A stretch of DNA of 3,393 nucleotides from Escherichia phage BZ13. The translations under genes and the position numbers were made by a program. The stretch is from sequence record FJ483838.1; one strand, 5' to 3'. Positions within the stretch are counted from its first letter, which is position 1; the number at the start of each line of letters is the position of its first letter. The notes beneath the pieces are model-generated. The model saw nothing but the letters and a program-made list of their open reading frames with translations. It had not been told where the DNA came from and did not search any database. Shown here piece by piece: positions 1 to 3,393 of the stretch.

Positions 1-20
1 ATGCCGTTAGGTTTAGGTGA

Positions 21-38
21 CGGTATATCCATATACCG
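21..38 (+). promoter_or_regulatory. Perfect inverted repeat (cggtatat / atataccg) forming a 7-8 bp hairpin immediately 5' of, and overlapping the first G of, the maturation-gene Shine-Dalgarno sequence
   Basis: Positions 21..28 are the exact reverse complement of 31..38. A realistic fold is stem 21..27 with 32..38 and loop 28..31 (ucca). G38 is the first base of GGAGG at 38..42. Confidence 0.4.
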
Positions 39-42
39 GAGG
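38..42 (+). promoter_or_regulatory. Shine-Dalgarno sequence (GGAGG) for the maturation protein gene
   Basis: GGAGG at 38..42, 4 nt upstream of the ATG at 47..49. Confidence 0.6.
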
Positions 43-46
43 AGCT

Positions 47-1219
47 ATGTTTCCGAAACAGAATATCGATCGAACCTACAAGGTTACACTTATTTCTTAC
101 GACAAGAAGGGTAATGTCACTTCTGATGATTCTTTCGAATCGACAGAGAACTATCTCCTTCAAAATCGTTCGAATTCGTATAAACCTGGTTACGTTCGAA
201 AGGGATTCCGTAAACCGACAAACTTTTGGAATGGCTATCGCTATTTCAATCAGCCCGTCGGCGTCTTTACTCGGAAACTTGACAACGGTGGGAGACAAGT
301 CGCTGATTACGGTATCGTGAACCCTAATAAGTTCACTGCTAATAGTCAGCACTTGGGAGAGAACATGGTGATTTATCCAGGTCCTTTCTCGATCAATATT
401 GATAATAGAGCTAGTGTCGAAGTCCTTAATAAACTTTCTCAATCTAACCTCAATATTGGGGTTGCGATTGCAGAAGCTAAAATGACTGCTTCACTGCTTT
501 CTCGTCAATCGATCTCTCTCATCCGAGCCTACACTGCTGCAAAGCGCGGTAAGTGGCGGGAGGTGTTATCACAACTCCTTATCGCCGAACACCGTTTCAC
601 GAGACCCTCAAGGGATCTCGGAGGTCGATGGCTCGAACTGCAGTACGGTTGGTTACCTCTTATGAGTGATATCAAGGCTGGCTATGATCTGCTTACGCAG
701 ACTAAATTACCTGCTTTAATGCCTCTTAGAGTTACCCGCACCGTTGGCGGCACACACAATTATAAAGTGCGTAACGTCGAATCTGCAGGAGATACTTGGT
801 CATATAGCGATCGGCTCTCAGTGAATTACCGAATATGGTATTTCATCTCTGATCCCCGACTCGCATGGGCAAGTTCTCTAGGTCTCTTAAACCCATTAGA
901 AATTTATTGGGAAAAGACACCGTGGTCGTTCGTTGTTGACTGGTTTCTGCCCGTAGGAAATCTGATCGAAGCCATGAGTAACCCTCTTGGCTTAGACATC
1001 ATTTCTGGGACAAAGACCTGGCAACTCGAATCTAAATTGAACGCAACCATTAACGCATCAGGCTGGTCTGGGACAGCAAAGTTATCTGCATATGCGAAAG
1101 CGTATGACAGGTCTACTTTCTATTCCTTTCCAACGCCTATGCCTTACGTGAAATCCCCACTTAGTGGGCTTCACATGGCCAATGCGCTCGCATTAATTAA
1201 CCAACGCCTGAAAAGGTAA
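47..1219 (+). CDS. mat: Maturation (A / assembly) protein of an ssRNA levivirus, 390 aa
   Basis: Long ORF first in gene order, ending TAA at 1217..1219. Starting at the ATG at 47 gives exactly 390 aa, the size I recall for the GA A protein. The ORF track extends to a GTG at 17 (400 aa), but that codon has no SD while the ATG does. Position and size match the levivirus A protein. Confidence 0.85.
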
Positions 1220-1222
1220 ATC

Positions 1223-1226
1223 GGAG
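1223..1226 (+). promoter_or_regulatory. Shine-Dalgarno sequence (GGAG) for the coat gene
   Basis: GGAG at 1223..1226, 8 nt upstream of the ATG at 1235, inside the 15-nt A-coat intergenic spacer. Confidence 0.6.
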
Positions 1227-1234
1227 TTAGCCAC

Positions 1235-1627
1235 ATGGCAACTTTACGTAGTTTCGTACTCGTCGATAATGGCGGTACGGGGAATGTTACTGTCGTTCCT
1301 GTTAGCAATGCCAACGGCGTCGCTGAGTGGCTTTCTAATAACTCGCGCAGTCAAGCTTATCGCGTGACTGCCAGTTATCGTGCGTCAGGCGCGGACAAGC
1401 GCAAATACACCATCAAGCTGGAGGTACCGAAAATCGTTACCCAGACAGTTAATGGTGTTGAGCTGCCTGTTTCCGCATGGAAGGCTTACGCCTCCATTGA
1501 CCTGACCATCCCTATCTTTGCGGCGACCGACGACGTGACTCTTATTTCCAAGTCACTCGCTGGTCTCTTCAAGATTGGGAACCCGGTTGCTGATGCCATC
1601 TCTTCACAGAGTGGGTTCTACGCCTAA
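1235..1627 (+). CDS. cp: Major capsid (coat) protein, 130 codons; levivirus coat fold and RNA operator-binding protein
   Basis: The translation MATLRSFVLVDNGGTGNVTVVPVSNANGVAEW...LTIPIFA...GNP...SGFYA aligns along its whole length with the MS2 coat protein (MASNFTQFVLVDNGGTGDVTVAPSNFANGVAEW...LTIPIFA...GNP...SGIY) and matches the GA coat as I recall it. Length 130 aa, TAA stop at 1625..1627. Confidence 0.95.
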   Translation: MATLRSFVLVDNGGTGNVTVVPVSNANGVAEWLSNNSRSQAYRVTASYRASGADKRKYTIKLEVPKIVTQTVNGVELPVSAWKAYASIDLTIPIFAATDDVTLISKSLAGLFKIGNPVADAISSQSGFYA

Positions 1628-1634
1628 GGCGTAG
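1618..1634 (+). promoter_or_regulatory. Hairpin placing the coat UAA stop codon in its loop (cuacgcc-uaa-ggcguag), just upstream of the lysis start
   Basis: 1618..1624 (ctacgcc) is the reverse complement of 1628..1634 (ggcgtag). The 3-nt loop 1625..1627 is the coat stop TAA. Confidence 0.45.
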
Positions 1635-1644
1635 TTCTTCAGCA

Positions 1645-1839
1645 TTGGGTCAGAAAGCAATTAAACATAAGGAAAACCTATGTTCCGATTCACAGAGATC
1701 AAAAAGACTCTATGTATGGATCGCACTCGCGATTGTGCTGTCCGATTTCACGTCTATCTTCAGTCATTGGATTTGGGGTCTTCTGATCCTCATTCTCCAG
1801 ACTTTGATGGACTTGCCTACCTTCGTGACGAATGTTTAA
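1645..1839 (+). CDS. lys: Lysis protein (L-type single-gene lysis), 64 codons, in a third frame spanning the coat-replicase junction; start codon uncertain (apparent UUG)
   Basis: The frame is open from the TGA at 1591..1593 to the TAA at 1837..1839. It encodes a basic N-terminal region followed by a hydrophobic segment LYVWIALAIVLSDFTSIF..WIWGLLILIL that resembles the MS2 L protein segment LYVLIFLAIFLSKFT. It has the canonical levivirus L position, overlapping the replicase 5' end out of frame. There is no in-frame ATG or GTG; the first usable start is the TTG at 1645. Confidence 0.7.
   Translation: MGQKAIKHKENLCSDSQRSKRLYVWIALAIVLSDFTSIFSHWIWGLLILILQTLMDLPTFVTNV
1665..1683 (+). promoter_or_regulatory. 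Coat-protein translational operator hairpin containing the replicase SD and AUG (ACAUA-A-GG-AAAA-CC-UAUGU)
   Basis: Stem 1665..1669 pairs with 1679..1683, A1670 is unpaired, GG 1671..1672 pairs with CC 1677..1678, and the loop is AAAA 1673..1676. The replicase AUG is 1680..1682 and the SD AAGGA is 1669..1673. This is the same architecture as the MS2 operator (ACAUG-A-GG-AUUA-CC-CAUGU), with A at loop position -5 as reported for GA-type operators. Confidence 0.8.
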
Positions 1840-3278
1840 CTAAACATCCTTCACTTGGAGACAGTAATTCGGATGCACTCCGTAAGGAATTGGCATATGC
1901 CAAACTTATGGATAGTGATCAAAGATGCAAAATCCAAAACAGTAACGGATACGACCTGAGTCATATCGACTCTGGCGTACTTAACGGCATATTACTAACC
2001 GCTAAGGCTTCAATAGCGAAGTTACTTATGGGCTTTGAATCTCACTTCCTGAACGATTGTTCATTCTCCAATGGAGCCTCACAAGGGTTCAAGTTGCAGG
2101 ATGCAGCGCCGTTTAAGAAGATCGCTGGGCAAGCAACCGTTACAGCTCCTGCTTATGACCTAGCCGTGCACGCAGTTAAAACTTGCGGACCATGGCTTCG
2201 TTATATGCAGGAAACGTATGGCGATGAGACCAGATGGTTTCGTCGGGTATACGGAAACGGTTTGTTTTCTGTTCCGAAGAACAATAAAATAGATCGGGCT
2301 GCCTGTAAGGAGCCTGATATGAATATGTATCTTCAGAAAGGTGCTGGCTCTTTTATTAGACGCCGACTCCGATCTGTGAACATTGATCTTAACGATCAAA
2401 CACGCAATCAGGAATTGGCCCGACTTGGCAGCATTGATGGTTCGCTTGCTACTATTGATTTAAGTAGTGCTAGCGATTCCGTCTCTGATCGCCTCGTCTG
2501 GGATTTACTTCCGCCGCATGTTTATTCATATCTCCACCGTATCCGCTCATCTTTCACTATGATCGATGGGCAGTTACATAAGTGGAACCTATTTTCTACG
2601 ATGGGTAACGGTTTTACATTCGAGCTCGAGTCCATGATATTTTGGGCTCTGAGTAAGAGTGTAATGTCGTACCTCGGTGTTACTGGCTTACTTGGCATCT
2701 ATGGAGACGATATAATCGTCCCCACGAAATGCGCACCCCTTCTTCTACAGGTATTATCGGCTGTGAACTTTCTTCCTAACCAGAAGAAGACGTTTACTAC
2801 CGGTTATTTCCGTGAGAGTTGTGGGGCACATTTCTTTAAAGGTGCTTCAGTAAAACCTTTTTACTGCAAGCGGCCGATGGAAACCCTTCCCGATATTATG
2901 TTACTCTGTAACAGAATTCGTGGTTGGGGTACTATCGGGGGAATATCAGACCCTCGACTCTTTCCAATATGGAAGGAGTTTGCAGATATGATACCGCCTA
3001 AGTTTAAGGGTGGATGTAACCTTGATCGCGACACTTACCTTGTTTCACCGGATAAACCTGGTAAAACATTAGTTCGTGTTGCGAAGAAACGAAGTGGTTT
3101 TAACCATAAGTTTCGTAGTGACTATGAAAATGGTCGCTATATTCATTGGTTACATATGGGATCGGGCGAAGTGCTCGAAACTATATCTTCCGCCAGGTTT
3201 AGGTGCAAACCTAATTCGGAATGGAGGACACAGATCCCGCTATTTCCTCAGGAAATAGAGGCCTGCGTTCTCTCCTGA
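1680..3278 (+). CDS. rep: RNA-dependent RNA polymerase (replicase beta subunit), 532 aa
   Basis: Largest ORF and last in gene order. Contains RdRp motif A (IDLSSASDS, Asp codons at 2457..2459 and 2475..2477), a motif B-like region (SMGNGFTFELES) and motif C YGDD at 2700..2711. Size equals the GA replicase as I recall it. TGA stop at 3276..3278. Confidence 0.95.
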   Translation: MFRFTEIKKTLCMDRTRDCAVRFHVYLQSLDLGSSDPHSPDFDGLAYLRDECLTKHPSLGDSNSDALRKELAYAKLMDSDQRCKIQNSNGYDLSHIDSGVLNGILLTAKASIAKLLMGFESHFLNDCSFSNGASQGFKLQDAAPFKKIAGQATVTAPAYDLAVHAVKTCGPWLRYMQETYGDETRWFRRVYGNGLFSVPKNNKIDRAACKEPDMNMYLQKGAGSFIRRRLRSVNIDLNDQTRNQELARLGSIDGSLATIDLSSASDSVSDRLVWDLLPPHVYSYLHRIRSSFTMIDGQLHKWNLFSTMGNGFTFELESMIFWALSKSVMSYLGVTGLLGIYGDDIIVPTKCAPLLLQVLSAVNFLPNQKKTFTTGYFRESCGAHFFKGASVKPFYCKRPMETLPDIMLLCNRIRGWGTIGGISDPRLFPIWKEFADMIPPKFKGGCNLDRDTYLVSPDKPGKTLVRVAKKRSGFNHKFRSDYENGRYIHWLHMGSGEVLETISSARFRCKPNSEWRTQIPLFPQEIEACVLS

Positions 3279-3289
3279 TAGTATCAGGA
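3273..3289 (+). promoter_or_regulatory. Hairpin embedding the replicase UGA stop codon (ucctga-uagua-ucagga)
   Basis: 3273..3278 (tcctga) pairs with 3284..3289 (tcagga), with loop 3279..3283. Confidence 0.35.
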
Positions 3290-3344
3290 CCTCCCCGGAT
3301 GGGGTGGGTGGGACCGAAAGGTTCCTATGGAGGTGATATCCTCC

Positions 3345-3356
3345 CGCCGTAAGGCG
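3345..3356 (+). other. Small hairpin with a GNRA-type tetraloop (cgcc-GUAA-ggcg) in the 3' UTR
   Basis: CGCC 3345..3348 pairs with GGCG 3353..3356, loop GUAA 3349..3352. Confidence 0.35.
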
Positions 3357-3362
3357 TTTAAG

Positions 3363-3387
3363 GTGACTAGTTTGCTTGGCTAGTCAC
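3363..3387 (+). other. 3'-terminal hairpin (8 bp stem gugacuag / cuagucac, 9-nt loop) followed by the single-stranded CACCCA tail
   Basis: 3363..3370 is the exact reverse complement of 3380..3387. The loop is 3371..3379 (tttgcttgg) and the tail is 3388..3393. Confidence 0.6.
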
Positions 3388-3393
3388 CACCCA

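Follow-up and report, generated by a model that had tools for sequence, protein, structure and literature searches.

The N-terminal part of L-like lysis proteins is basic, and a hydrophobic segment and a conserved Leu-Ser dipeptide complete the motif, reportedly defined by Chamakura et al. Recombination is considered rare in natural leviviruses, and the ICTV sets the species threshold at a replicase amino acid identity of about 80%. The described phages closest to the sequence analysed here are KU1 and, at a greater distance, GA, DL10 and DL20, the records of which all carry Emesvirus japonicum as their taxonomy line. The lysis initiation codon of KU1 is UUG (PMC12856241), and the title of Groeneveld et al. 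(1996), cited in the same article, names an insertion in the lysis start codon; the KU1 Sgl has been placed among the L-like Sgls (PMC10229422). We analysed a stretch of 3,393 nt, referred to below as the window, which carries the same insertion and the same start codon, and compared it with these phages gene by gene.

Gene layout and genome identity

The plus strand of the window carries four ORFs, in the order maturation, coat, lysis and replicase, and each of the four encoded proteins exceeds the Pfam levivirus family cut-off of 25 bits. The ORFs and families thus bear out an earlier note, written from the letters of the window, which had described this canonical order, with an overlapping lysis gene, on a single strand. 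The genes and the untranslated regions that flank them are as follows.

1-46, plus strand: 3' part of the 5' UTR, from alignment to KU1, GA, DL10 and DL20
47-1219, plus strand: maturation (A) protein gene, 390 aa; Pfam Phage_mat-A, 3.6e-61; identical to ACT66721.1
1235-1627, plus strand: coat gene, 130 codons; Pfam Levi_coat, 1.2e-39; identical to ACT66722.1
1645-1839, plus strand: lysis gene, 64 codons, UUG start; Phage_MS2_lysis, 6.3e-07, 29.7 bits; identical to ACT66723.1
1680-3278, plus strand: replicase gene (RNA-dependent RNA polymerase, beta subunit), 532 aa; RNA_replicase_B, 2.3e-209; identical to ACT66724.1
3279-3393, plus strand: 3' UTR, multi-hairpin domain; MFE -56 kcal/mol, z -4.7

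The maturation ORF as listed extends upstream to a GTG at position 17, and its 390 residues are counted from the ATG; the MS2 maturation protein (5TC1_M) matches its product at 3.9e-74. The coat gene is preceded by GGAG at 1223-1226, and in GA capsid structures the coat protein has 129 residues once the Met is removed. Its product matches the GA capsid protein (1GAV, 5e-78) and coat chains of MS2 (approximately 4e-50), and is about 65% identical in amino acids to an MS2 coat sequence, in line with the alignability to MS2 coat that the earlier note had stated. The coat gene ends with UAA at 1625-1627, and the next in-frame stop, read by eye, lies only some 55-60 codons further; a lysis gene overlapping the replicase gene is present and a coat read-through (A1) protein is absent. 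The genus Emesvirus (Fiersviridae, formerly Leviviridae) is characterised by small plus-strand genomes of about 3.4-3.6 kb in which the maturation, coat and replicase genes follow one another on one strand, and the window agrees with this layout. The YGDD motif that the earlier note had reported in the replicase is located at residues 341-344 (nt 2700-2711), where the beta chain of Q-beta replicase has its own YGDD in the alignment (3MMP_G, 5e-65). The sizes of 390, 130 and 532 that it had given for GA are equal to those of the GA annotation.

A stop-free stretch of 163 codons on the minus strand (2-490), in register antisense to the maturation gene, was considered as an antisense gene. It is interrupted by stops in KU1, in the environmental genomes L005 and L006 and in others, and an open stretch of this kind was reached by 7 of 500 shuffles. 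The candidate was rejected as a gene and probably reflects chance or codon usage, consistent with the prediction that minus-strand ORFs would not be expressed.

All four proteins of the window are exact matches of ACT66721-ACT66724, which derive from a 3393-nt record of Escherichia phage BZ13. These accessions fall between those of DL10 (ACT66717-20, FJ483837) and DL20 (ACT66725-28, FJ483839). By protein identity, record length and accession order, the window is almost certainly (probability about 0.96) the deposited genome of BZ13 strain T72, FJ483838, an F-specific ssRNA coliphage of genogroup II (Fiersviridae, Emesvirus japonicum), written as plus-strand cDNA and about 90 nt short at its 5' terminus. 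FJ483838 is assigned in PMC3499819 to strain T72, a bird isolate from California. Taken by itself, the top searchable nucleotide match, at just 90.9%, would suit an undescribed, divergent group II levivirus, either a new strain or a new lineage. The 'phages' collection within which KU1 was ranked nearest contains FJ483837 (DL10) and FJ483839 (DL20) without FJ483838, which accounts for the low value of the best match, and the NCBI proteins reproduce all four products verbatim; a new lineage is accordingly very improbable, and the earlier note was right to call the window a known phage type rather than a novel system.

Written in DNA letters, and given that infectious levivirus cDNA clones exist, the window could also be read as a DNA locus, either an endogenised levivirus-like element or a plasmid-borne cloned cDNA. 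Vector or host flanks are absent, the sequence stops exactly at the viral 3' CCA terminus, and a search of E. coli chromosomes (5,426 genomes) and 72,556 plasmids returned no match to the window. The full-length nucleotide matches are RNA phages in every case, environmental RNA-derived assemblies contain relatives at 95-98% identity, and all relatives are RNA phage records or RNA-phage-like contigs of about 3.4 kb. A DNA locus is therefore extremely improbable, and the description of the window as the cDNA of a levivirus genome stands.

The T72 identification leaves the question of affiliation, which the earlier note had answered with 'GA-like', either GA itself or a divergent relative. Profile searches of coat and replicase and a similarity search against GA, KU1 and MS2, which it had proposed as checks, gave levivirus families (E-values listed above) and levivirus matches, respectively, with KU1 the closest searchable genome. 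The window is collinear with KU1 over its full length at 90.7-90.9% nucleotide identity, against 84-86% for GA, DL10 and DL20 (84.4-85.1% for GA alone), and the replicase is 95.9% identical in amino acids to that of KU1, 90-91% to those of DL10 and DL20 and 89.1% to that of GA, all above the species threshold. Codon differences to KU1 and GA are for the most part synonymous and in the third position; those in the maturation gene relative to KU1 comprise 112 synonymous and 32 non-synonymous changes. That the window could be GA or a trivial variant of it draws on the equal gene sizes and order and on the match of the coat to the GA capsid. GA is the more distant of the two phages by both nucleotide and replicase identity, and it is without the 18-nt insertion, the 3-nt insertion and the UUG lysis start described below; this interpretation is refuted by the alignments and retains practically no probability. 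Of the earlier description, the group II levivirus assignment is retained, and the GA label is replaced: judged by alignment, the window belongs to a KU1-like sublineage. The distinction is relevant to genotyping assays in which GA stands as the reference for group II. As the cDNA of a group II coliphage sequenced earlier, the window is otherwise an ordinary, already known object, and the finding matters little for a species that has been under study since the 1980s and a genome that is already deposited.

RNA elements and the coat-lysis junction

Three further elements were located by alignment and folding.

1618-1634, plus strand: perfect 7-bp hairpin CUACGCC-UAA-GGCGUAG, found by folding and as an inverted repeat, with the coat stop as its loop
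1628-1645, plus strand: 18-nt insertion, GGCGTAGTTCTTCAGCAT, from five- and eight-genome alignments; the same in KU1, absent from GA, DL10 and DL20
1664-1684, plus strand: translational operator hairpin (predicted coat-protein binding site), from its fold; encloses the replicase AUG at 1680-1682

The window starts at the equivalent of KU1 position 91 and GA position 90, and is therefore near-complete, with about 90 nt of the 5' UTR absent. As in MS2 and KU1, the missing stretch would span the 5' hairpin, the upstream complementary sequence and the greater part of the cloverleaf described for the 5' UTR (PMC4615214). An Rfam scan of the window found no 5' UTR family, as is expected from the truncated 5' end. 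The remaining 5' UTR has a predicted hairpin at 1-26 (1-9 paired with 18-26), which at z -0.76 is not significant alone, and a Shine-Dalgarno sequence, GGAGG, at 38-42, which corresponds to the rRNA binding site annotated in GA at 127-131. The operator hairpin, with a bulged A at 1670 and the loop AAAA, gave the sole match of the Rfam scan, to the MS2 operator hairpin RF02359 (18.8 bits, E 0.31, under the gathering score of 40). It corresponds to GA 1733-1753, annotated 'pot. binding site coat protein', and its sequence is identical in every genome compared.

At the other end of the window, the fold of the 3' UTR was equalled by none of 200 shuffles. Its terminal element is an 11-bp hairpin (3362-3388), and the 3' end reads ACCACCCA; the last ~35 nt of the window, ending in GTCACCACCCA, are identical in GA, KU1, DL10 and DL20, in agreement with the near-complete genome and CCA-type 3' end noted earlier. 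Across six genomes, 93% of the cells in the structure are paired, both-sided changes occur in only two pairs, and the covariation score was reached by 13 of 500 shuffles, too weak for proof; this support is thin because the compared sequences are close.

The 18-nt insertion divides the ancestral UAAUG stop/start overlap of the coat and lysis genes and provides the U with which the new UUG start begins. The KU1 annotation places the lysis CDS at an identical offset from the coat stop. An extra 3-nt insertion near 1660-1662 gives the lysis gene one codon more than in GA (Ile6), and the gene overlaps the replicase gene in the +1 frame. The encoded protein, MGQKAIKHKENLCSDSQRSKRLYVWIALAIVLSDFTSIFSHWIWGLLILILQTLMDLPTFVTNV, is rich in K and R at its N terminus and contains a hydrophobic core, with LS at residues 32-33; it thus has the features of the L-like (MS2 L type) proteins, and its lytic function is putative.

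The insertion begins with 7 nt that repeat the 3' end of the coat gene as its inverted complement and form the 3' arm of the 1618-1634 hairpin, which is unchanged in all eight insertion-bearing sequences examined. A second copy of the insertion, with up to three mismatches, was sought across the genome and none was found. Its last 10 nt together with TGGG match 1566-1579 at 12 of 14 positions, where roughly 0.1 chance matches are expected by a rough estimate; the resemblance, which is not significant, is suggestive of template switching as the origin of the insertion. Since no Shine-Dalgarno sequence precedes the lysis UUG in the window, we infer a termination-reinitiation mechanism for this gene: its translation would still depend on ribosomes terminating at the coat stop, which would open the hairpin and then reinitiate 18 nt downstream at the UUG. 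The insertion is shared by an environmental sublineage that includes T72, three Logan assemblies and three IMG/VR contigs. The KU1 insertion and the non-AUG lysis start therefore mark a whole environmental sublineage and are not the oddity of a single laboratory strain.

By analogy with MS2 and GA, for which these steps are established, the RNA would serve as both genome and mRNA, and the coat gene would be translated before the others. Following the levivirus model, coat dimers would bind the operator hairpin at 1664-1684, switching off replicase synthesis and nucleating packaging, and the replicase, with host factors, would initiate at the 3' CCA end. The maturation protein would bind the F pilus, and the small L-like membrane protein would cause lysis.

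Recombination signal within genogroup II

Identity to KU1 is uneven along the window, at 85.1% of nucleotides in the maturation gene and 93.4% in the replicase gene. The 5' 1450 nt, which cover the maturation gene and the greater part of the coat gene, group with the environmental lineage L007 and not with KU1, and the replicase part groups with KU1, each with a bootstrap of 100%. This mosaic recurs in L005, an environmental genome of independent origin at 96% identity, and in L010, an IMG/VR contig extending across the junction; it therefore did not arise as a chimera when the isolate was sequenced. An assembly chimera in L006 or L007 was considered as a source of the signal and rejected, as the signal remains in an isolates-only test. 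On these groupings, we lean towards the T72 lineage being a natural recombinant within genogroup II, in which the 5' ~1450 nt would come from an L007-related lineage and the 3' part from a KU1-related one, with a crossover near 1420-1535. As part of the same reading, the KU1-related portion would comprise the coat 3' end, the insertion, the lysis gene and the replicase gene. No report of recombination inside group II was found in the literature; in PMC3499819, recombination was tested in the JS strains only, and these were called the first natural recombinants in Leviviridae. The KU1-type sublineage thus carries a clear recombination signal.

Comparison with known phages

The window most resembles KU1 (AF227250, genogroup II), with which it shares equal gene lengths, the 64-codon lysis gene with its UUG start, the 52-nt coat-replicase spacer and the 18-nt insertion between coat stop and lysis start. 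Amino acid identity, given above for the replicase, is 98.5% for the coat and 91.8% for the maturation protein. The two genomes differ by a 3-nt shorter loop in one 3' UTR hairpin and by the absence of KU1 nt 1-90 from the window. With GA (X03869 / NC_001426), DL10 and DL20, the window shares the species-level group, the gene order, the sizes of maturation, coat and replicase products and an identical operator hairpin and 3' terminus, whereas in GA-type genomes the lysis gene, of 63 codons, starts at the AUG of the UAAUG stop/start overlap and the spacer measures 31 nt.

MS2 (Emesvirus zinderi, genogroup I) has the same four-gene architecture, operator hairpin type and L-like lysis family, but its genome is longer (3569 nt), megablast aligns only a 400-nt replicase core at about 75%, and its lysis gene begins within the coat gene. 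Q-beta (Qubevirus, formerly Allolevivirus) is homologous to the window in the replicase core, YGDD included, and in the C-terminal part of its maturation protein. It makes a coat read-through protein, A1, and has no separate lysis gene because A2 lyses the cell; in the window, by contrast, the coat gene stops at UAA and lysis has an ORF of its own.

Identity and gene content of the window

A megablast search of the window against 50,697 phage records, a comparison proposed in the earlier note, resulted in five full-length collinear matches, all of them genogroup II RNA coliphages: KU1 (90.9% nucleotide identity), the BZ13 strains DL10 (85.9%) and DL20 (85.6%), and GA (85.1%, two records). MS2-type genomes were alignable solely over a 400-nt replicase core, at approximately 75%. 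Searches of 5,426 complete E. coli genomes and 72,556 plasmids gave no match to the window, and the alternative of a DNA locus is therefore without support. An exact-sequence look-up returned the four encoded proteins verbatim from NCBI as ACT66721.1 to ACT66724.1 of Escherichia phage BZ13, encoded on a record of 3393 nt, as long as the window. In accession order these proteins are flanked by those of DL10 (ACT66717-20, FJ483837) and DL20 (ACT66725-28, FJ483839). The record in between, FJ483838, is described as strain T72, a genogroup II isolate of avian origin from Talbert Marsh, California (PMC3499819), and the window is almost certainly this deposited sequence.

Genes in the window (coordinates, strand, feature)
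47-1219, + strand: maturation protein gene, 390 aa counted from the ATG, with GGAGG at 38-42
1235-1627, + strand: coat protein gene, 130 codons
1645-1839, + strand: lysis ORF, 64 codons, with TTG as first codon
1680-3278, + strand: replicase gene, 532 aa, with YGDD at aa 341-344 (nt 2700-2711)

The order of the four plus-strand ORFs and the sizes of 390, 130, and 532 given in the earlier note are borne out by these coordinates. The suggested HMM search, run on the coat and replicase as well as the other two products, placed all four above the curated threshold of the respective Pfam levivirus family (Phage_mat-A, 3.6e-61, for the maturation product; Levi_coat, 1.2e-39, for the coat; Phage_MS2_lysis, 6.3e-07, for the lysis product; RNA_replicase_B, 2.3e-209, for the replicase). 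Among solved structures, the coat protein matched the GA capsid (1GAV, 5e-78) and, as had been proposed, the MS2 coat chains (approximately 4e-50), the maturation protein matched that of MS2 (3.9e-74), and the replicase matched the Q-beta beta subunit (5e-65), with the expected YGDD motif aligned to its counterpart. The window closes with ...GTCACCACCCA, in agreement with the 3' end described from the sequence.

Nucleotide 1 corresponds to KU1 position 91 and GA position 90, such that about 90 nt of the 5' terminus are absent. In MS2 and KU1, the timing of maturation-gene translation is set by a cloverleaf, most of which lies in this region together with the 5' hairpin and the upstream complementary sequence (PMC4615214). 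Nucleotides 1-84 of DL20 (FJ483839) match the group I-JS strain DL52 (JQ966307), from the same sequencing laboratory, at 100% identity and the MS2 5' end at 97.6%, and are dissimilar to the GA and KU1 5' ends; this stretch is either an artefact of priming or contamination or a 5' terminus that arose by recombination between groups.

The operator hairpin (1664-1684) surrounds the replicase AUG and is unchanged across all compared genomes; it scores 18.8 bits with the Rfam MS2-operator model, under the 40-bit threshold, and the homologous hairpin of GA is annotated as a putative coat-binding site. The fold of the 3' UTR is a compact domain of several hairpins (-56 kcal/mol, z -4.7), mostly kept across group II, with changes on both sides in only two pairs. 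On the minus strand, 163 codons without a stop (2-490) lie antisense to the maturation gene, share its register, and run off the 5' end of the window, a length reached in 7 of 500 shuffles. An antisense gene at this position was rejected as unconserved; because stops break the counterparts in KU1, DL10, DL20, and the Logan assemblies L005 and L006, the stretch probably reflects chance or codon usage.

The insertion at the lysis start

In GA, DL10, and DL20, the coat stop overlaps the lysis start as UAAUG, whereas the window shares with KU1 an identical 18-nt insertion, GGCGTAGTTCTTCAGCAT (1628-1645). The insertion splits the start codon between the A and the UG, which yields a UUG start 18 nt past the coat stop, and another 3 inserted nt lengthen the lysis gene by one codon. 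Groeneveld, Oudot and van Duin 1996 (cited in PMC12856241) name the KU1 insertion in their title, and the KU1 initiation codon is cited as UUG (PMC12856241). The insertion opens with 7 nt exactly complementary to the 7 nt of the coat ORF that precede its stop, and the two form a 7-bp hairpin (1618-1634) with the UAA coat stop as its loop. Termination-reinitiation coupling is known from levivirus lysis genes. A UUG with no Shine-Dalgarno sequence upstream points to such reinitiation here, in which ribosomes would end at the coat stop and then reinitiate downstream at the lysis start.

The insertion appears to be composite, since next to the 5' inverted complement its 3' part resembles an upstream stretch: the last 10 nt and the following TGGG (1636-1649) agree at 12 of 14 positions with TCTTCAAGATTGGG (1566-1579), which lies 70 nt upstream, a resemblance near chance expectation. 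This composite make-up is statistically marginal but hints at template switching or copy-back by the replicase as the origin. No second copy of the 18 nt was found in the genome.

All three near-full-length Logan assemblies carry the insertion (L005, SRR12978838, 96.3% identity to the window; L006, ERR13717228, 89.2%; L007, SRR9899372, 90.6%), as do all three IMG/VR contigs (L008-L010; UViGs 3300019216, 3300019231, and 3300019247; 95-98%). The KU1-type insertion is thus a marker of a widespread sublineage and not the peculiarity of one laboratory strain. T72-like sequences at 95-98% identity (L005 and L008-L010) recur in independent environmental data sets, so that circulation of the T72 lineage in nature is not confined to the one isolate from a bird; T72-like reads were prominent in wastewater after chlorine and UV treatment (PMC6963950). 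At the homologue of window positions 1645-1647, L007 has CTG (CUG) where the window and KU1 have TTG (CAGCACTGGG versus CAGCATTGGG). This CTG may be a highly unusual start codon, stem from an error in sequencing or assembly, or belong to a variant defective in lysis.

A mosaic signal within genogroup II

Identity between the window and KU1 is uneven, at 75-92% over positions 1-1500 and 91-99% over 1500-2700. In a test using isolates only, with GA, DL10, and DL20 as outgroup, derived sites shared by the window and KU1 were compared with sites unique to either, giving 77 shared and 55+72 unique over positions 1-1500 and 141 shared and 29+37 unique over 1501-3393 (chi-square 38, p 5e-9). In the quartet of window, KU1, L007, and GA, the window sided with L007 at 44 sites and with KU1 at 24 to the left of about 1423-1498, and at 13 and 48 sites, respectively, to the right (maximum chi-square 24.6, reached by none of 2000 permutations); L007, like L006, is a short-read assembly in which chimerism is possible. 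NJ trees on K2P distances, a simple method applied here to genomes with fairly strong saturation at synonymous sites from one sublineage to another, grouped the window, L005, and L007 (bootstrap 100%) and KU1 with L006 (99%) over positions 1-1450, and the window, L005, and KU1 (100%) over 1500-3278.

This phylogenetic incongruence, which concerns loci L001 and L005-L007 within the KU1-like sublineage, suggests natural recombination inside group II with a breakpoint at about 1420-1535. As the simplest single event, the T72/L005 lineage is likely the recombinant; the relations among KU1, L006, and L007 are then consistent in both halves, with one relevant node at only 69%. A primer-walking chimera in the isolate is argued against because L005 and the junction-spanning L010 carry the mosaic too. 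In PMC3499819, the analysis of recombination covered the JS strains only, which were called the first natural recombinants of the family. The signal within group II is the sole modestly new element here, a side observation beside the main finding.

Relation to KU1 and GA

Nucleotide identity of the window by region, from an alignment of five genomes
Maturation gene: KU1 85.1%, GA 81.4%
Coat gene: KU1 93.9%, GA 91.6%
Replicase gene: KU1 93.4%, GA 85.7%
3' UTR: KU1 92.4%, GA 80.7%

Protein identities to KU1 are 91.8% (maturation), 98.5% (coat), 95.9% (replicase), and 95.3% (lysis), and those to GA are 89.7%, 94.6%, 89.1%, and 93.7%, respectively. Codon differences to both phages are largely synonymous third-position changes (against KU1, the maturation gene has 112 synonymous and 32 non-synonymous differences), as is the expectation for functional genes. 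The description of the window as GA-like holds at the level of the species, Emesvirus japonicum, but not at that of the sublineage, where KU1 is closer overall. The window is an already known, deposited genome, almost certainly that of BZ13 strain T72, and within genogroup II of Emesvirus japonicum it belongs to the KU1-like sublineage.

What the first reader, a model, noticed from the sequence alone, without database searches (positions are those of the whole stretch)
1..49. 5' end truncated; SD-occluding hairpin and ambiguous maturation start
The window lacks a levivirus-like 5' terminus, so about 70 nt of leader are probably missing. Within what is present, a perfect 8-nt inverted repeat (21..28 with 31..38) forms a hairpin whose 3' arm runs into the GGAGG at 38..42. 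In MS2 the A-gene SD is sequestered by leader structure, so A protein is only translated from nascent, not yet folded RNA; a comparable arrangement here is plausible. The six-frame ORF track begins the ORF at a GTG at 17, but the ATG at 47 has the SD and gives the expected 390 aa.
Basis: partly seen in the sequence, partly recalled or inferred. Interest (0 to 1): 0.4.

Follow-up and report, generated by a model that had tools for sequence, protein, structure and literature searches.

The report
Truncated phage leader; known cloverleaf arm
The first 49 bases are the tail end of the well-studied 5' leader of a group II RNA coliphage whose record lacks its first 89-90 bases; the hairpin is a known arm of the leader cloverleaf and does not itself mask the ribosome binding site, so the finding is real but ordinary.

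Summary
The window is a KU1-like group II levivirus (Emesvirus japonicum), almost certainly GenBank strain T72. Its 3' end is complete. Its 5' end lacks 89-90 nt, not about 70.

- inverted repeat 21-28/31-38
- GGAGG at 38-42
- GTG at 17
- ATG at 47, giving 390 aa

The hairpin is real. It has 7 bp and a UCCA loop, every cell is paired in 8 distinct relatives, and 4 of 8 stem pairs show compensatory changes. It is the published "East arm" of the leader cloverleaf, and it shares only G38 with the Shine-Dalgarno (SD) sequence.

In complete leaders of relatives, the SD is masked by a long-distance pairing with an upstream complementary sequence. That sequence lies about 95 nt upstream, in the part missing from this window.

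ATG 47 is the start codon:
- It has a strong SD, whereas GTG 17 has none.
- GTG 17 sits in a stem and is not conserved (ATG or GTT in relatives).
- 1-2 nt indels in relatives break the frame between 17 and 47.
- Variable sites in 17-46 avoid third codon positions.

This is already known biology plus an incomplete database record. The one new lead is an alternative hairpin (1-9 with 18-26) that could act as a transient folding trap.

The parts
1..20 (+). 3' part of the South (S) arm of the leader cloverleaf. The inner helix is 3-5 with 10-12 and has a GUUA loop at 6-9. Positions 16-20 (GGUGA) form the 3' strand of the outer helix; its 5' partner lies in the missing sequence.
   Evidence: Equivalent to KU1 91-110. 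In KU1 and L222 the minimum-free-energy (MFE) fold pairs 86-90 with 106-110 and 93-95 with 100-102. Across group II, 2 of the 5 outer pairs covary.
17..19 (+). In-frame GTG that opens the mechanical ORF. It is not the start codon.
   Evidence: - It lies in the S-arm stem.
- It reads ATG in KU1, DL10 and DL20 and GTT in L125.
- Pairing of its upstream 16 nt with the 16S rRNA 3' end (anti-SD) is only -3.1 kcal/mol, rank 1093 of 3377 windows.
- The frame from 17 to 47 is broken by a 1-nt insertion in DL20, L124, L222, L223 and L224 and by 2 nt in L125.
21..38 (+). East (E) arm hairpin: stem 21-27 with 32-38, loop UCCA at 28-31. G38 is shared with the SD.
   Evidence: Searches show the repeat and fold. 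A covariance model from other clades hits window 18-52 at E = 3e-6. All cells pair and 4 of 8 pairs change on both sides. Pairing probability is about 0.99 once a KU1 or L222 5' part is grafted on, but below 0.2 in the truncated window alone.
38..44 (+). Shine-Dalgarno GGAGG (38-42). Positions 39-44 (GAGGAG) form the 3' strand of the long-distance interaction, whose 5' partner is missing from the window.
   Evidence: - GA annotates its ribosome binding site at 127-131, which is window 38-42.
- The anti-SD duplex is -9.5 kcal/mol, rank 55 of 3377.
- In KU1 and L222 these bases pair with UUCCUU/AUCCUU at positions 31-37.
- The UCS base at alignment column 32 and the SD-flanking base equivalent to window 44 covary, U-A versus A-U.
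47..1219 (+). Maturation (A) protein gene, 390 codons plus a stop codon.
   Evidence: - It corresponds to the annotated genes KU1 137-1309 and GA 136-1308.
- The protein is 100% identical to ACT66721.1.
- N-termini of homologues align as MFPK, MYPK and MMYPK.
- Variable sites by codon position are 21/19/65.
1..26 (+). Alternative hairpin, 1-9 paired with 18-26. It is mutually exclusive with both the S and E arms and is a candidate transient structure.
   Evidence: - It is the MFE structure of the window alone and of KU1 prefixes 114-126 nt. The S and E arms replace it at 128 nt.
- Pair 8-19 is U.G in 10 sequences, A-U in L125 and C-G in L222.
- The exact pairing is not seen in the other clades; L139 prefixes show a similarly placed alternative helix of different sequence.
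37..55 (+). Local hairpin pairing the SD (37-42) with codons 2-3 (UUUCCG, 50-55). The AUG lies in the loop.
   Evidence: Probability is about 0.77 in the window alone and 0.56-0.94 per SD base in the GA record. It is at most 0.11 in leaders with a KU1-type or L222-type 5' part.

Best explanation
Window 1-49 is the last third of the 136-137-nt 5' untranslated leader of a group II levivirus (KU1-like Emesvirus japonicum, almost certainly strain T72). The deposited sequence lacks the first 89-90 nt. The lost part holds the 5'-terminal GC hairpin, the upstream complementary sequence (UCS), the West arm and the 5' strand of the South arm.

The inverted repeat at 21-38 is the East arm of the leader cloverleaf. 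It ends exactly where the Shine-Dalgarno sequence begins.

In the intact genome, GAGGAG (39-44) pairs with a YUCCUU motif about 95 nt upstream. This closes a tight four-way junction and hides the ribosome binding site. By analogy with MS2, the maturation protein is then made only from nascent plus strands, before this long-distance pairing closes.

The East arm does not hide the SD. It is a structural neighbour that abuts the long-distance helix. Translation starts at AUG 47.

**Basis of each step**
- Shown here: the truncation, the hairpin with its covariation, the start codon evidence, and the predicted SD-UCS pairing in complete leaders of relatives.
- Taken from literature: the cloverleaf in KU1 and GA, and kinetic control in MS2.
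- Inferred: that this virus's own missing leader carries the matching UCS.
For: **Identity and truncation**
- 90.9% identity to KU1 over window 1-3393 = KU1 91-3486, and to GA 90-3466.
- The Mat protein is identical to ACT66721.1, found on a 3393-nt record.
- PMC3499819 gives group II genome lengths as 3458-3486 nt and lists T72 as FJ483838.
- All sequenced ssRNA phages carry a 5' GC-rich hairpin (PMC3561173). The window starts with AUGCCG instead.

**East arm**
-. RNAalifold run on longer leaders of relatives also predicts the S and E arms.

**SD masking by the upstream sequence**
- The KU1 MFE fold is a cloverleaf with z = -4.6.
- Partition-function probability of SD pairing with far-upstream bases:

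| Leader | Probability |
|---|---|
| KU1 | about 0.9 |
| L222 | 0.74-0.89 |
| L139 | 0.77-0.96 |
| MS2 | 0.73-0.99 |
| KU1(1-90)+window graft | 0.87-0.90 |
| L222(1-89)+window graft | 0.78-0.88 |

- Across group II leaders, 97.8% of cloverleaf cells are paired, and the long-distance helix is fully paired with one covarying pair.

**Literature**
- PMC4615214 summarises Groeneveld 1995 and van Meerten 2001. It describes a 5' hairpin plus W, S and E arms, the UCS-SD long-distance interaction, conservation in KU1 and GA with covariation, and kinetic control of maturation protein synthesis.

**Start codon**
-.
Against: - The partner of the SD is not in the window, so the key interaction cannot be shown for this virus itself.
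- The GA record (X03869) does not fold into the cloverleaf; it gives the alternative hairpin plus SD pairing with codons 2-3. However, its first ~33 nt disagree with four GA-like contigs and with KU1, so they may be erroneous.
- Window G44 would form only a G.U pair, or no pair, with the known UCS variants.
- All structure evidence is thermodynamic prediction and comparison. No probing data exist for group II beyond what the review cites.
- I could not read the primary papers.
Confidence: 0.9

Rival explanations
1. The hairpin 21-38 is itself the translational repressor. By running into GGAGG, it blocks 30S binding until it melts.
For: G38 is both the last stem base and the first SD base. The hairpin directly abuts the SD in every related clade examined.
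Against: - Only 1 of the 5 SD bases is in the stem, and GAGG plus the 4-nt spacer are free.
- The isolated hairpin is weak at -7.7 kcal/mol, z = -0.95.
- In the window alone the hairpin forms with probability below 0.2.
- In full leaders G38 is traded between C21 and the UCS (p about 0.5 each in KU1), while bases 39-44 pair far upstream.
- The MS2 literature shows that deleting the UCS or weakening the long-distance helix derepresses translation (PMC4615214).
Confidence: 0.05
2. The SD is masked mainly by a local downstream hairpin. CGGAGG (37-42) pairs with UUUCCG (50-55, codons 2-3) and the AUG sits in the loop. The upstream interaction would be secondary.
For: - This is the MFE structure of the window alone and of the GA record. 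Probability is about 0.77 in the window and 0.56-0.94 per SD base in GA.
- UUUCCG is invariant in group II.
- The review notes that in MS2 the ribosome binding region can also pair with downstream sequence (PMC4615214).
Against: - Its probability is at most 0.11 when a complete KU1-type or L222-type leader is present.
- UUUCCG encodes the conserved Phe-Pro, so its invariance needs no RNA explanation.
- L138/L139 have no equivalent complementarity.
Confidence: 0.1
3. Translation starts, at least partly, at GTG 17, giving a 400-aa protein with an [10 protein letters not shown] extension.
For: - The ORF is open from 17, directly after the TAG at 14-16.
- KU1, DL10 and DL20 have an ATG at this position, and KU1 and DL10 keep it in frame.
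Against: - There is no SD upstream: -3.1 kcal/mol, an unremarkable value.
- The codon is GTT in L125.
- The frame is broken by 1-2 nt indels in six relatives.
- The 4 variable sites in 17-46 are all non-synonymous, none is at the third codon position, and two of them are the compensatory pair 27/32 in the stem.
- No homologue has such an extension.
- The codon is base-paired in the S arm.
Confidence: 0.03
4. The 5' end at window position 1 is biologically genuine: a naturally shortened or defective genome.
For: A metagenome contig (L109) and the chimeric junction in DL20 fall at the same ATGCCG.
Against: - L109 begins with a random-amplification primer (GTTTCCCAGTCACGATA), so its end is a priming site.
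- DL20's first 84 nt are 97.6% MS2 sequence, a chimera joined at the shared ACCATG.
- The 5' GC-rich hairpin found in all sequenced ssRNA phages is suggested to be important for replication (PMC3561173).
- The S arm is cut in half at window position 1.
- Complete relatives carry 89-90 more nt.
Confidence: 0.02

Closest known systems
Maturation-gene 5' UTR cloverleaf of MS2 and group II phages KU1/GA (Groeneveld et al. 1995; van Meerten et al. 2001; curated as the 'Levivirus 5' UTR' alignment by Zhu & Meyer 2015, PMC4615214)
   Same: - A hairpin (East arm) lies directly 5' of the SD.
- The SD is the 3' strand of a long-distance helix closing a junction of three arms.
- The start codon lies a few nt downstream.
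- The window sequence is nearly identical to KU1 in this stretch, differing at 2 of 49 positions.
- Complete group II leaders fold as published.
   Different: - Only the 3' third is present here. The 5' hairpin, UCS, W arm and half of the S arm are missing.
- The best-supported register of the long-distance helix in group II is YUCCUU with GAGGAN, shifted 2-3 nt relative to the MS2 register.
- The start codon is AUG here, whereas it is GUG in the MS2 reference (from my own knowledge; the MS2 isolate J20 examined here has AUG).
GenBank FJ483838, Escherichia phage BZ13 strain T72 (Friedman et al. 2009 set)
   Same: Record length is 3393 nt, and the maturation protein ACT66721.1 is 100% identical to the window's 47-1216 translation.
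   Different: The record is labelled a complete genome in that series. It is 89-90 nt short at the 5' end compared with KU1, GA and L222. I could not read the record itself because it is absent from the phage collection.
Local SD-sequestering hairpins, i.e. translational operators with the SD inside the stem
   Same: A stem-loop lies next to a ribosome binding site.
   Different: Here only the first G of GGAGG is in the stem. Sequestration depends on a partner about 95 nt upstream.

Membership tests
Levivirus maturation-gene 5' UTR cloverleaf | Stable GC-rich hairpin at the very 5' terminus (GG... start) | tested here: not met
   The window starts with AUGCCG inside the S arm. The hairpin is present in KU1 1-28 and L222 2-27. 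Its absence here is due to truncation of the record and is not a property of the virus.
Levivirus maturation-gene 5' UTR cloverleaf | [quoted passage not shown] | not testable with these tools
   The UCS of this virus is not in the window. In relatives the feature is met: KU1, L222, L139 and MS2, with 100% pairing and one covarying pair. Grafting the KU1 or L222 5' parts onto the window restores the pairing.
Levivirus maturation-gene 5' UTR cloverleaf | East arm hairpin immediately 5' of the SD | tested here: met
   Stem 21-27/32-38 with a UCCA loop. Covariance model hit at E = 3e-6. All cells paired and 4 of 8 pairs compensatory.
Levivirus maturation-gene 5' UTR cloverleaf | South and West arms enclosed by the long-distance helix | tested here: inconclusive
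   Only the 3' half of the S arm (1-20) is present, and the W arm is absent. In relatives both arms are supported.
Levivirus maturation-gene 5' UTR cloverleaf | Metastable hairpin that traps the UCS, and kinetic (nascent-strand) translation of the A protein | not testable with these tools
   The region is missing from the window. A UCS-containing hairpin is predicted in GA-like leaders. Kinetic control is experimental knowledge for MS2 (PMC4615214).
Emesvirus japonicum (group II F-specific RNA coliphage) | Gene order mat-coat-lysis-replicase, high identity to GA/KU1, 3' terminus ...ACCACCCA | tested here: met
   (90.9% to KU1, 85% to GA). The window also has the KU1-type 18-nt insertion after the coat stop codon.
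Local SD-occluding hairpin | SD bases are paired within the hairpin stem | tested here: not met
   Only G38 of GGAGG is in the stem.

The most novel reading that the evidence does not exclude
The alternative hairpin in the window (1-9 paired with 18-26) is a conserved, group II-specific transient structure. On the growing plus strand it would form as soon as window base 26 is made. It would tie up the 3' strand of the S arm and the 5' strand of the E arm, and would have to melt before the cloverleaf and the SD-masking helix can close. That would make it a second kinetic trap widening the time window for A-protein translation.

**Support**
- It is the predicted MFE for KU1 prefixes 114-126 nt.
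- Pair 8-19 is kept through U.G, A-U and C-G.
- In L125 the G19U change is compensated in both competing structures.
- An alternative helix with a similar layout but different sequence appears in L139 prefixes.

**Against**
- Only two independent substitution events support it, and 42 of 500 shuffles reach the observed score.
- Any unpaired strand finds some partner in an MFE fold.
- The exact pairing is absent in L126 and MS2.
Probability: 0.2. Interest if true: 0.4.

Novelty: already known. Interest (0 to 1): 0.12.

Why it matters
- **Annotation:** the record behind this window (probably FJ483838) is 89-90 nt short at its 5' end. It lacks the replication hairpin and the element that controls A-protein translation, so it should not be used as a complete genome or as a template for an infectious clone.
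- **Biology:** the analysis re-confirms, with new environmental sequences, a textbook case of translational control by RNA folding kinetics. It shows that the East arm and its UCC loop are kept in at least three further uncharacterised clades.
- **New lead:** the only potentially new element is the alternative hairpin, which could be tested cheaply in existing KU1/MS2 cDNA systems.

Tried and rejected
- **Rfam:** the search of window, KU1 and GA found no family for this leader. It gave only sub-threshold hits to the MS2 operator hairpin at the replicase start.
- **Exact pattern around the SD in viral contigs:** this returned only GA itself.
- **Leader 16-mer in metagenome contigs:** 118 hits, of which only one (L109) is a levivirus; the rest are chance matches.
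- **80 distant IMG/VR relatives** (at most 39% Mat identity): none matched the East-arm model at E <= 1, nor did MS2 or L136. The model therefore captures group II and its nearest clades only.
- **MAFFT alignment of the hairpin:** it misplaces the compensatory 2-nt insertion in L125. Pair counts for the inner stem were therefore taken from the model-based alignment A5, which leans towards the structure.
- **RNAalifold on a 5'-gapped alignment:** it returns the alternative hairpin rather than the cloverleaf. On longer leaders it returns the S and E arms plus the UCS-trap hairpin, not the long-distance helix. Consensus folding alone therefore does not settle the equilibrium structure.
- **GA reference leader:** it does not fold into the cloverleaf. 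I attribute this to its aberrant first ~33 nt but cannot prove it.
- **Primary papers:** Groeneveld 1995, van Meerten 2001 and Friedman 2009 are not held.
- **Exact-protein look-up of the window's Mat:** it found no contig, and FJ483838 is not in the phage collection. No sequence of this strain's own 5' end could be recovered.
- **Minus-strand ORFs**: I disregarded these on established knowledge that only the plus strand of ssRNA phages is translated.

Full report
**Identity of the window**

The 3393-nt window has the levivirus gene order:

| Gene | Coordinates |
|---|---|
| Maturation | 47-1219 |
| Coat | 1235-1627 |
| Lysis | 1645-1839 |
| Replicase | 1680-3278 |

- It ends in ...CACCACCCA.
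- Megablast against phage records gives 90.9% identity to KU1 (window 1-3393 = KU1 91-3486). Identity to BZ13 strains DL10 and DL20 and to GA is 85-86% (GA 90-3466).
- The maturation protein from ATG 47 is 100% identical to ACT66721.1. That protein is annotated 'assembly/maturation protein [Escherichia phage BZ13]' on a contig of 3393 nt.
- This accession falls between those of DL10 and DL20. PMC3499819 lists the third strain of that series as T72, FJ483838. FJ483838 is absent from the searchable phage collection.
- I infer that the window is that record.

**Truncation**

- The alignments run to the last base of KU1 and GA, so the 3' end is complete.
- At the 5' end, window position 1 equals KU1 91 and GA 90.
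- A complete GA-like leader from a Logan assembly (L222) has 89 nt before the same ATGCCG, once two leading T's are removed.
- The missing piece is therefore 89-90 nt, not about 70.
- PMC3499819 gives group II genome lengths as 3458-3486 nt.
- PMC3561173 states that all sequenced ssRNA phages start with a stable GC-rich hairpin suggested to be important for replication. The window starts inside a helix instead.

**The hairpin**

With a 2-nt spacer, all 8 pairs cannot form.
- ViennaRNA gives 7 bp (21-27/32-38) with loop UCCA, -7.7 kcal/mol, z = -0.95.
- Perfect 8-nt repeats with a short spacer appear 0.42 times per dinucleotide-shuffled window. The repeat alone is weak evidence.

Comparison with relatives decides the matter:

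- GA carries A27G plus T32C, turning an A-U pair into G-C.
- L125 (78% Mat identity) inserts one extra A-U pair.
- L126 (49%) and L138 (40%) have different stem sequences, CCGUUGAA/UUCAACGG and CGGUGUAA/UUACACCG. Both keep the same UCCA loop and the same position directly before the SD.
- A covariance model built only from L125, L126 and L138 finds one site in the window, 18-52, at E = 3e-6.
- On the resulting alignment all 59 cells pair and 4 of 8 pairs change on both sides. No shuffle out of 500 reaches the observed values, and slid controls pair in only 21-47% of cells. This alignment is fitted to the structure, which favours it somewhat.

**What the hairpin is**

- The complete KU1 leader folds (MFE -59.5 kcal/mol, z = -4.6) into five elements:
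  - a 5' hairpin (1-28);
  - a helix between 29-35 and 128-134;
  - three enclosed arms at 38-85, 86-110 and 111/112-127/128.
- This is the cloverleaf of Groeneveld et al. 1995 as summarised in PMC4615214. It has a 5' hairpin and West, South and East arms. [quoted passage not shown] The structure is conserved between MS2 and KU1 and covaries in KU1 and GA.
- The window hairpin is the East arm, and window 1-20 is the 3' half of the South arm.

**How the SD is masked**

The stem shares only G38 with GGAGG. Partition-function results:

| Leader | SD pairing with far-upstream bases | East arm probability |
|---|---|---|
| KU1 | about 0.9 (two registers) | about 1 |
| L222 | 0.74-0.89 | about 1 |
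| L139 | 0.77-0.96 | about 1 |
| MS2 | 0.73-0.99 | not tabulated (formed in the MFE fold) |
| L126 | partial, 0.6-0.7 for three G's | about 1 |
| Window alone | none | below 0.2 |
| KU1 1-90 + window | 0.87-0.90 | 0.99 |
| L222 1-89 + window | 0.78-0.88 | about 1 |

- In the window alone, an alternative hairpin (1-9/18-26) and an SD-codon 2/3 hairpin (37-42/50-55, p about 0.77) form instead.
- On a 12-sequence group II alignment the cloverleaf pairs 97.8% of cells. The long-distance helix in the register YUCCUU/GAGGAN is fully paired. Its outer pair is U-A in KU1 and A-U in four GA-like sequences.
- The window has G at that SD-flanking position (44). This predicts U or C at the matching UCS position in its missing leader.
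The occluding partner, however, is not the hairpin and is not in the window.

**Start codon**

- KU1 (137), GA (136), DL10, DL20 and ACT66721.1 all annotate the ATG equivalent to window 47. These are depositor annotations, and GA labels its own as putative.
- Independent points:
  - The 16 nt before ATG 47 bind the 16S 3' end at -9.5 kcal/mol (rank 55 of 3377 windows). Those before GTG 17 bind at -3.1 (rank 1093).
  - Position 17 is G in the window, GA, L109 and the GA-like contigs L124, L222-L225, and A in KU1, DL10 and DL20. The codon is GTT in L125.
  - Position 17 pairs with the S-arm 5' strand and covaries with it.
  - The distance from 17 to 47 is 30 nt in five sequences (plus L225). It is 31 nt in DL20, L124, L222, L223 and L224, and 32 nt in L125.
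  - The four variable sites in 17-46 are all non-synonymous and none is at the third codon position. The first 300 nt after ATG 47 vary 21/19/65 by codon position.
  - Homologue N-termini align at MFPK, MYPK and MMYPK, and none has the 10-residue extension.
- No N-terminal protein data for a group II A protein were found.

**Rivals**

These are set out in the rivals section:
- the hairpin as the occluder (0.05);
- the downstream SD-codon 2/3 hairpin as the main mask (0.1);
- GTG 17 initiation (0.03);
- a genuine 5' end at window position 1 (0.02).

**The one non-trivial lead**

- The alternative hairpin 1-9/18-26 competes with both the S and E arms.
- In KU1 it is the MFE for prefixes of 114-126 nt. 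It is replaced by S+E at 128 nt and by the closed cloverleaf at 132 nt.
- Its pair 8-19 is U.G in ten sequences, A-U in L125 and C-G in L222.
- In L125 the G19U change is matched both by U8A (keeping the alternative hairpin) and by a C-to-A change in the S-arm 5' strand (keeping the S arm).
- This pattern is expected of a selected pair of exclusive structures. It rests on only two events, and 42 of 500 shuffles do as well.
- The published MS2 kinetic trap lies elsewhere, around the UCS (PMC4615214). That trap is also predicted in GA-like leaders.

**Verdict**

It describes a known structural arm of a known regulatory leader in an incomplete database record. Novelty: already known. Interest: low.

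Noticed in passing
L003 (FJ483839, BZ13 DL20) 1-84; junction corresponds to window 1-3: The first 84 nt of the 'complete genome' of group II strain DL20 are 97.6% identical to MS2 1-82, but match KU1 over only 12 nt. The switch to group II sequence occurs at the shared ACCATG, exactly where the window begins. The grafted MS2 strand does not pair with the group II S-arm 3' strand. This looks like a chimeric 5' end, either a PCR/primer artefact or a recombinant.
   Followed up: partly
L002 (X03869, phage GA) 1-33: The first ~33 nt of the GA reference disagree with KU1 and with four GA-like environmental contigs (L222, L223, L225, L124), which all read ...GCGCCCCUUUCGGGGCGCUGCYUUCAUCCUUGAAGG. GA lacks that 5' hairpin, has ACCCUU instead of AUCCUU as the UCS, and does not fold into the cloverleaf. 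These are probably errors in the 1986 sequence.
   Followed up: partly
window 28-31; L125, L126, L138, L136, L140 (MS2) East-arm loops: The East-arm loop keeps UCC(A) in clades whose stems have diverged completely: UCCA in group II, L125, L126 and L138; UCC in MS2; UUCCUU in L136. This suggests a sequence-specific role for the loop that I did not find explained in the papers I could read.
   Followed up: no
window 1-26: The alternative hairpin 1-9/18-26 is mutually exclusive with the S and E arms. It is predicted to form first on the growing strand, and pair 8-19 is kept as U.G, A-U or C-G. It is a candidate extra folding trap.
   Followed up: partly
window 37-55: The SD (37-42) can pair with codons 2-3 (UUUCCG, 50-55), leaving the AUG in the loop. 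This dominates in the truncated window and in the GA record, but is minor (at most 0.11) in complete KU1-type or L222-type leaders.
   Followed up: partly
window 1628-1648: The window shares KU1's 18-nt insertion (GGCGTAGTTCTTCAGCAT) directly after the coat stop codon, plus a further 3-nt insertion. Both are absent from GA and L222. The 18-nt insertion splits the GA-type TAATG lysis start, so the lysis ORF opens at TTG 1645, as annotated for KU1.
   Followed up: partly
L126-L135, L137-L139, L136: Three uncharacterised Emesvirus-like lineages from public read assemblies have leaders of about 133-141 nt with the same S/E-arm layout; L126 and L139 also show the CAUCCUUGAA UCS motif (L136 does not). 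Their Mat identities to the window are 49%, 40% and 42%.
   Followed up: partly
5' ends of L125, L127, L128, L133, L137, L139, L224; L109 1-17: Several Logan contigs begin with untrimmed Nextera adapter (AGATGTGTATAAGAGACAG). The metagenome contig L109 begins with the random-amplification primer GTTTCCCAGTCACGATA. Apparent 5' ends of these contigs are therefore artefacts.
   Followed up: yes
window 1652-1683: There is a sub-threshold Rfam match (18.8 bits against a gathering score of 40) to the MS2 coat-protein operator hairpin at the replicase start, as expected for a levivirus.
   Followed up: no

Follow-up and report, generated by a model that had tools for sequence, protein, structure and literature searches.

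Introduction

In enterobacterial leviviruses generally, translation of the lysis gene is stated to depend on translation of the coat gene and on its termination (PMC3561173), and termination-coupled expression is the accepted model for the lysis genes of the coliphages MS2 and fr (PMC12548453). The L gene of MS2 (Berkhout et al., 1987; Schmidt et al., 1987) encodes a small membrane lysis protein from an AUG located 50 nt upstream of the coat stop codon; this start is shut by RNA structure and activated when coat translation terminates, and for the wild-type geometry an unfolding model is favored (PMC12548453). In the group I phage fr (Adhin and van Duin, 1989, 1990), the lysis gene begins with UUG, its wild-type start precedes the coat stop codon by 38 nt, and expression is likewise coupled to coat termination. 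In engineered fr constructs, reinitiation was seen at starts +23 and +35 nt past the stop codon, with the start nearest to the stop favored (PMC12548453).

Closer to the genome described here are the group II phages GA, JP34, DL10, and DL20, in which the lysis AUG overlaps the coat stop codon by 1 nt (UAAUG), and KU1 (AF227250). The KU1 insertion, which displaced the lysis start, gave Groeneveld, Oudot and van Duin (1996, Virology 218:141) the title of their paper; PMC12856241, which cites it, names UUG as the initiator in both fr and KU1.

Results

A group II genome with a displaced lysis start

The window is the whole 3,393-nt stretch of Escherichia phage BZ13 analyzed here (FJ483838.1), from which about 90 nt of the genome 5′ end are absent. 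It aligns over 100% of its length with KU1 at 90.9% nucleotide identity and with GA, DL10, and DL20 at 85-86%, and its gene order of maturation, coat, lysis, and replicase, taken from the list of open reading frames, is as expected for Emesvirus japonicum. It therefore belongs to the group II F-specific RNA coliphages (Emesvirus japonicum), as phage BZ13 of the KU1 sublineage. By inference, the strain is T72, the third group II strain in the study that includes DL10 and DL20 (PMC3499819); the accessions of the matching coat, lysis, and replicase proteins, ACT66722 to ACT66724, lie between those of the latter two strains. The features around the coat-lysis junction, with their basis in parentheses, are:

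1235..1627, + strand: coat protein CDS, 130 aa, stop codon UAA at 1625-1627 (open reading frame; product identical to capsid protein ACT66722.1; corresponds to KU1 CDS 1325..1717)
1628..1645, + strand: KU1-type 18-nt insertion GGCGUAGUUCUUCAGCAU relative to GA-type genomes (alignment with KU1, GA, DL10, and DL20)
1645..1839, + strand: lysis protein CDS, 64 aa, an L-like single-gene lysis protein (open reading frame; exact match to ACT66723.1; equivalent of the KU1 CDS)
1660..1662, + strand: second insertion, 3 nt, relative to GA-type genomes (alignments)
1664..1684, + strand: replicase translational operator hairpin containing the replicase Shine-Dalgarno (SD) sequence (AAGGA) and AUG 1680 (fold; GA annotation 'pot. 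binding site coat protein')
1680..3278, + strand: replicase beta subunit CDS, 532 aa (open reading frame; product identical to ACT66724.1)

The insertion GGCGUAGUUCUUCAGCAU splits the ancestral start codon of the UAAUG overlap between its A and its UG: the U of UUG 1645 is the last base of the insertion, and the following UG is the same UG that completes the AUG of GA, DL10, and DL20. The distance from the coat stop codon to the replicase AUG is 52 nt in the window versus 31 nt in GA-type genomes. The insertion would have entered the coat-stop/lysis-start overlap in an ancestor of the KU1 sublineage, pushing the UG 18 nt downstream.

KU1 has the identical insertion at the same site, together with the hairpin described below, the UUG, and a lysis product of the same length of 64 aa (AAF67675.1). 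Its 131-nt junction region differs from the window by one base and its lysis protein is 95% identical, whereas the remaining genome is 9% diverged; the two are separate isolates of one sublineage. One difference falls in the 3-nt insertion at 1660..1662, which supplies lysis protein residue 6: Ile in the window, Phe in KU1, and Asn in the genomes L009, L023, and L029. The GA-type phages have orthologous lysis genes with proteins 94-95% identical to that of the window and presumably also rely on coat termination; unlike the window, they have neither the insertion nor a hairpin around the stop codon.

The displaced UUG start is thus already known from KU1 and from the GenBank annotation. The sequence-only reading had treated the start codon as an open question and pointed to the GA and KU1 lysis starts for comparison; the KU1 start was published in 1996, KU1 CDS 1735..1929 maps exactly onto window positions 1645..1839, and GA, DL10, and DL20 share the UG of the window start within their UAAUG overlap.

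The lysis gene begins at a UUG with no usable SD sequence

The lysis CDS runs from UUG 1645-1647 to a UAA at 1837-1839 and shares sequence with the replicase gene from 1680 on. Its 64-aa product is annotated from UUG 1645 in this genome (ACT66723.1), and the open reading frame, the KU1 CDS, and this record all bear out the placement of the start 18 nt past the coat stop codon, counting from the last base of UAA to the first base of UUG (17 nt intervene). The protein matches Pfam family PF11125 (Phage_MS2_lysis), which includes MS2 L, with a score of 29.7 bits, above the cut-off of 25 (E = 6.3e-7). L-like lysis proteins have been defined by a basic N-terminus, a hydrophobic stretch, a Leu-Ser motif, and a variable C-terminus (PMC10229422), and by inspection the window protein follows this layout, with a basic N-terminus MGQKAIKHKENLCSDSQRSKR, the hydrophobic segment LYVWIALAIV, an LS motif, and a variable C-terminus beginning DFTSIF; its N-terminal region differs from that of fr. 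Toxicity-suppressor screens that included the KU1 lysis gene among other Sgl genes were preceded by measurement of the lytic activity of all strains (PMC10229422), which indicates that the protein 95% identical to that of the window causes lysis when expressed alone. The open reading frame is intact in 31 of 31 group II genomes, and variable third positions of replicase codons are fewer under the lysis overlap (4/53) than beyond it (11/39; p = 0.011).

UUG 1645 is the earliest AUG, GUG, UUG, CUG, or AUH codon in the lysis frame, which is open from 1594, just after an in-frame UGA at 1591-1593. The description of UUG 1645 as the sole possible initiator therefore stands for the 5′ end of the frame but not for its whole length, in which AUU 1660, GUG 1735, and AUG 1807 follow; initiation at these codons would give a protein whose N-terminal region is shortened or absent, or one with most of its length gone. 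An open frame upstream and start-like codons at 1660 and 1735 leave room in principle for an internal start or a coat-lysis frameshift fusion. We consider either exceedingly improbable and rejected both on the codon scan and the N-terminal alignment: the window protein aligns with GA-type proteins from residue 1, those proteins begin with an AUG at the homologous UG, and among related genomes position 1645 is U, C, or A, whereas 1646-1647 do not change. Moreover, starting at GUG 1735 would leave a protein with no basic N-terminal domain and a shortened hydrophobic one, the segment 1594-1644 holds no start-capable codon, and 1594-1625 contains no slippery sequence by eye. UUG 1645 is, then, very likely the initiator of the 64-aa lysis protein.

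Pairing to the anti-SD sequence agrees with the earlier remark that this start has no convincing SD. The nearest AAGG (1626-1629) lies 15 nt 5′ of the UUG, half of it inside a hairpin stem, and we found no usable SD for UUG 1645 in 1630-1644, where pairing of 9-nt windows with the anti-SD does not exceed about -4 kcal/mol in strength; the replicase SD reaches -6.2 kcal/mol. A further candidate was an SD bridged by structure, GAGUGGG at 1609-1615, which a hairpin would bring to about 13 nt from the UUG (12 nt in GA). It was ruled out: the motif is itself paired in that hairpin (P2, below), its distance from the UUG is too great, and the synonymous GAGCGG stands in its place in several GA-type genomes.

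The start codon lies in the closing stem of a predicted three-way junction

Folding places the coat stop codon and the lysis start in a common structure with these elements:

1581..1593, + strand: P1, 5′ strand of the predicted closing stem, within coat codons, pairs with 1639-1650 (minimum free energy (MFE) and centroid folds, pairing probabilities)
1596..1614, + strand: hairpin P2 at the coat 3′ end (fold; also predicted for GA)
1618..1634, + strand: hairpin P3, a 7-bp stem CUACGCC/GGCGUAG closing a 3-nt loop formed by the coat UAA (sequence reading; fold)
1639..1650, + strand: P1, 3′ strand UCAGCAUUGGGU, which contains the UUG start (pairing probabilities)

P3 had been noticed in the sequence-only reading, and its coordinates and perfect pairing hold up: the arms 1618-1624 and 1628-1634 are exact reverse complements, the 3′ arm being the first 7 nt of the insertion. 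Folded alone it reaches -9.3 kcal/mol, whereas shuffles average -1.8 (z = -4.5; 0/200 shuffles as good), and it is present in all longer contexts folded. The window contains about five distinct perfect 7-bp hairpins (seven overlapping matches) where shuffles average 1.16. Since one such hairpin in 3.4 kb is about what chance provides, the significance of P3 lies in its position and conservation.

A 76-nt three-way junction, with P3 as an arm, is predicted across 1578-1653 (MFE -31.4 kcal/mol, z = -3.65, 0/200 shuffles as good). In this fold, 13-14 of the 18 inserted nucleotides are paired: the leading 7 nt with the final codons of the coat gene, and UCAGCA with a coat-gene UGCUGA. P2 is homologous to a feature of the GA record (1683..1707) annotated 'pot. 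stem loop structure; pot. function in lysis gene control', the closing stem ACCC/GGGU is also shared with GA-type phages, and the homologous GA fold has a similar score (z = -3.77), with the A and U of the GA AUG predicted to be unpaired. In the window, folded in the context 1480-1800, the UUG is predicted to be almost wholly paired (probability of being unpaired 0.09 for U1645, 0.01-0.02 for U1646, and 0.00 for G1647), and opening positions -3 to +6 around it would cost about 10 kcal/mol.

The fold therefore predicts that P1, the closing stem lengthened by the insertion, buries the start codon. This bears on the earlier suggestion that ribosomes melt the 7-bp hairpin on finishing the coat gene and then reinitiate: in the predicted structure, the stem 1581-1593/1639-1650 covers the UUG, so P1 rather than P3 probably sets access, and control of access by P3 is unlikely. 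A covariation test of the junction on seven distinct sequences gave no pair changed on both sides and pair-count statistics equal to those of shuffles, and the natural variants L007, L029, L011, and L030 lose two to three P1 pairs without obvious harm. The Rfam search gave no match for the coat/lysis junction structure; the neighboring MS2 operator family (RF02359) gave a weak sub-threshold match at 1652-1683 (18.8 bits, gathering score 40).

An invariant insertion and a variable start codon

Among 31 group II genomes, whose diversity came mostly from exact coat-protein look-ups (pattern scans of IMG/VR and JGI yielded 4 and 2 contigs), 18 bear the insertion, and all 18 fall in a single clade. 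P3 is identical in every one of them. Counting variation by site class in 17 genomes, the noncoding segment 1628-1644 has 0/17 variable sites versus 51/130 coat third positions (39%; Fisher p = 6.5e-4, only approximate because the genomes compared are related).

The start triplet of the 18 insert-bearing genomes is UUG in 15, AUG in two, and CUG in one (L009, known from one assembled contig); the first base alone varies. These metagenomic start-codon variants postdate the 1996 KU1 paper. In L011 and L030, the AUG is predicted to lie within a partly open internal loop (probability unpaired 0.5-0.6). The predicted opening cost is 13.2 kcal/mol for the CUG allele, 10.1 for the majority UUG allele, and 6.2-7.9 for the AUG alleles, with other UUG variants at 6.1-10.4, and codon strength and predicted start opening go in the same direction in this sample.

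The insertion may have built a start-locking three-way junction that is held by selection, with the first base of the triplet as a variable dial on which AUG would have been regained at least once and CUG reached once. We offer this reading tentatively and lean somewhat against it; were it true, wild populations would tune the dosage of lysis protein, and hence the timing of lysis, at one nucleotide. Conservation of the insert could also serve other needs, such as selection against unpaired RNA, replication, or packaging.

Discussion

Coat-coupled reinitiation appears to be the best-supported mechanism for UUG 1645. The start lies close to an upstream stop codon, at +18 nt, near the +23 and +35 nt of the fr constructs, and it seems intrinsically defective, with no SD, a UUG codon, and predicted pairing that would cost about 10 kcal/mol to open. 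On free RNA, a start that has no SD and is closed in the three-way junction would be blocked to independent ribosome loading. A ribosome on the last 15 coat codons would open all three helices, and after UAA 1625-1627 some ribosomes would remain on the RNA, travel about 18 nt, and restart at the UUG, the first start-like codon they reach. Reinitiation by a fraction of ribosomes would make lysis protein a small fixed share of coat translation, and this low share would put lysis off until late infection. We infer both the coupling in this strain and reinitiation by the same ribosome; the overall account, of insertion, UUG start, junction, and coupled reinitiation, is one that we consider probable. 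MS2 L, the precedent first named for this locus, holds for the coupling, which is established there, but not for the geometry, for which closer models are GA (stop-start overlap), fr (UUG), and the fr constructs with starts at +23 and +35.

Coupling might instead operate by unfolding only, with coat ribosomes opening the junction and a fresh 30S subunit initiating at the exposed UUG. This model was put forward for wild-type MS2, where the spacing is -50 nt (PMC12548453), and it fits a predicted structure that hides the start and would be opened by coat translation. At +18 nt, however, there is no SD to attract a free 30S subunit, UUG is weak for de novo initiation, and a ribosome at the UAA, judging from footprint size, would cover the RNA to within a few nucleotides of the UUG and sterically compete with the 30S. 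When fr and MS2 constructs placed starts a short distance past the stop codon, the nearest one was used, which argues for scanning (PMC12548453), and we regard unfolding alone as distinctly unlikely here. Less probable still, and very doubtful, is low-level loading at UUG 1645 independent of coat translation, with the hairpin and stem merely setting its level. The AUG of L011 and L030 in a partly open loop and the predicted unpaired A and U of the GA AUG would suit such loading, but the window start lacks an SD and is paired, at about 10 kcal/mol to open, and coupling is reported for related coliphages (PMC12548453, PMC3561173).

Another possibility concerns the role of P3 alone and is compatible with coupling: P3 may have no specific role in lysis control, the insertion being kept since it is base-paired and the stop codon in the loop being a by-product of where the insertion landed. 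RNA phage genomes purge unstructured inserts, and pairing shields RNA from RNases; Olsthoorn and van Duin reportedly described selection against single-stranded inserts in MS2 in 1996. The pairing of 13-14 of 18 inserted nucleotides and the several other perfect 7-bp hairpins in the genome fit this picture. So does the expectation that a ribosome with UAA in its A site has already melted P3, in which case the placement of the stop codon in the loop could not influence termination itself. The full invariance of 1628-1644 across 17 genomes, however, exceeds what a generic stem would need, as compensated changes would be tolerated, and we judge a P3 without specific function unlikely, though a more serious contender than the preceding two. 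Coat-coupled reinitiation at UUG 1645 is our preferred reading with either view of P3.

Relative to the title of the 1996 KU1 paper and the sentence citing it, what is added here is the predicted three-way junction with P1 over the UUG, the insert-bearing clade, the invariant 17 nt, and the UUG, AUG, and CUG alleles. As a discovery this carries small weight. It is useful as a worked example of a random insertion that broke the AUG of a stop-start overlap in a 3.4-kb RNA genome, in which the gene would have survived through an adjacent U and ribosomes able to restart shortly downstream. The invariant noncoding insert, the predicted stem, and the three start alleles provide testable handles on the timing of lysis in RNA phages.

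No second copy of the 18-nt insertion occurs in the genome on either strand with up to three mismatches. By eye, the insertion reads as the reverse complement of 1618-1624, followed by UUCU, the reverse complement of 1588-1593, and U. Such an arrangement might reflect a copy-back origin or no more than selection for pairing.

Genome context and reality of the lysis gene

With its four genes the window is organised like an F-specific levivirus, and it matches a deposited, annotated record: exact-sequence look-up returned its coat, lysis and replicase products as ACT66722.1, ACT66723.1 and ACT66724.1, from a single 3393-nt NCBI record. These accessions fall between the proteins of two BZ13 strains, DL10 (ACT66717-20) and DL20 (ACT66725-28), and the remaining group II strain of the study of DL10 and DL20 is T72, FJ483838 (PMC3499819), which points to the window as the T72 record. 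Among the group II reference genomes, identity is 90.9% to KU1 along the entire window, from KU1 position 91 onward, and 85-86% to GA, DL10, and DL20. About 90 nt of 5' untranslated region are absent from the record, the first base corresponding to KU1 position 91; the 3' end is complete, with final bases CCCA (position 3393). An ORF listed from GTG 17 is an artefact of the 5' truncation, and AUG 47 is where the maturation gene begins.

Genes of the window (ORF list)
47-1219, + strand: maturation gene, from AUG 47 (equivalent start at KU1 137)
1235-1627, + strand: coat gene
1645-1839, + strand: lysis frame, 64 codons
1680-3278, + strand: replicase gene

The lysis gene called by the sequence-only reading is real. 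Its product exceeds the Pfam cut-off for the MS2 lysis family, has an L-like layout (basic N-terminus, hydrophobic stretch, Leu-Ser), and shares 94-95% identity with the KU1, GA, JP34, and DL10 proteins in alignments that begin at residue 1, and none of the 31 group II genomes and contigs collected has a disrupted ORF. Across 17 genomes, replicase third positions show about fourfold lower variability under the lysis overlap (4/53 in 1680-1839) than beyond it (11/39 in 1840-1956; p = 0.011). The KU1 protein was included among the single-gene lysis (Sgl) genes in toxicity-suppressor screens, for which, according to the methods, the lytic activity of all strains was measured beforehand (PMC10229422).

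Origin and conservation of the displaced start

The displaced UUG start is a known feature that the record of this sequence already annotates, and our additions are modest: a predicted stem enclosing the UUG, evidence that the noncoding insert is under purifying selection, and natural UUG/AUG/CUG alleles. Open from 1594, the lysis frame has UUG 1645 as its earliest start-like codon, with AUU 1660, GUG 1735, and AUG 1807 as later in-frame candidates. Comparison with the annotated starts agrees with UUG 1645: the KU1 lysis CDS (1735..1929) corresponds exactly to window 1645..1839, and the AUG of GA-type genomes shares the same UG. A 2026 paper cites the 1996 KU1 paper of Groeneveld, Oudot and van Duin for UUG as the KU1 initiator (PMC12856241). 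The GA-type junction reads ...UAC GCG UAAUGGGUC, the lysis AUG sharing one base with the coat UAA. In an alignment of KU1, GA, DL10, and DL20 with the window, an 18-nt insert, GGCGUAGUUCUUCAGCAU (1628-1645), identical in the window and KU1, splits the GA-type A from UG, and its final U plus the ancestral UG make the UUG start. The insert can be read, in order, as the reverse complement of 1618-1624, UUCU, the reverse complement of 1588-1593, and U. A second insertion relative to GA-type genomes, 3 nt at 1660-1662 immediately 5' of the replicase operator hairpin, adds lysis protein residue 6, the clade's most variable residue (Ile, Phe, or Asn).

Pattern scans and exact coat-protein look-ups yielded 26 further contigs from metagenomes; with the window and four reference genomes (GA twice), 18 sequences bear the insert and 13 are GA-type. 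In a neighbour-joining tree of coat genes, all 17 genomes that have both the insert and a complete coat gene group as one clade, which indicates that the insertion arose once and was inherited thereafter. Coat sequences in this clade differ by up to 8.4%, with 51/130 third positions variable; the noncoding bases between coat stop and UUG vary at 0/17 positions in the 17 genomes (Fisher p = 6.5e-4). The eighteenth genome (L011) has C1643 changed to U in this spacer, keeping a G-U pair. For the last Ala of the coat, GA-type genomes use GCG, GCC, or GCU, and genomes in which this codon has to pair with the insert's first G invariably use GCC. Only the first base of the start triplet varies among the 18 (UUG in 15, AUG in two, CUG in one), so that natural variation supports initiation at 1645-1647. 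All three are usable as bacterial start codons, CUG rarely.

Start alleles of insert-bearing metagenome contigs, equivalent to window 1645-1647
L009 1730-1732: CUG (Logan SRR9899372)
L030 834-836: AUG (CAGCAAUGGG)
L011 395-397: AUG (OGVH01001890.1, CAGUAAUGGG)

L030 and L009 are nested among UUG genomes. The nearest relative of L011 is L030 but not the reverse, so the AUG allele may have arisen once or twice. The L011 AUG recreates a UAAUG motif, whose UAA lies in the coat frame six codons beyond the real stop.

Predicted RNA structure around the start

The region 1578-1653 is predicted to fold as a 76-nt three-way junction (-31.4 kcal/mol, z = -3.65, 0/200 shuffles as good).

Helices of the predicted fold
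1581-1587 and 1589-1593, paired with 1639-1650: P1, closing stem
1596-1614: P2, hairpin labelled 'pot. function in lysis gene control' in the GA record
1618-1634: P3, the stop-codon hairpin of the sequence-only reading

The UUG lies inside P1; its three bases have unpaired probabilities of 0.09, 0.01-0.02, and 0.00, which hold within 320 nt of context as well. Freeing -3..+6 around the start is predicted to cost about 10 kcal/mol. The insert supplies two pairing segments, GGCGUAG, which forms P3, and UCAGCA, which lengthens P1. A homologous fold of 58 nt is predicted in GA (z = -3.77), where an internal loop holds the first two bases of the AUG. Between alleles the predicted cost of opening differs: it is 13.2 kcal/mol in the CUG variant, 6.2 and 7.9 in the two with AUG, and between 6.1 (L007) and 10.4 (L029) in other UUG variants. 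A covariation test on seven distinct sequences gave no double-sided change and statistics equal to those of shuffles, so the case for this structure is one of energy and conservation. The replicase operator (1652-1683) gave a sub-threshold match to the Rfam MS2 operator model RF02359 (18.8 bits vs a gathering score of 40); this curated model fails to recognise the group II operator.

Expression of the lysis gene

No useful pairing with the 16S 3' end was found upstream of UUG 1645, and AAGG 1626-1629 lies 15 nt before it, half within the P3 stem, in agreement with the earlier view that no convincing Shine-Dalgarno sequence is present. With this lack, a weak codon, and a predicted stem whose other strand is inside the coat gene, free ribosomes would rarely initiate at the UUG. 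A ribosome reading the last 15 codons of the coat gene would open P1, P2, and P3 and, at the UAA, would have the UUG merely 18 nt ahead. In fr constructs, coat-terminating ribosomes restart at +23 or +35 nt, and it is the closest start that they select (Adhin and van Duin 1990, reviewed in PMC12548453). Coupling to coat translation is also described for the lysis genes of enterobacterial leviviruses (PMC3561173). Taken together, the weak start and its predicted burial, its spacing, the fr restarts, and the coupling described in leviviruses make termination-reinitiation, as the sequence-only reading proposed, the best explanation for lysis expression; a weaker variant would be that the structure unfolds and a fresh 30S then enters at the UUG.

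P3 itself is probably not the control element. The hairpin is as described, all coordinates being correct: CUACGCC (1618-1624) and GGCGUAG (1628-1634) are exact complements flanking the coat UAA (1625-1627), and the isolated hairpin (-9.3 kcal/mol, z = -4.5) is retained in all larger contexts folded. P3 would already be melted when the stop reaches the A site, leaving the position of the stop codon in the loop without evident effect on termination, and P3 may be kept mainly because these genomes tolerate paired inserts. About five distinct perfect 7-bp hairpins occur in the 3.4 kb against 1.16 expected in dinucleotide-preserving shuffles, a total about five times that of shuffles and in line with the extensive structure of an RNA phage genome; since about one would arise by chance, the significance of P3 comes from its position and conservation rather than its existence. 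The four other perfect hairpins (stems of at least 7 bp, short loops) lie at 21-38, 2848-2866, 3240-3258, and 3273-3289, the last including the replicase stop UGA (3276-3278).

What the first reader, a model, noticed from the sequence alone, without database searches (positions are those of the whole stretch)
1625..3357. Repeated 8-mer UAAGGCGU in two hairpin contexts (coat stop and 3' UTR)
The sequence taaggcgt occurs at 1625..1632 and again at 3350..3357, each time with CGCC immediately upstream (directly adjacent at 1621..1624; separated by a single G at 3345..3348). Both copies can form a CGCC/GGCG stem, the first with the UAA stop as its loop and the second with loop GUAA. Two near-identical local structures 1.7 kb apart could be chance in a 3.4 kb genome, or could be recognition elements for a common factor or partners in a long-range interaction.
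Basis: seen in the sequence. Interest (0 to 1): 0.2.

Follow-up and report, generated by a model that had tools for sequence, protein, structure and literature searches.

The report
Coincidental 8-mer in two unrelated hairpins
The same eight letters occur twice in this small RNA phage genome, each time in a real hairpin, but the two hairpins have separate origins and jobs and the match is a coincidence seen only in this one strain.

Summary
The window is a near-complete group II F-specific RNA coliphage (Emesvirus japonicum, KU1 lineage; its replicase matches the BZ13 protein ACT66724.1, probably strain T72). TAAGGCGT does occur at 1625 and 3350, and both copies lie in stable predicted hairpins. 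The repeat is ordinary, though. The genome holds 91 repeated 8-mer pairs against 95±12 in shuffles. Six pairs have both copies in a hairpin arm, and 76% of shuffled genomes have at least one.

Copy 1 is the coat stop codon plus the start of an 18-nt insertion. This is the insertion known from KU1, placed in the lysis start codon. It occurs only in the KU1 clade (9 sequences) and is absent from 11 distinct GA-type sequences. It forms a 7-bp hairpin (not 4 bp) and lengthens a closing stem that buries the UUG lysis start.

Copy 2 is the loop and 3' arm of the second-to-last 3'-UTR hairpin. Its CGCC/GGCG stem is conserved across group II, but the loop differs (GUAA here, UUUAUU in KU1, CAAAA in GA-type). 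The 8-mer therefore exists there only in this strain.

I found no support for a shared factor or a long-range contact.

The parts
1625..1632 (+). Copy 1 of UAAGGCGU: the coat stop codon UAA (hairpin loop) plus the first 5 nt (GGCGU) of the KU1-type insertion
1618..1634 (+). Hairpin 1: 7-bp stem CUACGCC/GGCGUAG with the coat stop UAA as a triloop
   Evidence: dG -12.4, z -4.0. Pair probability 0.996 in the 1235-1950 context. Invariant in all 9 insertion-bearing sequences, so there is no covariation evidence. Absent from GA-type genomes.
1628..1645 (+). 18-nt KU1-lineage insertion GGCGUAGUUCUUCAGCAU, placed between the UAA and UG of the GA-type UAAUG coat-stop/lysis-start overlap. Its last U creates the UUG lysis start.
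   Evidence: Alignments A1, A3 and A4. KU1 is annotated with its lysis CDS starting 18 nt after the coat stop, whereas GA's starts at the last A of the stop. Title of Groeneveld et al. 1996, cited in PMC12856241.
1581..1593 (+). 5' strand of the closing stem (ACCCGGU.GCUGA) of the coat-3' three-way junction
   Evidence: MFE in a 500-nt context. The ACCC/GGGU core is predicted in all group II genomes folded except L020; the extension exists only where the insertion is present.
1639..1650 (+). 3' strand of the closing stem (UCAGC AUUGGGU). It contains the lysis UUG start at 1645-1647.
   Evidence: P(unpaired) of the UUG is 0.11/0.03/0.02 in the window, against 0.60-0.95 for the A and U of the AUG in GA-type genomes.
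1596..1614 (+). Older hairpin near the end of the coat gene, annotated in GA as 'pot. function in lysis gene control'
   Evidence: GA record features 1683-1707; folds
1645..1839 (+). Lysis gene (64 aa, UUG start), overlapping the replicase start
   Evidence: KU1 annotation
1665..1683 (+). Coat-protein operator hairpin around the replicase AUG (1680). Shown for context; it is not part of the repeat.
   Evidence: Sub-threshold Rfam RF02359 match (18.8 bits, E 0.31); GA annotation 'pot. binding site coat protein'
3350..3357 (+). Copy 2 of UAAGGCGU: the last 3 loop bases, the 4-nt 3' arm and 1 flanking U of hairpin 2
3345..3356 (+). Hairpin 2: CGCC-GUAA-GGCG, the second-to-last hairpin of the 3' terminal domain, directly 5' of the terminal hairpin U1
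   Evidence: Pair probability 0.984. The CGCC/GGCG stem is conserved in all group II 3' UTRs, but the loop is GUAA (window), UUUAUU (KU1) or CAAAA (GA, DL10, DL20, L009, L015). MS2 and fr have a short GC hairpin at the same position with a different sequence.
3310..3344 (+). Two further 3'-domain hairpins (GGGACC-GAAA-GGUUCC and GGAGG-UGAUAU-CCUCC), which do show compensatory changes across group II
   Evidence: for example U-A to G-C in the first, and A-U to G-C in DL10 in the second
3362..3388 (+). Terminal hairpin U1, with the conserved UGCUU loop
   Evidence: PMC3561173 section 8

Best explanation
The two UAAGGCGU copies are a coincidence between two unrelated local hairpins that happen to share a 4-bp CGCC/GGCG stem core.

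Copy 1 belongs to a lineage-specific hairpin. An 18-nt insertion, already described for phage KU1, split the ancestral UAAUG coat-stop/lysis-start overlap. Its first 7 nt pair with the last coat codons and put the stop codon in a triloop. Its last part pairs with upstream coat sequence, which lengthens a pre-existing ACCC/GGGU closing stem into a three-way junction that buries the new, weak UUG lysis start. Inferred mechanism: only a ribosome that has translated the end of the coat gene and terminates at 1625-1627 opens this structure. The UUG 18 nt downstream can then be reached by termination-reinitiation (scanning), which keeps lysis coupled to coat translation.

Copy 2 belongs to the second-to-last hairpin of the conserved 3' terminal domain. 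There the stem is maintained while the loop drifts. Its inferred role is architectural, within the domain recognised during replication and packaging.

The 8-mer identity arises only because this strain's loop happens to end in UAA and the base after the stem is U.
For: Shown. The window is a KU1-lineage group II levivirus: 90.9% identical to KU1 and ~85% to GA, DL10 and DL20, with a replicase identical to ACT66724.1. Repeated 8-mers occur at chance frequency, with or without the hairpin context. Copy 1 is present only where the insertion is present: window, KU1, L006-8 and L020-23. It is absent from GA, DL10, DL20 and L009-L016. The insertion-bearing sequences form a single clade. Copy 2's 8-mer is unique to the window, with three different loops on one conserved stem. 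Both hairpins are stable and highly probable. The insertion buries the lysis start: P(unpaired) is 0.02-0.11, against 0.60-0.95 for the A and U of the AUG in GA-type genomes. L021, with a 22-nt variant, forms a 12-bp outer stem that includes its AUG. Cross-pairing between the two sites is weaker than the two local hairpins.

From the literature. KU1 has an 18-nt insertion in its lysis start codon and uses UUG (Groeneveld et al. 1996, as cited in PMC12856241). Lysis is translationally coupled to coat in enterobacterial leviviruses (PMC3561173). In phage fr, a ribosome terminating at the coat stop can reach a start codon about +23 nt downstream, and the nearest start wins (Adhin & van Duin 1990, as summarised in PMC12548453). 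The framework for the 3' domain comes from PMC3561173 section 8.
Against: No covariation supports either stem. Hairpin 1 and the CGCC/GGCG core never vary in the available sequences, so the structural evidence is thermodynamic plus stem-versus-loop conservation. The complementarity of the insertion to upstream coat sequence is only marginally above chance (14/18 nt paired against 4.5 for shuffled inserts, p ~0.06). In two insertion-bearing variants (L020, L023) the start codon is predicted to be less buried. The functional role of either hairpin was not tested, and the 1996 KU1 paper could not be read. Only two KU1-lineage 3' UTRs exist in the data (window and KU1), so how far the GUAA loop spreads within the sub-lineage is unknown.
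Confidence: 0.9

Rival explanations
1. Both hairpins are recognition sites for one factor, such as coat-protein dimers (packaging signals), the maturation protein, or the replicase and its host factors. The factor would read the shared UAAGGCGU on a CGCC/GGCG stem.
For: Both are stable GC-stemmed hairpins with A-containing loops. Leviviruses are reported to use many dispersed stem-loops as coat-protein contacts, and in MS2 the 3' end lies near the maturation protein (PMC10610835; PMC4751978).
Against: GA-type group II phages lack hairpin 1 entirely. The hairpin 2 loop differs between T72, KU1 and GA-type, so no shared loop sequence is conserved. The two loops differ in size (3 nt against 4 nt) and the stems in length (7 bp against 4 bp). 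Neither has the unpaired stem purine that is critical for operator-type coat-protein binding in MS2, GA and PRR1 (PMC3561173; structures).
Confidence: 0.04
2. The two sites pair with each other. The CGCC of one pairs with the GGCG of the other in a strand-exchanged extended duplex, linking coat termination and lysis control to the 3' replication domain.
For: Because both stems are the same near-palindrome, an intermolecular-type duplex of 6+4 bp can be drawn at -17.2 kcal/mol. Long-range interactions are common in levivirus RNA (PMC3561173).
Against: The two local hairpins are more stable (-19.2 in total), and cofolding keeps them local. Forming the duplex would also require closing a 1.7-kb loop. 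Hairpin 1 does not exist in GA-type phages, so the interaction cannot be a conserved group II feature. The 3' domain already has a better conserved candidate long-range partner elsewhere: the U1 loop UUGCUUG with CAAGCAA at 2130-2136, which is invariant from MS2 to T72.
Confidence: 0.02
3. The similarity reflects common descent. The insertion at the coat stop would have been copied from the 3'-UTR hairpin by replicase template switching. GA-type 3' UTRs read CGCC-CAAAA-GGCG-GUUCU, against CGCC-UAA-GGCG-UA-GUUCU at the coat stop.
For: By eye, GGCG plus GUUCU match with a 2-nt gap. RNA recombination by template switching is discussed for leviviruses (PMC3499819).
Against: Local alignment of the 18-mer against six group II genomes on both strands gives a best score of 16, against 17 +/- 1.8 for shuffled inserts, and the 3' UTR is not among the top hits. 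The upstream CGCC is part of the coat gene and predates the insertion; the GA-type contig L015 already has GCC.
Confidence: 0.03

Closest known systems
KU1 18-nt insertion in the lysis start codon (Groeneveld, Oudot & van Duin 1996, Virology 218:141; group II levivirus)
   Same: Same position, same length and identical sequence (GGCGUAGUUCUUCAGCAU) as in KU1. Same consequence: a UUG lysis start 18 nt after the coat stop.
   Different: Nothing differs for the window itself. New here are the metagenomic variants of the same insertion: L020 (an 18-nt form with UAAUG/AUG restored) and L021 (a 22-nt form). I could not read the 1996 paper, so I do not know whether the hairpin or three-way junction was already described there.
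MS2/fr control of the lysis gene by local structure plus coat-termination-dependent reinitiation (Berkhout 1987; Schmidt 1987; Adhin & van Duin 1990)
   Same: The lysis start is sequestered in structure formed with coat-coding sequence. It becomes accessible only after a ribosome has translated and terminated on the coat frame. The start is reached by short-range scanning, and UUG is usable as a start.
   Different: In MS2 and fr the lysis start lies 50 or 38 nt upstream of the coat stop. In GA it overlaps the stop (UAAUG). Here it lies 18 nt downstream. The coupling mechanism in T72/KU1 is inferred, not tested.
Hairpin with the coat stop codon in its apical loop in group I phages (MS2 CCGGC.UCUA-CUAA-UAGA.GCCGG; fr equivalent)
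   Same: A local hairpin presents the coat stop codon in or next to its loop, just upstream of the operator.
   Different: The sequences are unrelated, and GA-type group II phages lack such a hairpin. The KU1-lineage hairpin is therefore an independent acquisition through the insertion.
Levivirus 3' terminal domain (ld IX, hairpins U1, U2 and V; Beekwilder/Olsthoorn/van Duin models, summarised by Rumnieks & Tars 2012)
   Same: A terminal U1 hairpin with a UGCUU loop, preceded by short hairpins whose structure is kept while the sequence varies.
   Different: Which published name (U2 or V) belongs to the CGCC hairpin in group II could not be verified, because figures are not held. Its loop is A-rich in GA-type (CAAAA) but not in KU1 (UUUAUU).

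Membership tests
KU1-type lysis-start insertion lineage of group II leviviruses (Emesvirus japonicum) | 18 extra nucleotides between the UAA and UG of the GA-type UAAUG coat-stop/lysis-start overlap | tested here: met
   Alignment A1: the window and KU1 share the identical 18 nt, which GA, DL10 and DL20 lack. The same holds in L006-8, L022 and L023.
KU1-type lysis-start insertion lineage of group II leviviruses (Emesvirus japonicum) | Lysis ORF starts with UUG 18 nt downstream of the coat stop and encodes a ~64-aa protein | tested here: met
   ORF 1645..1839, TTG start, 64 aa. KU1 lysis CDS is annotated at 1735..1929, with the coat ending at 1717.
KU1-type lysis-start insertion lineage of group II leviviruses (Emesvirus japonicum) | Phylogenetic placement with KU1 rather than with GA | tested here: met
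   90.9% nucleotide identity to KU1 against ~85% to GA, DL10 and DL20. Replicase 95.9% identical to KU1 against 89.1% to GA. NJ tree.
Levivirus 3' terminal domain | 3'-terminal hairpin U1 with the conserved loop UGCUU, followed by the ...ACCCA end | tested here: met
   11-bp stem 3362-3388 with loop UGCUU, p 0.99. The feature is described in PMC3561173.
Levivirus 3' terminal domain | Long-distance interaction ld IX pairing the extreme 3' terminus with an upstream stretch to close the domain | tested here: inconclusive
   Local folds pair only 2-3 nt of the terminal CC(C) with upstream G's. No covariation is available.
Levivirus 3' terminal domain | Internal hairpins keep their structure while their sequence varies | tested here: met
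   Compensatory changes occur in the GGGACC/GGUUCC and GGAGG/CCUCC hairpins. For the CGCC/GGCG hairpin the stem is invariant with three different loops, and MS2 and fr have a hairpin at the same position with a different sequence.
Operator-like coat-protein binding hairpins (packaging signals) | An unpaired purine in the stem and a loop adenine at the critical position, as in the MS2/GA/PRR1 operators | tested here: not met
   Hairpin 1 is a perfect 7-bp stem with a UAA triloop. Hairpin 2 is a perfect 4-bp stem with a GUAA loop. Neither has a bulged purine. The criterion is from PMC3561173.
Conserved long-range RNA-RNA interaction | Complementary partner sequences retained, ideally co-varying, across related genomes | tested here: not met
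   The two 8-mers are identical, not complementary. One partner is missing in GA-type genomes and the other differs in KU1. The energetics favour the local hairpins.
Dispersed repeated cis-element (the same motif used more than once) | Repeat frequency or length above the chance expectation for the genome | tested here: not met
   91 repeated 8-mer pairs against 94.7 +/- 12 in shuffles, with no extension beyond 8 nt. 76% of shuffles contain a repeated 8-mer with both copies in hairpin arms.

The most novel reading that the evidence does not exclude
Within the KU1/T72 lineage only, the newly acquired coat-stop hairpin and the second-to-last 3' hairpin share the CGCC/GGCG stem. They might occasionally exchange strands, or bind one dimeric factor, which would give a lineage-specific link between coat termination or lysis timing and the 3' replication/packaging domain.
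Probability: 0.03. Interest if true: 0.4.

Novelty: not a real feature. Interest (0 to 1): 0.07.

Why it matters
It matters little. The result removes a false lead, because a repeated 8-mer in a 3.4-kb genome is expected by chance. Both hairpins are explained by known levivirus biology: the KU1 insertion at the lysis start, and the conserved 3' terminal domain. One modest by-product is that environmental contigs show the KU1 insertion defines a whole clade and is still changing (an AUG-restored form and a 22-nt form). A second is that the insertion is predicted to bury the lysis start in an extended stem. Together these give a simple natural series for testing how stop-to-start spacing and structure tune termination-reinitiation of a phage lysis gene.

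Tried and rejected
1. Origin of the insertion by copy-back on the coat 3' end. This was attractive because the reverse complement of the insert reads A|UGCUGAAG|AA|CUACGCC, and UGCUGAAG is exact in L009 and L021. Support is only marginal (p ~0.05-0.06 for pairing and MFE against shuffled inserts) and at chance level by alignment.

2. Origin from the 3'-UTR hairpin, or from the downstream TCTTCAGTCAT at 1757-1767. Neither is above chance.

3. Covariation test of the three-way junction. The nine sequences are too similar: all 7 pairs of hairpin 1 never vary, and no pair changes on both sides.

4. MAFFT alignment of the 3' UTRs (A5) misaligns the short CGCC stems. I tabulated that hairpin from the individual folds instead.

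5. Whole-genome partition function. It timed out and was replaced by ~700-nt contexts.

6. Rfam. Only a sub-threshold match to the MS2 operator appeared, and nothing at either copy.

7. Searches for more KU1-lineage 3' UTRs. The metagenome scan with a conserved 3'-UTR anchor found nothing. The scan with the insertion pattern only re-found L020 and L022. The viral-contig scan with a KU1-type 3'-UTR pattern found nothing.

8. The 1996 KU1 paper and Olsthoorn & van Duin 1996 are not held.

9. SD-like reading of UAAGG. The motif lies about 15 nt from the UUG and inside a stem, so I did not pursue it.
Full report
**What the window is.** The 3393 nt encode a maturation protein (probably from ATG 47), coat (1235..1627), a 64-aa lysis protein (UUG 1645..1839) and replicase (1680..3278). 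This is the layout of an F-specific ssRNA coliphage. Megablast places the window in group II (Emesvirus japonicum). It is 90.9% identical to KU1 over its full length and ~85% to BZ13 strains DL10 and DL20 and to GA. Window base 1 corresponds to KU1 base 91, so about 90 nt of the 5' end are missing. The replicase is identical to ACT66724.1, a BZ13 replicase from a 3393-nt record. That accession falls between those of DL10 (FJ483837) and DL20 (FJ483839), and Friedman et al. list strain T72 as FJ483838, so the window is very probably T72.

**Checking the observation.** TAAGGCGT occurs at 1625-1632 and 3350-3357 and nowhere else. CGCC precedes both copies as described, directly at 1621-1624 and with one intervening G at 3345-3348. 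Both local hairpins fold.
It is CUACGCC(1618-1624)-UAA-GGCGUAG(1628-1634), 7 bp, dG -12.4 kcal/mol, z -4.0. Its pair probability is 0.996 in a 716-nt context.
- Hairpin 2 is CGCC-GUAA-GGCG (3345-3356), with probability 0.984 in a 694-nt context.

The repeat itself is unremarkable.
- The window holds 91 repeated 8-mer pairs, against 94.7 +/- 12 in dinucleotide-preserving shuffles. The match extends by no base on either side.
- I then required that both copies overlap an arm of a hairpin with at least 4 Watson-Crick pairs. The real genome has six such pairs, and 76% of shuffled genomes have at least one.
- The low per-pattern expectation (0.10) applies only to a motif chosen in advance.

I assembled four annotated relatives (GA, KU1, DL10, DL20). 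To these I added three IMG/VR fragments (L006-8) and twelve ENA/Logan contigs found through the replicase cluster (L009-L016 and L020-L023).
- Copy 1 is present only in the window, KU1, L006-8 and L020-23.
- Copy 1 is absent from GA, DL10, DL20 and L009-L016.
- Copy 2's 8-mer is present only in the window.
- At the copy 2 site KU1 reads CGCC-UUUAUU-GGCGG. GA, DL10, DL20, L009 and L015 read CCGCC-CAAAA-GGCGG.

No other genome has both copies.

**What copy 1 really is.** In GA-type genomes the coat stop and lysis start overlap as UAAUG; GA's lysis CDS starts at the last A of the stop. The window and KU1 carry 18 extra nucleotides, GGCGUAGUUCUUCAGCAU (1628-1645), between UAA and UG. This is the insertion named in the title of Groeneveld, Oudot & van Duin 1996. 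A later paper cites that work for the use of UUG as start codon in KU1. I could not read the 1996 paper itself.

Copy 1 is therefore the coat stop codon plus the first five inserted bases. The insertion-bearing sequences form one clade, ~85% identical to the GA-type clade, which suggests a single insertion event.

Two new variants turned up within this clade.
- L020 ends the insert with ...CAGUAAUGGG. This restores a UAAUG and an AUG start.
- L021 has a 22-nt version and also an AUG start.

In an unbootstrapped NJ tree of 690 nt, both nest inside the UUG-type clade and so look derived.

**Predicted structure around copy 1.** Folding in 500-nt contexts gives a consistent picture.
- In nearly all group II genomes folded (all but L020), an ACCC/GGGU stem closes the 3' end of the coat gene. 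The GGGU follows the lysis start codon.
- In GA-type genomes the A and U of the AUG are mostly unpaired (P 0.60-0.95).
- In T72 and KU1 the insertion does two things. It forms hairpin 1, and its 3' part (UCAGCA) pairs with upstream GCUGA. This extends the closing stem to ACCCGGU.GCUGA / UCAGC.AUUGGGU.
- The result is a three-way junction that also contains the older hairpin annotated in GA as a potential lysis-control element.
- The UUG start is then almost fully paired (P unpaired 0.11/0.03/0.02).
- L021 forms a 12-bp outer stem that includes its AUG.
- L020 and L023 are predicted to be less closed.

**Inferred mechanism for copy 1.** This part is inference, resting on established levivirus biology.
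- Lysis is translationally coupled to coat in enterobacterial leviviruses (PMC3561173).
- In MS2 a local hairpin suppresses the lysis start, which is reached by ribosomes that have finished coat translation (PMC5007439).
- In fr, terminating ribosomes scan to the nearest start, including one placed about +23 nt downstream (Adhin & van Duin 1990, summarised in PMC12548453).

A ribosome reaching UAA 1625-1627 has melted the 5' strands of both stems and covers hairpin 1's 3' arm. That leaves the UUG at +18 exposed for reinitiation, while independent initiation is blocked. MS2 and fr also have a hairpin with the coat stop in its apical loop, though the sequence is unrelated. GA-type phages do not have one.

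**Limits for copy 1.** Hairpin 1 never varies in the nine sequences, so there is no covariation evidence. The insert's complementarity to upstream coat sequence is only marginally above chance (p ~0.06). The insert's origin is unresolved: it has no above-chance similarity to any part of six group II genomes on either strand. I therefore dropped the copy-back, local-duplication and 3'-UTR-derived ideas.

**What copy 2 really is.** The 3' UTR folds into a domain of four hairpins:
- GGGACC-GAAA-GGUUCC (3310-3325);
- GGAGG-UGAUAU-CCUCC (3329-3344);
- CGCC-GUAA-GGCG (3345-3356);
- the terminal hairpin U1 (3362-3388), with the family-wide UGCUU loop.

This fits the published framework for the levivirus 3' terminal domain (PMC3561173 section 8). 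The first two hairpins show compensatory changes across group II. The CGCC/GGCG core never varies, but it carries three different loops. MS2 and fr have a short GC hairpin of different sequence (CGGGA-UUC-UCCCG) at the same position, directly 5' of U1. The element is therefore a structural hairpin whose loop sequence is free to change. The UAA that completes the 8-mer is a peculiarity of this strain. No function was tested for this hairpin; by analogy with other levivirus 3' domains I take its role to be architectural.

**Rival explanations.**
- A common factor is unlikely. One site is missing in half of group II, the loop at the other site is not conserved, the loop sizes and stem lengths differ, and neither hairpin has the bulged purine needed for operator-type coat-protein binding.
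- A direct long-range contact is unlikely. The motifs are identical rather than complementary. Only a strand exchange of the shared palindromic stems is possible, at -17.2 against -19.2 kcal/mol for the local hairpins, before any loop-closure cost.
- The 3' domain has a far better conserved candidate partner elsewhere. CAAGCAA at 2130-2136 is complementary to the U1 loop region UUGCUUG (3372-3378). It is invariant from MS2 and fr to GA, KU1 and T72.

**Verdict.** Each hairpin belongs to a known kind of levivirus element. Interest is low. The only modest additions are the clade-wide distribution of the KU1 insertion, its new variants, and the prediction that it buries the lysis start.

Noticed in passing
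window 2130-2143 and 3372-3378: CAAGCAACCGUUAC is invariant in T72, KU1, GA, DL10, DL20, L009, L015, MS2 and fr, although the flanking codons vary. CAAGCAA is the exact complement of UUGCUUG (the U1 loop UGCUU plus its closing U.G pair) about 1240 nt downstream. This is the same geometry as the Qbeta long-distance pseudoknot mentioned in PMC3561173. A second AAGCAA lies at 1655-1660.
   Followed up: partly
L020:334-448 and L021:332-450 (aligned to window 1584-1698): Two environmental variants of the KU1 insertion. L020 keeps 18 nt but reads ...CAGUAAUGGG, which restores UAAUG with an AUG lysis start and adds a second in-frame UAA. L021 has a 22-nt insert (an extra UUCU), an AUG start and GA-like GCUGAAG upstream, giving a 12-bp outer stem. 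L020 comes from a low-coverage assembly (cov ~1.7), so errors are possible.
   Followed up: partly
window 1661-1663: The KU1 lineage carries a further 3-nt insertion (AUU in most members including the window; UUU in KU1 and L021; AAU in L023) between GAAAGCA and the operator AAACAU. The coat-stop to replicase-start spacer is therefore 21 nt longer than in GA-type genomes (52 nt against 31).
   Followed up: no
L017:1714-1737 (MS2) and L018:1715-1736 (fr): Group I phages have a hairpin with the coat stop codon(s) in or next to the apical loop (MS2 CCGGC.UCUA-CUAA-UAGA.GCCGG). GA-type group II phages lack an equivalent, and the KU1 lineage regained one through the insertion.
   Followed up: partly
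window 9-19 / 3195-3205 and 180-190 / 3052-3062: The longest exact repeats in the window are two 11-mers, AGGTTTAGGTG and ATAAACCTGGT. About 1.4 such pairs are expected by chance in 3.4 kb.
   Followed up: no
window 1-49: The window starts at KU1 position 91, so the 5' hairpin and most of the 5' UTR are missing. The mechanical ORF call starts at GTG 17, but the annotated KU1 and GA maturation starts correspond to ATG 47 (390 aa).
   Followed up: partly
window 3310-3325 and 3345-3356: In this strain two of the four 3'-domain hairpins carry GNRA tetraloops (GAAA and GUAA). KU1 has GUAA in the first and a 6-nt UUUAUU loop in the other.
   Followed up: no
Only the copy at 1669 (the replicase SD in the operator) is suitably spaced from a start codon. 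The count is near the chance expectation of about 3.
   Followed up: no

Follow-up and report, generated by a model that had tools for sequence, protein, structure and literature searches.

Genome identity and the 3′ terminus

The 3′ end of the RNA genome of phage BZ13 raises the question of whether its terminal ACCCA stands free behind a row of hairpins or is folded back into a closed domain, and what the last of these hairpins may contact in the virion and during replication. The window (the whole stretch of 3,393 nt that was analyzed, in which all features given below lie on the plus strand) is the genome of BZ13 strain T72 (FJ483838; Emesvirus japonicum), an F-specific RNA coliphage of genogroup II, the accession being that given for strain T72 alongside FJ483837 for DL10 and FJ483839 for DL20 (PMC3499819). 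Nucleotide identity to KU1 is 90.9% across the whole window and to GA, DL10 and DL20 it is 85-86% across 100% of the window, while the replicase protein is identical to ACT66724.1 of BZ13 strain T72. The identity to KU1 and the replicase match bear out the sequence-only reading in its view of the region as a levivirus 3′ UTR. The gene order in the ORF list is that of the group II references (maturation, coat, lysis, replicase) and the 5′ end of the genome is short by approximately 90 nt in the window.

At the other end the window finishes in ...CACCACCCA, the same terminus as in the KU1, GA, DL10, DL20, MS2, fr and DL52 records, and its closing ACCACCCA lines up with where the records of GA, KU1, MS2 and fr end. 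This agreement upholds the proposal that the true 3′ terminus lies within the window. T72, DL10, DL20 and DL52 were sequenced by primer walking (PMC3499819), and the final 20-30 nt of each may therefore stem from a primer and not count as independent evidence. We consider it about 85% probable that the region is the canonical 3′-terminal domain of a genogroup II F-specific RNA coliphage, BZ13 strain T72. The domain is real, functional and ordinary, and its discovery value is small because both the sequence and this kind of element have already been published.

Architecture of the 3′ UTR

The 3′ UTR is 115 nt long and six hairpins were identified, at 3273-3289, 3293-3304, 3310-3325, 3329-3344, 3345-3356 and 3362-3388. 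The sequence-only reading had named three, at 3273-3289, 3345-3356 and 3363-3387, all of which are present at those positions, but its list was incomplete, having overlooked 3293-3304, 3310-3325 and 3329-3344. The structure of the 3′ UTR exceeds chance expectation. For the last 134 nt the folding energy is -63.0 kcal/mol, compared with -46.2 ± 4.2 kcal/mol in shuffled sequences (z = -4.0) with none of 200 shuffles folding as well, and the folding energy of the last 127 nt (-62.1) is the minimum for the genome, its z of -5.3 ranking third among 56 windows against a genome mean of -2.3.

In computed folds the six hairpins together with the long-distance interaction ld IX (see below) form the common architecture of all five complete group II genomes, with an analogous architecture in DL52 and expanded ones in MS2, DL1 and fr. 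The 3′ UTRs of GA, KU1 and DL10/DL20 have the six hairpins of T72 in unchanged order with the same predicted UGGGU:ACCCA pairing, R1, U1 and the terminus being identical to those of T72 and the last 194 nt 89-94% identical, although their UTRs are 118-119 nt long. The UTRs of MS2, DL1 and fr extend to 171-176 nt, and DL1 and fr have seven hairpins inside ld IX compared with four in T72. MS2 and fr nevertheless share with T72 the stop-codon hairpin followed by a CCCC(G)...(C)GGGG hairpin, predicted closure of the domain by UGGGU:ACCCA, a GAAA hairpin directly 3′ of the ld IX 5′ strand, a U1 hairpin with a UGCUU loop and the CACCCA end.

Paired columns were counted on a manual helix alignment of nine group I and group II genomes, since MAFFT misaligned R1 between the groups and both 3329-3344 and 3345-3356 of T72 and KU1, and the MAFFT alignments were set aside. 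Ten pair columns had changed on both sides with pairing kept, three in R1, four in the GNRA hairpin, two in U1 and one in 3329-3344. For ld IX, the stem of 3293-3304 and the core of 3345-3356, all of them invariant, the evidence is conservation.

The search for further variants was extended to environmental sequences. Scanning for the U1/terminus pattern matched GA alone in a viral collection and gave a single chance match in a metagenome collection, on a 52-kb GC-rich contig without the hairpin, while a replicase-based locus search of IMG/VR returned GA, one MS2-like contig with a 3′ truncation and partial contigs without the UTR. A protein search with contig look-ups added two group II variants that could be used (L026 and L036). 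The contigs of the distant relatives L029-L035 either fall short of the 3′ end or finish in Illumina adapter, and are therefore unusable for covariation in ld IX.

Hairpins upstream of U1

The replicase ORF (1680-3278) is terminated by tandem stop codons, UGA UAG (3276-3281), the UGA (3276-3278) lying within the 5′ arm of R1 and the second, in-frame UAG at 3279-3281. R1 (3273-3289) is a perfect 7-bp hairpin in minimum-energy folds, UCCUGAU AGU AUCAGGA, and its counterpart has been described as the "terminal replicase hairpin R1" (PMC3561173). No group II sequence spanning R1 departs from it, and three of its pair columns differ at both positions in groups I and JS but still pair. It is followed by the hairpin CCCC GGAU GGGG (3293-3304), present in minimum-energy folds outside the ld IX domain, with a stem that is invariant in all nine genomes and a loop that varies (GGAU, GUAU, GGAC, UAAA, UAAU or UAAG).

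The first hairpin within the ld IX domain, GGGACC GAAA GGUUCC (3310-3325), carries a GNRA tetraloop that is GAAA or, in KU1, GUAA, across the nine genomes. Four of its six pair columns are altered on both sides with pairing kept, the T72 stem being of the KU1 type (GGGACC/GGUUCC) rather than the GA type (GUGACC/GGCCAC), and the environmental variants of the 3′ arm, GGUCAC and GGUCGC, pair as well. In L032 a GAAA hairpin occupies the same position with an unrelated stem. It is this hairpin, absent from the sequence-only reading, that is the conserved GNRA hairpin. The one proposed in its place, CGCC GUAA GGCG (3345-3356), does exist, with a conserved stem, but its GUAA loop is found in T72 only and is replaced by UUUAUU in KU1 and by CAAAA in GA, DL10, DL20 and the ENA contigs L026 and L036; the stem is 4 bp in T72 compared with 6 bp in the GA type. 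Between the two lies GGAGG UGAUAU CCUCC (3329-3344), a hairpin of minimum-energy folds that is specific to group II and shows a compensatory A-U to G-C change in DL10. The linker UUUAA (3357-3361) is unpaired in minimum-energy folds and precedes U1, with UUCUC or UUUUA in relatives.

The general 3′ domain of the Leviviridae consists of ld IX with hairpins U1, U2 and V (PMC3561173), with at least three hairpins inside it, and in T72 four lie between the ld IX strands. Hairpin V, with its large adenine-rich loop, is not recognizable in T72, the loops of the domain besides U1 being GAAA, UGAUAU and GUAA; V is missing from several phages and so is not obligatory (PMC3561173).

The predicted long-distance interaction ld IX and the state of the 3′ end

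The UGGGU at 3305-3309, the 5′ strand of ld IX, is complementary over a perfect 5 bp to the terminal ACCCA (3389-3393), which supplies the opposite strand and is also where the replicase initiates; both strands are invariant, without covariation. UGGGU:ACCCA is present in the unconstrained minimum-energy fold of all nine Emesvirus UTRs (the window and eight relatives from groups I and II), each folded together with the final 12 nt of the replicase ORF, stop codon included. The UGGGUG motif is also retained in L029, L030 and L032, the replicases of which are 54-59% identical. The published model has the extreme 3′ end of every known member of the Leviviridae engaged in ld IX (PMC3561173), and the terminal ...CCCA of Qbeta is likewise paired in ld IX. 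The nine UTR folds and the published model contradict the single-stranded CCCA tail that had been proposed from the sequence, and the end of the T72 genome is probably held in ld IX instead of free.

The result is sensitive to context. With 7 nt of extra upstream sequence an alternative pairing displaces ld IX, being 0.9 kcal/mol better than the fold in which ld IX is enforced, and the pair probabilities of ld IX fall to approximately 0.1. The alternative would be a few independent hairpins with a free CCCA tail bound directly by the replicase, G3306/G3307 pairing with C3290/C3291 to extend 3293-3304 in place of ld IX. At the energy minimum for 3260-3393 (-63.0 kcal/mol) ACCCA is indeed essentially unpaired, the RNAalifold consensus for the group II alignment lacks ld IX and picks the same C3290/C3291-G3306/G3307 pairing, and initiation requires an accessible 3′ end. 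However, this pairing is feasible in group II sequences only, being impossible in MS2, DL1, fr and DL52 with their GGGAC...UGGG flanks, whereas UGGGU:ACCCA is retained across the nine genomes and their UTR folds in keeping with the published ld IX (PMC3561173). We regard a free tail without ld IX as unlikely; the two states may alternate, in which case the free tail would be a second conformation and not a different element.

Far less probable still is that the hairpins act mainly as coat-protein packaging signals or in generic genome compaction, without a function tied to the 3′ end. Structure above the shuffled level runs through the entire genome (mean z = -2.3) and many stem-loops of MS2, Qbeta and AP205 touch the capsid (PMC10610835, PMC10980823), but no other part of the genome reaches a folding energy as low as that of the 3′ domain, the z of which is among the top three of 56 windows, and its U1 loop and terminal sequence are kept across genera (PMC3561173). 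An Rfam scan of the whole window (E ≤ 10) gave no match within 3273-3393, the sole phage-related match being to the MS2 operator model at 1652-1683, below the gathering threshold, and none of the six loops matches an operator-type hairpin. The last 105 nt of MS2 were also selected in a replicating mini-RNA, a self-replicating MS2 RNA that combines the first 118 nt of the 5′ UTR with these last 105 nt of the 3′ UTR (PMC8956599). Since the upstream half of ld IX falls outside this replicator, replication in vitro does not require the interaction.

Returning to the paired terminus, ld IX would enclose a compact domain of four hairpins (3310-3325, 3329-3344, 3345-3356 and U1 at 3362-3388) with R1 and 3293-3304 standing alone upstream. 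By analogy we infer that ld IX would form in vivo, and the resting RNA, on the model of MS2, Qbeta and AP205, would have its 3′ end held in ld IX, protected and with initiation conditional. The replicase holoenzyme would then have to free CCCA, with the minus strand starting at the penultimate C, as in Qbeta, where templating begins with the penultimate C and the final A is left uncopied (PMC4200798).

The terminal hairpin U1 and its possible contact with the maturation protein

U1 (3362-3388) is the 3′-terminal hairpin, with 11 bp (nine Watson-Crick and two G.U) in minimum-energy folds. The hairpin first placed at 3363-3387 corresponds to its 8-bp Watson-Crick core, which is present, but the true hairpin is longer. 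MS2 and fr each show one compensatory change in the stem, G-C to A-U and A-U to G-C. The loop, UGCUU (3373-3377), is conserved across the Leviviridae (PMC3561173), shared by U1 of Qbeta, and overlaps the tip motif GCUUGGC (3374-3380).

That the maturation protein binds the 3′ region in MS2, as raised in the sequence-only reading, is documented, there being two binding sites, one towards each genome end (PMC4751978), and the same holds for AP205, whose maturation protein grips the final stem-loop at its tip, on the motif GCUUXGC (PMC10980823). An explicit statement of contact between MS2 U1 and the maturation protein was not found in several cryo-EM and review papers; the AP205 paper has one. 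Stem-loop 88 of AP205 resembles T72 U1 in being the last stem-loop, and for T72, judged on sequence alone, GCUUGGC at 3374-3380 fits GCUUXGC, but AP205 differs from T72 in genus, host and maturation protein, which is a dimer in AP205. On this analogy the 3′ domain of T72 would make comparable protein contacts, such that in the virion the U1 tip (UGCUU, GCUUGGC) would be held by the maturation protein, which would lead the 3′ end into the cell.

A candidate replication pseudoknot

The U1 tip may have a second partner. The best upstream complement of the U1 loop (UUGCUUG, 3372-3378) is CAAGCAA at 2130-2136, 1.24 kb upstream in the replicase gene, with a duplex energy of -9.0 kcal/mol that is the best in the genome. 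All nine genomes have CAAGCAA at ORF offset 450, both partners being invariant and thus without covariation, and it lies in the stretch of the ORF with the highest third-position invariance (82% compared with 19% overall), 2088-2138 being the part of the replicase ORF most conserved at synonymous sites. The predicted accessibility of 2130-2136 varies with context and is uninformative. A longer, 11-bp register between 2124-2134 and 3370-3380 (-14.9 kcal/mol) was dropped because of its five G.U pairs and the partial melting of the U1 stem that it needs.

In Qbeta a pseudoknot of this kind is essential, and a similar one has been predicted for MS2 (PMC6847885, PMC3561173). Scanning Qbeta by the same approach recovers its partner, AAAGCAG, 1221 nt upstream, compared with 1242 nt for the complement in T72. 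By codon position the T72 site is non-homologous, CAAGCAA and the Qbeta partner lying approximately 30 aligned residues apart in the protein alignment, which rules out homology of the two sites. The candidate pairing in T72 comprises 5-7 bp, that of Qbeta, credited to Klovins and van Duin in 1999, reportedly being 8 bp.

During replication the U1 tip may pair with CAAGCAA, and such pairing would resemble the Qbeta pseudoknot in fixing the 3′ end relative to an internal replicase binding site. The U1 tip would then be a two-purpose site, occupied by the maturation protein in virions and able to pair with CAAGCAA during replication. If the pseudoknot and the maturation protein share the U1 tip, the contacts would be mutually exclusive and hence a switch between replication and packaging. 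We tentatively suggest, at somewhat short of even odds, that the Emesviruses of groups I and II have such a Qbeta-like pseudoknot between the U1 loop and CAAGCAA, with the partner moved to a non-homologous site at a similar distance from the 3′ end, and that it excludes contact with the maturation protein, thereby switching between replication and packaging.

Implications for the Emesviruses

The main gain of the analysis is a corrected map of the T72 3′ domain, with six hairpins, a probable ld IX and a relocated conserved GNRA hairpin. A replication pseudoknot has long been predicted for MS2- and GA-type phages, having been verified in Qbeta only according to the literature examined, and CAAGCAA provides a concrete candidate for it in these phages. 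If true, the pseudoknot would explain why 2088-2138 shows the highest synonymous-site conservation in the replicase gene.

Genome Identity and Termini

The structured 3′ UTR of the window is real and almost certainly functional: it is the well-described 3′-terminal domain of a group II RNA coliphage already in the literature. That the genome is already published follows from its replicase, an exact match to the annotated BZ13 replicase ACT66724.1, and from the listing of strain T72 as FJ483838, a genogroup II bird isolate (PMC3499819); the sister BZ13 strains DL10 and DL20 are FJ483837 and FJ483839. Over the full window length, nucleotide identity was 90.9% with KU1 and 85-86% with GA, BZ13 DL10 and BZ13 DL20. 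The ORFs encode maturation protein (ATG at 47, end 1219), coat protein (1235-1627), lysis protein (1645-1839) and replicase (1680-3278). KU1 nt 91 aligns with window position 1, so the deposited "complete genome" is 5′-truncated, lacking ~90 nt of UTR; the part missing before window 1-46 includes the 5′-terminal GG... hairpin.

At the other end the window stops exactly where the KU1, GA, DL10, DL20, MS2, fr and DL52 records stop (...CACCACCCA), in agreement with the sequence-only reading that the true 3′ terminus is present. Primer walking was the sequencing method for T72, DL10, DL20 and DL52, and the outermost 3′ bases of these four may therefore be primer-derived. The GA, KU1, MS2 and fr records come from other sources, and an environmental group II metatranscriptome contig (L036) gives independent confirmation up to and including the loop of the 3′-terminal hairpin U1, and partway along the 3′ arm of that hairpin. 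For ssRNA phage AVE017 the RefSeq record (NC_073941.1) ends at 3470-3483 in Illumina adapter (AGATCGGAAGAGCG) and Logan contigs L033 and L034 likewise run into adapter sequence, making these apparent 3′ UTR ends artefacts. The sole metagenome match to a 20-nt U1/terminus pattern (VFQQ010000820.1, 6328-6347) was rejected as a chance match, lying in a 52-kb GC-rich contig without the complementary 5′ arm.

An 18-nt insertion at 1628-1645 (GGCGUAGUUCUUCAGCAU), common to the window and KU1 only, separates the GA-type coat-stop/lysis-start overlap (UAAUG), with the lysis ORF therefore starting at UUG 1645-1647. The insertion also makes a perfect 7-bp hairpin (CUACGCC UAA GGCGUAG, 1618-1634) whose loop is the coat stop codon. 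The replicase operator hairpin (1652-1683, around AUG 1680) gave a weak match to the Rfam MS2 operator (18.8 bits against a gathering threshold of 40) and fits a GA-type variant with an AAAA loop instead of AUUA.

Structure and Conservation of the 3′ UTR

The three hairpins previously reported at 3273-3289, 3345-3356 and 3363-3387 all exist, while the fold of 3260-3393 adds three that had been missed. The stop-codon hairpin R1 (3273-3289; UCCUGAU AGU AUCAGGA) holds the stop UGA (3276-3278) in its 5′ arm with a second stop, UAG, directly after. It is followed by hairpins at 3293-3304 (CCCC GGAU GGGG), 3310-3325 (GGGACC GAAA GGUUCC), 3329-3344 (GGAGG UGAUAU CCUCC) and 3345-3356 (CGCC GUAA GGCG) and by U1 (3362-3388), which has 11 bp, the loop UGCUU and a Watson-Crick core at 3363-3387. 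The stability of this region exceeds chance, with a folding z-score of -4.0 for 3260-3393 (0/200 shuffles as stable) and the lowest folding energy genome-wide in the last 127 nt (z = -5.3, rank 3 of 56 windows), in a genome structured throughout (mean z = -2.3).

UTRs were folded singly, from 12 nt before the replicase ORF end (counted with its stop codon) to the 3′ terminus, for the window, group II KU1, GA, DL10 and DL20, JS-type DL52 and group I MS2, DL1 and fr. The identical six-hairpin set was found in all five complete group II sequences. The folding and covariation check proposed earlier bore out conservation of the helices among relatives, with ten pair columns on a manual helix-by-helix alignment changed on both sides with pairing kept: three in R1, four in 3310-3325, two in U1 (G-C to A-U in MS2, A-U to G-C in fr) and one in 3329-3344 (A-U to G-C in DL10). 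Among the aligned relatives there was no variation in the 3293-3304 stem, the 3345-3356 core or ld IX, the published long-distance interaction of the very 3′ terminus, and the backing for these is conservation and thermodynamics only. In the MS2 reference (NC_001417.2) the 3′ UTR at ~3447-3470 reads GGGUGCGAAAGCGGUCCGGCUCC where DL1 has GGGUCCGCGAAAGCGGUGGCUCC, a change that lowers the number of predicted hairpins from nine to seven; fr agrees with DL1 through GGGUCCGCGAAAGCGGUGGCUC and diverges after, and the MS2-DL1 difference looks like an old sequencing discrepancy.

The GNRA tetraloop had been assigned to 3345-3356, but that GUAA loop (3349-3352) is unique to this strain, its equivalent being UUUAUU in KU1 and CAAAA in GA, DL10, DL20 and the environmental group II contigs L026 and L036. 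The conserved GNRA element is hairpin 3310-3325, with a GUAA loop in KU1 and GAAA in the other eight genomes, on stems that differ by lineage (GGGACC/GGUUCC, GUGACC/GGCCAC, GCCGC/GCGGC, GUGCUC/GAGCAC). Two environmental group II contigs have the 3′-arm variants GGUCAC and GGUCGC, both of which pair, and a distant relative (L032, 54% replicase identity) retains UGGGUG and then a hairpin whose loop is GAAA but whose stem is unrelated.

The 3′ Tail

In the consensus model the CCCA tail, earlier taken as single-stranded, is paired rather than free. Terminal ACCCA (3389-3393 in the window) pairs with UGGGU (3305-3309 in the window) as ld IX in 9/9 free minimum-energy UTR folds, with UGGGU directly 3′ of the CCCC...GGGG hairpin in each. 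Published work describes ld IX for every known member of the Leviviridae (PMC3561173). A competing fold joins C3290 and C3291 to G3306 and G3307 and engages two C of the tail with two upstream G; given 7 more nt of upstream context it is 0.9 kcal/mol better and ld IX pair probabilities fall to ~0.1. ld IX is also missing from the RNAalifold consensus for the group II alignment. All nine sequences, however, are able to form ld IX, while those of group I and DL52 do not permit the competing fold. On this ground the modelling favours ld IX and treats its competitor as a possible second state. Replication in vitro does not require ld IX, the MS2 self-replicating fragment being without the 5′ strand of this interaction.

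Probable Replication Signals and Maturation Protein Binding

MS2 self-replicating RNA combines the first 118 nt of the 5′ UTR with the last 105 nt of the 3′ UTR, and the 3′ UTR therefore holds cis-acting replication signals (PMC8956599). Both Qbeta strands have CCA-3′ ends; templating begins at the penultimate C, and the terminal A is left uncopied (PMC4200798). Plus-strand replication of Qbeta needs contacts that link the 3′ UTR over long distances to internal sites, similar contacts being predicted for MS2 (PMC6847885). The 3′ domain of the window would probably work along these lines of established levivirus biology. Conservation of the U1 loop UGCUU extends from MS2 to SP and AP205 (PMC3561173). 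In AP205 virions the last stem-loop lies partly outside the capsid and its tip motif GCUUXGC is clamped by the maturation protein (PMC10980823), a motif that the U1 tip of the window (GCUUGGC, 3374-3380) fits. The MS2 maturation protein has two sites, one towards each genome end (PMC4751978), consistent with the binding to the 3′ region cited in the sequence-only reading.

A Candidate U1-Loop Pseudoknot

In Qbeta the U1 loop forms an essential pseudoknot ~1200 nt upstream, which is unverified in other phages (PMC3561173). A scan of Qbeta recovered the known partner of its U1 loop, AAAGCAG (1221 nt upstream), and in the window the best upstream complement was CAAGCAA (2130-2136; -9.0 kcal/mol, 1242 nt away). 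CAAGCA occurs at ORF offset 450 in 9/9 genomes, within an 11-nt run invariant in all. The site lies in a stretch (2088-2140) where third-position invariance over nine group I and II genomes reaches 82% in the 17 codons from 2088 against 19% overall, the maximum of the replicase ORF, which indicates an RNA-level constraint; no overlapping ORF accounts for this synonymous-site conservation. Simple homology with the Qbeta partner was rejected, the site being ~30 aligned residues off. Covariation is absent because both loop and site are invariant, and the predicted accessibility of the site varies with sequence context. Formation of this pseudoknot in Emesvirus is a tentative proposal, given a probability of roughly 0.4. 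A second AAGCAA (1655-1660), just 5′ of the operator hairpin, is kept in all five group II genomes and absent at that position from group I; it is another possible partner of the U1 loop.

Follow-up and report, generated by a model that had tools for sequence, protein, structure and literature searches.

Identification of the replicase catalytic centre

[quoted passage not shown] The sequence and modeling data strongly support the view that this replicase is an active levivirus beta-subunit. The initial annotation of this DNA had also taken the region for part of a functional RdRp rather than a defective copy; this reading is supported by the intact ORF, the motifs, the fold, purifying selection and the origin of the sequence from a cultured isolate, which together point to a probably active enzyme.

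The replicase gene is located on the plus strand (gene position 1680–3278, ATG start codon, TGA stop codon) and encodes a protein of 532 aa. An exact-sequence look-up showed that this protein matches exactly the GenBank entry ACT66724.1 ("replicase [Escherichia phage BZ13]"), i.e., the T72 replicase of FJ483838 (record length: 3393 nt), with the same 532 aa and no detectable difference at the protein level. The same length was found for the replicases of the phages GA, KU1, DL10 and DL20, and the comparison revealed no indels, frameshifts or premature stop codons. A search against Pfam attributed the protein to the PF03431 family (RNA_replicase_B) with a score of 696.8 bits (cut-off 25) and E = 2.3e-209, the match spanning replicase residues 18–505 and profile positions 14–514 of 540. 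This profile match to the Leviviricetes RNA replicase beta chain lies above the curated gathering score, and it bears out the comparison with levivirus replicases that had been proposed as a check of the initial annotation.

Read in the replicase frame, the interval 2457–2711 has D260 of motif A as its first residue and D344, the last residue of the motif C GDD, as its last one. It is free of stop codons in this frame and contains stop codons in each of the other five frames. The GDD string occurs only once in the window when the plus strand is translated in its three frames. Scanning of the minus strand of the window revealed no ORF longer than 79 aa; within the interval itself, a minus-strand ORF of 58 aa was found (nt 2522–2698). 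Alternative coding on the minus strand was rejected, given that the largest ORF there is only 79 aa long.

Polymerase motifs and their spacing

The replicase was aligned with other Leviviricetes sequences, which gave an alignment of 20 replicases with identity down to 24%. The set included those of five genogroup II genomes, three metagenomic genogroup II proteins, the replicases of MS2, a Qubevirus, PP7, AP205 and C-1, and those of seven environmental ssRNA phages. All of the motifs described below are located on the plus strand, and their order along the ORF is the canonical F-A-B-C-D-E.

Motif A (2457–2477; aa 260–266) has the sequence DLSSASD; the codon of D260 begins at nt 2457, and D260, A264, S265 and D266 are invariant in all 20 replicases. 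The motif had been noted earlier as D-x4-D within the string IDLSSASDS. It is indeed present and intact, but its spacing is D-x5-D, since the two aspartates are offset by 6 residues in 20/20 aligned replicases. The string IDLSSASDS itself begins at 2454, one codon before the start of the interval. Motif C (2700–2711; aa 341–344) is YGDD, exact and in frame at the coordinates first assigned to it, with G342, D343 and D344 invariant in 20/20 sequences.

Motif B is located between them (2595–2633; aa 306–318, STMGNGFTFELES) and comprises a loop and, after it, the first part of a long helix. Its residues are S306-T307-M308-G309-N310-G311-F-T-F-E-L-E-S318, of which M308, G309, N310, G311 and F314 show no variation among the 20 replicases; the segment corresponds to motif B of RdRps in its levivirus version. 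The motif B-like segment reported between A and C therefore exists, but the sequence quoted for it, SMGNGFTFELES ("SMGNG..."), is absent from the protein, T307 having been dropped. The description "G-rich" was also overstated, as the segment contains only two glycines. Note that the phages of the Qbeta type have SSMGNG at the position where T72 has STMGNG.

The remaining polymerase motifs D, E and F were all found. Motif F of the fingers (2265–2315; aa 196–212, FSVPKNNKIDRAACKEP) contains the residues V198, K200, R206, E211 and P212, invariant in the 20 replicases. In motif D (2763–2795; aa 362–372, VNFLPNQKKTF), N367 and K370 are invariant, and in motif E (2808–2837; aa 377–386, FRESCGAHFF) the same is true of E379, S380, C381 and G382. 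All three palm motifs, namely A (D-x5-D), B (S-x-MGNG-x-T-FE) and C (Y/F-GDD), are thus present in the protein, and the catalytic aspartates are retained. The distances between the motifs are 49 residues (A–B), 34 residues (B–C) and 83 residues (A–C), the last varying from 77 to 100 residues across the family. They are identical to those in MS2 and in the other genogroup II phages, and the spacing had correctly been described as expected.

Similarity to the Qbeta replicase and modeled fold

A comparison with protein structures revealed a similarity to the Qbeta replicase (PDB chains 3mmp, 4r71, 4q7j and 3agp) with E ~5e-65 over replicase residues 39–443 (405-residue alignment). In this alignment, LATIDLSSASDS is paired with LATVDLSAASDS, and IYGDDIIVP with VYGDDIILP. 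The catalytic carboxylates of the Qbeta replicase are Asp273, Asp358 and Asp359 (PMC4200798). The residues D260, D343 and D344 align with these (chain positions 274, 359 and 360), and on the basis of this alignment and the published residues they were assigned as the presumed catalytic aspartates of the T72 replicase. The Qbeta beta-subunit (3MMP, 3AGP, 4Q7J, 4R71; Qubevirus) has the same fold, motifs and catalytic triad as the T72 protein, although the identity is only 32–34% and the Qbeta protein is longer (586–589 aa), being extended at the N-terminus and differing in its C-terminal domain.

Modeling of the protein with AlphaFold2, using the alignment of 20 replicases, led to a model with a mean pLDDT of 79.8, exceeding 90 through most of residues 150–440; the confidence was low for the C-terminal residues 461–517. 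In the model, D260 ends a beta-strand (256–260), the GDD is located at the turn between the strands 339–341 and 344–348, and motif B leads into a helix (313–331). Motif E and motif F form beta-hairpins (377–380/383–386 and 193–199/205–210, respectively). The modeled secondary structure corresponds to the canonical palm elements. A Foldseek search of the PDB with this model gave the Qbeta replicase as all of the top eight matches (E from 5e-31 to 8e-28, TM 0.66–0.68, 465–471 aligned columns), the best E-value of 5e-31 being accompanied by a TM of 0.67. The next-best matches were a group II intron reverse transcriptase and rotavirus VP1 (E ~2e-6). The predicted structure is thus a right-hand RdRp fold nearest to the Qbeta beta-subunit, and the structural modeling against the Qbeta replicase core that had been suggested earlier gave the anticipated answer.

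The homology to the Qbeta replicase allows us to propose how the enzyme would work. D260 together with D343/D344 would serve as ligands of the two catalytic Mg2+ ions during nucleotidyl transfer; motif B, through its loop and helix, would position the template and the ribose of the incoming NTP, and motif F would bind the NTP triphosphate. The levivirus replicase subunit works in a complex with the host EF-Tu, EF-Ts and ribosomal protein S1. In the case of the Qbeta replicase, the first GTPs pair with the two cytosines of CCA-3' (PMC4200798); by homology, the T72 replicase may be expected to begin minus-strand synthesis de novo at the 3'-terminal CCA, opposite its CC. Synthesis of the replicase would be shut off once the coat protein binds the operator hairpin around the replicase AUG (1664–1684).

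Selection on the replicase and alternative explanations

The dN/dS values estimated by the Nei–Gojobori method against the relatives KU1, GA, DL10 and DL20 were 0.09–0.15 for the whole replicase gene, 0.02–0.08 for the core (residues 195–390) and 0.05–0.09 for the interval 2457–2711. Among the five genogroup II strains, approximately 90% of the amino acids of the core are invariant, and third positions are invariant in 25–55% of its codons. The preservation of amino acids in the core while the third codon positions vary indicates selection on the protein.

Twelve replicase residues are unique to T72 among the five genogroup II genomes. The only one of them in the interval is R298Q, located between motifs A and B in a column that is variable across the family (E in MS2). 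This substitution could conceivably alter the properties of the polymerase, although as a novel reading this is weaker than the RNA element considered below for the 5' third of the gene.

It is very unlikely that the motifs are intact and the copy is nevertheless defective owing to an inactivating change outside motifs A–C, to its origin from a quasispecies clone or a defective genome, or to a failure to assemble with host factors. The 12 residues unique to T72 could be taken in this sense, as they include a divergent C-terminal cluster (V462K, V470K, R/Y480S and G/R481D), but all of the T72-unique changes fall in columns that are variable within the family. The T72 sequence was obtained from RT-PCR clones, any one of which might contain a harmful mutation beyond the motifs; against this, the gene contains no frameshift or premature stop codon, its length equals that of all relatives and the comparison with KU1, the closest relative, gave a dN/dS of 0.09. 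The record also lacks approximately 90 nt of the 5' end, so that, as deposited, it does not represent a replication-competent RNA. However, sequencing limited by its primers typically misses the 5' end, the gap leaves the replicase gene untouched, and the first 16 nt of the window are the same in all five strains. In addition, later published work obtained genomes of the T72 type from infectious FRNA phage populations that had been enriched by culture. These data favor the active beta-subunit.

Far less probable still is that conservation of the nucleotides in the interval reflects an RNA element, such as a structure or packaging signal, and not the function of the protein. The region of nt 2442–2726 does fold better than shuffled sequences (z = −4.7), which is typical of the whole levivirus genome. 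In the interval, though, the third positions are free (invariant in 27–57% of codons) while 70–97% of the amino acids are invariant, and dS against the GA-type strains reaches 0.84–0.93 with dN/dS below 0.1. Free third positions combined with low dN/dS indicate a constraint on the protein; an RNA structure may coexist with it and would leave the motifs unexplained. The idea that DLSSASD, MGNG and YGDD are chance strings in a non-polymerase ORF, which draws on the weakness of short motifs like GDD as evidence on their own, has a negligible probability and is refuted by the PF03431 match, the 405-residue Qbeta alignment, the structural match and the 96% amino-acid identity to the KU1 replicase.

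The catalytic centre of an active replicase remains the preferred reading, no direct evidence standing against it, and in this respect the core is ordinary and already known: the protein is present in GenBank and UniProt, and the catalytic motifs as such offer nothing novel. The window is confirmed as an ordinary levivirus genome of genogroup II, whose replicase is of the standard kind and presumably active. Its practical value lies in the corrected description of the motifs (D-x5-D; STMGNG) and in the mapping of D260, D343 and D344 onto the Qbeta structure.

Genome organization

The gene order in the window is maturation, coat, lysis (overlapping) and replicase on one strand, which corresponds to the layout of Emesvirus japonicum (~3.4–3.5 kb). 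The maturation (A) protein gene (gene position 47–1219, plus strand) encodes 390 aa and was assigned to Pfam PF03863 (Phage_mat-A, E = 3.6e-61); homologous CDSs are present in KU1 and GA, and the ATG of the gene was chosen by homology. The coat protein gene (gene position 1235–1627, plus strand) encodes 130 aa (PF01819 Levi_coat, E = 1.2e-39), and the protein is an exact match to ACT66722.1. The lysis gene (gene position 1645–1839, plus strand; 64 aa) starts with UUG, was attributed to PF11125 (Phage_MS2_lysis, E = 6e-7) and corresponds in position to the lysis CDS of KU1. It overlaps replicase codons 1–53 in a different frame.

A translational operator hairpin, the predicted binding site of the coat protein, is located at 1664–1684 on the plus strand and encloses the replicase AUG (1680–1682) in its 3' arm. 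Its AAAA loop and bulged A are those of the GA type, whereas the operator loop of MS2 is AUUA. The Rfam model of the MS2 operator (RF02359) gave only a sub-threshold score for this hairpin (18.8 bits vs. the gathering score of 40). The hairpin is nevertheless supported by its folding (MFE −4.9 kcal/mol, z = −2.3), by its identity in five of the five genogroup II genomes and by the GA record, in which the homologous site is annotated as a potential coat-protein binding site.

The window ends in ...CACCACCCA with the 3'-terminal CCA at 3391–3393 (plus strand). The last 32 nt, ending in ACCACCCA, are the same in all five genogroup II genomes. Both the GA-type operator hairpin and the conserved 3' terminus in CCA are characteristic of Emesvirus japonicum. 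The complete 5' terminus (GGG... leader) was not found in the window, which begins at the equivalent of KU1 nt 91 and lacks approximately 90 nt. This absence is an incompleteness of the record and no biological difference, and the membership in the species is unaffected.

Comparison with related phages

The window was compared with phage genomes via a megablast search. Matches over 100% of the window were found with KU1 (90.9% nucleotide identity), the BZ13 strains DL10 (85.9%) and DL20 (85.6%), and GA (85.1%), while the match with MS2 was limited to ~12% of the window at ~75% identity. The whole-genome nucleotide identity to recognised members of Emesvirus japonicum is therefore high. The window is assigned to strain T72 of "Escherichia phage BZ13" (Emesvirus japonicum), which belongs to the KU1 subtype of the F-specific RNA coliphages of genogroup II. 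The replicase accession ACT66724.1 lies between the protein series of FJ483837 (DL10; ACT66717–20) and FJ483839 (DL20; ACT66725–28), and the literature gives FJ483838 as T72. The record FJ483838 (Friedman et al.) is that of the genogroup II strain T72, of bird source, from Talbert Marsh, California; T72 is a cultured isolate and was sequenced by primer walking from RT-PCR clones.

The replicase beta chain of KU1 (AAF67676.1, AF227250; 532 aa) is the closest to that of T72, with 96% amino-acid identity and identical motifs A–F. The 22 amino-acid differences between them include three in the interval 2457–2711 (R298Q, N326K and T327S) and none in the motifs. Like T72, KU1 has insertions of 18 nt and 3 nt between the coat and replicase genes and a UUG lysis start; it differs in a 3' UTR that is longer by 3 nt, and the ~90 nt of the 5' end that are missing from the window are present in the KU1 record. 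The replicases of GA, DL10 and DL20 (532 aa) show 89–91% amino-acid identity to that of T72, and these phages share the same motifs, operator hairpin and 3' terminus. Their replicases carry 48–58 substitutions, of which 7–10 are in the interval, all between the motifs, and their genomes do not contain the 18-nt and 3-nt intercistronic insertions of the KU1/T72 type. The MS2 replicase (genogroup I, Emesvirus zinderi) is more distant (53% identity). It retains the A-B-C spacing of 49/34/83 and cores of motifs A, B, C and F identical to those of T72, but it is 545 aa long, with a longer and divergent C-terminal region.

It was also observed that the insertions shared with KU1, located downstream of the coat stop codon, split the TAATG overlap of the coat stop and lysis start found in the GA type, leaving UUG at 1645. 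The split coat-stop/lysis-start feature is described for KU1 by Groeneveld et al. 1996.

Conserved synonymous sites in the 5' third of the replicase gene

A separate observation concerns replicase codons 1–90 and 121–210, where synonymous sites are unusually conserved among the genogroup II strains. For codons 1–194, dS against the GA-type strains is 0.16–0.25, compared with 0.75–0.93 elsewhere. Third positions are invariant in 77–93% of codons over nt 2040–2310, vs. 25–55% in the core. The conservation extends well past the overlap with the lysis gene, which covers the first 53 codons only, and the region of nt 2026–2310 folds unusually stably (z = −6.3). The stretch at nt 2040–2310 might tentatively be regarded as an RNA element conserved within the replicase gene, such as a packaging signal or, by analogy with the Qbeta M-site, an internal site bound by the replicase or the coat protein, although this assignment is rather doubtful.

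Recombination between the T72/KU1 and GA lineages was considered as a cause of the low divergence of codons 1–194 and was judged a poorer explanation. The same two conserved blocks (nt 1651–1875 and 2026–2310), with a variable stretch between them, recur in the comparisons with all four relatives, which counts against recombination, and a published analysis reported no recombination involving genogroup II strains. The low synonymous divergence is more likely to result from the overlapping lysis gene together with a constraint on RNA structure.

Subtype assignment and the coat–replicase junction

A comparison of the five genogroup II strains (T72, KU1, GA, DL10 and DL20) revealed two insertions between the coat and replicase genes that are common to T72 and KU1 and absent from the GA-type strains GA, DL10 and DL20. 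The first, an 18-nt insertion (GGCGTAGTTCTTCAGCAT, window 1628–1645), is located directly 3' of the coat stop codon, and the second comprises 3 nt (1660–1662). Groeneveld et al. (1996) have already described this insertion feature in KU1 and, since it is the same in T72, T72 is assigned to the KU1 subtype. In the GA-type genomes, the coat stop and lysis start codons overlap in a TAATG sequence; the 18-nt insertion splits this overlap in T72, and the T72 lysis ORF therefore begins at the UUG codon at position 1645.

The replicase AUG is enclosed by an operator hairpin of the GA type (window 1664–1684; ACAUA-A-GG-AAAA-CC-UAUGU), in which one A is bulged and the tetraloop reads AAAA. No difference in this hairpin was found among the genogroup II strains. 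When compared with the Rfam MS2 operator model, it scored only 18.8 bits (gathering score: 40).

Synonymous conservation in the replicase gene

Replicase codons 1–210 (window 1680–2310) showed almost no synonymous change among the five genogroup II strains. The third position was invariant in 73–100% of codons in the analysis windows starting at nt 1680–1905 and in 77–93% of codons at nt 2040–2310; in the replicase catalytic core, by contrast, this value was 25–55%. The dS values between T72 and the GA-type strains were 0.16–0.25 in replicase codons 1–194 and 0.75–0.93 elsewhere. The overlap with the lysis gene accounts for this conservation at nt 1680–1839 only, and folding of nt 2026–2310 gave a z-score of −6.3. 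These data suggest an RNA-level constraint on nt 1680–2310, either from RNA structure or from a site for protein binding or packaging. A mosaic history could also have left the synonymous sites of this region frozen, and it is considered less likely than the RNA-level constraint.

A cluster of substitutions unique to T72 was found at window 3060–3125 (replicase aa 461–482), namely V462K, V470K, R/Y480S and G/R481D. Residues 461–517 form the sole large low-confidence region of the AlphaFold2 model (pLDDT < 50), and the family alignment contains many gaps in the C-terminal part of the replicase.

Genome ends and the RefSeq record

At the 5' end (window 1–46), the first nucleotide of the window is equivalent to nt 91 of KU1, and the T72 record thus lacks approximately 90 nt of leader sequence. 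The first 16 nt (ATGCCGTTAGGTTTAG) are the same in all five strains, which is consistent with a record beginning at a conserved primer site. Note that related records label the genome complete, and the T72 record is 5'-incomplete. In the 3' UTR (3279–3393), T72 lacks 3 nt at approximately nt 3352 compared with the other four strains, in a variable stretch; the last 32 nt do not vary and include a GGTGACTAG...CTAGTCACC hairpin as well as the ACCACCCA end.

The RefSeq comparison record NC_001890.1 has the title 'Enterobacteria phage Qbeta' and uses MX1 locus tags (MX1p1-4). Motif A of its replicase reads DLSSASDT, whereas that of the crystallised Qbeta beta-subunit reads DLSAASDS. The locus tags and, because it departs from the crystallised protein, the motif suggest that this record represents an MX1-like strain.
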